In this document: positions 1 to 64,000 of the stretch, piece after piece | Layout: each line of letters begins with the position of its first letter | Numbering within the stretch: the stretch's first letter is position 1 | NCBI GenBank assembly: GCA_964016885.1 | Contig: OZ024741.1 | Coordinates: 234,360,001-234,424,000 of the forward strand | DNA from: Eledone cirrhosa | Lineage: Eukaryota | Length of the DNA: 64,000 nucleotides | Reading direction: 5' to 3' | Position numbers and translations under genes: made by a program | Notes under the pieces: generated by a model | Seen by the model: the letters and a program-made list of their open reading frames with translations, nothing else | Told to the model about the DNA's origin: nothing | Databases searched by the model: none

Positions 1-140
1 TACCAGCCTCTGAGCATGATTTTACGAGGTTACCATATTTCGGATGAATATCAATACTTTCACGAGTTCAGAGAATTTGTTGTACAATTCAATACTATAC
101 AAATTTTGTAGGGATTTTGATTCCCTTAACAATCTGAAAT

Positions 141-703
141 TTATTGCTCGAAAATCAGATAATTTCTTCTTAGTCTGAATTTCATGTTTGCTGAAATTGC
201 TCTATGATCAGAAGTTAGTGTTTGAAAAGTAGTTGTATAAGCTTCTGCATAGCAAACAGATCGAATCCCCATCTTTCTACTCAATATGTAATCTACTTGC
301 ACATTAGATCCATTTCGGTAACATGTCCAAAGCTTCCGTTTAGGATTGTGAAAGCGATCGTTTACTGACAGTAGACCAAAACATTCCATAAATCAAAAAG
401 ATGTTCACCATTGCGGTTTGTGAATTCGTGATAGCTATATTGTACCCTGTCTAGACACAAATGTGCATTGAAATCACTAACGATGAAATCTACGTTGTGT
501 GAAGAAATAAGACATACAATGTCTGAGAGATCTTCATAGAAAGTAATGAACTCATTCTCGAGTGAATGATTATGTGGGGAATGGCAGCATATTATGGTAG
601 TTTGGGGATTTCCTGAAAAAGTGTCCACCACAATGCGCGATTGAATAGTCAGGTTGCTCTTGAACGCTACTAGTAACAAGTAACACATTACAACCTGTGA
701 CAC
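141..703 (-). pseudogene. Non-LTR retrotransposon AP-endonuclease fragment (RTE-like), frameshifted
   Basis: Two overlapping ORFs carry APE motifs: HSPHN, SDFNAH, NRNGEHL, WTC...QVDYIL and SDHR. Confidence 0.8.
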
Positions 704-704
704 G

Positions 705-965
705 GTCAGGTCGTCGGCGACTAAACCGGCAACACCACTAAGCTTGCTTGGTGAGGAGGGTGATTTTTGGAAACCCTACGGGATGTAAATAAGACCCATC
801 AAAGGATGGAGTAACTCAGGAAAGTCAACGACCATCTAATATAGTATCTAGAAGGTAACTCTGATATAAAATCCATAAGGGTAGATGGTGCTCATCTGTT
901 GTAGTGAAGACAGTCCGTCTAGGAGAAGAAATCTCTGAAATAAAAAGCGTTCAGCGAGAACTTGC
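705..965 (+). mobile_element. Probable RTE-type 5' UTR remnant
   Basis: GGAAACCCTACGGG...GTCTAGGAGAAGAAATCTCTGA resembles RTE 5' regions (recognised by eye). Confidence 0.35.
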
Positions 966-1424
966 AACCATCAGATACGATTTTTGCACAGAAAAGTCAT
1001 AACATTGCACACTCAAAACGGTAGTGTTAAAGTCCTTAACAATTTTAGATTTCATAAAAGGATAAATCGGTATTCTCATATCTATCTCAAATCCAATTGG
1101 AAAGATGACTATTGATGATAATCCTCTAAAGAAATCTTTTAAAAAATTTTAAATTGCAATAAAACGTTAAGGACTTCCACATGAATGAATTTCTAAACTC
1201 AGCAATAGAGCATAATTTAAATAATGTATGTGTTCGAGAACATAGGTCCATACCTGAGAAACAGATGAAATACCATCAGCTAAACGTAGAGTTCAAACTC
1301 ATTACATAATCGGTTATAGTAAATAACTGTAATGCTGCAGTTAGTGGTGCTGATATAATTGTAAATAAATAAGTGATTTCTTCATTATTGACTGTAGAAA
1401 GTATTTCATCGCGATGAAATACTT

Positions 1425-1471
1425 ACACGCGCGCGCGCGCGCATAAACATACATGCACACACACACGCACG

Positions 1472-1557
<86 letters not shown>

Positions 1558-1590
1558 TATATATGTATGTATATATGTATGTATGTAGAT
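1425..1590. repeat. Compound (CG)n/(CA)n/(TA)n microsatellite
   Basis: Direct reading. Confidence 0.95.
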
Positions 1591-1729
1591 GTAAAGGTTT
1601 GGTCCCGCCTTGATGTGACAATTGAGACCATTGAAATGCGTATAACTAATAAAATGGTTTACAATTCTAGAATATTGTCTTATTCTTCATTCTTATATAC
1701 AGAGGGAGAGAAGAGGGACATACACACAC

Positions 1730-1777
<48 letters not shown>

Positions 1778-1820
1778 TCGTGCGGTCTCCGTATAAGATA
1801 GCTTATTTGTCTTATTACAT

Positions 1821-2700
1821 AGGTGTTTGATCCAGACCTCCAAATGGACAAAAGCTGGGACGCGGTAACCAGCAGGGTGACCACTCTCATCCAGAAATGG
1901 GCCGAGAGAAAGCTATCTCTGAAAGGTCCGGCAGAGGTGGCGAACACATACAAGCTGTCTGTCATCTACTACTGACCGTCGTGCCTTGTCCTGGTCCAAG
2001 TCTGACCGCACAGAAGCGTTTGCTCTTTCGCTTTTTGAGGAAGGGATGCGTGCCAATGATCAAGCGATCAATTTTCTGCTACCACCCGCTGAGTGGAGGA
2101 CTTCGCATGCCGTGGCTAATCATGTGCTCAGACTATGTCATCTACAGCTTTACCTCGATGGTGAACAGGACGCAGTTTTCCATAGCTCGTCTCCTTAGCA
2201 CAGCTGTCGTCCAGGGTCAAACGAATACCAAGAGAAAGCGTTTAGAAATTGGAATGTCTCCAGGCGTTCACAGTCTTCAGCCAATCGGGCAGGGTGATCG
2301 GTGCAAACTCCACCTTAGCTTTCTATAGAAGTTTAGTGGCGGGTAAAAATGACGACGTTCTTGGAGAGACTGAAGGCGTCGACAAAAATCAACTAACCAT
2401 TCATTTCCAGAGGACTTTCAGTCCAGGGCCCATGGATATCTTCAAGAAATCCCTGGCTTGGCAGTGCTACCGAGGAGCTTTGCCAGTTCGAGATAAACTC
2501 TACAGGCGTGGAAGTGCCGTCGGTCGGGTCTGTCCGAGATGCACACGGTGAAGAAACCTTCCTGCACGCACTCGTCAAGTGTCCAAGCATTGCTGACTTG
2601 TGGCTTTATGTTGACACCTGTTGTCATGCGTGGGTTGGATCCACCTGTCAACTGCGTTCATTGTGAAGATTGCCCCATCACCTTCTTTTGGGTGGGATAG
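1821..2700 (+). pseudogene. L1/Tx1-clade LINE ORF2 fragment (post-RT region and zf-RVT), disrupted
   Basis: KWAERKLSLKG, PLSGGLRMP, LAWQCYRGALPVRDKL...CPRC; stops and frameshifts. Confidence 0.8.
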
Positions 2701-2845
2701 TACAGGGTAGATGTACATGTCCACCGGCATATCACAATGATTGCATAACTGCGCCTATGATTGTGTAAATATCTGACGACGTCACATGAATAACCATGTA
2801 ACAGAAATATATATAATGCAATTGTGGTGAATTAATCCCGTCTTG

Positions 2846-3031
2846 TGGATTGGCAGTATCGGTAGAGGGTCGGACGCCATGCTTTCCAGCATAGTTACGT
2901 CCCTTTACGATCTGAGTTCAAATCCCGCCGAGGTTGACTTTGGCCTTTCATCCTTACGGGGTCGATAAAATAAAGTACCAGTAATGCACTGCGTAATTGC
3001 TGGCCTTGTGCCTAAAGTAGAAACAATTATT
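2846..3031 (+). mobile_element. tRNA-derived SINE with Nin/Deu-like central domain, full length
   Basis: A box TGGCAGTATCGG, B box GAGTTCAAATCC, core GCCTTTCATCCTTACGGGGTCGATAAAATAAAGTACCAG, ATT tail. Confidence 0.85.
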
Positions 3032-3035
3032 TGAT

Positions 3036-3148
3036 AAATCCCGCCGAGGTTAACTTTGCCTTTCATCCCTACGGGGTCGATAAAATAAAGTACCAGTAAT
3101 ACACTGGGATAATTGCTGGCCTTGTGCCAAAAGTAGAAACAATTATTT
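3036..3148 (+). mobile_element. Tandem duplicate of the 3' part of the preceding SINE
   Basis: Near-identical to about 2920-3031; both copies are followed by TTGATAAAT. Confidence 0.85.
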
Positions 3149-3449
3149 GATAAATGAATACTCCGTCACTCATAATGACCTACCTGGAATAACCTACTGA
3201 TGTGAAGTGCTTTAGATCGCTACGAACAACTTATCCTCAAGAAGGTACAACGTAACAACTAAGACACACTCTTCTACAATATATATATGAGTGTGTGTGT
3301 GTGTATTACGTAATTCCAAAGGAAAGGCAAAGGAAAAAGGAGTGCTCTATGTATAGAACAGAGCTATTTAATTAGAAACCTTTGATAATAGAGTAGTTAT
3401 ATTTTGTGTTGTTCACTTTCTAATTATATATATATATATGTGTGTCTGT

Positions 3450-3498
<49 letters not shown>

Positions 3499-3978
3499 GA
3501 TTGAGGGAGACGAGGCTGTGTTAGAAAGTAAGGCGACACAAACAAGAGATGGACAGTTCCCTTCATCAGTTGTTTAGTACGGATCACGGATGTTTCGGCG
3601 CATTATAGACAATACATCTATCCGTAGCGCGCCCATAGCCTTTTATCTATCAAAAAGCCACGAGGGAAAGAAGCAATGGCGAAGAGAGAGAAAGAAAGAA
3701 AAAAAGAGAGAAAAAAAATGAAGAAAAAAAAGTAAACATACCGATAGAAGGTATGTAAGTGAGTAACCGAGAAGAAATAAAACCAAATTTAAAAAAGCCG
3801 GTGGGTTTAAGCCCAGGGGCCATAATAACAGTACTATAGCAAGCGTTAAAACTAATATATTTCTTCATTGTACTGTTTGCTCTTATTGTTTCCGTTTACC
3901 TTTTGCACACATGCATATATATACGGTGCCCCAGCATGGCCTCAGCCGGATGACTGAAACAGGTAAAAGAGTAAAAGA

Positions 3979-4054
<76 letters not shown>

Positions 4055-4058
<4 letters not shown>

Positions 4059-5046
4059 ATGATAATAATAATAATTTCGTTTATTAGCCACAAGGGCCGA
4101 CATGTAGGGGACAATACAAAGACAGGGACATTGGGGGTTTACAATAAGGTCGAGTAAAAGTGCACAATGGCAAGACTAATTTAACAATGAAGATATAAAA
4201 ATATAAAATAAACTATGCATAAATATAACAAAATAAATTCCCCTGTAGGAGGCGGACGACCCAGGTCTGACTCAGGTACCCCACCAATCCTGAAACAACC
4301 TGCGCTTCTAGGTCACCCAGGGAGAGCACCCCTCTCCTCAAGTTAGCTAGCCTATAGGCGCATGGCCATTCTCGCCACATTCATCCACCTTTTAGCAAAT
4401 GTACTGGGGGGCAGCACTTCTCTCTCCACCCTCACCTTCCTTTCCAGGTGAAATTTGAAGAAGTTGATGAGGGATTGGCCGAACAGAAAAGTGTCTGTCT
4501 TCAGTCCGTTTAATCTGGTCCACTTTCGCAACGGCCACCAGACAGAGGAAAATTGCCTGCTCTTCATGACCTAAGGAAGGCGCCGGGTCGATCTTCACTA
4601 TGGACTCGGCCGATAGCTGGATCCGTTCTACACGCGACAGTAGCTGTTCGACATAATTCCACAAGTCAGTAATGCACGCACATTGGACAAGTGCTTGCAG
4701 GACGATTTCGTCGCTCTGTGCGCATCTTGGGCAGGTCCATCTGACAGCACTTCCGTGCCTGTAGAGTTTATCCCGAACCGGCAGTGCCCCCCGGTAGCAC
4801 TGCCAAGCGAGGGATTTCTGGAAATTGTCCATCGTCCCCGGCTCGAAAGTCCTCCAGTACAGACTGGTCAGTTCGACTTCGTCGAGGCGCAAAGCTTCTC
4901 CGAGTGCGTCATCACACTTGCCCACCACTAATCCTCTATTGAACTCGAGAGTGGAAGTTCCACTGATCGCATTGCCCGCTTGGTAGAGGGCAGTGAGTGC
5001 CTGGCAACATTCCAGGTGCCAGTCACCCAGTCTCGGTCTCTTCTTG
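4055..5046 (-). pseudogene. L1/Tx1-clade LINE 3' fragment with 3' UTR, AATAAA and (ATT)n tail
   Basis: Paralogous to 1821-2700 (SLAWQCYRGALPVRDKLYRHGSAV..CPRC); ends GGCCCTTGTGGCTAATAAACGAAATTATTATT. Confidence 0.85.
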
Positions 5047-5242
5047 ATAATAATAATAATTGTTTCTACTTTTGGCACAAGGCCAGCAATTATCCCAGTG
5101 TATTACTGGTACTATATTTTATCGACCCCATAAGGATGAAAGGCAAAGTTAACCTCGGCGGGATTTGAACTCAGAATGGCAAGGGCCGTAACTCTATGCG
5201 TTGAAGCATGGCGTCCGACCCTCTACCGATACTGCCAATCCA
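5047..5242 (-). mobile_element. Nin-domain tRNA SINE, full length
   Basis: Reverse complement of the 2846-3031 family. Confidence 0.9.
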
Positions 5243-5745
5243 CATAATAAGCCAGAGTCGGTGATAGAAAACGATCAGGTGAAGGTGCTATGGGATTTTA
5301 GGATACAGACGGACAAGAAATTAGAACACAATAGGCCTGACCTGGTGGTTTTGGACAAGGAAAAAAGATCGTGCCTGATTGTAGATGAAGCCTGCCCATT
5401 TTGACACGAGAGTGCAAGAAAAGGAGAGGGAGAAAATTAACCGATACCAGGATTTAAAGTGGGAGTTAAAAAGGATTTGGAACTGCCATGAAATCAAGGT
5501 TGTCCCGATTGTCATAGGCCCACTAGGTACTATCGCAAAGAGTTTCCAAGGATGGTTAAAGAAGATTAGTCCAGCCCCGCTTTTTGGAACACTTCAAAAG
5601 GCATGCTTGCTGGGAACAGCAAGAACCCTCCGATACGTCCTAAATATCTGAGGCTGCAGGTAGTGGCTGGATATTCATTTCAACAAACTTTCCAGGTAAA
5701 TAACATCAAGGACTGAGACTCAAAGAACAATAATAAAAATAATAA
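5243..5745 (+). pseudogene. R4/Dong-clade retrotransposon 3' end (restriction-like endonuclease), one frameshift near 5400
   Basis: LWDFRIQTD..HNRPDLVV..D.ACPF/D...EKINRY..L...VVPIVIG.LG...LQKACLLGTA; (AAT)n tail. Confidence 0.85.
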
Positions 5746-5926
5746 TAATTGTTTCTACTTTTTGCACAAGGCCAGCAATTAACCCAGTGTATTACTGGTA
5801 CTTTATTTTATCGACCCCGTAAGGATAAAAGGCAAAGTTAACCTTGGCGGGATTTGAACTCAGAATGGCAAGGGCCGTAACTCTATGCGTCAAAGCATGG
5901 CGTCCGACCCTCTACCGATACTGCCC
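5746..5926 (-). mobile_element. Nin-domain tRNA SINE, full length
   Basis: Near-identical to 5047-5242. Confidence 0.9.
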
Positions 5927-6449
5927 ATCTAAGGAGGATTAGTTATGTTTTCATTGATGCGCGTTTCGCTATTGACAGCTCAAGGTTCGATCTGGATCGA
6001 TCTGGCCCGACTCTGGAATCAAAAGCTCGTCGAGCCTCTGCTGTGGTAATGACAGAATAGAAATTATGCATCGAGTGCTCACTCGGGTGAACCTACATTA
6101 ACTGCACGTTACATTCCCTAGATATATATAAATATATATGTGTGTGTGTGTGTGGGGGGGGGGTAATTTCCTTTCGTTTATCTATCGTTTCTGCCCCTTT
6201 TTGGCTCTCATCCCACTATCTTCCTATCTTCCCTGCTCTTTCTTTTTCTCATTTACTCTTTATTCTCACACTCTCTCTTTATTCATCGTTTATTTTCTCA
6301 CCCCTTGTGAACTTCTCACATTTTTCCTCTCTTCCGCTGTATCATTCCCCTCCTCTTTTTCATACTCCCCCTACAACTATTTTATTGATTTATTTAATTT
6401 TTCATTTTTAAAATCAGTTTTAAGTTTTCGTGGTCTAGTCAGAAAATGC

Positions 6450-9300
<2,851 letters not shown>

Positions 9301-9303
9301 ACA

Positions 9304-9402
9304 CAGGGTGTCAAAAAAAAATGTTCACACTCCAACAGCATACTAATCAAAGTGTGTATATATATATTTTTTTTTTTGGGGGGGGGGGGGGGGGACACCT
9401 TT
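9304..9402. mobile_element. Tc1/mariner-type MITE (about 100 bp)
   Basis: TIR CAGGGTGTC...GACACC in TA-repeat context; related copies at 10448, 10528 and 16162. Confidence 0.65.
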
Positions 9403-9789
9403 TATATATATGTATATATATGTGTTTATGTATGTATATATATGTATTTGCAGTGGGTGCATGCAAGTGTATATAGTTTAAGAGAGAGAAAGACAGTTGT
9501 AATGAATGCAAGAAGGTAGCAGTGTTGGGAGAAAAAGATTTTCTCTCTAATCTTCCTTCACAACTTTATCCAAGTCAACTGCGTACTGTTTTGTATGTTG
9601 TTCGGTCTCTTAAATTTGTCTCGTCCACCAACATTATATATATATATATATTCATTTTATTAAGGCAAAATAGTGAATCTTGTTACGAACCTCAAGAGTA
9701 ACAAGACTCTTTAACCTTACTAAAATAAATATCTAAATTCTTCTTCAGAATTGAGTACTCTTTTCTTTTGACCCCCAATATACATGCGG

Positions 9790-9820
<31 letters not shown>

Positions 9821-10409
9821 CACGAGAGTGTGTATTTATAAATGTATATTTTATATACGAATTTAACACTTCTAATCTAATCCTGTAGAAGTGATATTTC
9901 TATTTATAATAAAGATGCCTATACTCCACCAACGTATTTTGAACTGTGGTTACCTCACGACACAGCTCGGGAACATATATATTAGTTTTATATGCATATA
10001 TTTTTACATATATGGACTGTTGTGCTCTTCTATCCGTGCGCCGCGTCCGTTTTCATACATATAGACATACACAGGTACAATGATAGTTACGTTTATCTAT
10101 ATATATTATTTGTGCACCTTTATATGGATATGGTATATTTCTACAACTTATAAACCTTTCCATATATATGGAAAGGTCTATATTATATATATAGTATTCT
10201 TTTTCTTAATTCAGTCTTCTGGACAGAGACGGCAGAGGCACAGACACTATTCACGCAATATATACCCAATTCTATTCGTAGCCCTCAGTACTTTGTAAAC
10301 ATTACACACACTTGCGCTCACACATGATATGTGAGTACTGATATATTTATATATACATCAGAATATATAAACAGTTGTTTCACATCACTCACGAACACAT
10401 ATACATCTA

Positions 10410-10443
<34 letters not shown>

Positions 10444-10447
10444 CACA

Positions 10448-10627
10448 CAGGTTGTCCCCCAAAAATGTATACACACTTTGATTAGAATGAAGTGTCTATA
10501 CATTTTTGTGGGTACTCTATATATATACAGGGCGTTCCAAAAAATGTATACATACTTTGATTACCTGTACAGACAACATTTATTAGAATGCTGTTGAAGT
10601 ATGTATACATTTTTGGGGCACACTCTG
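10448..10627. mobile_element. Two adjacent Tc1/mariner-type MITEs (10448-10519, 10528-10627)
   Basis: TIRs like CAGGGTGTCCCCAAAAATGTATACACACTT, separated by a (TA)n spacer. Confidence 0.7.
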
Positions 10628-11092
10628 TATATATATAGAAAGCTAATCATAGTTATTTCTATATTTCATATGCCTGTCACCCACCTCGTGGATTGTCTCT
10701 CTGCCGGCCGCTGGTCTCAGACATTTTTGCCCATCGGTGTCATTGGCAGTATTTGGCTTGTTTTAACAGCTGTTTTAGTGATGAGTTTTCTTATTTTTCT
10801 ATGAATTCAAATATACATTCGCTTCGTCTCGATCTGAGAGACAACAATGTTTATTCATATAATGTTAAGTTACTGATATATATATATTAGTACAACTATA
10901 CATATATATGCATGTATATATAGTTCAAGATAAAAAAAAGACAGAGATACTATTACACAAAGTCTTATTAGTTTCACGATTGTTGGAAAAGGAAATAGAA
11001 TGTCTCAACGTATCGGACGTTTGTCTTTCCTCGGGAAGAGTAAAGCTAGGGGGAAATGGAGGATGAAATTTAAAGACAAAAAAGAAAATTTG

Positions 11093-11147
<55 letters not shown>

Positions 11148-11899
11148 CATATACTGTACCGATGGTGTTGTTATTTCTGTTTACCTTTTACATATATATA
11201 TATATATATTAGAAAGAGTTGGTGGCCGACGGCTGAGCTCTTGTGACAGCTAATTTCGGAATTAGTTGTCGAAATGAAATGGCAAGAGCTCACCCGTTAG
11301 GCACCGACTCTTCAAACTGTCACACTCTACTACCCCAAATATCGAGTACTCTACTGAATAATGGTCTTACTAGTTTAAAACTGGTTCAATCCTGATATAT
11401 ACATAGAGGGGGACGAGATATACACACATTATATATATATGTGTGTGTGTGTCTGTGTGTGGAGGGGGTATAAAGTGTTTGAGACCGATGTACAGTGAAG
11501 CACACAAAAATCCATTCTGTTCTGGTGCCCGAAAGTATGTATGCTTCCCAGTGGCTTCTATATAGTTCTGACACACCGTTCGCTGTGGAAAACGTTTAGT
11601 GTGTGCGTTTGTACAGAGATCTTTCTCTCTCTCTCTCTCTCTTCCTATATATATAGTGTATTTATATATGTATATACATATATAAAAAGTATGTGTACGT
11701 CTATACCGTGTGTGTAGTGAGTTAATGTCCATTACACAGTTAACTGTCACACACACATATATATATATGTATATATACATATGTGTGTGTTCGTTGAATA
11801 GTGCCATTGGCAAGGTGCTTCTTATGGCACTAGAGCTGATGGTGGAACAACTTAACAGGAATTCAGGTTGTCTGACCTACTGACGTATGTAGCTATGTA

Positions 11900-14246
<2,347 letters not shown>

Positions 14247-14708
14247 CTTGTGTCTGTCATTCTAACTATGCTCTCTATGAATATATATATCTGTTTCTAT
14301 GTCTCTTTATACTTCTAATATATTTATCTGTCTATCATTAATTTTATTTTATGTCCTATAAATGAGTGTGCATATATATATTTATTTATATGAAATACCT
14401 GTTCTACTCTATCATTCTTTGTCTATGACTACTTCTATCTCTAAACTATAAATTCCTGCCTTTATTGATTTTAATATAAAAGCTTAGCAAAAAGTTCTCG
14501 CTCACAAATTAACGCAAGCCGGGTCGGAACCAACACACACACACATACATTTACACGTACATTCACCTCTCTGTGTTTACATTATCAATGTTTCATTCGC
14601 GTATGTCTGTGCTTGTATGTGTGTATATGTCAGTGTGTGTTTCTTCAAGGGCCATTACTCTCTAGATCCTGTTAATTCTTTATCTCATTACAAGATAGTA
14701 TATGTACA

Positions 14709-14908
14709 NNNNNNNNNNNNNNNNNNNNNNNNNNNNNNNNNNNNNNNNNNNNNNNNNNNNNNNNNNNNNNNNNNNNNNNNNNNNNNNNNNNNNNNNNNNN
14801 NNNNNNNNNNNNNNNNNNNNNNNNNNNNNNNNNNNNNNNNNNNNNNNNNNNNNNNNNNNNNNNNNNNNNNNNNNNNNNNNNNNNNNNNNNNNNNNNNNNN
14901 NNNNNNNN
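14709..14908. other. Assembly gap (200 N)
   Basis: Run of N. Confidence 1.
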
Positions 14909-15242
14909 TATATGTACATTTATATTTCGTTTATCTTTCGATAATATTTTTGTAATTTATATATATATATATATATATCATATAATGTCGTTGATATGTA
15001 ATATATCCGGCTCAGTTTCTATCATGGAATATTTCCACTGTTATGTATGCCATTCATATAAGTACCCATCACGATCTATTGTAAGTACATTACAAACATG
15101 GCTTGTAGTGGTCTAATGCTCTACCAAACTCCGTTCAAAGCTGGTACTAGGCTGAAGCTAGATGTGAAATGTAGACACCATTTCAAACTACTAATCAAGT
15201 ATTAAATACATATGGTTTATGTATAGGTTAGGTGTGTGTATG

Positions 15243-15742
15243 TATAATCAAATATATAAATAGAAAAATTAGCTTTTAAATCATTTTTAATTCCTTACAC
15301 ATGTTTCAAGAGAGTTATACATCAAATTATTCGTATAATCAAGATCTATACATACAAAATGATACACAGATATATCTATACATACAAAATGATATACAGG
15401 TATAGTTTGTACTTCTCCATCTTCAGAAGATAGTTAAAAACTGTATTAAATTTTTACCGTATTAAATCCTCTGAACATGTAGAAGTACAAATTATATCTA
15501 TATATCATTTTAAATAATAATAATAATAATAATAATAATTGTTTCTACATTTGGCACAAGGCCAGCAATAACTCAGTACATTACTGGTACTTTATTTTAT
15601 CGACCCGGTAAGGATGAAAGGCAAAGTTAACCGAATTTTCACGTAACATTCTTCGAATTTGATGTATCAACTCTCTTGAAACATGTGTAAGGAATCAAAA
15701 ATGATTTAAAAGCTAATTTTTCCACCCATATATTTGATTATA
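15243..15742. mobile_element. AT-rich foldback element interrupted by a partial SINE
   Basis: 15243-15328 is the reverse complement of 15656-15742; inner arms about 15386-15431 and 15466-15511. Confidence 0.75.
15515..15632 (-). mobile_element. 5'-truncated Nin-domain SINE with (ATT)n tail
   Basis: Family match. Confidence 0.85.
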
Positions 15743-15944
15743 TTTGCTGTGTTTATGTCTGTCTTTCCAACTTTTTCCTTTTAAAAGAATCTACCTTTTC
15801 TTCGGACGAATAATATCAAAACACATTGAGCTAATTCTGAAACTACTTGGCAACTACATACTATCATATGTAATTCTCTGGATACATTTTAGCTTTGTAT
15901 ATATATTTTTACCTTTGCTATATATATATGTGTGTGTGTGTGTA

Positions 15945-16105
15945 AAAGGTAAACAGAAATAATCGGTACAGTATATGGAAAGGAATATATTAGGTTAACG
16001 CTTGAAATAGCAGGCAGAGGGTCTTAACGTTTCGGACACTAGTCCTTCATTAGAAGAAAATGAGAAATTAGAAAGATTGAAGGGACGGGCAGGGCGGAAT
16101 CGGAA
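15945..16105 (-). mobile_element. Short Penelope-like/retrozyme-like element with minimal hammerhead motif (16022-16057)
   Basis: Minus strand reads TCTT-CTAATGA-A-GGAC-TAGT-GTCC-GAAAC-GTT-AAGA (one core substitution). Confidence 0.65.
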
Positions 16106-16161
16106 TGTGTGTGTGTGTGTATATATATATTTATATATATATATATAATCATTTATATATA

Positions 16162-16252
16162 CAAGGTGTCTGTCCCCAAAAATGTATACACTTCAACAGC
16201 ATTCTAATCAAAGTGTGTGTGTATATATTTTTTTTATGGGGGGCACACCCTG
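16162..16252. mobile_element. Tc1/mariner-type MITE
   Basis: Same TIR family, flanked by TA on both sides. Confidence 0.7.
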
Positions 16253-17909
16253 TATATACATTTACATATGTAGTGTACATGGTTACAGTGAATCCTTTCA
16301 TTAAACCATACTAATAATCGCGAAATGGTATTCATTTTAATCGATTGACCAAATTAACTTATAGTTGAGATATTGTATCTCAACTACAAGTTAACTTGAT
16401 GTTACTATTCATCATGGGCAGTATATATATATAAGATATTGCAAATATCTTATATATGTACTGCCCAATATTAAAAATGCTGTAAACATCATTATAAAAC
16501 ATATATATATTATAAAATTAGTCAACGTTACTGTATATAAGAATAAAAAACTTAATACTATAAATTGTTAATTTCATTTACCTGTAATCAATGACATATG
16601 AGCTTGATGTACTGCAGGTGAGGTTGAAGTTTCCCTCCCTTCATAGAGGTCTTAGGTGACTGAGGAGGAACTGCATCAATAGTAGATGGATCATCAACAT
16701 CATCAGCAAGGTTAACAGATGCAGCAGGGTTGGAATGAATTGGTTTCATGAATGTGTCGAATTTAAGTTGGTTACCTTTCTGATATTGTTTCTGTATAAT
16801 GTTCTCCCTAAGACTCTTAAGATGCTGGTAATCAACATCATCATCACTGTTTTACGTCTGCTTTTCCATGCTTGCATGAGTTGGACACATTCTTTCAGTA
16901 CACTCTACACTCATTATGGTCCTTCACAATCTCTTCTTTGAGCTTCAATGATTAGAGATCAGCTCTCAATATTTCTCCTCAGGTCTTCCTTGGTCACCTA
17001 CTACAGCTTCTTTCCACTGGGATTTCTTGGAACTTCTTCACCCAGTATTGCTGAATATCAGTTACTGAAGTTTATGCTCATCTTAGTGGGCAGGTGTGTT
17101 GTTCAAAATTAGTAGCACCTTCACCTCATAAATAATTATTTTGAGGAAATCCTTCTGGTATTTACAAACTGTAAGAATGAAATGTGACAAAACTAGCCAT
17201 TAAGATATGTATGTTGAACCAGAATTTATTGGAGTGATGATAATGTACTGGTAACTGGAACATTATGTCTTTGAAAATTAGTGAACGTGCTGACTTTAGT
17301 ACTACTACTAAACTGACTTTAAAAGATGCATACCATCTGCATTCACAGAATACATTGCTGGAAAATGTTCCCGACTCCTTGCTTGTGTCAATGACACAAC
17401 CTCCCCCATGCTGGTACACTATAAAATGCTCCCACCCAAACTTTGCTAAGAGGAAAACAGGTGTTACATGGTGATGGTGGTGATGGTGTGTACTAGTAAA
17501 ATGTTGCTCACCTTTAGCCTATATTTTTGTCACCCTCCCATCATCTGCCCAGTATGTATCATGATATTAGTTGTGCTGTCTCAGATCAACTACCACAATA
17601 TTTCATAACAAGGGACAGAAAAATCATTATGATCTATGATTATATTACTGAGTGAGCTAAATATTTATGTAAATTTACCATCCTTTGGGTTACACATCCA
17701 GAATATAGGCCCTTACAACACAATACTAATACCCAGAGATGACAGTAGAAAGAAGTCAATGCTCCTTTAACTCGACTCTGTCTTAAGAAGGCCCAATTTA
17801 ATGAGAGTTCACTGTAACAAAACAATAATAGAACTGTAATTTGGGCAGGGTGGGCTCTTTCAAAATTATAGGCCCTTGCTACCCAGCATCATCTGTTCTG
17901 GCCTGGCTG

Positions 17910-18280
17910 TACCATACACTACTATTTCATCATGATACCAGGTACTAAAACACCAACTATACACTACACCACCACAATACCCCACACCACACGCCACTAT
18001 CACATACCACACTGTACACTAACCCACCACTACACTACCACACCATACACTGCCACAATACACTACATCACTCCACACTGCCATAATCTCACTATACTGA
18101 AAATACCACACTATACACTACATCAACACAATACCACACGCCACTATCACATTACGCCACTACCATACTGTCACAATCTCACTATACTGGCAATACCACA
18201 CTATACACTACACCACCACAATACCCCACATCACCACTACACTGATAAATACCACACTACACTGCTACAATCACACTAGA
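17910..18280. repeat. Degenerate CAC/TAC-rich minisatellite
   Basis: Repeats of CACCACAATACCACACTA-like units. Confidence 0.8.
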
Positions 18281-18317
18281 ATAATCACTTATTTTTTGCT
18301 CAAAGCTGACTGACTGA

Positions 18318-18546
18318 CTGGTCACTCTGACCTAGATACTGACTACTTTGGTCGATGTGACCTAGTTACTGACCACTTGCCATTTTGACCTACATACAAA
18401 CTACTGGGGTCGTTCTGACCTAGATATTGCCTACTAGGGTCATTCTGACCTAGATAGTGACTACTGGGATCATTCTGACCTAGATGTTGACTGCTAGGTC
18501 ATTCTGACCGAGATAACAATTACTGGGGTTATTCTGACCTAGATCA
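18318..18546. repeat. 30-bp minisatellite, about 7-8 copies
   Basis: Unit about GGTCATTCTGACCTAGATAGTGACTACTGG. Confidence 0.9.
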
Positions 18547-19584
18547 TTGTTCCCAACCCTTTTACTACTATTTATTTGTAATTTATTTAAATGGATTTTC
18601 TCATTGACTCTAGACTTTTGAAAGGTCAACAAGCCAGTGAACAGCCCCTCCTCACTTACAACTTTGTAGATCTCCAGGGATCCATAGTCTACAAGCTGGT
18701 AACCAATGACCTTGATGCTGACTAGTGTCCACTTCTCACCTTTACATTTAGTTTGTTTAACCCTTTTAATACCAACACTACTAAAACTGGCCATGGTTCT
18801 CTAAACAAACCACCCATTTTAAAGGGTTTCTATTTAAATCAAAATCTTCCAACATCATTTTATCTGAGAACTATTTGTTAAATTGCTACCTTAATAATGA
18901 AATAATGAAAATTTTACTAAATCCCTCAACATTCCTCATTATTTAATTGAAATAGAGTGTCATCATCATTATCACTGTTATACATCTATTTTCCATGCTT
19001 GCATTATCGAGTGTACTGAATGCATTTTATTGTGTTACCAACATTACCACTTTGTTCAACACTAGTGCACTTATCTCATTCTCAGTCAGACTGGGAAGGC
19101 ATAAATGAGAGCAAGGGACAAGCTACATATTCCTTGCTGAGAGGGAAAGAGAGAGACAAAGGTGACTTAAAAGAGTAAGTGACAGCTGGCAGTACATTGT
19201 GGGGTGCAGCTCTCTTTCCGTGCAGGCATGAGAAAGGGGGGAACGGGGATATGAGAGCAAGGGATTGAGTAGGTATCGGATCACAGTGGAGTATTGAAGA
19301 GAGGGAGTGAGTGACCAACATCCAACAGTACACTGTGGAAGTGTGTCCATCTTTACATGCTGGCATGTGTTAAGTGGGTGAAGAGGAATCAGGGATTTGA
19401 TGGGGGTGTGAGAAATAGGTGAAGGTTAAATAGTGAAATACAGGACATATTGGCAGTAAGGAGAGGGGGACCTAAAACTTAAAAAGTTGTTACTTCTTTC
19501 TGCTTACATTTTGTCCTGATCATGTGGGAAGGTGAGTCTTGTGTAATACATTTTATTACCAGTCGACTTGATCCTGTATCATTT

Positions 19585-19925
19585 CCTTTGTGAGGTCCGC
19601 CCAAATTTTCTTAAGTCTTCCTTTTCCACAGTTTCTTTCAGCTATTAGTGTCTTGCACCTCTTTTCGCAGCTGTCATCCTCCATACGCATTACATGTCCA
19701 TACCAGCACAGTCTTCTCTCTTATACTCTGCACCTAATCCTTCTTATGCTCAACTTTTCTCTCAATTCATTGATGATTTGTCTTTCATGCATACTACTAT
19801 TATACATACATCAGAACAGGCTAACCTCTGCACTCAAGGCCCATGTCTCACTTCCATGCAGCATCACTGTTCTTACACAGGCATCATAAAATCTGCCTTT
19901 AAACATGAGAAAGAAACATTTTGTA
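19585..19925 (-). mobile_element. RTE-clade LINE 3' fragment
   Basis: Matches copies at 25910, 34380, 36600 and 61690 (ACATGTCCATACCAGC...). Confidence 0.7.
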
Positions 19926-20364
19926 GCCAGCTAGAGAACTATAATAAAAAGAAAGCAGCTGAGAACAGAGCCTAGGTTATGCTAAATTCTTCACTATACA
20001 CATTATTAGCTCACACTTATGGTCATGAAAGGGTTAAGTCTTTCTTCATCAAACAATTTATAGTGATTTACAGTTAGTGTTATTTTTATGAACCCATATA
20101 CGATATATTTATGTATGATAAACATACATTTAGTCTCACTGGGAGTATTTTAAGTTATGATCATGTTATGTCATTCTTATATACTTCCATTACTTCAGTG
20201 ATATTGGTTGCAGTCTGATGTAGTGTACTTCAGTGGTTTTGTTGTAGTGTTATAACATCGTCTGGCGACATTGTCTGAGGTTACCTATAAAAAAAGGTGT
20301 TCCAGTTTTTTCATGTGATGCAGTGAGCTGTGTGGCACTATTGTTTGGCCCTGAGTGGTATGGT

Positions 20365-20965
20365 CAGCTGTGTTACATGGTGGAGCTGTGCAATGTGGTG
20401 CTGACTGTTGTGTTACCAGGTGCAGTGTGGTGCTGTCTATTGTGTTACCAGGTGCAGTGTGGTGTTGTCTGTTGTGTTACCAGGTGCAGTGTGGTGATGA
20501 CTGTTGTGTTACCAGGTGCAATGTGGTGCTGACTAGTGTTACCAGGTGCTATGTTGTATTACCAGGTGTTGTCTGTCATATTACCTGGTGCAGTTTAGTG
20601 TTGTCTATTGTGGTACTTGATGCAGTGTGGTGCTGCCTGTTGTTACCAAGTGCAGTGTGATGCTGTCTGAGGGTTACCTAGTGCAGTGTGGTGCTGTCGC
20701 TGGGTTACCAGGTGCAGTTTGGTGCTGTCTGCTGTGTTATCTGGTGCAGTGTGATACACTCTGTTGTGTTACCTGGCGCAGTGTGATGCTGTCTGCTGTC
20801 TGTTATATTACATAGTGCAATGTGATATTCTCTATTGTGTTACTTGGTGCAGTATGGTATTGTCTGTTGTATTACCTGGTGCATTGTGGTGATGTCTGCT
20901 GTGTTACCTGGTGTAGTATGGTGCTCTCTGCTGTGTTACCTGGTGCAGTATGGTGTGGTTTCCTC
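20365..20965. repeat. About 30-bp minisatellite, about 20 degenerate copies
   Basis: Unit about GTGTTACCAGGTGCAGTGTGGTGCTGTCTGTT. Confidence 0.9.
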
Positions 20966-21377
20966 TGTTGGTGTCTGCTACTTTGCCTGAAGTAAAATGC
21001 TTGAGAATAAAAGTTATAGTAATATTTCAGATTTTTATTTGTCATATATGACAAACAGATTTTGACATTAAATCTTTGAGTAAAATATGTTTTCTGCAAT
21101 AAAAAATACTCTAGATTGAGTTAAGTTAAATTATCAGGGACTCTTAAACATTCTAGAGAAAGAGGTCTTGTTCCAAACAATGAGCAGACAAACTACAGTT
21201 CATGTTTAAGAAGTGTGTGATAACGTATGTCAAGTAAAATATAGCTGGTATATAAGGAGTATTTGGACTGACTAGAGAAAATGAGATTAGTGTAATCCAA
21301 TGACAGTGCTGTGTGAACTACAATATCACTAAGTGCATCTAAACTGCAGTATCAGTGCTAGTTTATGAGGTAATGTT

Positions 21378-21770
21378 ATGTAGTCCCATGTCAGCTCTGA
21401 TCCAGCCATCTCAAGGTGTATAGTAGTTGAGGTTGTTTAGCCTCAGGTCAAACTTGATCCAACAGTCTTAGCTGTACAGTGGTTGTGGTTTTCTAGCTCT
21501 AGATCAGCCTTGATCCAGCAGTTCTATGTTACACAGGTAGTTGTTGTTGTGTAGCCCTAGATCAGCCCTGATCCAGCAGTTCTATGGTACATAGGTAGTT
21601 TTTGTGTAGCCCTAGGTCAATTCCGATCCAGTAGTTCTTAAGGTACACAGGTTGTTGTTGTGTAACACTAGATCAGTCCTGATCCACCTGTCACATGGTA
21701 CAAAGGTAGTTATTGTTGTATAACCCTATGTCATCCCTGATCCAGCAATCCTATAGTATACAGGTTGTAA
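21378..21770. repeat. About 55-60-bp tandem repeat, about 7 copies
   Basis: Unit about GTTGTGTAGCCCTAGATCAGCCCTGATCCAGCAGTTCTATGGTACACAGGTA. Confidence 0.85.
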
Positions 21771-22584
21771 TGTAAGTCCAATAACATGCAGGTAGTTAGC
21801 TGAACAACTATGCCCAATCATGTCTCTCTCTAGAAGACCATACTGTATATTCCGACATGCAGTAATGTATGATATGGTATGAGTTCAAATCAAACTAAGG
21901 AGTCAATAAAATGAAGCTGGTTAAATTTTTAGAGCACAGATCAGACGACTTACAATATCTGTTCCAGGCCTGTATATTCTGAGTTCAAATCCTGCTTCCT
22001 GTAACTGGAAAAGTAGTAATATAGGGCCCCTATCATTAAAACAACCAAGAACTCTCCTATGTAATGCAACATCATAGGAGGCCAGCTAAATCTAGACAGG
22101 TGTGCACTATGATAACAACAATGTGACACTCTGGATATGTTGCACTAAATCTATTTCTGTGTGTCCACAGTGGAGGTTGGCATGTGTGGACTCAGGGTAT
22201 AACTGTTAATTGTTTCAGTGTAGTTGCATTTAAAGTATTCTGTTGGTAGCGAAAACACGTTTTTGTGACAAACCTATATCAATCGACCGACATTCCATCC
22301 ATGCTCATCCTTTCATCTTTCCTGGCATATATATACATGATTACTTTATACTATATTTATATATTTTTAAAATGGTAATGGGATTTGGCAGGTGAAATAA
22401 CCATGCGGAGGTTGATGCAGAATATAGCTGAGTAAAATGGAGTACGTTGGAGGAAACAATCAGGTCTGGCTTGTAAATACTAGGTCTTACATAGGAGATA
22501 ACAAAAGACATGTGGACAGCTGCTGCATTACAAACCCATCCAACCAACACTATCAGGGTAAAACAGAAACCAATAATAACAATC

Positions 22585-22730
22585 ACAATGGCTAAGAAGT
22601 TCACTTTACAACTACATTATTTTTGGTTCAAATGCAGTATACTGCACCTTGGACACGTATTTTCTATCATAAGATTGGGTCAACCAAAGCCTTGTAAGTG
22701 AAATTTGGGAAAAACTCTGCAGAAGCTTGA
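22585..22730 (+). mobile_element. CORE-like tRNA SINE, degenerate
   Basis: GGTTCAAAT..GCACCTTGG...GGGTCAACCAAAGCCTTGT; related copies at 37395-37530 (+) and 39030-39190 (-). Confidence 0.6.
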
Positions 22731-23649
22731 TACAGGACAATTCTTGACAGCCATTTTAATACCACCAGATGCCTATGAAAGTGAAATATAGTGCACTTTA
22801 GTGGCTTTGCTTTGCTGTAGTGTTATAACATTGTCTGTACTATAGTGTGGCAACACTGACTCTGCTGTGGTATGGTGACATTGGCTGTGGTGTACTCTAG
22901 TGACATTGTCTGTGGTTACCTACAAAAGAAGGTGTTCCAGTTTTGACTAGCCCACCATGTTGCATATCTAGAATTTCATTAATCAATCTGTTCTTTCTTT
23001 TTACAAAACAGTGTTTGTGATATGAAGAAACTTACCTGCAATTTCTAGCAGAACAAGTGAACTCATATAAGCTCCTGTGTTGACTGTGGAAGCACCTTCA
23101 TGTGATGCAGTGAGCTGTGTGGCACTATTATTTGGTCCTGTGTGGTATGGTCAGCTGTGTTACATGGTGGAGTGTGGTGCACTTTGTTGAAAATGAAACT
23201 GAAATGAAATTTACAGCTCACACCTATGCAGCTTTAGCTGGCCTCGTCCAAGGTTGCTACTCATAGGTAATTTCTCGAGTGTTTTAATGATCGGCGCCCT
23301 AATTGTATTATATAAAACAACTTAAAATAAAATGTCTTACTCAAAAACACATGCTGCCCAGTCCAGGGGTTGAACCTATGACCTTATGATTGTAGGCCCA
23401 ATACCCTAACAACTAAGCCATGCACCTTCTCAGTCCATTCTGTTGCAAACATTTGGGTCAACTCTGCTGTGATAATTACTTCCTCTTTCCTACCAGTCTT
23501 GGAGGCCCTGGAAAGGGCGTGATGGTTGTATTTTCTTCTCTCATTAAGGGTAAGACCACCTATTCTAAACTAGTCATATCATGTGCTCTTTGTCTGGTCA
23601 GCAGCTATGTACAATGAATGAGAGTTTATTTATCTCATGCCATTGTATA

Positions 23650-24075
23650 GCTCATACTGTAAGGTCATCCAGCTGTAGAATCCATGTTTTCAGTACATGC
23701 TATAAAGTGGTTGGTGTAAGGAAAGGTGTCCAGCTGTAGAAACCAATGTCCCAGTACACAATGTAAAGCTGTTGGTGTTAAGGTCATCTAGCTGTAGAAA
23801 CCAGTGTCCCAGTACACGATGTAAAGTGATTGGTGTTAGGAAGGTCATCTAGCTGTAGAAAACAGTATCCCAGTACATGCTGTAAAGTGGTTGGTGTTAG
23901 GAGAGGCATCTAGCTGTGTAGAAACCTTGCTTCCAGTACACAATGTAAAGTGGTTAGTGTTAAGAAGGTCATCTAGACATGGAAATCAAGCCAAAATTGA
24001 AATGTACGAGCTTCATAACATGACAACTCGTCTAACCCATGCAAGCATGGAAATAGAGGTTAAACAGTAATGATA
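23650..24075 (+). repeat. Tandem array of about 6 x 55-60 bp derived from an RTE-tailed SINE-like element, ending in the RTE-type tail
   Basis: Unit AGTACA..TGTAAAGTGGTTGGTGTTAGGAAGGTCATCTAGCTGTAGAAACC. Confidence 0.8.
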
Positions 24076-24084
24076 ATGATATCA

Positions 24085-24295
24085 CATACCATCATGTACC
24101 ATACATACTACAATGAACTACATACCACCTTGTACCATGTACCATTTACTATTATGTACCATACATTCCACCATGTACCATACATACCACCATGTACACA
24201 TACCACCATGTACCATACATACCATCATGTACCACATATTAACACATACTATATACTATTATGTACCATATATATATATACCACTATGTATCATT
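24085..24295. repeat. About 19-bp minisatellite (second block at 25025-25170)
   Basis: TACCACCATGTACCATACA units. Confidence 0.85.
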
Positions 24296-25904
24296 TGCTA
24301 ACACATATTTCTATATACTATGCAAGAGCTGAAATAACTTGTAACACACACAATCACATGACAATACATATCCATCCATGTACCCCTGGTTTAAGTATAT
24401 ATATATGTGTGTGTATGTGTATAAAGCTTATACAATATGTTTATGTATAATAAACATATATAAATTTCATTGACATGTTTATTATATGAAGCTCACGGAA
24501 GAGATGACGAAGGACCGTGACAAGTGGAGAGATGCTGTGCTGAATAGGGCCCGTCCCACCCTTGCAGCAGGGAAAAGCGGGCGTAAAATGATGATGATGA
24601 AAAACACACATACACCCCAATGACATGTCTCTTGCTCTCTCACAGTGCTGGTGCCAATGCCAAAAGCACCTAGTTCGTCCTGTACAGTGGTAGTTCTGGC
24701 TCCCAGTTCACCATGTAATGTAGTTGTGCTGCTGATTTGACAAAAAGTACTCTGTCCACCATGTAAGATGGTTAGCACTAAGAAGGGCATCCAACCATAG
24801 AAGATCAACTCCAAAACAGATCATATGAGCAAGATTTGGTTACTTGACCTGCCTAGCCTCATAACATGACAGCCTACCTAACACATGCAAGCATGGAAGG
24901 TAGACATCAAATTGTGTTGATGATATATAGATATATAATGAAAGAGAGAGAGACATACATACATTATTTATTCGCATTTGAGACATTAGTGCTATATTTG
25001 TAAGTAAACATGAAACAACTCTCTTATGTACCCTATATACCACCTTGTACCACATACCACCATGTACCATACAAACCACCATGTACCATGCATACCACCA
25101 TGTACCATACATACCACCATCTATTATACATACCACCATGTACCATACATACCACCATGTATCATACATACAACCGAGAAACACACATACACCCCAATGA
25201 CATGTCACTTGCTCCCCAAAGTGATGGTGCCACAGCAAAAAGCACCTAGCGCATTCTGTACAGTGGTAGTTTTGGCACCCAGTCCACCATGTAAGGTGTC
25301 ATATTGGTGTCACAACAAAAAAAGCACTCAGTCCTTCATCAGAAGATAGAATGAAAAATTAAAGAAGAAATAGAAAGATTGAGATGGGCAGGGGGAAAAC
25401 GGAAAAACGTTTTTTTTAGAGAGAAAAACAAAAATTATATATATATATATAGTGAGAGAGTGAGACATACATATATTATTTATTCGCAGTTGAGATGTTA
25501 GTGTTTAATTTGTAAGTAAAAATGAAACAACTCTCTCATGAGTTTACTCCTACTTTTACATGTAACCTTGATGATATCATCTCAGACAAAGACAATTTCC
25601 TGTTTGAGAACAGTTTATATCAGGATTGGAATCACCTGTTTAACATTCCTAAACTTTCCTCTTGCTTTTCTATTTAGTTCTTCTCACAGCAAATCCATAA
25701 CCTGAATTACAACACATTTCAACTATGAATTGACAAACCCATTGCCTGAGAGGTATAGCATTAATAGATAGGGCATAGGCAAGTTTGTCAGAGCTGCCAA
25801 TCAGTGATGGGTATCAGTACAGAATACAATGGATGAAAGACCCAATATAGATATTTTATACATTCCAACCTCTATCTTCCCTGCTATTTTAATGACTATT
25901 TCAC

Positions 25905-26262
25905 TGTTTGTACCACTGGGCTGGCCTTTCTAGCACTGCATGTCACCACTCATCACAGTCATTTTTCACTTCCTTTGTAAGGTTCAGTTTCTTGAGCTCA
26001 ATATTCACTCCTTCATCTAGAATCTTTCTAGGTCTCTCTTTTCCACAGGTTCAAACAACTTTGAGTGACCAGCACTTCTTTATACAACTGACATCCTCCA
26101 TATGCATAACACACCCATGCCAAAACGAACTCCTTTCTTCCAGACTACATATGATACTTTTTATATCCAACTTTTCTCTCAGCTCAATTGTGGTGTCATT
26201 TAAGCACATTAATATTACACATACAGCAGAGCATGCACACTTCATTCCTTTCTAGCTATCAT
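25905..26262 (-). mobile_element. RTE-clade LINE 3' fragment
   Basis: ELREKLDI...W.G.VMHMED.SCIKKC. Confidence 0.75.
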
Positions 26263-26307
26263 ACATTTATGTGTGTTTATATATATACATGTATGTGTGT
26301 GTGTATG

Positions 26308-26366
<59 letters not shown>

Positions 26367-26374
26367 ATGATATA

Positions 26375-26750
26375 TAGTGGTTAGAGCAGTAGGCTTGCAA
26401 TCGAAAGGTTGTGAGTTCAATTCTCGGACCAGATGATGTGTTGTTTCCTTGAGCAAGACACTTTATTTCACGTTGCTCCAGTTTACTCAGCTGAAAATGA
26501 GTACCAGCAATAGCTGGAGGTTTAACTCTGCGATGGACTGGCGTCCTGTCCAGGGGGGGGGGGGGGGGGGGGCTCGCGCCATGAAGCCGGGATAAGCACC
26601 GGCCAAATGAGCCTTCTGGCTTAAGACAGACTTTAGACTTACGGCCTGCCCACCCAGCCAGTGGGATGGCGTCATCGTATGGCTAAAACAGCAATGTGCT
26701 GTGACCAGTGGCGTCGAATGGCGCCCGACAGACTGGTCGGTCAAGGTGAT
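26375..26750 (+). mobile_element. tRNA-derived SINE with Meta/V-like central domains
   Basis: A/B boxes GTGGTTAGAGC / GAGTTCAATTC, CCTTGAGCAAGACACTT, CTGCGATGGACTGGCGTCCTGTCCAGGG. Confidence 0.7.
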
Positions 26751-27927
26751 ATATAAACACACATAAATGTATAATAGCTAGAAAGAAATGAAGTGTGCAT
26801 GCTCTGCTGTATGTGTAATATATATATATAGATAGATATAGATGGATTGGTAAATATTAATGTTATTTAATAGATTCTAAAGAGAATAATATAACAGGAA
26901 TGAATATTCCTGTTATATTAATCGAATCGTTCATCAATCAATCAAAAGATTTAATTTAAATCCTGGTTATTCTTTATTCAATTATATATAGATAGATATA
27001 TAATATATTTATTTATTTTCAGATTTGATTGCTGTTCCTACAGATGCTACTTACTATCCAATGGATATTAACTGCTGAAACCATCCTGAATAACCTTTCA
27101 CATTTGACTTCATAACATCTCATTTTTTTTTTTCCTGATTTTGGCAAATGAACCACCTGGCATGTCTGGTTCAACTGAAGAAAATGATCCCACCAACCTC
27201 CTTGCAAGGATTTATCAGCATTGTCTGATGCATTCTTCTATCTGTGATGTGTAGCAATAACATCATTCTTTGAAAAATACTTAATATAATTACATATAAT
27301 TAGTGTGTGTTTTTCCTTGTTGTGTGTTTGTAGAACCTTTGTCTACACTGCTGTATGTATGCATGGTTGATTACTTCTGTGTTGCCAAGTAGAATATCTG
27401 GTCCCTGTAGGAAATAATTCTATGTTGTGTCTTAATTATTGTGATTGCCATTAAAATTTTTCTTGAGCAGATCTAATTTGCATATATATGTAACGGTAAC
27501 TCTATGATTCAGTACCTCTTCAACTTCTTATTTTGCAATATACATATATATGAATGTATATTGATAAACTGATGTTCTGTGGATCAATTTACAAACAATG
27601 AACATTTATATTCATTCAAAAGATAGTTTGGAATTGTATTTTTGTTTTAGTCGACCTCTCATAGAATCATTATCATATAACATCCATTTTTCCTGCTAGC
27701 AAGAGTTTTGTTTGCTTGATGTTCGGTTGTTTGTGTGTTGTACCTGTGATTTGAACTCTTGTAACAGTCAATGATGTCAATAGTTGTGACCTAGTCTAGT
27801 TGGTTTATGATGTAAAGTGTTCCCTCTTACATTACTGTTGTCATTGTCGCCATCATCATCAACAGCTACACCACCATAATCATCATCATCATCATCATCT
27901 TCATTATTTGTGTCACCACCACCACCA

Positions 27928-27944
27928 TCTTCTTCTTATCGTAG
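27928..27944 (+). promoter_or_regulatory. Candidate 3' splice acceptor of the ZF-A coding exon
   Basis: TCTTCTTCTTATCGTAG|C, 42 nt before the ATG. Confidence 0.55.
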
Positions 27945-27986
27945 CAAATCAAATGTAATTTGGAATCACAGTGACATCCACCCAAT

Positions 27987-30704
27987 ATGTACCCTGTTCA
28001 GTCTAGCTACCCTATTGGAAGTCAGCAAGGCATTAACAACCAATCGTTGTACCAAAACCACCATCTGAAAGGCCACCCAAATGCTTCGTCTGGGGGCAAA
28101 GCATTTCGACCTTTGGATGGCTCTGGAGGCACAACAGCGACAGCCACTAGTGTTACAACATCTAGTGGAGGCGGGAAGAGCTTTAGAAATGATACAATTG
28201 CCCGCAAAGATTTGTCTACTCAAAGAACTGCCTTGCCTAACCTCAATCAGGGTAGTTCCTCTACAAACAATAACACCACCGGCAATACGCCCCTTATTCA
28301 AAAAACATATCCCTGTACCATTTGTAAGAAGATATTTTCCAGCCCATTTTTCCTCAAAAATCATGAGCAAACTCACCAGATACACTCAATGGGGACGTCA
28401 AAACCATTTGGCTGTTCTGGATGTCACAAGCAGTTCCCTCTATTCGTGGACTTAAAGAATCACAATTGTATGCCTGTCCAGTCCCAGACAACACAGGAAA
28501 TGACAGGACAAAGAAATCTGATGGGCAACAATATGCATTCAAAACCATATCATTGCGACATATGCAACAGAGGCTTTTCCCACCATGCTAATTTAAAGTT
28601 GCACCTTCGCACTCATTCCGGTGACAAACCATTTTCTTGTGAGGTATGCGGCAAAAGTTTCTCTCAGAAGAACTGTCTGAATGATCACAAACGGCTTCAC
28701 AGTGGAGATTTGTTCTACTGCAGTTACTGCAAGAAGCCATTCGCCAATGAATTCTTTCTACGCAACCATCTAAGAACTCATACTGGCGAGAAGCCTTTTG
28801 AATGCAACTTTTGCGACAAGAAGTTTTCACAGCGCGGTAACTTGAAAACTCATATGCGCATACACACAGGGGAGAAACCGTTTCAGTGTGACCTCTGCGA
28901 TAAATCTTTTGCTCAGAAGAATTGCCTGACAGACCACAAACGCCTTCACACAGGCGACATGTTTTTCTGTATTGTCTGCAAGAAGGCATTCACTAACCAA
29001 TTTTTCTTGAAAATCCACGAACAGAGCCACACTGCTGTAAGTAATAGTGAAGGAGGCGAGTCTATGTTTTATTGCACCTTTTGCAAAAAGGGATTCTCAA
29101 ATCAGTTTTTCCTACGTAACCATGAACGGACACACACAGGAGAAAAACCTTTCCACTGTCAGTTTTGTGGTAAATCATTTGCTCAAAGTGGAAACTACCG
29201 ATCACACATGAGAATACATACTGGCGAAAAGCCATTTGTCTGTGATGTCTGTGGAAAAGCATTTACTCAAAGAAACAGCCTTAGCGATCACAAACGCTTT
29301 CACACTGGCGAATTGTATTATTGTAGTGTGTGCAAGAAGGCCTTTTGCAATCAATTTTTCTTGAAGATTCATGAACAGACTCATTCAGGGGAGGTATATT
29401 ATTGTTCCTATTGCAAGAAAGGTTTCCCTAATCAATTCTTCTTAAAAAATCACTTGAGGACTCACACAGGTGAGAAGCCATTTGTGTGTCAATTTTGCAA
29501 TAAAGCTTTTGCCCAGCGAGGAAACTTAAAACTTCATGTGAGAATACACACTGGGGAGAAACCACATGTCTGTGACATTTGTGGTAAAGGTTTTGCACAG
29601 AAAAACTGTCTGATTGATCACAAGAGGATTCATAGTGGAGATTTGTTCTTCTGTATTGTATGTAACAAAGCGTTTACAAACCAATTTTTCTTAAAAATCC
29701 ATGAACAAGCTCACACTGGTGAAATGTTCTATTGTAGCTACTGCAAAAAGGGATTTTCTAACCAATTCTTCTTAAAAAATCATGAAAGGACCCATACAGG
29801 AGAAAAGCCATTCCAATGTAATTTCTGTAAAAAGAGCTTTTCTCAGCGTGGTAATCTAAAGTTACATCTACGGAGACACACTGGTGAGAGGCCATTTAAC
29901 TGTGACGACTGTGGCAAATCTTTCAGTCAACGCAACAATCTTATTGACCACAAAAGAGTACACAACGGAGAGCTATTTTATTGTAACTTCTGCAAGAAGC
30001 CATTCTGCAACAAATTTTTCCTACAGAATCATGAGCGAACTCACACTGGAGAGAAGCCATTTGAATGTGAGTATTGCAAGGAGAAGTTTTCACACCAGGG
30101 TAATTTAAAAACTCATCTTCGCAAACATACTGGAGAGAAACCATTCTCGTGTGATCACTGTGGCAAGTCATTTACTCAGCGACCTAATCTGACCAACCAC
30201 AAGTGTCCTGCTGCTATAGCTGCTGCTGCTGCAGGGGACAGGATGTTTCTCAAGGGAACCAATACTCTGTCATCGACAATCAATACCCTCGGTAAGAAGT
30301 TCAATACTGGCACAGTTAGCAGTGACGGAGAACTAAAATCCCTAAACTACAGCTCCTCGAACAAAGAAGCCAACTCCCAGATGAAAACGAACATAAAAAA
30401 CAGTGAGATGGTACGTGATCAATCAAACCAACAGAGCAAAGATTCCTCAGTGACTACACCAATTAGGCCTCAGGCATCTACTGCTTCTTCTTCACATTCC
30501 AACTCAACCTACATTCATGGAATGCCTCAGTCATGGGAGAACAACTATTTGTGGTCACGAGGTTTTGCAGTACCACCTTTAATTGGCTCCGCCTGGCCCA
30601 GCGTCACTTGTAGCTCCAAACAAAACAAGCAGAACGCCTGGGGTAACCTTCAAGGGATGCACTCTTCAAGGAATACATCAGAAGATATCAGTAGTTCCAA
30701 GTGA
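27987..30704 (+). CDS. C2H2 zinc-finger protein ZF-A, 905 aa, 22 fingers (20 C2H2 + 2 C2HC), single coding exon
   Basis: Uninterrupted ORF; CxxC-x12-HxxxH repeats with TGEKP linkers; downstream AATAAA at 30781 and beyond. Confidence 0.95.
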   Translation: MYPVQSSYPIGSQQGINNQSLYQNHHLKGHPNASSGGKAFRPLDGSGGTTATATSVTTSSGGGKSFRNDTIARKDLSTQRTALPNLNQGSSSTNNNTTGNTPLIQKTYPCTICKKIFSSPFFLKNHEQTHQIHSMGTSKPFGCSGCHKQFPLFVDLKNHNCMPVQSQTTQEMTGQRNLMGNNMHSKPYHCDICNRGFSHHANLKLHLRTHSGDKPFSCEVCGKSFSQKNCLNDHKRLHSGDLFYCSYCKKPFANEFFLRNHLRTHTGEKPFECNFCDKKFSQRGNLKTHMRIHTGEKPFQCDLCDKSFAQKNCLTDHKRLHTGDMFFCIVCKKAFTNQFFLKIHEQSHTAVSNSEGGESMFYCTFCKKGFSNQFFLRNHERTHTGEKPFHCQFCGKSFAQSGNYRSHMRIHTGEKPFVCDVCGKAFTQRNSLSDHKRFHTGELYYCSVCKKAFCNQFFLKIHEQTHSGEVYYCSYCKKGFPNQFFLKNHLRTHTGEKPFVCQFCNKAFAQRGNLKLHVRIHTGEKPHVCDICGKGFAQKNCLIDHKRIHSGDLFFCIVCNKAFTNQFFLKIHEQAHTGEMFYCSYCKKGFSNQFFLKNHERTHTGEKPFQCNFCKKSFSQRGNLKLHLRRHTGERPFNCDDCGKSFSQRNNLIDHKRVHNGELFYCNFCKKPFCNKFFLQNHERTHTGEKPFECEYCKEKFSHQGNLKTHLRKHTGEKPFSCDHCGKSFTQRPNLTNHKCPAAIAAAAAGDRMFLKGTNTLSSTINTLGKKFNTGTVSSDGELKSLNYSSSNKEANSQMKTNIKNSEMVRDQSNQQSKDSSVTTPIRPQASTASSSHSNSTYIHGMPQSWENNYLWSRGFAVPPLIGSAWPSVTCSSKQNKQNAWGNLQGMHSSRNTSEDISSSK

Positions 30705-31659
30705 AGAGAATTGCTGGGATAAATGATGATGATGATAATATTAATAATAATATAATAATAATAGTTGATCTTTCTCTTTTAATAAACATTAATATTATTT
30801 CCTCTCTTTTCATTGCATTATTAAAAAATATGACTTGTTCTCACCTGACAATGAACTGTAGAGATATTTTGGGGTGAAAAAGCCAAATCAAAGACCTTGT
30901 TAGGGGGTGTCAGTGCCCCCAACCACCCACATCTGGGAGGTTTTTTTAATTTTATTTTGTTTTTTAATGAAATTTCAGTTACACCTCAAATGTTAATGCT
31001 ATATAAGGGAGGAAAATGCATTCATTAAAAAGAATAACATCAAATTAATTTTCAGGTGTGTACAGGTACTAGAACTTAACTCACCTCACCACTTAACAAC
31101 TTGTATACAAACAAAAACCATTATATAACAGCAGCAACAGAAAATAAAGGTTGTAACTCATTTCCACATGCATAAAAACAGACTACTTTTCACATATATC
31201 CATACATAATTTTTACAAACAACACACACAGTATTTACAGCGACACACACAAACAATATCCACACAGACACAATTACATGTTGAAAGCCAAAAAAATAAA
31301 TAATAAATTTTTAAAAAATGAATTAAAAAGCAAAAAACAAATGTAATATTTTGTATTTAATGAAAAAAAAAACTAAAAATGCATTGCTGTGTAAAAAAAC
31401 GGGTGGTAATAATAGTAATGAATAAATCAGTGAACTGAAAGTGAAAAATGTGTAAATATATCTATATATATATAAGCTAGACACAGTTATGACTCTTTAA
31501 ATGGAGGCTTGCTGTGAAACATTACTATCATAAACATTCCCTCCCTCACCACATATACACTCACCAATTTTTAACTGTTTGCTTAGACCAAGTATTAAAT
31601 CAACCATGGTCACAACATATATATAATATGTGTGTGTAAGTATATATATTATATATGCA

Positions 31660-31830
31660 AAAAATAAACAGAAAGAACAAAAACGACAGTACAATGAAGA
31701 AATATATTAGTTTAATGCTTGATATAGTAGGAAAAGAGTCTCAACGTTTTGGGCACTAGTCTTTCATCAGAAGATAGAATGAGAAATAAAATATGAAATA
31801 GAAAGAGAGTGAAAAGAAGGAATGAAAAAA
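31660..31830 (-). mobile_element. Hammerhead-bearing short element, degenerate copy
   Basis: Minus strand TCTTCTGATGAAAGACTAGTGCCCAAAACGTTGAGAC plus family flanks. Confidence 0.65.
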
Positions 31831-32569
31831 AACACTTGTGTATTCTGTCAGCCATTTTGTATATATATATATATATTGTAAATGGATTGTCATGTTTTGA
31901 GGCTAGACTAATTAGGTGGCCATGCCTTGTCACACATTCCACTTTGCAGTGTTTACTGGGAGCATAATTTCTATGGTTGGGTGCCCTTCCTAACACCAAT
32001 CACTTCACAGCATGCATTGGGAACATTTTATCATAATTCTGGTACTACCACTGTACAGAAATGACTAGGTGCTTTTGTCATGGTACTATCACTGCCACCT
32101 TAAACTGGACTGGGTGCTTTTTATCATGGCACCAATGAGGAGGGGGTTATATCACCATGGAAGAGCAGACGGGTCATGGAGCTGACCTTAAAGAGTGTTG
32201 CATTGAGCAACCTATTGTGAGACATGCTTGGCTTTCCCTGTTAGCACGGGTGGTTGGAAAAAGTGAATTAGGTATGTGGGTTGGGCTAGGGGGCACATCT
32301 TCAATCCTGACGTAGGTTGTATATTTAATATATAAAATTTCTATATATATATATAAATCTTTACAGATCCTCCAGAAGTGGGTCTTGGGCCCTGAATGTA
32401 GAGGATCTGTGAAATTTAGTAAGAAATGAAGTGAGTATGCTTCGATGTATGTGTAATATCTGTGTGCATGAAAGACAAAACATCAATGAACTCAGAGAAA
32501 AGCTGAGCATAAGAGGGATTAGATGCAGTATACAAGAAAGAAGACTGCTGGTATAGACATGGGATGCAT

Positions 32570-34360
32570 AGGAAGAATGACATCACATGTCTATACCAGC
32601 ATAGTCGTCTCCTGCACAGTAGACCTGATTCTTTTTATACCCAGCTTTTCTCACAGCTCATCTATGCCTTGTCATTCATGCATATTAACATTGCACATCC
32701 AACAAAGCAAGCTCACTTCATTTCTCTTCAGCCTTTATATGTTCTCTGCATCAGCTGCTCATATATCACTACCCTGCAACATAGCACGCAGGCATCATAC
32801 AGCTGGCCTTTTATTTGTAGAGAGAAACCTTTTATGAACAAAGGTAACTTACTGAACATTTTCCATCGTGTTCTTTCTCTAGCTACACTGCTAATTAGAT
32901 CATCTAGCTAGCTAGATACTTCCTGTTTTCTATATTTCAAGCAAGGCTACTTCATAATGTGATCTTTCCTAATTACTAAAACTTTGGTTTTTGCTAAGTT
33001 TACTCTCAGCCCTTTTGATTTTAAGTTTTGTTTCCACAGCTAGAACATATTTTCTAGTTTTTCCACAGATTCAGCTATATGAACCAGATCATCAGCATAT
33101 AGAAGTTCCTATTGACAGCAGTCCTAAGCTCATCTGTTATGGCATGAACTACAATGAACAGAAGTGGGCTGAGGACCAAACCCTGATGCACTCCTACCTG
33201 TACCATGCATTCCTCACTAAACTCCTTTCTTACTCTCACTTTACTGACAGTTCCTCTGTACATGGCTTGCACTAGTCTCACAAGCCATTCTTCTACAACT
33301 AATTTATGTTAATGACCACCAGATGTTAGATCAAGATACTCTGTCAAATTCATTCTCTAAATCAACAAAGGGTAAATATAACAGCTTATTCTTGGCTTGG
33401 AACTTCTGTAGCTGTTTCACTAGGAGAAGCGCATCTGTAGTACTTTCCCCAGGCACGAAACCCAACTGCGTCTTGTCTAATTTGACTCCCTAATTAGATA
33501 TGCTTGAACTCTTTCCATCACTTTCATAACTTGGTCCATTAGTTTTATTCCTTTGAAGTTGCTCCTTTCTAGAGCATCACATTTTCCTTTACAGCAGTTT
33601 ACAATTGTACTGCACCAGTCATTAAGTATGACTCCTTCTTGTACTACCTGATTGACTATGTGAGTTACTAGTTGAGCTCCTACTTCTGATGCTTTTAACA
33701 TCTCTGTGTCTGTCTCCAATGGTCCTGCGACTTTACTATTCTTCATCTTGATGATTTCAATTGCTAATCCCTCTGCTGGGTCGACTGAAGGTAGTCTCTC
33801 TTCCTCCCATTCATTCTCCACATTCATCAGCCTGTCATAGTAAATTTTCCAGGCCTCTTTTTTCTGGAGTATTAGTGGTGCTAAGTACAGCAGTCATTTC
33901 TAACACACTTTTCCTCAACAACATCTCAATTCACACTGACATACTGCCTTGCAATATAGAACACCTCATGTCACAAGACATTAGCAAACCTTTCAGCCTC
34001 TTTCTGTGCTATGTATAGGTGTTGTCTAGCTTCCCTCATAGCTAATTGATACTGGTCTCTGCTACCCCCATTTTTCTATCTACTGTGCTGTTCCACCACT
34101 AGGTCACCTGTCTGGTTGGCACTTTGCTCCAGCCACAAGTCTCATCAGAAGTTCACAATAGGTTGTCACATAAGAATATCCAAATGTCGTCTATATCATG
34201 TGTATCTAACTTGTCTTCCCTCTCACCATGCATCCCTTAGAGCCTTTCTAAACATATATTCAACAGAAGGGTCCTTTAGTTTCCATTCTCTCGATCTCCA
34301 TATTTTTCTGCTTATCTTGTTCCGTTTTGTGTTTATTCTGATATCACTAATAACTAATTT
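32570..34360 (-). pseudogene. RTE-clade LINE reverse transcriptase remnant
   Basis: NFKGIKLMDQVMKVMERV, VGVHQGLVLSPLLFI and LLYADDL (frameshifted); many disruptions. Confidence 0.85.
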
Positions 34361-34379
34361 GTGTGGAGCGGTGAAATCT

Positions 34380-35025
34380 TGATCTTGTGTCATCTCTTTG
34401 TGAGGTTTAATTGGGCAAGGTCGGCTATTATCACTTCATCCCAAACTGTCCTGTCTTCCTCTTCCATAGTTTCCATCAACTTTTTATATGGCAGTCATCC
34501 TCAATTCACATCACATGTCCATACCACTGCTATCTCCTCTCCTGCACACTGCATCTGACCACTTTTATGCTTAGTTTCTCTCTCAGTTCATTGATGCTTT
34601 GTCATTCATGTACACTATTATTACACATCCCGCTGAGGTTAACTTTGCCTTTCATCCTTATGGGGGTCGATAAAATAAAGTACCAGTAATACACTGGGTA
34701 ATTGCTGACCTTGTGCCAAAAGTAGAAACAATTATTACACATCCATTGGAGCATGCAAGTTTAATTTCTTTCCAATCTTCATAGGTCCTCTGCACATCGT
34801 GCCCAGGTTTCACCTCCATGTGGCATTGCTGTTTGTACACAAGCTTCAAACAATCTGTCTTCCATTTCGAGAGAAAACATGTTTGTAGCTAGCAGTGATA
34901 GTAGCTCACTAAACTTTTTCTATTCCATTCTCTCATGGTTACTATACTCTCAGAACACTCACTTCCACTGCTAATTAGGTCACCCATGTAACAGAAATTA
35001 TCTACTACATCTATGGAGCCTTCAA
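34380..35025 (-). pseudogene. Second RTE LINE fragment, interrupted by a SINE
   Basis: Reverse-strand YMGDLISSGS.C..SI..M...KFSELLSLL; HGGETW. Confidence 0.75.
34631..34730 (+). mobile_element. 5'-truncated Nin-domain SINE with 14-bp TSD
   Basis: ATTATTACACATCC at 34617-34630 and 34731-34744. Confidence 0.9.
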
Positions 35026-35344
35026 TATTGCAGCTTCCAATATTATTTATCTAAAAAAATTTAATTTTTCTGTTAATGATGGATCTAAGTCAAGTCAAAT
35101 TTCACTGAAAAAGGACTCACTGCATTAACTTTCAGTGATTTTTCAGAAACAACAACCAATTTCTAATGGAAATTAATATGCAAAAAAAATTACAGGTTTC
35201 ACAAGTGTTATTTTAAGTAGTGTTTCCATAAATCAAATAAAGAACCCAAAATTTAATGAGAGGCTGATATACACATTGAGTTATATATATGAAGATGTGG
35301 TATATACATGGGAAAGATATGAAGAAGATAGTAGTAAGTAAATC

Positions 35345-35665
35345 TCAGGAGAGCTGGACTGCAGGTCTTCAGAGAAGTCCCTCTCAAGAAAGTGTTTTAG
35401 CCCATAACTTCTTACACTCGAAGGGGGCCGGGGTGCATCCAGGTCATGATATGTGTGTGCCCTTCTGCTGACATTTAGCTGTTTGGATATTGGAGACTTG
35501 TGTATTTAAACTGTATAAAAATTTTGTTGGCGGGATCTAGCTGGAACTCTTCTCTATTGCTTCTGCTTTCAAACTTATATCTAGAAGCTTTCTTAAGTTT
35601 AGAAAAATAACGTTGGCAGTCATAGTAATAGTGAGGCATCAACAGTGTCACCACCAACTACAACC
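35345..35665 (-). mobile_element. HERO-type retrotransposon 3' UTR fragment
   Basis: Colinear with about 57835-58170, which follows the RLE coding region. Confidence 0.7.
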
Positions 35666-36295
35666 ATGATTTTCTCAGATTTACTTACTTCCCTTAGCAT
35701 GTGTTAAAATACAAATATGATGCCCTCAAACTGGCTAAATAAGAAGTAGATATAACATATATGCACACAGGAAGGATATATAAAGAATCTATGACCAAAT
35801 GTTCTGCAGCCCATAGAGGAGAGAGTGGATTTTGATATTAAAGCAAGTGTGTTGTTGATTGAATGTGTTTTGTTTACTTGTTTTTATTGTACCTCCTTTC
35901 ATGCAGGAGAGAGAAGAGGACATTCAATACTGAAGCATGGGTTTGTTGCTTTAGTGGAAGCTACTATGTTGAACGCTTAGTTTCATCTTTGTCTGTCAGC
36001 ACTTTATTTCATTTCATGTGTACTGACTTTCTCTCAAATTCTTATTTCTTCATTCTCTCAATTTTCCATTGTAGTGAAGACGATGACCACAAATTGACAC
36101 ACATACATAAATGAATATAGGTCCAAGTGTAAACCTATTCCTGAGTCTAACGAACCCACATGCCAAGTTTGAACATGATTGGTTCACTGGTGTTTAGATA
36201 CATAGGAGACAAACAGACAAAGAAACGAACAATTTTATATATAGATTTCCCATTGATTTCAATGTATGAGGATCCAAACAACTTATTCAATTCAT

Positions 36296-36540
36296 TCAGT
36301 TCGTATGTTTATATTGGGCATGGCATTTTAGATCTGCCAAGGATTTGCAAGCAAGTCCACAAATTGTGCAATGGTGAGGTTTACTGGATAATATTGCTGG
36401 TATGTTTGATAATGCTTTTCTCCTCCCTCTTGCTTCTTGTAGCCTATGGATACAACTTGACTCGATATTCCTGATCCCATTATGACACACAGATCTCCAG
36501 TTCTTCCACTGCAAGGCCACTTGCTCAAATGTCTCATAAA
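36296..36540 (-). pseudogene. RTE (BovB-like) C-terminal fragment
   Basis: A..W..WRSVC..G ... CTICGLACKSLADLKCH, a terminal C2H2 typical of this group. Confidence 0.55.
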
Positions 36541-36599
36541 GAATATTGGTTGCAGAAAGATTACTCTTCAGCTTGTCTTCTTACTTATATATATATATA

Positions 36600-37240
36600 T
36601 ATCATCATCATCATTTTTGCATGGGTTGGATGGGTCCTTCTCAGCGTTCCTTCGACATCTATGTGAATTTCAGTGATTTGAGGTCAGCTCTCACAACCTC
36701 TTCCCAGGTCTTTCTTCGTCTACCTCTACTGCAGCTTCCTTCCTCTGAGATTTTCTGGCACTTCACCCAGGGATCATGTCCATTACCAACACAGTTATCT
36801 CTCCTGCACACCACCTCAGATTCCTCTTAAACCCAACTTCTCCCTCAATTCGTCCAAGTCTGCCTTTCTCTCACACTTACATTGCACATCCAACAACATG
36901 GTTGCTTCATTTCTCTCTATATTTCACTAACATGCTCCATCGCCCTTCACACACAGGTGTCATACAGTTGACCTTTTGTATGTAGGGAGAAACCTTTTGT
37001 GGTCAACAGTGGGAGTAGCTCTCTAAACTTGTTCCATCCTATCCTTATTCTAGCTGTTATGTTCTTCCTTTGCTAATTAAGCCACCTAGATAGCAGAAGC
37101 TATGAGTCCTTTCTGTGACTGGAGTAGGTTTACATCACTGGTACTCTACCCTACAGTTACCCCTGTGCATCTTCTACATACAAAGTCTTCCCTTCCTGTT
37201 AATCTATTAATTATCCCACTACATCTCTTTTGTACTTCAG
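36600..37240 (-). mobile_element. RTE LINE 3' fragment with (GAT)n tail
   Basis: GRRRKTWEEV-like region; FRELLPLL motif; ATC repeats at 36601. Confidence 0.75.
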
Positions 37241-38664
37241 TGTGAACTCCCTAGCATGAGGAACAAATACTCCCCTGGATATAACAGTCTATTTCAGTAA
37301 TATTCTTAGACAAAGCAACGTAACTCCAGATCACAGCGATATACAGACCTTGGTATCAACTCCTCTTCCAATAGTGATAGGTGGAAGAAAGTCATAGATG
37401 TGTGGCTATGAAGTTCACTTCACATCAATGGAATTTGAGGTTCAATCCCATTGTGTGGCATTTTGAGCAAATGTCTTCTACCATAACGTTGGGTCAACCA
37501 AAGTTTTGTGGATGAAATGTGGTAGGTTGGTCCAGTTCTCAGATGGTAGACGTAATTCCTTACCCAGATGAGCACCCTCACCTAGTATTTGGATGCCTTT
37601 TCTGTGGTCTATTCTCAGTTACAAACATTCAAACCAAGTCTCTTGTTTTAGGATAACTTTCTTCCACTAGTCACAGAGTTCCTAGAACAGGATGAATGCT
37701 GCCTCTTCCTCTTCTTACTAAGCAATAAGATTTATCCTTTGACTGGACATGAGGAAGCTGCAGTTAACATTCCGTGTGGGAGAGACTGAATTCATCCTTT
37801 CATGCAATAAATCTTTGTTACTGTAGTAGCTACCTATAGCTTGATAAACTGGACTGTTTTGAGTAAAATTTTTCAGTCAGACACAGTACAGTGATCTACT
37901 TCACACTGTGGTACATATTTACAGCTAGATGGACTGGGTTGTTGAGAGTTGAGTGTCTTATTTGCAGCTAGGTAGACTAGGCTGCTGAGAGTTAAGTGTC
38001 TTAGTCATAGACACACTACAGTGAACTATACCACACTGGTACCTACTTACAGCTAGGTAGACTGGGCTGTTAACATGGGGATTAAAAGCTTCTGGCATGA
38101 TGGAGCTCTCTCCATAAACTATACAATTAATCTCTCTCTCATGTACATTAACGATGCTCCTTTTAAAAATAGATTTTCCAATGCATCTTCATTTTTTTAA
38201 GATAGTGATTTGACTGCGGTTTCTAGCAGATTGAGAACCACCTAGAAACAACTTTTACTTGTTGAGAATGGTGACAAAAGAAGTTGCAATTAAAAAGAAG
38301 AATAATTCAAGAGAGGTAACTCTGGTGTGTCCAGCAGAAAAGTTACCTTCCTTCGTTGTCGGCTCTTCCAGTTGTTCCCATTTAAGGGTCAATGGTATTG
38401 GTGGCCCCTACTGTTCCTATCTTCTGCCAGTCTGGTGCTGTGTCATTCAATCTCCAATGTGTATGCGTGTGTGTCTCATCTAACGCACATTGTGTATATA
38501 AATCTATGAATTATGTGTGTGTTGGGGAATGTTTAAGTTCTGTTCTTAAGCTACAATATATAGTTAAGATTGTTCATCTTCCCCTTAATGCCACCTCACT
38601 CTGTCTAGTTGTACATCAGTACCACCTCAGTCAACCTAGCTATATATAAGTATCATCCTGGTCT

Positions 38665-38990
38665 CCTTCTTCTTCTCTCATTTATTCCTGGGAGGGTCGT
38701 GCGGGTAGAGTCCTCAAATATGACTTCCAGCAGATCCTGTCAGGAATAACTGTCTCCAACTGATCCGGCTGGATTTCCAAGCGAGACCAGCCAATATCAT
38801 GGATATATCCAAACTTCTCGCTTGGGATGGGGTCTACCTCTGGGTCTCTTGCCGGCTGGTTTTGCCTGTAAAATCTATCCAGAAATTCTTTCCTCAGACA
38901 TTCTAACCACATGCTTATAGTATCAAAGCTGTGATCTCTCAAATTGGAGAAGTGGCGTCTACCTTGAGCAACTCTCTAATCTCCAAGTTA
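38665..38990 (-). pseudogene. RTE (Rex3/Expander-like) 3' fragment
   Basis: GWSRLEIQP..LE.V..DR..WK..L..LPARP. Confidence 0.55.
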
Positions 38991-39311
38991 CCTATTTCGG
39001 CCGCTTGTATTACAGATACAATCCATCTGATGGGCTTCCTAAACAGTTTCCATCTTCCCAATTTCACTCACAAAGCATTGGTTGACCAGAAGCTATGGTA
39101 AATGACACTTGCCCAAGCTACCATGCTGTGGGATCGAAACCAAGACTTAATGATTGCACAGCCAACCTCTTAACCATTTATCTATGCTGTGTCAACTGTG
39201 AATGAATAAAACTTCAATGATAACTATATTAATATTGAATATCTACAGGCCTGTAAATTCAAGATAGACTAACATGCAGGTGGTAGCTGTTGGAACATGA
39301 CAAATATGGCT

Positions 39312-39470
39312 GAAATTGGACATTGACAAGATGGGGGAAGAGCAGTTGGACATTGACAAGATGGGGAGAGAGAGGGTGGACATTGATAGGATGGGGAGAG
39401 AGGTGGACATTGGCAGGATGAGGACAGACAGTGGACATTGACAGGATGGGGACAGACAGTGGTGGACATT
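39312..39470. repeat. About 26-bp minisatellite, about 6 copies
   Basis: GTGGACATTGACAGGATGGGGAGAGA units. Confidence 0.85.
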
Positions 39471-40653
39471 AATACCATAGTGACAAACTAACATGAAGGC
39501 AAGAAACAAAGTTGTCACTGATGAAACACACAGCAAGAAAGAGAGATAGTGTTAAATACAATTCCATGTCCTTCACAAATGACAGACAGTCAAGCATCGA
39601 GAAGAATGGAATGTAAAATAGGAAAATATAAAGAAAAAAAACGGAAAAGCCAAGGACTCTAGTGTCACAGAAGAATGGGGAGGAGGAGGATGATTGGACT
39701 CTGGGCCTAGGGCGTGGTGGAAAAGGGGCTGCGCCTCACAGACAAGACCACAAAAGCATTCCTGCTGCAACAGCCACCCCACCTAGTGGGGGTCCTTGCT
39801 CAGACGTTCCAATATTGCAGGAGCTCAACTGTACAGGGTCCAAGTACGCCTGAGGTCTCGACAATGACCAGTGCGAAGAGGAACCAGCCGGACAATCCCC
39901 GGTACAGTTATGGATAATGAAATACAAAGTATATCACAAATTTCTAAATTTTATCCATCTGATGAAAAGAACACTGAAGACTGACCCTAGACACCGCACA
40001 TTACAATATCACAACAGAAAACAAACTCCTTCAATAGTTTTTTTTAGCTTTTTATTTTTCAATATATATCTAATTATTGATTTATTGCAGTTTTATATCA
40101 GAGCAACTGAATATCCATTTATGAAAAGGAAATTTGCATATATTTACATATATTGTTTGTAGTTTATGAAAAATAGTTTACAATAATTTCATTTATTAGA
40201 AATTGTAATCTGATTCTACATCAAATGCTGCTAATATCGATTATTATTATTATATTTAAACATTTTTATTATACATGCATACACACTCACACATGAAATA
40301 CAGGGTCATATATATATAACAGTGTATGCAATAATCTGTCCATATGTAAAGCACTGATAACACACATTAAGGTATGTACAAACATAGAGAAGACTGACAG
40401 ATGTGCATTAAAGATGCTTAGACACCCACATATTGTACACACCTGCAGCAAGGGATATATATATATATGAAATGAAAGTTTGGACAAGGATTATTATTAA
40501 ACCATTCAATAGACTAATGAACATTTAGCTAGACTAACAGGAATGAAGAGTTGATTCTAATAAGAATAACCCATCAGAGTCAATTAAATACATATGATTT
40601 ATCTTACATGTTTTAATATACCAGTGGGAGAAATAAGCGAAGTTGTAAATAAT

Positions 40654-40839
40654 TGTTTCTACTTTTTGGCACAAGGCCAGCAATTACTCAGCGCATTACT
40701 GGTACTTTATTTTATCGACCCCGTAAGGATGAAAGGCAAAGTTAACCTTGGGGGGATTTGAACTCAGAATGGCAAGGGCCGTAACTCTATGCGTCAAAGC
40801 ATGGCGTCCGACCCTCTACCGATACTGCCAATCCACTGC
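40654..40839 (-). mobile_element. Nin-domain tRNA SINE, full length, 10-bp TSD
   Basis: TGTAAATAAT at 40644-40653 and 40840-40849. Confidence 0.92.
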
Positions 40840-41463
40840 TGTAAATAATAACATTTAAATATAGTAGGGAAAATATTAAAATTATGGAATAAAAAAATTC
40901 ACAAAAGTCTACCTCCTTAGCTAAATTAATCTGGTGTTAAAAAGTAATAACATACATTCTTAAGTGGGATATTATTAAAGCTTCTGACCGAAGCATTAGA
41001 AATAATTATTTAAAAAATTATCCTTCTTAATTTAAAAAAATGAAATAATCCTTTCCAGTCCACATAGAACATTTTATTCTTTCTTTTACAAATTATACCC
41101 ATTACATCCTTGTTAAGCATTTTATTAAAATGTGTATCATATAACATTTTTACCCTACTTTTATGTTAAACTATCTTGTAAAATTCATGTTATCCTCTTT
41201 TTTGACTGCTAATTTTAATGAACCCTAACTTTTAATTCACACACACACACACATTGAAACAGTTTTCCTTTTGCTTTTCTATTTATCATATAATTGTAAC
41301 CTCACCTAGGTTATATTCACAGTCTTATTTTTTAATGTAGACAATCTCTTCTCTACTGATAGAAGTTAGTCAGTGGAATTTTTTAGTCATTAAACACTTA
41401 TTTTAATTATAGATATATCTATCACTGTTTTATGCTCCCATAATTTTTAATATTCTTTTAGTA

Positions 41464-41728
41464 CAGAGGTGGGCAAACTACAGCCCGTGGAAGCATTTGG
41501 CAAATTGATAAAAAATATTAAAAGAAAACTTGTTTTAAGATTTTTGTATTTAATCATTTTATTAATTTATGTATTATAATGATGCAGTCTATATTTTATA
41601 TTTTCTAAATTCTAACTGAAGAAAAGTAAGGTTACTGGTACACTACATCCAATAATAAATGGTGCGGCCCTCTGGTATTCATGACCCAGTCAATGTGGCC
41701 CTCAATTCAAAAAGATTGCCCACCCCTG
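41464..41728. mobile_element. hAT (Charlie-like) MITE
   Basis: TIR CAGAGGTGGGCAA / TTGCCCACCCCTG with perfect 8-bp TSD TTTTAGTA. Confidence 0.92.
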
Positions 41729-42564
41729 TTTTAGTATATTCTAAAGATTTTTTTTCATAATTTCACTTACTAAATGATTAGACTTTATAATTCCTATTAG
41801 TGTGAATCTAGCACTATTTTAATGCGTGTTATCCTTTTTGTAACACTATATTATAGTTAGTGGAATATCTATAGTTGCTGCACATAAATATTTTTTAAAA
41901 ATTTTAATTACTCTTTTAGGCATTCATAATTTTAACGTTTTCTACACAATATTTAAATGTTATTATTTACACCATCGCTTTTTTCTCCCACTGGTATATT
42001 AAAACATGTAAGGTAAATTACATATATTCAATTAACTCTGATAAGCTATTTTTATTGGAATCAACTCTTAATTCCTATTAGTTTAGCGAAACATTCATTA
42101 GTCCATTAAATTGTTTAATAATCCTTGTCTAAGCTTTTGTTGTATATATATTGATATATGCTTTGTGAAATTATAACGCTACTGTGATTGGAAGTTTACC
42201 TATTGGATTAAACTTTGGACTGTTTATTACCTATCTTGTTGTGGACTGTAAATTCATATTGAGCTTTAAATTTTCTTAGCCTTTGTTATATTATCAACTC
42301 ACTCAAACTTGTTTATATATATATACATATATAAATTGTTATACTTTGGGAGGGTCATGCTGCCAATAAATACAAAAATGAAGTATATATTATATATATA
42401 TCTCCATATATATATACACACACTAGCGTACTAAAGGTCATATCTTCCAGAGACTTTTGAAATAAATTCTACTAAACATGGCTGAACACTTACTTTCCCA
42501 CTACTGTAAATATTTAGTACAACACAAACTCCACAAAACTTGTTTCCTTTTTTTCCTGAAGAAT

Positions 42565-42900
42565 TGTTATTGTTGTCATTTAGCCCTGGTCATCCCTGAA
42601 CCAGCAGATTTATCTTGTCTATCTTTCAGACTAAATGTATCTAGGACTACACCATATATTATTATGGCTGCTGTTGTTTAGCCCAAGGTCATCCCTGATC
42701 AAATGTGTTCTGACCTTGACTATTATGTACCTCTTTTAGACTAAGTATATCTAGGAATACATTGGCAATGTTATTGCTGCTGTTGTTTAGCTGCACGTCA
42801 TTCCTGATCCAGATTTCCTATCATATCTATCTTTCACACTAAGTTTATGTAGGACTACATTGTGCAACAATATTACTGCTGGGATTGTTGTTTGGACCTG
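42565..42900. repeat. About 100-110-bp tandem repeat, 3 copies
   Basis: TTTAGCCC..GGTCATCCCTGA...TTTCAGACTAAGTATATCTAGGACTACA units. Confidence 0.75.
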
Positions 42901-43109
42901 ACTGAGTTGACCTATAATCAAAGATGTAATTTGAGGGATATTTGGTTGCTAATTCTAGCAAATGGAGCAACCATTTCAGATTTGGTATAGGGTAGTTTGA
43001 ATGAGTGTGTGTGACTTTTTCATTATATTTTAACCCCAACTCCCTGTACTACAAAATTAAATACAACCAGATAATCTGTTGATTATTCAAAGTATGTAAA
43101 AAATATATT

Positions 43110-43146
<37 letters not shown>

Positions 43147-43574
43147 TGAAAGAGTTACTGCCCAACAGCTGAGCTTTTGCTAATACAACGGCGAGTGGAT
43201 AACTCAATTATTTTTTTCTTTCAGCTCTTTCCAAACACTGTCTCTTCAGGGGTGTAGTCATAATTTGACTGACATGTAGTGGAAGTGGGGCTAAGTGAAG
43301 AAATGGGTGAAGTAGTGGGAAGGGGGAAGACTTTTTGTGGTTATAGAGTAACTATAGTGTCTTGTTTGGTACTCATGTCGATTCAAGCAACTCGTAGTTT
43401 CAAAGAATCTGCCTGTAAGTGTGTGTGTTTATAAATCAATTACTGTTGAAACTTTGATTTATGAATTATTCTCCCCATCATAAAGGATGCTTAGTTGTGT
43501 GTGTTGTATGGTGGTGTTGTGCATACTTGGACAAAAGTCTTACTAGTCTAAACTGGTAATTCCCAATATAAATC

Positions 43575-43820
43575 ATCAGCATCATCATCATCGTTTAACG
43601 TCCATCTTCCACACTAGCATGGGTCTGGACGGGAATTGCCCCACTTGAGGCAAGATTGGTTGTCTTGCTCAGGACTGTCTGGCGGGTTTTCTACGGCTGG
43701 ATGCCCTTCCTAACACCAACCCCGTTTACAGTGTGGACTGGGAGGTTTTTACCGTGTTACCTACACGGCCACATTACAGAGTGGACTGTGTGTTTTTTTG
43801 TCGTGACACCTACACGAAAT
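43575..43820 (-). mobile_element. RTE-tailed SINE-like element
   Basis: GGTTGGTGTTAGGAAGGGCATCCAGCCGTAGAAA...CCATGCTAG..GGACGTTAAACGATGATGATG; other copies near 24760, 31900, 45520, 54030, 60315, 62000 and 62224. Confidence 0.75.
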
Positions 43821-45677
43821 ATATATATATATATATATATAAATTCATAGGAATAATTTGAAAACTCAACACAAGATTAGCTGTTAAAACAGCTAAATGC
43901 TGTCAATGACAGCATGCAAGATGGGTAAAAATCCCTCAAAGGACAGAAATCAGAGGCCAATGGTTGGTAAAGAGAAAAGCAAAGCTGCAAGGTGGGTTAC
44001 AGGCAGATCGAATATAGAAAAGATTGAAAGGAGAAGTGTGTTGGCATGTAGAAGTGATAAGAAGACAAATTTGAGTCATAAACGATACAAATTATCCCAC
44101 GTGTGTGCACACATCTGCCTCATCAACTCTCAAACAGGCATGTGGTTTCACACGATTTAATTGAGAGGACCACATGTTTTTGCCAGCTCGTGCAACAGAA
44201 AATAAACATTTCTGCTAAAATAGTGTGCACAATAATACAAACAAAACAGACAAATCAGAGAGCGAAATAATGCGTGTCCTGTAAGAATTAAGGCGCCGGT
44301 AAAGGGACAGTAATAGCCAAGTGGTAGCAAGTATGAGAAGGGACAAAAGAAGAGTTGGGGAGAGAGAGAAAGAAAGAAAAAGGACTGTAGTGAATCTCAA
44401 GCCTTGGCACCTGTCCAAAATAGAACGCTAATAAATCATAGTTATGATAAAGGTAAGTGTATATATGTGTGTGTGTGTGAGAAAGTCTACATGGTCGTAT
44501 GACCTGCTAGAAATAGCAGCCAACTTAACCCCCATCAAATTACACCCTATCTTAAAAAGTAAGGGTATATTGGATATTGTAGTTCTTGCATTGCGTCTGG
44601 GGAAAAGAGAAGATATTCACAACTGGAACATCATTTGACCATGTCTCATGAATCTGAGCGGAACAACAACTGAATATGTTACATATTGAACAATATTTAA
44701 TTGCATTTGAGTCGGATAACAAAAAAATTATTCATTGTGTATGAAAAAGGAAAAACTAGAAAGAAATCTGGAACTATTTTTGGTAGGGAATGGGTATATC
44801 TGGCCTGGGCTTAATACCAGCTTGGGAGAGTGTTCTACTTTTCACATTTGGCCTGGACCGATTACCACATTTAAGGACCTATATTTCACAAGGTATGTTA
44901 CCAGCTTTGTGAGGAAGCTGGGGATGTCTAAATTTTACACCTGGATTGCGCCTAATAAAAACATTGGAGTGAGTCTACATTTTACATCTGCCTTGGGCAT
45001 ATTACTAACTTTGCACAGGCATGGCTACAACAACAATATTATCTAGCTGGCAGGGGTAGATAATCGTAAGGAATGAACCAGTTATTCAGCAGAAGGGTGG
45101 GATGGCAAGGTGAGCCATAGAACAACACAACAGCAGTAGCAATAACAACAACATGTAAACAAAATAAATAGAAACTAACTGCACTGAGACAACAAGCTGA
45201 AATCTACTGCACTTTCCATGGTGCAGTAATAATGCATCAACAAGAATGATGTCATGGTATTTACAATAATATATTGTATTGTTCAATTGATAGAACTACA
45301 GATTTTGGGTGGGAGAACAAGGCCTAGATGGGATACAAGGGTCATGTGGGGTGAAGTGGGAATAATCAGGGAGGTAAATAAATAAGCAATTTAGGGGAAA
45401 TGGTGGATTGGTAGGCTACAAGAATATTTACAATGAATTATTAACCCACACTTCCTCTGTTAAAAGGAGACAATATTTAAATTTCTCTCTCATATATATA
45501 TATATATAAGTATACATCAACATCACTGTTTAATGGCCATTTTTCCACACTAGCATGGATTAAATGAGTTGTCCTGTTGTGATACAAGTCAGATCTGATG
45601 ACCATGTCTTGCTCATACAGAACTATTTCTGGCATGGTTTCTACAATTGGATGCTCTTCCTAATGCCAACATATACA

Positions 45678-45737
<60 letters not shown>

Positions 45738-46589
45738 TATATATGAAGCAAAATAAAATCTGGATGAGTGCCTCCATTGTTTTCAGGGTTACATAACCTA
45801 TAACCCTAGCGAAATAAACAATGGATACAGGTGTCCCTGGATTTTCTCAACAAATATACAGCTTTTGTTGACAGCTAGCTATGTTTAACACAAGTGAAGA
45901 TGAATATAAAAAGAAAAAGAACACTCTGTTGTTTTTGAGCTACAAGAGGAAATAACTGTCAGGTGACGTCTGTTTATTTTCAACCCAACTTTTATAAAAA
46001 TTTGGTGCCGTGTAACTTTGGGGCAGTCTGACATATACCAACAACAGAGTCAGTTGCTACCAACTGAACATTTACTTAGCAACACACTGACTGACAGGTC
46101 ATTCTTCTTAGAGAAATGATCTCATGGAAATAAGATCTAGTAACAGACATCAACAACACCAAAATGTTCACTCATGCCAATCAGCAGGAACCAAACAATG
46201 TCTTATACTGGGTTACAAGGATGTCTCAAGGAGATATCCAAAGCAAAGGAACAAACAAGAGTTCTGGAATTAGATGAAGAAGAGGAAAACCAATGTTCCT
46301 TTGCTTAGATGGATGACCTACCCTTCCAAAACTTAGGGGTGGATCTTATAAACATGGCATACCTTGATGCTTTTCCTCTGCTTTCTCCACGATCTTGCAT
46401 ATCTATGGAAAGATCGAATAGCACACCATGTAAGGGAGTTGATATGATCAGATCTAATGAAGAAGACACTGATTTGATGTATGATGAAGATCCAACACTT
46501 CTCCCCATCAGATGAAATCAAGAAGACTTCATTATTTCTGAGTTATGGGGAGATGTTCAAACAACATTCCAAATGGGAAACAGAAACAC

Positions 46590-47645
46590 ATTTGGCAAGA
46601 ATTATAATAAAGGTATTTAATACAAAACCCGGTGCCGATAAGAACTGAGAATGATTACCTGATTATTTCTTCTTGGGGCACTCCAAATGAAAGAGAAGTA
46701 TAACTGGAATGAGATGCACTAGATGTCTCCAAAGCTTTTGTTAAAGTGTGGCACAGAAGACTACTTCACAAACTAACAAGCTATGGTATCTCTGTGAAGG
46801 TGCATGTTACAATTAAGTCTTTTCTTTCTGATTGAATGCTGTGGTGAATGGTCAAACATCAGTTGCTCATAGAATTTGGCGTATCATCAGACCAACACTT
46901 TTTCTAATCTTTATAAATGATCTGCTTGACCACATCTTAAGATATTTAGATATTTGTTGATGTTAATGCAGGTGATACACAGTCTATGGTCGTACATCCA
47001 GAAACTACAATGACCTAACCTGACCGCTGATCTCTTCTCTGACTTAGAGTGTACTGTTCAATGGATAAATATATGGCTTGCTACCTGGAATGTCCCCAAC
47101 TTTCTCACTTGTTGAAAGAAGCTCTCTACTTTGAATGACTCTGTTGGAACTCATATATTCAATCAGTTGCCAAAGCTTCTAGAAAAATGATGGGGTCTTT
47201 TATCATTCAAGAAAATATCTGACTCTCTCTGCAATTTTGTATCTTTACAAGAATCAGATTAGACAGAAAATGGCATAGTTTCCACATCTGGGGTGGTGCT
47301 GCTCAGAGCTCCCTATCCAGTCTAGATAGAGTTCAGAGTGACTTGTGTAAACTTGTTGGAGATGAGCTCTTTTCATCTGTTAAGCCACTCTCTCACAGAT
47401 GTGACGTCGCAAGCCTGGCATTATTATTGTTATTTTCATAGGAAATGCTCTGATGAACTTCACTCTCTAGTACCCAAAACCCAGACTTTCTCTGCTAGGA
47501 CCCATCTCGCTAAGTTCATTGAAGCAAGCCAACAAACGTTCTTCATATTCCTAACATCAGACATACGTTTCATTCTTAGAACAGCATCTCCATGGAACAA
47601 ACTGCCTAGAGATTGCTTTCCTTGTGGCTACAACATTGACCTTTA
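46590..47645 (+). pseudogene. CR1/Jockey-group LINE RT remnant
   Basis: ALDVSKAFVKVWH..LLHKL.SYGIS; PTLFLIFINDL; HIWGGA; WNKLP. Confidence 0.8.
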
Positions 47646-48602
47646 TATAAGTACCTCTGCATGTTATAATTTTATCCAAACTGCCAGTTCCTTTTCATGC
47701 TTCTAGCAATCACTCTTTCATTTCCCCTCATCATCCTGTTCTCCATGTTTAATCTGTCATGTAACCAATAATCTCGAATGGCTTTAAAACTTTGTTATGT
47801 GGTATCCTGGTACATAAAAAAAGGTCCATCTTGATTATTCAAACAAAAGACAATCTTACATCACAATGTACTCCTCTGACCCTGACTGTTCATGTAATGA
47901 TTTTTTAAAGAGAATTTCAAAATGAGAAATGATCTCACAGAAATAAGATCTGGCTACACAGAAAAAAACACAAGTTAAATATACTGAACATTGTCAATAT
48001 TAACATTAGGTTTGTTTATGATTCAAAGCAATCATATTTTCATTTATCAAAGTGATATCTGTTTGAATATGAAAGAAGTTGTATAGTGATGTGTTTACAC
48101 CTTTTTGCAATATTGAATATATCCCATATCAACAAACACCACATACAGATTTTGCTTCATATATACACATACACACATACGTGTTTGTGTATGTATATAT
48201 ACATGTGTGTGTGTGTGTATATATGTGTGTGGGTGTGTGTACATGTATACACCTAGACAAATTAAAAGTATACTCATGCAACACATATCAAAATATTTCA
48301 GTGCAGATATCATTATAGGCAGTGGACAAAAATGCATATCATTAGAAAAATGGTGCTGCAGCAGTAGCTTGAGATCCAGATATATATATATATATATATA
48401 CGTATACACAATGTTTGTATATATATATGTATGTGTATATATATATATATATATACACAATGTTTGTTTATAGATATGTATGCATGTATGTATATATATA
48501 TTTATTTATATATACACATCTATAAACAAACATTGTATATATGTAGCTGGTCTCTTGGACTCTTACGAAGCGATGAGGCGATAAAGTTAATATAAAGCAT
48601 GA

Positions 48603-48807
48603 TGTGCTTATGCGTGGAGATGCTATAAAATAAGATGAAAACCCTTAAAGATGGAAAAAGAAGTTGCCATTAGCCATTAATGGTTCAAAGTGCCTAGCTG
48701 ATATCTGGGAGATAAGGGGTTCCTCAAAGTGGCCAATAGCAACCTCTTTTTCCATCTCTAAGGGTCTTCATTCACCCTATTCTATAGCATCTTCATGCAT
48801 GAGCACA
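48603..48807. repeat. About 205-bp inverted repeat (about 75-bp arms)
   Basis: 48603-48677 vs 48729-48807. Confidence 0.85.
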
Positions 48808-49024
48808 CCACTCTCTATATATATATGTGTATATTGATATATATATATATGCATGTATATATATGTGTGTAAGTATACATATATATAAGTATGTATCATC
48901 ATCATCGTTTTTATGTATGCTTTTCCATGCTTGTATATATATAGTTTTCCAAGAGATACTGAAATGAACAGACCTGCTTTTTCTGAAAGGAATTATTTTC
49001 GTTTCTGCCTCTACACACTCTCCT

Positions 49025-49180
49025 CTATCTGTCTATTTCTTCTTTAATTTCTCCTTCTATTTTCTGATGATGGACTAGCGTCTAAAATTTTAAGACTTTT
49101 CCTACTATATTAAGCATGAAAATAATATATATATTCATTGTACTTCATCATCTGCTGTTTTTTCCATTTACTTTTCACAT
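49025..49180 (+). mobile_element. Hammerhead-bearing short element, degenerate copy
   Basis: CTGATGATGGACTAGCGTCTAAAATTTTAAGAC plus family flanks. Confidence 0.6.
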
Positions 49181-50169
49181 AGACACACTTACATACATAT
49201 ACACACATACATATATATATATATATATACACATATATATATATATATGTAGGTGGTTGACAGCTGAAAGAAAAGAGTACTGAATACCAAAGTTGAGTTC
49301 TTGTTTGATTACCGTGTGTTAAACAGGCGAAACTCTCGAGTAACATGACTCACTATTTAGCCTTAATAAAATGAATATATATATATATATATCTGTCCAA
49401 CACATACAAGCATGAAAAAGCGGACATAAAAACGACGATGATGGATATATATATATATATATACATACATACACACACATATATATATATCGTATGCGTG
49501 TGTGTATGTCTAAGGAGTTGCTGTCAGAGATTCATCCAGTGTTTCTAATATTTGAACTGCTAAAAATATCAATCATAATAATAATCAGAATGATTTCTCA
49601 CATTGAGATCAGACATAAATTTATAAGTAGGGAAAATGCAGTTCATTCAATTGGCCCCAACATTTGACTGATCCTTTATTTTCATCATCAATCCCTGAAA
49701 TATGATGTAGGGCAAAATCGTCCCCAGAAAGGTTTGAACACAGAATTCCAGGTCCAGGGATTTAGAAATAATTTACTATGAAGAATACTCCTCGAGGTTT
49801 ATAAACACCAAATTCAAGATATGACTGATTTCTTTTTCGTGTACCCCTCACGTTTGGGTTATTTTCTTCTTTCCTTTTTTTCTTCTTTTAATACAAAAAT
49901 GAATATTTTGCCATTTAACCTGAAAAATTCCACACAAACCTCACAAACAGATCATGAAGGGCCTGACATATTGAAGAGTAGTCGTATCACCATTGGTAAG
50001 ATTAGAACTCCTGTCTGCTTGTAGACAACATATGACAAGTGACTTTTAAGATGTATCTTAAGACATATCTCAATGAATTTCACAAGTCGTCATATCACAT
50101 GTATCAGACTGGATGTTGAACATCCACAGTAGAGTCGGCAGAATGTCCTAGCAGAGTTTGCAGGCTGCT

Positions 50170-52548
50170 TCACGAGTTCTGTTTGCCATGTTTGCCGCTA
50201 GAGTAAGATGTAGGCATGTTTGGCCAGCTGGAGCCAAGCAAGGTAGGCATTGGGTAGCCTCTTGGCCAGAGGTAATTTGTTTCCCAGTTCTGTGACATCT
50301 CATGGAGGTAAGCAGCAGAATTAAACCGAGACAGGTTTGAAGGATGTAGTCGCATTCCAGTCTGGGAATCTTGCGGATTTTGATGATGGTGTTGCTCTGA
50401 CCGTGCCATATGAGAATTTGGTATATGTTCTGGATGGTGTTTATTGTTTTTCATATTGTGCTTGCCGGAATTCGACGATAACATTGATGGCTGATGAGCT
50501 TGTTGCTGCTGCTGCTGTTGTTGTTGTTGTTGTTGCTGCTGCTGCTGCTGCTGAGGTTTCGATGAACTTGTATCACAGTTATATGAAGATGTCTGAGAAG
50601 TTGATGATAAATTGCTCTTTTCGTGGAGCTGATGGCCCTCGTTGTCATTCTTCTCCTCAGAAGACATCATCATTGATGTCCCCATCACTGGGAGAGAATC
50701 AGAACCTGACATGGGAGGCGAGAGGTTGGAGTCTTTAGGGTACATCATACAGCCATGAGAAGATTGTGAAGAGGTAGAGGACATTGGTGGTTGCTTGGCA
50801 AAAAGTTCACAGCCCGTCCGAGTCCTTTTGTGGTTGTTTAAGTTGGCTCGCTGTGAAAATGACTTGTTGCACGTATCACACTTGAATGGTTTCTCTCCAG
50901 TGTGTGTCCTCATGTGTAACTTCAAATTTCCAGCTTGAGAAAAAGCCTTCGAACAAATCTGACATTGGAATGGTTTTTCTCCTGTGTGAGTTCTCTCATG
51001 GTTACGCCATTCAGTTCGCTGTGAGAAGAGCTTGTTACAGTAGCTGCAATGGAAAGGTTTTTCTCCGGTATGGACCCGGATGTGGTTTTTCAGGCTAATT
51101 TGCAAAGTAAACTCCTTGGTGCAATAGTCGCATTTAAACAACTGTCCTGTGTGGACACGTTGGTGATTTTCAAGATTAGTTTTCTGTGAAAAACACTTGT
51201 CACAAAGGTCACACTTGAAAGGTTTCTCACCTGTGTGTGTTCTCATGTGTAACTTGAGGTTTCCGTGCTGACTAAAAGACTTTGAACACATACTGCAATG
51301 AAATGGTTTCTCTCCGGTATGAGTCCTCAGATGGTTCTTTAGATTAATCAAAAGTGTGAAATCTTTTGGACAAAATGTACATTTGTAAAGTTCTCCCGTG
51401 TGAGTGCGCTCATGAATTTTCAAAAAGAATTGGTTGCAAAATGGTTTTTTACAATAATTGCAATAGAATAGATCACCAGTGTGCAGCCTTTTGTGGTCAC
51501 TCAGATTCACCTTTTGTGAAAAAGCTTTGCCGCATACATCGCAGGCAAATGGCTTCTCTCCAGTATGTGTTCTAAGATGGAGCTTTAAGTTACCTCTCTG
51601 GCTAAAAGCCTTCGAACAAACGCTGCAGGAAAATGGTCGTTCGCCAGTATGTGTTCTCAAATGATTTTTTAAGTTTGTCTCTTGTGAGAAACATTTGTTG
51701 CAGAAATGACAGTGAAAGGGCTTTTCACCTGTATGTATACGTTCATGTATTTTGAGGAAGAACTCATTAGAGAATGGTTTCTTACAGAACTGACAGTAGA
51801 GGAGGTCTCCAGTGTGAATACGGTTGTGGTAAGTCAAGTTGATTTTTTGAGAAAAGCATTTACCACACACTTCACATGAATATGGTTTCTCCCCAGTGTG
51901 TGTTCTGAGATGGAGTTTGAGGTTACCCTGTTGACTGAAGGCCTTTGGACAAAGGGAACACTGAAAAGGTTTCTCCCCTGAGTGGGTCCTTAAATGGTTT
52001 TTGAGATTGATTTTCTGCGTAAAGGCTTTGTCACAAGAATTGCAGTCAAATGGTCGAACGCCTGTGTGCGTGAGCTCATGGTTCTTTAAGAAGAACTGGT
52101 TGGTGAATCCTTTTTTACAAAATGTACAAAAGAAAGATTTCTCGTTACCACCTTGACTATTTCGCATGCTTTCACTATCTTGTTGGTTGTCATTGCTGGT
52201 GCCGCCACCACCACCACCACCACCATCACTCCCACTATTGCCACCTGCACCACCACTATTATTGTTGCCAGGACTGCTGCATGTTGAAGCTGGACCACTG
52301 TTATTCATGCACATATTGTTGTTGCCACTGTTGTTATTGTCTGTATTATGGCCCCCACTGGTGCCATCATTGGCACCGTTTGATTGACTAAAGTCTTTCC
52401 ACATAAGATCATTGCTCTTGTCGAGAATGTTCATGATCTGTGACTTGTCAGGGACTTTTAAATGACAACCAGGGTTGTAGATTGGCTGACCATAGAAGCC
52501 AGAAGTGTTGTTGAAGTTCATTGGGAAAACCGGTTGAATTGGATACAT
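50170..52548 (-). CDS. C2H2 zinc-finger protein ZF-B, 792 aa, 16 fingers (last one degenerate), polyG and polyQ tracts, single coding exon
   Basis: Uninterrupted ORF; TGEKP-linked fingers; paralogous to ZF-A. Confidence 0.95.
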
Positions 52549-52601
52549 TATTAAACAGTTCTTGAAATGATCAACTGAACACTGGTGGTGTAGTGGTAGT
52601 G

Positions 52602-52614
52602 CTACAGCAGATTA

Positions 52615-52620
<6 letters not shown>
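52602..52620 (-). promoter_or_regulatory. Candidate 3' splice acceptor of the ZF-B coding exon
   Basis: TTTAATCTGCTGTAG|C, 53 nt before the ATG; position comparable to ZF-A; weak pyrimidine tract. Confidence 0.4.
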
Positions 52621-52647
<27 letters not shown>

Positions 52648-54659
52648 CAAAATATATATATTTTGTGTGAGTCACCTCAACATGATCTCCACACATAAAT
52701 CCTCAAATGTCATCATTCATAAAACACCAGGGGAAAAACAGTCAGATGAAGAAGAAATGATACAAGCCACAGTGTATCCTTCTGCTTGTCTTCTAATTAA
52801 ATAACAGTGCTCAAAATGAAAATGTGAGAAATTGCACAAGTGGTCTTAGAAATAATATATGTATGCACATATATACATACTGGGGTTTAAAATGACAGTA
52901 TGGTTTAATAGAACTTAAGTGACAAGATGATAAGAATGAGATGGTAGGTGGGATTTTAAATTCATTCTGTGCTAACATCAAAGATTGTTGCTCCTGCTGC
53001 TGTTGTTGTTGGTGGTGGCTGTTTTCCAGTTCTTTTATTCCAATATTGTTAGAAAAGAAAACTTGGTGGCAGTGTAGAGTAGCAGTGCTTCAAGACAGGC
53101 TGTCTGAAATATAAAGGTGATTTATTAGTGATTGAAAAGGATGTGAGAGTATCTGTGTGTGCATGTGCAAGCAAGTATATGCATATCTGTATATGTATGT
53201 GTATGTGCATGTGTGTGTGTGTATGAATGTATGTAGGAACTATGCCAAAAGGACACAACAAACTTCTAGTGATAAAACTTCTCATGATAAAATGCAACTG
53301 GTGCATTCTGTAGAGTGCAGGAACATATGTAAGTAAGAATTGGGCCCCCTGGCCCATCTGAGAGGTCAGTAGCTCAGATTAAGTACTGACTTGGTCTGTG
53401 ACAACCAATCCAAACTTTCCTAGCAGGGAAAATGGATGTTAAATGATGATGTATGTATGTGCATATATACCTGTACATGTGTTTATGTATATAACTATCA
53501 CTGTCAACTGCCTTAATTTGAACATAAACAATTCTATATGAAACCAATCATGCTATCCACGAAGTCCAGCAAATGCTATCCAATCCATAATCCTACAATC
53601 ATGCCCACTCACCACACAAGACAAAGTAAAATTCTAACATATTCTTCAAAACCATACCCTAACCACCTGGCAAAACAACAACCAGCCCGCAGCAATTACT
53701 GATGTGAGGGGGCACAGACGTCATCAGGCTGCAGTTGTTGTATTACATAGTTTCTACATTGTGTACATTATTTTATTATACTTTGTTCCCTGAAATCAAA
53801 GACTGATAGCTGATGTTTAAGGAAATTACAAAAATACAAGGACCGTGACAAGTGGAGAGATGTTGTGCTGAGTAGGACCTGTCCACCCTTGCAAGCAGGG
53901 AAAAGCGGACGTAAAATGATGATGATGATAATGACACCCTAGAACTAAATATAAATATTATTGAGCTCATGAGAACTTCCTACCCACATTCAAATTTGTA
54001 ACTGCCTACTGAATCATCATCACTACTATCATCATCATCGTTCAACACCATTTTCTATGCTTGCATGGTTTGGACGGGCTATCTCGTACTGAGGCTAAAC
54101 TGGTCAGATGACCTCATCTTGCCTATACATTCCATTCTGGACTTCGTTTTCTACAGCTGGATGCCCTTCCTAATCCTAATGTCATTTTATAATGTGTACT
54201 GGATGTGTTTTTGTCATGGCACCAATACTACCACCTTACAGGGTGAACTGGATGCTTTTTGTTGTGGCACCAACATGATCACCTTATAGGTTGGGCTGGG
54301 TGCTTTTTCTTGTGGATATATATATATATAGGGAGGAAATGGTTGAATCCTTAAGACCAAAACAATAATTAAGTTACATAACTTTAAATTTGTAAAATCA
54401 AAATTTTTTATGTACATATAATTTAATCATGGTATTGAAAAGGTTACTCTTAGCTTGCTAGAAATAGCAGTCAAATCAAACTCTACTGACTGGAAAAAAA
54501 CACACACAAGAGAAAGTTAGTGCTTCATATATATATATATATAAAAACTCAAAAAAGCAGATGGTCATGCCTGGAACAGCTTTCATCACAGCTCTGTTAG
54601 ATCAGACCAGACTGGAAGATAAGCAGCAACAACATATAAATATTATTGTATTTGTTTAA

Positions 54660-54860
54660 CCCTTTCATCACCGTATTTCTAATGAAATACACTGCCTATG
54701 TGCTTTAATCAATTTTTAAAATAACCAAATATTTTTAGGAATTTAATAAAAATAACCTTTTCATTAGCAAGCTGATATGTAGAGCATTACATAACAAAAA
54801 TTTCTTAAATAAAACTATGATGAAAAGATTTATTTTAAGTATAAACAATTTTAAATGTGT
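54660..54860. mobile_element. piggyBac-type MITE end
   Basis: TTAA followed by CCCTTTCATCACC; partner end not found. Confidence 0.45.
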
Positions 54861-54879
54861 ACTTTTGAATCATAAATCT

Positions 54880-55190
54880 TCGAAAACGAACCAAGTGAAG
54901 TAGGGCAAATCATATAACCCTGAGTGCCCATTCTCCCTGAGCAGATAGAGAGTGGAACACATTCTGAGCTCATGTAGAGTAGCACTAACCTAAATACACA
55001 TGGAAGCACAATCAAGTGCTTAAGGAGATCATACATATGGTAAGTACAGCAAAAGTAAAATCCGTTGCACCATTTTACACGACAGGAGGCAGCAAATCAT
55101 GGCTAGGAACAGCTATGCCATACTGGGTATGGGAGTGGAGTCTTTTGGGTCGTGCAGATGACTAGGAGTGCACAGCAGACCACCAAGGAT
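54880..55190 (+). pseudogene. HERO-type non-LTR retrotransposon, CCHC knuckle region (left part of a split element)
   Basis: Manual translation: N.VK*GKSYNPECPF....VEHILSSCRVAL..KYTWKHNQVLKEI...LLGRADD*ECTAD. Confidence 0.75.
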
Positions 55191-55205
55191 CTTTTTAAAC
55201 AAACA

Positions 55206-55211
55206 TTTATT
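55206..55211 (-). promoter_or_regulatory. Candidate polyadenylation signal of the transposase
   Basis: AATAAA on the minus strand about 135 nt after the stop codon. Confidence 0.5.
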
Positions 55212-55345
55212 AACAACACAAGGCTTCAACGTCATTCAAACTATATAGAAAAGCAGAAAAACATCAAAAATACAGTTTTTAAGGTTAGATTAGTTACTAA
55301 ACATGGATCCACAAATTTTAGAGGCACCTTTTCTCCAGAACCTAT

Positions 55346-57115
55346 TCAGTAATGTAAATTTGTGTGGAATGTCTTGAAACATGGGTCTACACATAGAGCA
55401 ACTTCACAGTCTGCGCATTGGTAGCGACTTTCTCTCCTTCTATCATTATCGGAACATACTTTGCACTTCCTGGTTGGATTTGGCTTCTTTTCGGTTGGTG
55501 GAATCAGAGAAGGTAAGTGCCTTTCAGTCAAACGAAGTGTATTTTCAATGGACAGGCGGCCACCGCTTGTCTTTGACCGTTGCACATGGTGTCTTTCCAC
55601 TAAACTGCGGATAACGCTCATTCTGAAGTCAAGGAGTGATGAGTCATTTCCCACAGCTTTGTACAATATCAAAGCATTGAACAAAGATATATCCAGCATG
55701 TGAAAAAATACTTTTTTGTACCATTTTATGGTTTTTCGCATACTGGGGTACGCATGCTGTACACTATCACATAAGTCCCCACCTCCCATGTATTTGATAT
55801 AGTCAACCACACATTTAGGCTTTACCACATCCGTACCAATTGCTATACTCCTTCCGGTATTTTGCATTGAATTGTCATGCATTGTACTAAGCATAAAAAT
55901 GTCTTGCTTATCCTTCCAATGATAAGCAGCAGTACCTCCTTTCTGGAATACTTCCATTTCTCCAGTCTGCATTTTTGAAAAGTCAGATTTCGGCATTCCA
56001 CTTCTGTTTTTCTGCACAGTTCCACACATGTAGGTTTGATTATCCAGCAACATGTTTGCCAGAGTAGGGCTAGTAAAAAATCTGTCAAGGTAGAGTTTAT
56101 AATTTTGGCCAAACAAGGGCTCCATGAAGGTGTAAACAACCCTTTCACCTTGGTCACTCTCCTCAGTACTGTATCGTGCAGTGGCATCGGTATATACAAG
56201 AAAGTCCCACACATAGCCAGTTGTACTTCCACAAAGTTCATAGCTTTTCACTCCAAACCTGGCCCGCTTGGTCGGAATGTATTGGCGAAATCCAAGCCGA
56301 CCCTTCCACAAGATCAGCGACTCGTCAATACAGACATGTTCACGTGGTAGATATGACGTCCTGAACTTTTCTCGCAAGTGGTCAATAATGGGCTGTAATT
56401 TGTAAAGCCTTTCATCAGCATTTTGCTGGGTATTATCAGCAAAATGTAGCATAGTCAGCAGGAGCAGGAAACGGTTTTTGGTCATACACTGTCCAAAAAA
56501 TGGAGTAGAAATCAGTGGATCAGTGCTGAAATACATGGAAATTTTAGGTTTCTTTTCTATCCCCATTAGCATAATCAATGCAAAAAATTCATATATTTCA
56601 TCGCTGTTGGTTGGTTTCCATGCTTTTATCCTGGAGTATTCCATTAGATCATATCTAGCTATGAACAACTGAGCATACTTGTTTGTCTCTGTAACTATGT
56701 GATATACTAAGTTCGGTGAAACGAACTTTTTGAAGCAGACAACAGGCTCAGATTCCTGCGTCAAATCCTGATGTTGAACACCATGATTTCCGGAAAATTC
56801 ATTAACAAATGGTGGTGTAAATGACTTTGAGTTCCAATCACTTTCACTAACACGAGAAGAACGTTTTTTCTTTGTATTTTCTTTTCTTTGACTCTGTCGC
56901 GTGCGTTTTCCCCGCCCGTGTGTATTTACACTCTGTTGACCTGTACTTGTTGATGGTTGGTTTATATCAATATCGGTATCACTTGAGCTCGATTCAACTT
57001 CAGGATCACATGAAAAATCACTATCTAGTTCACTATTATAATCCTCATCATCAGAACCGTGAGTAAATATTATTTCCAAAACATCTTTTACATTTACTGT
57101 TTTTCTTGACGCCAT
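55346..57115 (-). CDS. piggyBac transposase (PGBD4-like), 589 aa from the first in-frame ATG
   Basis: Acidic N-terminus; DDD motifs IDESL, LDRFFTS and GGGDLCD; C-terminal Cys-rich domain CKVC..CADC...C..PC...H; no stops. Confidence 0.92.
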   Translation of the reverse strand: MASRKTVNVKDVLEIIFTHGSDDEDYNSELDSDFSCDPEVESSSSDTDIDINQPSTSTGQQSVNTHGRGKRTRQSQRKENTKKKRSSRVSESDWNSKSFTPPFVNEFSGNHGVQHQDLTQESEPVVCFKKFVSPNLVYHIVTETNKYAQLFIARYDLMEYSRIKAWKPTNSDEIYEFFALIMLMGIEKKPKISMYFSTDPLISTPFFGQCMTKNRFLLLLTMLHFADNTQQNADERLYKLQPIIDHLREKFRTSYLPREHVCIDESLILWKGRLGFRQYIPTKRARFGVKSYELCGSTTGYVWDFLVYTDATARYSTEESDQGERVVYTFMEPLFGQNYKLYLDRFFTSPTLANMLLDNQTYMCGTVQKNRSGMPKSDFSKMQTGEMEVFQKGGTAAYHWKDKQDIFMLSTMHDNSMQNTGRSIAIGTDVVKPKCVVDYIKYMGGGDLCDSVQHAYPSMRKTIKWYKKVFFHMLDISLFNALILYKAVGNDSSLLDFRMSVIRSLVERHHVQRSKTSGGRLSIENTLRLTERHLPSLIPPTEKKPNPTRKCKVCSDNDRRRESRYQCADCEVALCVDPCFKTFHTNLHY

Positions 57116-57297
57116 CTTACCATTCAAATCACACGCGTACTATAAGAATAACAATGACAAAAAAAAATCTCAAATGATCACTGAGAAAAAAACCCATGCG
57201 AAATTTATTTGGTAACCGTACTCATATCTGAATGATTGACAAATGCCACATCAATCAACTAGTAGCCCCATCTAACTTTGAAGTTATGAACTGTTGG

Positions 57298-57440
57298 AAA
57301 AGAGTTATCTCGTCCGTGGCCCTGGAATGCATACATGTTAGAACAAGTTATCTAGTCCGTGGCACTAGAATGTATACATGTTAGGACGAGTTATCTTGTC
57401 CGTGGAACTGGATGCATATATTAGGACGAGATATCTCGTC
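57298..57440. repeat. piggyBac subterminal tandem repeat, about 43 bp x 3.3
   Basis: GGACGAGTTATCTCGTCCGTGGCACTGGAATGCATACATGTTA; each unit contains the palindrome GGACGAG-N4-CTCGTCC. Confidence 0.9.
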
Positions 57441-57456
57441 TACAATACGATAGAGG

Positions 57457-58170
57457 TTAAGACCGGATATCGTACTCCATTCCAGTTCATCAAAACAGTT
57501 GATTTTGATTGATCTTACCATGCCATTTGAAAGTAAAATAGAAGAAACACACGTGTTCGAGATCGAAAAATACGCCAGTTAGGGAAACAGCCTGAAGGAA
57601 GCTAACTTCCGCATCAAAGTTCTCGCCATAGAAGTTAGAGCTAGATGCTTTGTTGGCAAATATGCCTACAATCTCATAAAACAACTCTCAGTTTCTGTGA
57701 AGAGCAAGACCAAAGACAATATCACAGGCAGCGGGGAGGAGTTCCAGCTGTATCTGGTCAAGGAGGGACAAAAACAACCTCCATGTTGTTTGAGGGCATC
57801 GTGTTTGTATTTTAATGTACGCCAAGGGGAGTAACTTGTAGTGATGGCGGCGACGGAGACACTGTAGAGTCTCCCCGCTACCTTGACTACCAACGCTATT
57901 TTTCCAAACTCAAGAAAGCGTTTAAATATGTTTGAAAGCAGGAGTAACAGAGATGAGTTCCAGCTGCATCTTGTCAACAAAATGCGGTTTAAATGCACAA
58001 CAAATTTCCGATATCCAAGTAGCTAAAAAAAAGTCAGCAAAAGGGCACCCAGGATTAATGACCACGATACAGCCCGGCCCCCTTTAGAGCCTAAGAAGTT
58101 ATGAGGCGAAACACTTGTATGAGTGGGGTTTCTTTTTAGAAGACCTTCTGCTATCCAGCTCTCCAGAGAG
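57457..58170 (+). pseudogene. HERO-type retrotransposon RLE domain and 3' UTR (right part of the split element)
   Basis: LRPDIVLHS..KQLILIDLTMPFE...EKY..*...AIEVRARCFVG, starting exactly at the TTAA. Confidence 0.8.
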
Positions 58171-59210
58171 TTTCTTATCATCATAAAAGAGGACGTCAGT
58201 GTTAATTTCTACTGTATGTATAATTTTATAATGACATTTTTTTCTTATCTTAACACGACCATAAATATCTCTCTTTTAACAGAATCGGTACAAGATTTAA
58301 CCGATGCCACATTTACACATGCATGCACCTTCGGTGAAATCGTGTTTTGTTTCTGTACAGATATGTATCTACAGCATATGTCAGTTACTTAGTGCACAAT
58401 TCAATACATAACTCTCTTCCCATTCGAGAGAGGTAAATCCTTAATTTGAGATACTACGAGCTGCAACTCGTTCTCTGCCTCCAACGTTGTCGTTTCGGCC
58501 GAAAACCCAGGCACTGCCAAACACCGGAGTTTGACATACTTCTTCCTTCGATACATCAGGTATCCCATTTTCCTTCGCAAAATCAGAAAAACAACAGACC
58601 GCTTAAAGGATGCAGGGTGACTGTTGCACTTGGCAATACCTTCGCCATTTTGTCCGCAAGACACAGCTAAGAGAAACCATTCGGACTGGGGTGTAGAGTC
58701 TGATTCCATTCCCTGTTTAATTTTTTTCTTTCATTTTTATTTTTCTTCTATTTTTCATTCATAACTATCCAGAGGGAAAAAATTCCTTTAAGACGACAGC
58801 AGTTATCTCCCTTCTATTTGTTAGCCGATTGAATAGACCTTCGTTGGTTTTGACGATATGTGTTCCAGTTGTTCGTTCAATGGAACAGCCTGTTCGTGAA
58901 ATTAACGTGCTGTGGTAAGTGACGCTCAAGATGCCACGATATTGACGTCGAACCTAGTACCTATGGATTGCGAAGCAAACTTCTTAACTTTTAGACTATG
59001 CTGCACCCACTACCTATTTGCATCTACTCATGAAACAAAGAGAAGAATTAAAACCTACATATATTTCGCTAGAACAAAGTTAAGGACTAAATACATAATA
59101 TATAAATCAAGTCGTATTTATTACAACTTTTCTCATTCTTTACCAGTAAATGTTTACATAGAGATCATGAATAGACAAACAGCTGTTTCAACTGTTGACA
59201 TTCTCTAGCA

Positions 59211-59586
59211 TAGAGATGGGAAACTTGCAGTCTTCTATGCCATTCTGTGAGGCCTTTTGAAAGATTCAAAAATGTTTGTTAATGTTTTTGTCTATTTCTT
59301 ATTATTTTAATTTAAACCATAAGATGAACATATTCTAAATACCAAAGAGTAAAAGAAAATTCGACAAAATAATCCACACTGACAAACAGCCAGAATTTAA
59401 AAAATAATAGATAAGGGCCATTTCAGCACTTTCTATGCTCATGTCTTCGTTCTAATGCGATTCTAGAATGTACATTAAATTCCTACTTTTTTAAAATTTA
59501 TAATTATGATTTCTTGAATGCAGCCATATTATATTACAAGTAACTTAATGTGGCCTTTCAACATGAAAATGTTCTCCCCACCTCTG
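59211..59586. mobile_element. hAT (Charlie-like) MITE, old
   Basis: TAGAGATGGGAAAC / GTTCTCCCCACCTCTG; degenerate TSD CTCTAGCA/CTCTGGGG. Confidence 0.65.
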
Positions 59587-61085
59587 CTCTGGGGTGTCAC
59601 CATACAGTGTGTTGCTATTAACATTACACTAGGTCAAAATACTCAAATACTTGGTTTGCACACGTTTTTCGCCTTTCTTTTAAGTAAATATATCATACAG
59701 TAAAACAAATAATATAAATTCACAACTGACTTAAATTCAATATATTATATAGTCTTTTACAGGTTGTGACCATGCTGGGGCACTGCCATTTGTTGAGGGT
59801 AAAAGTAACAAATCACTAACTGTTACTTAAATGTGAATAAATACAGGAAAAATACACCATGGTCGCTAAACTGCTAGAAATAGCAACCACTTCATCCTCA
59901 AATCACACACTCCAACAATTGACTATTTTGAAGTCAATCAAATATTCAAACCCCATCTTTAGAATAAAAATGTTGGCAGTAATGGTATGGTGTTTGTGTG
60001 CTTTACATTGGTTGTAAAGAATCATGGGAGTATGGGGTAAAAATCTTCAAATTATTCAATGGATAAAGTGTTATAGTTAATTTCAAGATAAGGTTGTGAA
60101 AATCTAGAAACATTAATAAACTAATGGACTTAGGAACATTACTGCCTTGAACTAAACATTGAGAAGTGATTAAGAAATATGATAAATCATTTTTAAAAAT
60201 GGAACTTGAAAACAATCATGTCTTTAATCTAATATGTTTCAAAGAAAAACTGTTCCTTATTTACACAAATATATATATACAGGTGTGTATATGTATATAT
60301 ATGTATATACACACATTTAACGTCCATTTTTCTATGCTAGCATGAGTTAGACAGGGTGTCCCATTTGGGGCAAGTTGGGTCAGGTGACCATGCCTTGCTC
60401 ACACACAACTGTTTTTAGCTTGGTTTCTACGGCTGGATACCCTTCCTAACGGCAATCACATTTACAGTGCATGCTAGGTGCTTTATGTCGCGACTCCTAC
60501 ACGACCACTTTACAGTGTGGACTAGGTCTTTTTATCGTGACACCTATACGACCACCTTACATGTAGATGACTAACACTCTAACTGGTGGATCTTGAAGTA
60601 TCCTGAGGTAAGCACTCAACAGCATGAAGCATTCCAGATGACATCTGGTAGTCCAAGCAAAGTATATACAGTGAAGAATAAAAATAATATTCGGAAGACC
60701 ATCTGAAGAGGCCGGATTGATACACTGTATAATCATCAAACCCATCAAAACATTTGTAATGGAAAATTTCTGAATAAATTGTTGTGAAAACCCAACATGT
60801 ATACTTTATATATAAATATATAGTGACAGAATAAACCCAACTTAATGTACTTTTCATAATTATAATTAGAGAGAGAGTTAAAATCAGTGCAATCTCTTGT
60901 CTCCCCTGACAAAGCAACTCCACCTATATATTAGTAACAACAGCAGTGGCAGCAGCAGCAGTAATAGCAAAGATTCTCAACATCTTCCTTTACATTCTAT
61001 CTCTTCCCTTTCTGTCCTACTTCACTAACAATCTGATAAACTAGACATTTTAAGTCCTTTTTTTCTGAATTGAATGAAGCCTTAA

Positions 61086-61334
61086 CCCTTTAGCATTCTC
61101 ATTATTCCATATATATACTATTATAATCCCGCCGAGGTTAACTTTGCCTTTCATCCTTACGGGGTCGATAAAATAAAGTACCAGTAATACACTGGGATAA
61201 TTGCTGGCCTTGTGCCAAAAAGTAGAAACAATTATATTTTGAGAACAATATCTTAACATCAGTTTGAGTGACCAGTTACAGCCAGTTTCAACAGAAAGAG
61301 GTAGAGAATTCTGGCCGGTTTGAACATTAAAGGG
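61086..61334. mobile_element. piggyBac-type MITE containing a truncated Nin SINE (61125-61235)
   Basis: TTAA-CCCTTTAGCATT ... TAAAGGG-TTAA. Confidence 0.85.
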
Positions 61335-62223
61335 TTAAACAAAGCATGCCTTTGTGTGCATGTGCACACATGTATGTGTGTGTAAGAGTGAGAGAGAGAA
61401 AACCTTAGCAATCATTACAAATATACATATCCACACATGTGTATTTATCTATATATATACTCTCATCATCATCATCATATATGTGTGTGTGATTAAGTTA
61501 TATCTCTATATATACAGTATAGAACTGAAACTGTCTAAATGTGTTTATAAATTTACACAATTTTAGTAAACCGACATGTAAACATGCCAAATATGTATAT
61601 TTCCCCGTAGAATGAAAAAAATGATTAACAGTGCTGCAACAAAATGGAGTGGGCCCTCCAGTGGAATTTTACTAGGTACTATATCATTATCATCATTATC
61701 ATCATTCACATCGGCTTTTGCATGTTTGCATGGATGGACAAGTCTTTTCCAGCACAGCATCCCTCCACTTATTGTGGTCCTTCATTACCTCCTTAGCTCT
61801 CACAACTTCTGACAAGTCTTCCACTGAGATATTCTAACACTTCTTCACTCAATGATCATCATCAATACACATCACATGTCCATACCAGTGTAGTCCTCTC
61901 TTCTGCACACCATATTTAAATTCCTCTTATACCCAGCTTTCCTCGGCACATTGATGCTTTGCCTTTCACGCATATATAAGTACATGAATGTATGTAGGTG
62001 TCACAACAAAAAGCACCCAGTACTCACTGTAAATGAGGTTGGCACTGGGAAGAGCATCCAGCTGTAGAAACCAAGCCAAAATCGGTTCTGTATGAGTATA
62101 TGGTCACCCAACAGGATAACTCGACTAACCCATGCCAGCGTGGAAAAATGGATGTTAAACGGTGATGATGATATACATACATAAATACTTACATATATGC
62201 ATAAATACATAAATATATATATC

Positions 62224-62378
62224 CACACTGTAAACGTGGTTGGTGTTAGGAAGGGCATCCAGCCGTAGAAAACCCGCCAGACAGTCCTGAGCAAGACAAC
62301 CAATCTTGCCTCAAGTGGGACAATTCCCGTCCAGACCCATGCTAGCGTGGAAGATGGACGTTAAACGATGATGATGAC
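62224..62378 (+). mobile_element. RTE-tailed SINE-like element, near-identical to 43585-43740
   Basis: Direct comparison. Confidence 0.8.
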
Positions 62379-62529
62379 ATTATTTTATGGTCAGAAACAT
62401 ACTTTTTTTCCTTTTCAGCTAGAAGCATTTGATTACCACCTTTTAAAACATGATCATCTTACACAAACGCCAGTGTGAATAGACTTGTATTTTTCTCTAG
62501 AAAAAGTTTTTTGGTTTCTGACATTGCCC

Positions 62530-62690
62530 AGTCTTCTCAGTCTTTCTATTTAATTTCTCATTCTATTTTCTGATGAAGGACTTGCATCCGAAACGTTAAG
62601 ACTCTTTTCTTTTCCTACTATATCAAGCTTAAAGCTAATAATATATGTCTTCATTGTACTGTTGTTTGCTTTATTTCTGTTTGCCTTTTG
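62530..62690 (+). mobile_element. Short Penelope-like/retrozyme-like element, best-preserved copy
   Basis: Shares flanks with copies at 15945, 25325, 31660 and 49025. Confidence 0.7.
62566..62601 (+). ncRNA. Minimal type I hammerhead ribozyme motif
   Basis: TTTT-CTGATGA-A-GGA-CTTGCA-TCC-GAAAC-GTT-AAGA: intact core, palindromic ACGT stem III. Confidence 0.6.
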
Positions 62691-62694
62691 TATA

Positions 62695-62726
<32 letters not shown>

Positions 62727-63025
62727 CACATACATACATACTCATATAATGTGGACCTAAGTTTACCAAATGTTTTAAAAATCTTATAGTTACAATCGAT
62801 AATAGGTTTGTTATGTTCACGAAACAATTAACTATTACATAAGATTTCTCAATCAGTACACTCCTCCTGTCCTCTCATACAGAACCACGGAATTAATAAT
62901 TGGCCAAGTTAATTTATAGTCAATATTCATCTCTTTTAAACTGCATATGTAATATGCCAATGATGTGCTATGCTTAAGATTTTTATTGTTAAACAAATAT
63001 GTGTGTGCTTGATAATGTTTCTTAA

Positions 63026-63223
63026 CCTTTTAGCATTTAAACTGGCCAGAATTCTCTCACCTCTTTCTGTTCAAACCGGCTGTAACCGACCGCTCATACT
63101 AATGTTAAGGTATTGTTCTCAAAATAAATAATATCAAAATCTCATAGATTTGATATTATGTGAGATAAAGCCTTTACTGTGAAAATATAATAGTAAATAT
63201 AGAGTAATGTAAATGCTAAAGGG
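63026..63223. mobile_element. piggyBac-type MITE, inverted relative to the 61086 copy
   Basis: TTAA-CCTTTTAGCATTT ... AAATGCTAAAGGG-TTAA. Confidence 0.9.
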
Positions 63224-63809
63224 TTAAACATATTTGCATTAGCTCCAATGTTATTTTATAAACCATTTGAGGTAACCACCCTACAGTTATATAATACGGT
63301 TTCATTGAAGCAATGTCCACCAAAAGGGATTCTCTGCAATTACATTCTGACATCTTTGGCATTATATTCTTCCTCAGGTATTCTATATTGCACTATATTA
63401 TTATCTACCTCACTATGATTGACAGCTATTCCACTTTGTCTTGATAGTATCCAATCTATAGTAAAATTAGTGTCTAATTTAGTATCTACTTCCTAAGTAA
63501 TTTTTCAATTAGAATCTCTACTCCAATTATTTGGATTACTGTTTGGTCTTCAGTTAAATTCACTACCTTTTATATTGAATGTTCATATTTTCCTTTTGTT
63601 AATGATAGCTATATTGCTGGCTAAATTAGGTGTAGTAGAGTATGAAAGTTTTACTGTATAACTATTAAATATTTTATGGTATTTATGTGTTTGGGGAAAT
63701 TTTTAAACCAAGATTCAAAAAAATATTTTTAGGTTCTTCAATAATACATAGTTCCTATTGTCAAGGTACTATTGAACAACCTAAAATAATATTTTTGGAA
63801 TCTTAGATT

Positions 63810-64000
63810 ATTAACAGCATTCAGTAATCAGAAGAAAGGAGGTAGGTATAAAAGCCGAACTCACTATCTTCAATTCAGTATTTGTGCCAGCCCTTACCTA
63901 TGGTCATGAATCTTGGGTAATGACCGAAAGAATATGATCACGAATACAAGCAACCAAAATGAGGTTCCTCTGAAGGGTCTTTGGAGTAACATTACACTTT
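63810..64000 (+). pseudogene. RTE (Rex3/Expander-like) ORF fragment running off the window
   Basis: SVFVPALTYGHESWVMTERI*SRIQATKMRFL*RV.G. Confidence 0.8.

Follow-up and report, generated by a model that had tools for sequence, protein, structure and literature searches.

Expansions of C2H2 zinc-finger genes in coleoid cephalopods have been described (PMC9068888), as have four small coleoid-wide clusters (163, 132, 76 and 39 sequences), most highly expressed (PMC12513265); the words linker, helix, motif and periodic are absent from the main text of the latter paper. In the canonical TGEKP link, T, G and E serve as a latch, K contacts phosphate and P holds the following aromatic residue in place, and canonical finger runs are limited to about 4-5, with spacer fingers extending the span (PMC8084297). 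Known spacer fingers (TFIIIA ZF4/ZF6, CTCF ZF8, Zfp568 ZF2, HIC2 ZF2 and BCL11A ZF6; PMC12006351, PMC8084297) interrupt canonical triplet reading and lengthen the array span. According to PMC12006351, they have no common sequence signature, and the features that predict spacer as opposed to base-reading fingers in long C2H2 arrays are stated to be unknown.

The genes analysed here resemble the described coleoid expansions in being clustered, multi-finger genes without KRAB, SCAN or BTB that are common to octopods and a cuttlefish, and they may already be grouped in the cluster lists of PMC12513265. A description of the family or of its junction was not found in the open-licence PMC and bioRxiv literature, supplements aside. 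A spacer role is proposed for their FF fingers (Phe-Phe at helix positions +2/+3) as well; unlike the known spacer fingers, these octopus arrays carry a candidate signature for the predicted role, a four-residue link with Phe or Ile at +2, repeated dozens of times.

The window, the whole 64,000-nucleotide stretch of Eledone cirrhosa DNA that was analysed, contains a coding sequence of 905 aa, ZF-A, in a single open frame at 27987..30704 on the plus strand (open frame 27975-30704, Met at 27987). It opens with the family MYP..Q motif and carries a Trp-rich C-terminal family motif at 30510..30620 (+), in which W, Y, W and R are invariant in 18 members. ZF-A has 22 fingers in total, counting an isolated FF-type finger 1 (28308..28376, +, helix SPFFLKN) and a degenerate CCHC finger 2 (28407..28469, +), and the main array, F3-F22 (28548..30206, +), runs as BC-A2BC-(A1A2BC)x3-A2BC with an H-K-C ending on F22. 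The fingers are tandem Cys-X2-Cys-X12-His-X3-His units of beta-beta-alpha fold, as in classical C2H2 (Kruppel-type) proteins. Pfam matches of ZF-A and its paralogue ZF-B were restricted to C2H2-type zinc-finger families, with no KRAB/SCAN/ZAD/BTB-type N-terminal effector domain detected by Pfam within either frame.

An initial annotation of this DNA had read F3-F22 as three helix types cycling as BC-ABC-AABC-AABC-AABC-ABC, with four-residue links at every C-to-A and most A-to-A junctions. The cycle was recovered as written, with a helix identity at lag 4 of 0.643 vs 0.358 in shuffled orders (reached in 0 of 20,000 shuffles, p=5e-5), and the link assignments were likewise confirmed. All five C-to-A links have four residues (SGDL to A2 at 28701..28712; TGDM to A1 at 28950..28961; TGEL to A1 at 29304..29315; SGDL to A1 at 29634..29645; NGEL to A2 at 29964..29975; all +), as do two of the three A1-to-A2 links (SGEV, 29385..29396, +; TGEM, 29715..29726, +), the exception being a 12-residue link at 29031..29066 (+). 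A-to-B and B-to-C links have five residues throughout. Across the 19 links of F3-F22, seven are four-residue, 11 five-residue and one twelve, TGEKP-type links thus not being used throughout, and the longest normally linked run within the main array is three fingers. The three-type scheme had to be refined: class A comprises A1 (FFLKI), which usually precedes a short link, and A2 (FFL[KR]N), which precedes TGEKP; the ZF-A period accordingly has four distinct fingers (unit A1-A2-B-C), and F3 (HHANLKL), F10 (QSGNYRS) and F21 (HQGNLKT) are of B type only loosely. The Q(-1)/N(+3) helices that had been noted are true of the B fingers; in most C fingers of ZF-A, +2 is N and +3 is C, S or N.

The convergent paralogue ZF-B (792 aa; 50170..52548, minus strand; open frame 50170-52611) shares the N- and C-terminal motifs of ZF-A, its copy of the tail motif lying at 50200..50310 (-), and contains a 16-finger array at 50809..52134 (-). 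The related four-finger period claimed for it was significant (lag-4 helix identity 0.643 vs 0.412 shuffled, reached in 0 of 20,000 shuffles), and its unit proved to be A-D-B-C, with FF in 3 of 16 fingers and four short links (TGDL, TGDL, TGEL, TGQL).

The new feature of these arrays is a junction rule, in which a four-residue link is coupled to a bulky residue at +2 of the following helix. Junctions were counted in 18 family genes (53 four-residue links and 171 of five residues, with L026 and the non-gene L029 excluded), and since the genes are related these counts do not represent independent events. After a four-residue link, +2 was F, I or V in 53/53 junctions (F 66%, I 32%, V 2%), -1 was mostly N or L, and the residue preceding the first Cys was mostly Y, K or F; after a five-residue link, -1 was Q in 87%, and the commonest +2 residues were T, G, N and A. 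The finger preceding a short link had Arg+9 in 91% and D or I at +6 in 76% of cases. FF fingers followed a short link in 35 of 44 instances, six more being first fingers. For the eight FF-bearing genes, C-to-A links were four residues long in 25/25, and five-residue links were found at A2-to-B (16/16), D-to-B (12/12) and B-to-C (25/25). With 53 natural copies of one non-canonical junction under a strict residue rule, the spacer question becomes directly testable.

For comparison, 118 non-octopus poly-finger proteins were used, being the other top matches of the whole-array search and mostly vertebrate; 31 of their 2269 junctions were one residue short, none matched the strict short-link pattern, and two aromatics stood at +2/+3 in 4 of 2645 fingers. 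Genome-wide, the strict short-link DNA pattern was found at 44 places, 43 of them in family genes (reversed-pattern control, 0), and the single match outside contained an in-frame stop codon. The FF DNA pattern gave 80 matches, 44 in the cluster and 36 in scattered T-rich strings (not inspected singly), with 15 for the control. In fifteen tail-negative zinc-finger genes of the same genome, 7 of 200 junctions were four-residue links (SGEL in one case), and none of 218 fingers was of FF type. Scanning metagenomes for the short link returned 48 loci, of which 40 lay in an open zinc-finger frame; neither FF nor the tail motif was present in these 40, the next +2 was F, I, L or V in 1 of 40 distinct helices, and three near-identical loci had TGEM at every third finger. 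An excess of aromatic residues at +2/+3 after short links outside the family was unsupported (8/40 vs 19/201, p=0.09). Short TGE[LM] links arose also in unrelated proteins, and their coupling to a bulky +2 was seen only in the octopus family. The linker pattern, which might have been commonplace among animal C2H2 proteins, is rare as a whole; the short link alone also occurs in unrelated metagenome proteins. The ZF-A pattern is real, old and rarer than chance, and is a variant of the C2H2 array, not a new kind of system.

Searching the E. cirrhosa genome with the tail motif gave 21 places; 17 of the 19 stretches fetched around non-window matches contained arrays, and 5 of 20 further zinc-finger stretches sampled were tail-positive. 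The family comprises 24 E. cirrhosa genes, of which 13 lie at G000:C2:233.7-237.4 Mb; short links occur in fourteen of the 24 and FF fingers in ten; L026 and L098 are broken copies of L027. The tail motif had no convincing Pfam match (none for the ZF-A member) and is possibly a cofactor-binding motif. A tail profile run against 1.84 billion representatives produced 14 matches, nine of them single-stretch, of which six fell in named clusters, all coleoid cephalopods (Octopus vulgaris/sinensis/bimaculoides, Argonauta hians, Sepia pharaonis), and three were without a name. The five multi-stretch matches were set aside, the two inspected (P0128, P0129) being unrelated repeats. Both octopod and decapodiform members were present, and no named member lay outside cephalopods; since tail matches occur in octopods and in Sepia pharaonis, the family arose before octopods and decapodiforms diverged, about 270 million years ago. 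The Sepia protein P0122 has an SGDL junction, and P0138 (like Sepia P0122; species not named) has three short links, each followed by a non-FF finger; among the family sequences examined, FF fingers were confined to octopods.

Array conservation was measured on the paralogues L027, L021 and L037, the ZF-A orthologue not having been retrieved. The L027 array was identical at 354/355 positions to Octopus vulgaris/sinensis and at 347/355 to Argonauta (helices 90/91, flanks 88%), the L021 array at 327/327 to two Octopus proteins (helices 84/84), and the L037 array at 186/191 to Argonauta (flanks 73%), giving 97-100% identity across octopods for the orthologous arrays of these three paralogues. ZF-A is a member of an old, strongly conserved coleoid C2H2 gene family, and near-invariant arrays across octopods argue against the suggestion that they chase young transposon tails. 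In word-based searches, matches to the whole array were mostly generic poly-finger proteins, and 2 of the 120 listed were family members; the tail gave no match, and the short-link segment gave one candidate and missed one known relative, so that blanks in these searches are not proof of absence. Exact-match look-ups with 10 sequences drawn from nine family genes found nothing, the array matched generic zinc-finger clusters in the ESM Atlas, where the tail had no usable match, and no RNA record was listed for the ZF-A stretch.

For the age of the repeats, Tandem Repeats Finder called no tandem repeat in the ZF-A or ZF-B array. Four-fold sites differed at 63/96 between same-type fingers and 94/131 between different types, other silent sites at 230/502 and 577/1182, respectively, and two adjacent 330-bp units had 68% DNA identity and 74% protein identity, with 45/81 conserved codons silently different. 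Because silent sites between repeats are saturated, the repeats are old, and with no tandem repeat called the pattern has been maintained in the protein and does not reflect recent copying; on the same two grounds, recent tandem duplication and gene conversion were ruled out as the source of the period. ZF-A resembles PRDM9-type minisatellite arrays in being a long single-exon array with recurring finger types. PRDM9 fingers have near-identical DNA and change fast at contact residues, whereas in the octopus family silent sites are saturated and contact residues conserved, and neither ZF-A nor ZF-B has the near-identical DNA repeats of concerted evolution.

Ancient internal duplication of units of 3 and 4 fingers is the likely origin of the family arrays; C2H2 arrays in general expand mainly by 2-4 fingers (PMC1553488). 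The first half of A2 resembles A1 (0.55 vs 0.21 for D) and its second half is closest to D (0.59 vs 0.41), so that from sequence A2 looks like a chimera of an A1 first half and a D second half. This suggests that mid-helix crossovers leaving junctions intact would convert ADBC into ABC and AABC. What is conserved as a unit seems to be the junction, a link with half a finger on either side, which would explain the interconversion of ABC, AABC and ADBC periods. Periodicity at p<0.01 was found in 7/10 long family arrays and 6/54 background arrays; since internal duplication usually produces such periodicity, a periodic target cannot be deduced from it alone, which weakens the step from a periodic grammar to a periodic target.

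Three-finger segments were modelled with AlphaFold2 from 14-row alignments, DNA and zinc being absent from the models. The short-linked segment C^A1^A2 (pLDDT 86.9, pTM 0.57) and the normally linked control A2-B-C (pLDDT 91.4, pTM 0.62) were compared with known structures. The control, its FF finger included, superposed on Aart (PDB 2i13) with an rmsd of 0.8 A, TM 0.96 and Z 12.0 over 79 aligned residues, whereas the best fit of C^A1^A2 had an rmsd of 2.7-3.0 A and Z ~9.2 over 77, and its best TM, 0.73, was to ZBTB24 (rmsd 2.6-2.7 A). Over 50 rows the rmsd was 2.7-3.8 A for C^A1^A2 vs 0.8-2.4 A for the control, a difference that follows partly, and trivially, from the two missing residues; all three fingers of C^A1^A2 still aligned, and with normal three-finger DNA complexes the alignment ran end to end, with TM 0.65-0.73 in most rows. 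None of the PDB matches inspected contained a short link, structural alignments needing a gap at the link, and no PDB chain with short-linked geometry stood out. Normal geometry is therefore predicted for A2-B-C and distorted geometry for C^A1^A2, which in models lacking DNA and zinc is a predicted distortion and not a demonstrated spacer. The role of A fingers as spacers, as first proposed, would fit such non-canonical geometry; with all three fingers still aligning, the A fingers may also remain in the major groove and read T-rich bases.

The favoured reading, held at a probability of about 0.5, is that ZF-A binds A/T-rich DNA sequence-specifically, through three-finger heads with normal links that are separated by short-linked FF spacer fingers. 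The heads (A2 or D, then B and C) would read xAA-type triplets, and the FF fingers would dock off-register, resetting the phase of the array; with short links and a longest normal run of three, the array would be split into three-finger heads by off-register junctions. In ABC arrays the short junction alone is present, with no separate spacer finger. In the short link, KP of TGEKP is replaced by one hydrophobic residue, which would keep the T/S-G-E/D helix cap and Arg+9 and lose the phosphate-binding Lys and the stacking Pro. Phe or Ile at +2 would impede the usual close fit of the helix to the bases and would pack against the preceding helix, sugars or thymine methyls. The SALL4 Znf7 helix (G+2/N+3/V+6) on AT-rich DNA is a related case, in which Gly at +2 lets the helix come close and a bulkier side chain would be expected to clash (PMC9838217). 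Residue +2 and +6 of the previous finger share one base pair (PMC7293014, PMC3668361), and these are the positions that co-vary at the family junctions.

The base preferences follow from the recognition code, which predicts natural arrays poorly (PMC7293014). N+3 prefers A, and B would read (T/N)AA and C NAA or NTA, giving a head preference of about NTA-NAA for ZF-A or NAA-NAA-NAW for ZF-B. The B helix resembles that of SALL4 Znf7 in its G+2, N+3 and aliphatic or Thr +6, and resembles the Q-1/N+3 helices of designed ANN fingers (Aart), although SALL4 ZFC4 is a two-finger unit and Aart an all-TGEKP array, unlike the octopus arrays. Designed helices QSGNLTE, QRANLRA and QKSSLIA correspond to CAA, AAA and ATA, respectively (PMC9705829 table, reverse finger order). 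Paralogues with normal links (L093, L094) contain runs of QRANL/QKANL, and the helices thus suggest that the whole family reads A-rich DNA. The A-rich target named in the initial annotation is accordingly plausible, as the B helices and QRANL/QKANL runs resemble designed CAA/AAA fingers, with binding at the level of prediction.

It is doubtful that these arrays serve specifically to read simple periodic DNA, whether (AAT)n, (AAC)n or phased A-tracts, with all units bound at once, and such a role would be limited to AA-bearing repeats. The same helices are strictly repeated up to four times, the period of four is significant in 7/10 long family arrays, some paralogues are near-homopolymers of QRANL/QKANL, and NAA-NAA occurs in (AAT)n, (AAC)n and poly-A; periodicity can nevertheless arise without such a target, and paralogues mix periods 3 and 4 and differ in their helices, which suggests different targets. 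The specific proposal of abundant microsatellites as the target is weakened, since (AT)n and (AC)n, both lacking an AA step, make up 2724 of the 2989 microsatellite bases (91%) and AA-bearing classes 77/2989, as counted in one window. Repeated helices on repeated DNA are possibly a feature shared with ZSCAN4, ZBTB43 and ZNF512/ZNF512B, whose homology to the octopus family is limited to the C2H2 fold, the octopus target being predicted. ZNF512 uses long linkers. Precedents for reading repeats are Zscan4 on (CA)n (PMC7083622) and ZNF512/B on pericentric repeats (PMC13537249).

That the A-type fingers are mainly protein- or RNA-binding surfaces, with DNA contacts made by B-C pairs only, is judged unlikely, even though Tyr/Phe before the first Cys and FF at +2/+3 would form an exposed hydrophobic patch and could serve oligomerisation or cofactor binding. 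FF helices are invariant at the A1 position in 14 aligned triples, six family genes begin with an isolated or first FF finger, BCL11A multimerises through its hydrophobic ZF0/ZF1 (PMC12006351), and TFIIIA spacer fingers 4 and 6 also bind RNA (PMC8084297). The A fingers nonetheless retain basic residues and Arg+9, A2 is joined to B by TGEKP, and non-FF fingers with a normal N+3 (D type; Sepia-like P0138) can likewise follow a short link, so that the junction predates the FF patch or extends beyond it. Distinctly improbable is a grammar that is the frozen by-product of one short-link unit duplicated long ago, with few fingers binding and the rest kept for folding. The usual 2-4-finger mode of C2H2 expansion (PMC1553488), the periodic background arrays and the short TGE[LM] links of unrelated proteins, one group of which has a 3-finger period, all fit it, but the helix residues of all L027 and L021 units are conserved across octopods while flanks drift, the junction rule has no exception, and the silent sites of ZF-A are saturated.

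Within the favoured reading of heads and spacers, a bolder version, speculative and on balance not expected to hold, is that the four-residue link with F/I at +2 is a reusable phase-reset joint, recognisable from sequence, by which a 20-finger protein would set identical A-reading heads at intervals of about one helical turn along 50-60 bp, as a ruler on phased A-tracts or (AAT)n/(AAC)n; if true, this would give C2H2 arrays a first predictable spacer code and would amount to a layer of chromatin reading particular to cephalopods. The short-link joint could serve protein designers for long arrays, and, of the 1,000+ cephalopod C2H2 genes that have received little study, this small conserved family with its own tail motif stands out as a good candidate set of core coleoid regulators.

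Elsewhere in the window, a piggyBac-like frame was seen, with no clear terminal inverted repeats around it. The window as a whole has the character of animal DNA, and AT microsatellites are abundant in it.

The Trp-rich C-terminal motif that marks the family lies at 30510-30620 (+) in ZF-A and at 50200-50310 (-) in ZF-B, and is also present in the 22 other family genes; Pfam and Atlas searches with this putative cofactor-binding motif gave no match, and its named matches were from coleoids only. The terminal finger of ZF-A (30144-30206, +) ends H-K-C and that of ZF-B (50809-50886, -) H-KRTRTG-C, an ending of the final finger common to several paralogues and the Sepia-cluster protein P0121.

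Two family members, L093 (G000:C766:90500-96500) and L094 (G000:C7:9133000-9139000), each carry at least 10 fingers, mostly with QRANL or QKANL helices, and are candidate binders of poly(dA). HQTTL or HQTNL helices, near-identical along the arrays, were seen at loci L036, where the tail motif is present, and L090, where a search for it gave no match. One family gene occurs in three tandem copies (L026, L098, L027; G000:C2:233.72-233.86 Mb) spaced by ~60 kb, two of them broken by stops. Nine-finger proteins of metagenome loci L044, L049 and L066, with a four-residue TGEM linker at every third finger, are unrelated to the family, and their short-linker period is independent.

Approximately 2.8 kb upstream of ZF-B lies an intact piggyBac-like transposase frame of 597 aa (55346-57139, -; DDE_Tnp_1_7, E 1.5e-88; zf-Tnp_2 at the C-terminus), for which a search of 54000-58800 yielded no clear terminal inverted repeats. 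A fragment matching zf-RVT (4392-5102, -) is likely a decayed non-LTR retrotransposon. The window also holds a degenerate 1.9-kb (AT)n array (7427-9297) and, within 18000-25200, several minisatellites of 30-60 bp.

What the first reader, a model, noticed from the sequence alone, without database searches (positions are those of the whole stretch)
30510..30599. Unrecognised conserved 30-aa C-terminal domain in both ZF proteins
Seen: YIHGMPQSWENNYLWSRGFAVPPLIGSAWP (ZF-A) vs [30 protein letters not shown] (ZF-B, 50221-50310). They are 18/30 identical without gaps, with three invariant Trp, followed by SS.K..KQN, inside otherwise unalignable low-complexity tails. I do not recognise it as a named domain. 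Inference: a cofactor-recruiting effector module, conceptually analogous to KRAB or ZAD, for a cephalopod ZF subfamily.
Basis: partly seen in the sequence, partly recalled or inferred. Interest (0 to 1): 0.8.

Follow-up and report, generated by a model that had tools for sequence, protein, structure and literature searches.

The report
Unnamed cephalopod zinc-finger tail motif
A short tryptophan-rich stretch that matches no named domain sits near the end of at least 23 zinc-finger genes of this octopus and of related cuttlefish genes, and likely serves as a docking site for a partner protein that regulates genes.

Summary
In detail: 18/30 identical, ungapped, at the stated coordinates. It is not a two-gene curiosity. 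At least 23 intact C2H2 genes of this octopod genome carry the motif 37-65 aa from the C-terminus, and 0 of 34 control ZNF ORFs do. Relatives occur in Octopus, Argonauta and cuttlefish, so it predates the ~275 My octopod-decapod split. Synonymous sites are saturated while the residues are kept (core pN/pS 0.21). No Pfam, PDB or Atlas match was found. It is therefore not a KRAB or ZAD equivalent. Best reading (0.55): a fold-on-binding docking site for one shared nuclear cofactor; partner and sign of regulation are untested. New context: the same genes share an N-terminal motif, 15 interspersed ZNF genes carry a second, different C-terminal motif, and three of the gene groups lie beside protocadherin genes.

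The parts
27987..30704 (+). ZF-A coding ORF, 905 aa, tandem C2H2 array and tail in one frame
27987..28076 (+). ZF-A N-terminal family motif (MY-P/S-x-Q-x-x-Y/F... type), shared by most members
   Evidence: alignment of 21 N-termini
28314..30212 (+). ZF-A zinc-finger region (20 canonical fingers plus degenerate ones)
30465..30641 (+). ZF-A extended conserved tail segment (R-x-Q ... core ... C..KQ.KQ..W), aa 827-885
   Evidence: column counts; alignment A3
30510..30599 (+).
30534..30572 (+). ZF-A motif-1 core, pattern W-E/D-N-N-Y-x-W-x-R-G-F/Y-P-hydrophobic, aa 850-862
   Evidence: Y, second W, R and F/Y in 21 of 21; first W in 20 of 21
50170..52548 (-). ZF-B coding ORF, 792 aa, tandem C2H2 array, poly-Q linker and tail in one frame
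52450..52548 (-). ZF-B N-terminal family motif
50809..52134 (-). ZF-B zinc-finger region (15 canonical fingers plus a terminal variant)
50173..50352 (-). ZF-B extended conserved tail segment, aa 733-792
50221..50310 (-).

Best explanation
The stretch is a conserved linear motif at the C-terminal end of an old cephalopod subfamily of at least 23 tandem C2H2 zinc-finger proteins; it is predicted to be disordered alone and likely folds onto one shared nuclear cofactor that the fingers would bring to DNA. Shown: the motif, its fixed core spacing, its selection at protein level, its family and its age. Predicted: disorder. Inferred: (1) the finger arrays bind DNA; (2) a low-complexity linker of roughly 50-260 aa lets the tail reach out; (3) the aromatic core Y-x-W-x-R-x-F/Y, with the first W, inserts into a pocket of a single partner shared by the family; (4) that partner changes transcription. 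Repression is slightly favoured (about 55:45, given docking), on prior knowledge of ZNF accessory modules and because the motif is not an acidic activation domain. The partner is unknown.
For: Family: 23 intact genes in G000. Leave-one-out HMM: 21 of 21 tested members score 40.7-89.9 bits; 34 of 34 control ZNF ORFs score at most -1.0. Protein-level selection: invariant Arg uses all six codons and Tyr both; core pS 0.93, pN 0.20, against pN/pS 0.77 just upstream; a broken copy has a 10-nt deletion inside the motif. Age: four named cuttlefish proteins fall in four separate groups with octopus genes, two with support 100/99, two at 93/93 and 92/85; split ~275 Mya (PMC9068888). Orthologue pair P0009/P0021: motif 23/30 and the 22 aa before it 22/22, but linker 40/124. 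Fixed spacing (single-residue indels in 4 of 21 cores) with predicted disorder (pLDDT 57.7, pTM 0.14) is the usual signature of a binding motif (own knowledge). Net charge averages 0; 0 of 22 tested pass the acidic-activation-domain rule of PMC10550315.
Against: No partner, binding or activity was shown. The AlphaFold run had only 24 sequences, so a small fold that needs a deeper alignment is not excluded. L175 has subfamily-type fingers and a similar N-terminus but no motif within the 6 kb fetched, so the motif is not obligatory. The first Trp is replaced in 2 of 23 members. No recalled corepressor motif fits all members. Expression of ZF-A and ZF-B was not shown here.
Confidence: 0.55

Rival explanations
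1. Composition-driven (fuzzy) activation or condensate segment: aromatic 'stickers' in a P/S/N/Q-rich tail contact coactivators without a fixed pose.
For: 5-8 aromatic residues per 38 aa in all 22 scanned members; poly-Q and S/P-rich linkers; predicted disorder.
Against: Position-specific invariance of Y, W and R over ~275 My with almost no indels; neutral charge, 0 of 22 pass the acidic-AD rule. That rule covers only one subclass of activation domains (PMC10550315).
Confidence: 0.13
2. Self-association module: the tails pair family members as homo- or heterodimers, as ZAD, SCAN and BTB do.
For: Dimerisation is the commonest job of non-KRAB ZNF accessory domains (PMC12774644 passage); clustered paralogues share the motif; a co-conserved N-terminal motif could be a partner.
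Against: No folded core predicted, whereas ZAD, SCAN and BTB are folded; no conserved metal-binding set (one Cys in 10 of 21).
Confidence: 0.12
3. Turnover or localisation signal: the motif binds an E3 ligase, phosphatase or import factor and sets protein level or location, not transcription directly.
For: Linear motifs with Trp, Tyr and Arg in S/P-rich tails often serve this way (own knowledge); 10 of 22 members end in Lys against 1 of 34 controls; FxxP occurs in 7 of 22.
Against: The conserved stretch (about 60 aa) is long for a degron; FxxP and LIR-like patterns are in a minority of members.
Confidence: 0.12
4. A diverged copy of a known cofactor motif or domain that the libraries used here do not model (for example eh1-like, Myc-box-II-like).
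For: A loose eh1-like spacing occurs in 8 of 22; the second W followed by x-R-G-F recalls Myc box II (recalled, not from a call).
Against: Strict eh1, WRPW, PxDLS, PxVxL, HCF-binding, LxxLL and YxF patterns (recalled) 0 of 22; no Pfam or PDB match; no non-cephalopod C2H2 hit among 1.84 billion representatives. InterPro, CDD and ELM could not be run.
Confidence: 0.07
5. Chance, recent duplication or gene conversion, or a constraint on DNA or RNA rather than protein.
For: The genes are tandem paralogues, and some pairs are recent (L063/L064; broken copies of L067).
Against: Saturated synonymous sites (pS 0.84-0.93) with low pN; all six Arg codons; retention in cuttlefish.
Confidence: 0.01

Closest known systems
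FiNZ domain of cyprinid ZNFs (Wells et al. 2023, PMC10547256; passages read)
   Same: Short (28 aa), lineage-restricted, no similarity to named domains, conserved across a tandem-ZNF subfamily, cofactor unknown.
   Different: FiNZ is N-terminal, Glu-rich, on its own exon, on ~700 young genes under positive selection that repress TEs. This motif is C-terminal, neutral, aromatic, in the finger ORF, on ~23 old genes with conserved fingers.
KRAB domain (PF01352)
   Same: Accessory module on clustered tandem C2H2 genes; proposed cofactor recruitment.
   Different: No PF01352 hit; wrong end of the protein; no separate exon; small, slowly evolving family. Two cuttlefish hits are named 'KRAB' by their source but show no KRAB among their Pfam domains.
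ZAD (PF07776), SCAN and BTB domains
   Same: Lineage-expanded ZNF accessory modules; ZAD-ZNFs, like this family, do not look like TE-chasing genes (PMC10547256 passage).
   Different: These are folded N-terminal dimerisation domains; this tail is predicted disordered and lacks ZAD's four cysteines.
Short cofactor motifs of transcription factors (eh1 and WRPW for Groucho/TLE, PxDLS for CtBP, Hox YPWM, Myc box II; recalled)
   Same: Works-like class: short aromatic motif with fixed spacing in a disordered tail.
   Different: None of the recalled patterns that were scanned fits the family; the core is 13 aa inside a ~60-aa conserved stretch.
Coleoid-shared C2H2 expansion clusters (Holzinger et al. 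2025, PMC12513265) and C2H2 clusters on the protocadherin chromosome (PMC9068888, PMC9795677)
   Same: Small octopus-plus-squid clades of C2H2 genes, reported as more highly expressed than other C2H2 genes; linkage of C2H2 and protocadherin clusters is published.
   Different: The passages read describe no accessory motif. Whether this family equals one of their four clusters could not be tested.

Membership tests
KRAB-ZNF | PF01352 match | tested here: not met
   none at E up to 10
KRAB-ZNF | N-terminal module on its own exon | tested here: not met
   C-terminal, same ORF as fingers in 23 of 23 intact members
KRAB-ZNF | Rapid finger turnover in a large family | tested here: not met
   finger regions 325/325, 352/353, 345/353, 185/189 identical to octopod orthologues and 405/482 in a deeper pair; about 23 genes
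KRAB-ZNF | TRIM28 binding and repression | not testable with these tools
   needs a binding or reporter assay
ZAD-ZNF | Four-cysteine folded N-terminal domain (PF07776) | tested here: not met
   no Pfam hit; one Cys in 10 of 21; no fold predicted
ZAD-ZNF | Homodimerisation | tested here: inconclusive
   see Tried and rejected; needs a biochemical test
FiNZ-ZNF | 28-aa acidic N-terminal sequence on its own exon, cyprinid-specific | tested here: not met
   position, charge (mean 0) and taxon differ from the description in PMC10547256; no direct sequence comparison with FiNZ was possible
Acidic activation domain | 39-aa tile with charge at most -9 and at least 7 W/F/Y/L (PMC10550315, equation 1) | tested here: not met
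   0 of 22 scanned members, lowest charge -4; the 23rd member was not scanned
Groucho/TLE motifs (eh1, WRPW) | Consensus pattern (recalled) in all members | tested here: not met
   strict eh1 0 of 22, loose 8 of 22, WRPW-type 0 of 22
Lineage-specific ZNF accessory motif (works-like class) | Conserved non-finger segment restricted to one tandem-C2H2 subfamily | tested here: met
   21 of 21 members against 0 of 34 controls; for 22 of 22 members the nearest gene by finger similarity also carries the motif
Lineage-specific ZNF accessory motif (works-like class) | Under purifying selection as protein across the lineage | tested here: met
Lineage-specific ZNF accessory motif (works-like class) | Autonomous effector activity or cofactor binding | not testable with these tools
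   reporter and pull-down needed

The most novel reading that the evidence does not exclude
Coleoid cephalopods evolved their own two-class effector code for zinc-finger proteins: one old subfamily (motif 1, at least 23 genes) and a second interspersed subfamily (motif 2, at least 15 genes) each dock a different cofactor through an unreported C-terminal motif, and these genes, lying beside the protocadherin arrays, regulate neuronal genes including the protocadherins themselves.
Probability: 0.1. Interest if true: 0.85.

Novelty: new variant of a known kind. Interest (0 to 1): 0.55.

Why it matters
Cephalopod C2H2 expansions are a headline feature of these genomes, yet the papers read here name no effector module for them and leave open whether they regulate neural genes or silence transposons (PMC12513265, PMC12988792; passages). 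Two sequence-defined tail motifs give a direct handle: a 13-residue core with three invariant residues can be mutated and used as bait, and an HMM now separates an old, conserved regulatory subfamily from the many ZNFs without such a tail. The named ZNF accessory modules (KRAB, ZAD, SCAN, BTB, FiNZ) are N-terminal; a C-terminal, same-exon motif would be a different solution. The limit: it covers tens of genes, not the thousand-plus of the expansion, and no function is shown.

Tried and rejected
Single-sequence homologue search with P0001 residues 830-890: 4 candidates, none scored; the profile search then succeeded. N-terminal motif as a single-sequence genome query found only 6 places, all known members. 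Pfam on both tails and on all 24 and 15 aligned members: nothing credible (weak Peptidase_S48, 2 of 24, E 0.039; Sigma70_r2, 1 of 24). PDB by sequence: motif 1 none at E up to 10; motif 2 matched 18 residues of a protein named NrN at E 0.003 and NDUA13 at 0.35, treated as chance. ESM Atlas: no usable hit for two tails; this shows neither novelty nor absence. Motif 1 against motif 2 by hhalign: probability 0.8%, 9 columns, so not shown to be related. Homodimer prediction of the tail: no answer, score 0.00, alignment not used; no evidence either way. No fold search was run, because both models were of low confidence. P0016 (repetitive ENA protein, E 1.4e-5) and P0038 (E 5.9) were dropped as unrelated. 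Weak genome hits on C3, C6, C24, C1 and C9 with short frames or stops were not counted; only the C6 one was fetched more widely and it gave no motif. The O. bimaculoides gene P0009 and O. vulgaris gene P0012 have no clear orthologue among the 23: missed or lost. Earlier scan findings: none returned in three look-ups. Paper searches found no description of the motif; one search returned only unrelated surname matches. Albertin 2015 (PMC4795812) is not held, and its supplement could bear on novelty; 3 supplementary files of PMC10547256 were not searched.

Full report
Observation. The window holds two long C2H2 ORFs facing each other: ZF-A (27987-30704, +, 905 aa) and ZF-B (50170-52548, -, 792 aa). 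The two 30-mers are at the stated coordinates, in frame, 18/30 identical without gaps. The tail alignment scores 174 against a shuffled mean of 49.5 and a maximum of 93 in 2000 shuffles. Pfam finds only zinc-finger families (and weak noise) in the full proteins and nothing in the tails at E up to 10.

Family in this genome. The window lies in a 3.0-Gb assembly. Close orthologues are annotated in Octopus species (L064 against P0003, L067 against P0024), so the source is an octopod. Seven single-sequence searches with different seeds converged on 23 intact genes: 13 at C2:233.8-237.4 Mb, 1 at C2:317.5, 2 at C2:329.9-330.3, 5 at C7:8.78-9.14 and 2 on C766. This is a lower bound, since only the best candidates are scored. 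In the 21 aligned members the core begins 37-65 residues from the stop, after 6-26 fingers and a low-complexity linker, in the same ORF. There are also two broken copies of one gene and two finger-less fragments.

Specificity. A 50-aa finger stretch of ZF-B drew 10,383 candidates; 150 were scored and 127 listed, and the top 42 rows all lie in motif-bearing genes or their broken copies. I fetched 34 of the 35 other loci in that list (one apparent duplicate on C25 left out; three long ORFs were cut by the 10-kb limit, one at its 3' end). This control set was chosen by finger similarity, not at random. None of the 34 carries the motif: they score at most -1.0 bits, while 21 of 21 members score 40.7-89.9 bits in leave-one-out tests. 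By finger similarity, the nearest neighbour of each of 22 members is another member. One control, L175, has member-type fingers and N-terminus but no motif.

Anatomy. Column counts over 21 genes (ZF-A numbering): W850 20, E/D851 20, N852 15, N853 18, Y854 21, W856 21, R858 21, G859 15, F/Y860 21, P861 16, W870 18. Weaker conservation runs from R827-x-Q829 (15 each) through Y842-L-H844 (13, 12, 17) and on to K878-Q-x-K881-Q (12-15). The two members found later keep these three; one lacks the first W and the F. The same genes share an N-terminal motif that starts at the initiator Met.

Level of constraint. The invariant Arg uses all six codons and Tyr both. Over all pairs of the 21 genes, pS/pN are 0.93/0.20 in the core, 0.86/0.32 in the 30-aa block, 0.78/0.60 upstream and 0.84/0.47 downstream (uncorrected proportions, pairs not independent). 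This rules out recent copying and DNA- or RNA-level constraint.

Distribution and age. A 16-row profile found 10 proteins among 3348 candidates: 9 with C2H2 domains and one tail-only cuttlefish model, named from O. vulgaris, O. bimaculoides, Argonauta hians and Acanthosepion (Sepia) pharaonis, or unnamed. A full HMMER pass over 1.84 billion representatives gave 11 hits: 7 of these, 3 further tail-bearing proteins (one clustering with a named Sepia protein) and one repetitive protein that I dropped. In a tree of 32 tails (85 columns; 6 of 29 inner branches strongly supported) four named cuttlefish proteins fall in four separate groups with octopus genes (100/99, 100/99, 93/93, 92/85). Several paralogues therefore predate the octopod-decapod split, put at ~275 Mya (PMC9068888, passage). 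No hit outside cephalopods was named, but clustering at 50% identity can hide members and Nautilus could not be searched directly. Fingers are highly conserved: 325/325, 352/353, 345/353, 185/189 and 184/189 against octopod orthologues, and 405/482 between O. bimaculoides P0009 and unnamed P0021, whose tail matches the named cuttlefish P0004 by eye; in that pair the motif keeps 23/30 and the linker 40/124.

Structure and known motifs. AlphaFold2 on the 24-row alignment gives pLDDT 57.7, pTM 0.14 and no helix or strand. Pfam, PDB and ESM Atlas give no credible match. Net charge around the core averages 0 with 5-8 aromatics; 0 of 22 pass the acidic activation-domain rule (PMC10550315, passages). 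Recalled patterns for eh1, WRPW, PxDLS, PxVxL, HCF-binding, LxxLL and YxF match 0 of 22; loose eh1 matches 8, FxxP 7, EVH1-type 6, LIR-like 5, PPxY 2, and a Trp beside G/S/T all 22.

Mechanism. Shown: a fixed-spacing aromatic core, selected as protein, at the end of a flexible tail in one old ZNF subfamily. Predicted: disorder alone. Inferred: such a segment is kept because it fits a surface on another protein, most simply one cofactor shared by the family and carried to DNA by the fingers (0.55). A fuzzy activation segment (0.13) fits the invariant positions and neutral charge poorly. Self-association (0.12) lacks a folded core. A degron or localisation signal (0.12) remains possible. A diverged known motif gets 0.07. 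The direction of regulation is unresolved; I lean slightly to repression on prior knowledge only.

Context beyond the finding. All 10 control ZNF genes from inside the C2:234-237 Mb and C7:9.0 Mb clusters, and one on C171, end in a second, different motif; a genome search added 4 more. It is not shown to be related to motif 1 and has octopod relatives. The other 23 controls have neither motif. Cadherin_2 matches flank three motif-1 groups, in line with the published C2H2-protocadherin linkage (PMC9068888, PMC9795677; passages).

Comparison and novelty. It works like a lineage-specific ZNF accessory module, with FiNZ the closest precedent (PMC10547256; passages and part of the supplements). It is not a member of KRAB, ZAD or FiNZ: position, exon layout, charge, fold and evolutionary tempo all differ. 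The dedicated cephalopod C2H2 study (PMC12513265; parts 1, 2 and 4 of 7 plus a term search) has 0 occurrences of 'motif', 'terminal' or 'cofactor' in its main text; passages of PMC13218726, PMC12988792 and PMC12774644 name no such module; seven library searches found none. Albertin 2015 was not available, and most subscription papers are not held.

Verdict. A real and apparently unreported C-terminal linear motif that defines an old coleoid ZNF subfamily, with a second motif in its neighbours. New variant of a known kind; interest 0.55; function untested.

Noticed in passing
G000 C2:234.0-237.6 Mb (L154-L162, L194), C2:317.59 Mb (L197), C7:8.82 and 9.05 Mb (L198, L163), C171 (L171), C861 (L196): A second C-terminal motif (pattern K-N-I-K-E/D-Y-x-P-hydrophobic-S/N-x-x-L-W-Q) ends 15 ZNF genes interspersed with the motif-1 genes. 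The 11 tested form their own group by finger sequence. No Pfam match; relatives in O. bimaculoides, O. vulgaris and Argonauta, no decapod seen in a search that scored only 8000 candidates; predicted mostly disordered with a short helix at the Trp; not shown related to motif 1.
   Followed up: partly
window 27987-28076 (+) and 52450-52548 (-): Motif-1 genes share an N-terminal motif beginning at the start Met (M-Y-P/S-x-Q-x-x-Y/F-x-M/V-G-x-Q...), 18/30 identical in a deep orthologue pair; no Pfam match in the full-length scans.
   Followed up: partly
G000 C2:237.75-241.7 Mb, C2:331.7-339.6 Mb, C7:2.0-8.72 Mb: Protocadherin-type Cadherin_2 matches begin about 0.3 Mb, 1.4 Mb and 0.06 Mb from three motif-1 gene groups (150 of 255 candidates scored). 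C2H2-protocadherin linkage is published (PMC9068888, PMC9795677); linkage alone shows no regulation.
   Followed up: partly
window 28320-30130 (+), 50900-52130 (-): Recurring atypical fingers with an N-Q-F-F-L recognition helix, preceded by a linker one residue shorter than TGEKP, alternate with Q-R-G-N-L-type fingers. They may not read DNA in the usual way.
   Followed up: no
L066 (C2:233.79 Mb), L152 (C2:233.73 Mb), L071 (C28), L083 (C2:237.425 Mb): Two broken, about 98% identical copies of L067 with 5 and 4 in-frame stops, one with a 10-nt deletion in the motif; two finger-less motif fragments.
   Followed up: yes
L175 (C1114:88.5-89.5 kb): ZNF with motif-1-type fingers and a similar N-terminus but a 31-aa tail and no motif within the fetched 6 kb: a natural loss or a truncated model.
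   Followed up: partly
C-termini of motif-1 proteins: 10 of 22 end in Lys against 1 of 34 control ORFs (one control was cut off at its 3' end).
   Followed up: no
window 55346-57115 (-): Uninterrupted 589-aa piggyBac-like transposase ORF (DDE_Tnp_1_7, E 1.5e-88, plus C-terminal zf-Tnp_2) about 2.8 kb upstream of the ZF-B start; no clear terminal inverted repeats in 54300-58300.
   Followed up: partly
window 4392-5102 (-), 362-775 (-), 33477-33893 (-): LINE-like remnants; only the first matched Pfam (zf-RVT), the other two are judged by eye.
   Followed up: partly

Follow-up and report, generated by a model that had tools for sequence, protein, structure and literature searches.

The piggyBac copy upstream of ZF-B

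The window, the whole 64,000-nucleotide stretch of Eledone cirrhosa DNA that was analysed, lies on contig C2 of the 3.0-Gb genome within a cluster of single-exon C2H2 zinc-finger genes. On its minus strand it carries a piggyBac copy with an ORF of 589 amino acids (57115-55346), which starts at a TTAA (57460-57457) and is called the focal copy in the following, and the zinc-finger gene ZF-B (52548-50170). A sequence-only reading of the window had proposed that the ORF, together with a splice acceptor in front of it and a poly(A) signal behind it, could serve as an alternative terminal exon upstream of ZF-B. The coordinates behind this proposal held. The AG at 57141-57140 follows a T-rich tract and lies 24 nt before the ATG at 57115, the ORF was confirmed to be intact, the AATAAA is found at 55211-55206, and the stop codon is separated from the ATG of ZF-B (52548) by 2,798 nt. 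The following features were annotated.

56500..59000, no strand: CpG-retaining zone (o/e 0.7-1.0) with CpG-poor flanks, largely repeats; candidate promoter region with a candidate donor at 58639
57461..57998, no strand: older host repeat, portion upstream of the focal copy, with a candidate donor at 57518
57457..57460, minus: TTAA target site at the left end of the focal copy; family left ends read TTAA-CCTCTTCAGTG
57421..57456, minus: left terminal sequence, damaged by comparison with the family majority
57302..57412, minus: 43-bp subterminal direct repeats, 3 copies detected
57204..57209, minus: AATAAA in the 5' region of the focal copy, before the acceptor; possible competing poly(A) signal
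57140..57165, minus: T-rich tract and candidate splice acceptor AG (57141-57140); TTG in 6/7 other copies
57121..57123, minus: out-of-frame upstream ATG that opens a 9-codon uORF, 8 nt ahead of the main ATG
57115..57120, minus: candidate splice donor G/GTAAGA, in 8/8 aligned copies
55346..57115, minus: intact 589-aa piggyBac transposase ORF with matches to PF13843 and PF13842
55206..55211, minus: AATAAA in the 3' UTR of the focal copy, 135 nt after the stop
55191..55192, no strand: deletion junction of the focal copy
54878..55191, no strand: host repeat, portion downstream of the focal copy
52601..53400, no strand: 800 bp without CpG between the focal copy and ZF-B
50170..52548, minus: ZF-B, intact 792-aa single-exon C2H2 zinc-finger ORF with the MYP start of its paralogs

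The deleted right end, the damaged left end, the donor at 57120, the ATG at 57123-57121 and the AATAAA at 57209 had not been listed before.

The focal copy is truncated and its family consists mostly of MITEs

The TTAA insertion point of the focal copy lies within an older repeat; in paralogous copies of this repeat the two halves adjoin each other without interruption. From its translation this host repeat (57461..57998) is likely the 3' region of a LINE in antisense orientation, and its Pfam match is weak (zf-RVT, E 0.056). The copies of the family are bounded by TTAA on both sides and terminate in a right end of about 80 bp. The focal copy stops at 55192, where a deletion has removed its right end (about 80 bp) together with the second TTAA and some 34 bp of the host repeat. 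A TTAA-ended repeat at 54877-54655 was considered as the right end and rejected, being a separate repeat. At the left end, 7/41 columns deviate from the family majority, with 6 of the differences clustered in the first 15 bases, and a genome-wide search that allowed up to 1 mismatch found this variant a single time. Since the loss of even a terminal base abolishes piggyBac excision (available text of PMC5381638), a copy with a deleted right and a damaged left end should be immobile.

A 15-mer of the right end had 662 exact matches in the genome against 4 for a control. The family thus comprises at least 662 ends, and the copies examined were mostly MITEs. Only one other ORF-bearing copy was found (11/11 candidates scored; 74 of 1053 scored in the protein search). 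This sister copy, C24, is 84-86% identical to the focal copy and carries 6 stops, one of them beside a gap, and 10 gap segments of non-triplet length, which amount to about 7 distinct frameshifts after merging neighbours. The focal copy is the only intact family copy found, which agrees with the single-copy definition of PGBD genes in the available text of PMC5381638. When copy number and dN/dS were checked, it did not turn out to be one of many young copies with a dN/dS near 1, the outcome that the sequence-only reading had named as speaking against itself. Outside the ORF, the two ORF copies differ from the majority of the other copies at 8/168 and 7/168 columns and are therefore of similar age.

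Several observations were made on related elements. The 43-bp subterminal repeat has grown to tandem arrays of 2-3.5 kb at G000:C12:40021558-40023379 and C19:28277454-28281036, and internal expansions are also seen in several family MITEs. The genome also contains another, unrelated piggyBac family (32% identity), of which at least 6 copies of 558 aa are intact (L024-L029 on G000 C1, C2 and C1216). They are 98-99% identical and therefore recently active, and have no AATAAA within 400 nt past the stop.

The ORF encodes a piggyBac transposase with changes in the catalytic core

The 589-aa protein matched PF13843 (E 1.5e-88) and PF13842 (E 2e-5). By its DDE_Tnp_1_7 core, the D-D-D(-D) motif and the Cys-rich C-terminus it is classified as a transposase of the piggyBac superfamily; D264, D344, D447, D450 and the C-terminal Cys/His domain are all retained. 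The best solved relatives by sequence and fold are piggyBat (9c0f) and T. ni piggyBac (6x67), and Uribo1/2 are 34-37% identical to the focal protein. Two database relatives at 46-50% identity, P0002 (743 aa) and P0003 (749 aa), have a long N-terminal extension and a Ser in place of the third catalytic Asp, and look like another domesticated member of the same clade.

At conserved columns, G310D, L330F, N440I and V446G are private to the focal copy. With these changes in the core the cutting activity may be lost, or decay may have begun. The sequence-only reading had pointed to odd residues in CGSTTGY, YTD and YIKYMGGGD as possible signs of neutral decay. C24 has the same G in CGSTTGY, which thus does not belong to the focal copy's own decay, whereas the changes in YTD (G310D) and YIKYMGGGD (N440I, V446G) are indeed private. 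The predicted structure, made with 12 sequences, has a mean pLDDT of 67.9 with low values at 446-453, and cannot judge the active site.

The ORF shows signs of purifying selection

An intact ORF of 589 codons is more than expected by chance. Pairwise dN/dS between the focal copy and C24 was 0.48 over 540 codons, which compares the ORF to a dead paralog and is not an ortholog test. Four-fold sites differed at 19/144 and zero-fold sites at 72/958 (p 0.033). An active phase of an element also lowers pairwise dN/dS, by selection during transposition.

The amino acid differences were then assigned to the two lineages by outgroup residues, not by a model, with codons near gaps masked. This gave 14 to the focal copy, 44 to C24 and 16 unassigned (binomial p 1e-4; worst case 26 vs 48, p 0.014), and at least one assignment is wrong since that of I15 is contradicted by the DNA copies. 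The skew persisted when CpG-type changes were removed by hand (p 0.003), and the synonymous differences, assigned by GC-to-AT direction, were unskewed (18 vs 13). The lineage-by-class test gave p 0.002, with a worst case of p 0.20. Neutral decay at 4.8% would give about 60 replacements and 4 stops. That all 13 disabling lesions lie on C24 has a chance of about 1 in 8,000 if the two copies are equally old, and of about 1 in 200 if the focal copy has half the age. The age was estimated from 168 columns, and with a divergence of 2-3% an ORF free of stops would be expected with a probability of 0.08-0.19; the focal copy was also picked for its intactness.

The changes of the focal copy do not avoid the core, since 4 private departures occur at the 92 highly conserved columns, against 13 in C24. 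Among its assigned changes 4/14 lie at highly conserved columns, a proportion similar to that in C24. By domain, 9/15 fall into the catalytic region and 0 into the Cys-rich domain, compared to 17/40 and 4 in C24. The skew is small, and the distribution fits a DNA-binding role with small numbers.

No relative above 56% identity to the focal protein was seen among the matches listed in the protein searches, and the exact sequences were absent from the collection that was searched for orthologs. A close ortholog of ZF-B is also missing among the matches listed, and the missing transposase ortholog therefore says little. Three sequence sets, contigs from a single sample, had introns and exons covered to the same degree and thus behave as DNA rather than RNA. 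The candidate alleles in the ORF (2-3) are too few for use.

We consider purifying selection on the ORF after its insertion to be probable. Since the copy has lost an end and has kept the full-length ORF while the only sister found is wrecked, it is likely a young gene kept by the host and a candidate for a young domesticated piggyBac. The domestication raised by the sequence-only reading is therefore backed in part, by a single intact and immobile copy with signs of purifying selection against a dead sister of the same age.

Splice and poly(A) signals around the ORF

The tract before the acceptor has 12/16 pyrimidines, and at least 12 are also found at 15/172 YAG sites on the same strand between 58700 and 52560. 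In the same 6.1 kb AATAAA occurs 6 times. Singly, the acceptor and the AATAAA are not more than chance. The AATAAA after the stop is present in most aligned copies and is a family feature, whose use is predicted. At the position of the AG, the 7 other copies with the region (8/8 candidates scored) have TTG in 6 cases and TAG in 1. Being absent from 6/7 other copies, the AG is probably not ancestral; it is probably a point mutation, either private or from a minor subfamily. The site of the upstream ATG is ACG in 5/7 other family copies. The family MITE L124 (G000:C19:30251316-30251508) matches the focal copy at one further base in addition to the AG and the upstream ATG, which may be convergence or a minor subfamily.

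Some features would oppose a clean use as terminal exon. The donor 19 nt past the AG would bound, together with the AG at 57140, an exon of 19 nt (57139-57121), the upstream ATG is out of frame, and an AATAAA precedes the acceptor.

Transcription of ZF-B probably starts upstream of the focal copy

In octopus, gene bodies carry methylation, and promoters and transposons are mostly free of it (available text of PMC9476566), and long-term loss of CpG should therefore mark transcribed DNA. The CpG o/e ratio was mostly low at about 16.5-56 kb and at 59-67 kb, and high at 56.5-59 kb. The stretch 52601-53400 with zero CpG appears gene-body-like, not promoter-like. All paralogs examined (9/9) were CpG-poor over 4 kb upstream, with 0.00-0.56 CpG per kb. 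Because of the depletion and the CpG-poor upstream regions of the paralogs, a start of ZF-B between 52600 and 55200 is unlikely. The focal copy is sense-oriented to ZF-B and probably landed in a non-coding 5' UTR intron of this gene, a placement taken solely from the CpG depletion. ZF-B, 9 paralogs and 3 database relatives start with MY[P/S] in the large exon. Upstream exons are therefore probably non-coding, and a fusion to the transposase is unlikely.

ZF-B may start in the zone at 57.5-59 kb or near 70 kb. The CpG-rich zone consists mostly of repeats. In the ORF, CpG was lost at 2 positions in the focal copy and at 17 in C24, which fits low methylation near a promoter and also protein constraint. 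The 10 zinc-finger upstream regions had neither a first exon nor a promoter motif in common, strand skew at the locus gave no signal, and CpG retention per repeat was too sparse for placing the promoter. A YY1-like motif with a donor at 58652-58639 was tried as a first exon. It lies within a repeat family with 957 candidates and was kept only as a candidate.

Two further regions were noted. The CpG-poor region 59000-67500 has no long ORF and may be a longer leader intron of ZF-B or belong to a divergent transcript. The paralog closest to ZF-B (C2:234.66 Mb) has, about 5.3-6.3 kb upstream, a CpG-rich fragment (L158) in antisense orientation; presumably this fragment is mariner-like and a young insertion rather than a promoter.

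A predicted alternative last exon in the leader of ZF-B

The reading that we prefer, with a probability of roughly 45%, is that an immobilised and selected copy in the leader intron of ZF-B acts as a predicted alternative last exon for an unfused protein that binds MITE ends. The piggyBac element inserted at the TTAA of the older repeat, which would lie within the 5' untranslated intron of ZF-B, and then lost its right end, which should have made it immobile. Host selection for the protein would have kept the full transposase frame. ZF-B transcription would begin upstream of the focal copy, and the AG at 57140, probably the product of a point mutation, would serve as acceptor. With the AATAAA at 55211 in use, a share of the transcripts from the ZF-B promoter would then yield the unfused 589-aa protein. 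The most speculative step is that this protein might bind the MITE ends of the family by its unchanged C-terminal zinc domain without cutting. The Cys-rich domain of piggyBac binds transposon DNA (available text of PMC5861402), and binding rather than cutting is proposed because the changes lean to the catalytic core.

The ORF might instead be a fossil, either a lucky neutral survivor or once selected and now decaying, with the splice and poly(A) motifs unused. The private non-conservative changes beside the active site (G310D, N440I, V446G) and the new out-of-frame ATG agree with this, as do motifs at chance level, a finding selected for its intactness and a best listed identity of at most 56%. 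It is opposed by the fall of 13/13 disabling lesions on an equally old sister and by the synonymous excess, and the missing ortholog carries little weight. We regard a fossil as unlikely.

Another explanation keeps the selected ORF and gives it its own promoter in or just upstream of the left end, with the AG unused; in a variant, the same promoter feeds ZF-B by the donor at 57120 (or 57518), and read-through gives the transposase. The left end is at the centre of the CpG-retaining zone, the ORF has lost far fewer CpGs than that of the sister, and the donor is found in all aligned copies (8/8) while the AG is not. Against it, such transcripts would run into the AATAAA at 57209, the nearly CpG-free gap suggests that an upstream start of ZF-B transcription long predates the insertion, and the CpG zones of the paralogs have no common promoter motif. 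We judge such a promoter to be rather improbable.

That the copy stems from a late, low-copy active lineage and was truncated after a recent insertion is very unlikely: selection during transposition would also explain the low pairwise dN/dS and L124 has bases in common with it, but there is no near-identical sister, the damaged left end has no second copy in the genome and the divergence outside the ORF equals that of old copies.

A wider form of the alternative last exon is speculative, and we would not expect it to hold. One point mutation would have supplied the acceptor, and by it the promoter of a zinc-finger gene would have gained a second product from an immobilised piggyBac, a DNA-binding protein new to the octopus and directed at more than 660 MITE ends. 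Octopus zinc-finger clusters would act as recurrent nurseries in which transposases become domesticated by way of 5' UTR introns, without KRAB fusion.

Comparison with known transposase-derived genes

Domesticated piggyBac genes have been described in mammals, fish, Xenopus and ciliates. The sequence-only reading had drawn the analogy to PGBD3, which lies in intron 5 of CSB/ERCC6, its ATG preceded by an acceptor at 7 nt and its stop followed by a poly(A) site at about 130 nt; its authors hold acceptor and poly(A) to be general piggyBac features (available text of PMC2268245). Like the focal copy, PGBD3 has a sense piggyBac ORF, a candidate acceptor before the ATG and an AATAAA about 130 nt past the stop, and both have decayed sister copies and many MITEs (MER85 in the case of PGBD3; same source). 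It differs by demonstrated splicing and protein, an in-frame fusion to 465 host residues, both ends and D352N. For the focal copy, splicing is predicted and a host fusion is not expected; it retains DDD but not the right end, and most of its sisters (6/7 copies) do not have the AG, so the analogy is imperfect.

PGBD1 and PGBD2 resemble the predicted layout in having host upstream exons and the transposase as one large 3' terminal exon (available text of PMC2268245), but they are ancient mammalian genes with an altered catalytic motif, whereas the focal copy is about 5% diverged and its left end is kept. KOBUTA of Xenopus and PGBD4 share with it a single intron-less ORF with DDD and the Cys-rich domain kept, and differ in that orthologs are known in several species. 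KOBUTA clusters with Uribo1/2 and is reported to inactivate Uribo through heterodimerization (available text of PMC5381638). By the definitions of the same source, a complete element (PBLE) has two terminal inverted repeats. The focal copy lacks the second and is not complete; it is 'PGBD-like' until orthologs are shown.

KRABINER, in ZNF112, is also a transposase within a C2H2 zinc-finger gene and binds the terminal repeats of its own family (bioRxiv 10.1101/2020.05.07.082677, available text). It is a mariner with a KRAB fusion and an acceptor that pre-existed in the transposon, whereas the focal copy is a piggyBac that lies ahead of the coding exon and whose acceptor is probably new. PiggyBat and T. 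ni piggyBac match the focal protein over nearly its whole length in sequence and fold, but are active mobile elements with two ends and 24-28% identity. By analogy, the focal gene would work like PGBD2/PGBD3 or KOBUTA and be of a kind already known.

A literature search, mostly at the level of records, found no domesticated piggyBac from a cephalopod, and piggyBac is not mentioned in the available main text of the octopus-related papers PMC10027918 and PMC12988792. Because the copy is young, with its left end, dead sister and MITE family still readable, the steps of domestication (immobilisation, gain of the acceptor, possible loss of cutting) could be ordered with few related genomes. If the ZF-B promoter is shared, the capture of transposases by zinc-finger genes would extend to an invertebrate, and C2H2 clusters and transposons, two hallmarks of octopus genomes, would be joined at one locus.

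Other zinc-finger genes of the cluster

At least 12 single-exon C2H2 genes with the common MY[P/S] start were seen at G000:C2:233.7-237.4 Mb, and the C2H2 genes of this cluster have the C-terminal motif W-x-x-NY-x-W-[S/P]RG in common. One paralog of the cluster matched an Octopus vulgaris protein in 665/687 residues. Within the window, the paralog ZF-A (27987-30704, plus strand, 905 aa) is convergent with ZF-B and has about 11 kb of CpG-poor DNA upstream, which suggests a start of ZF-A near 16 kb.
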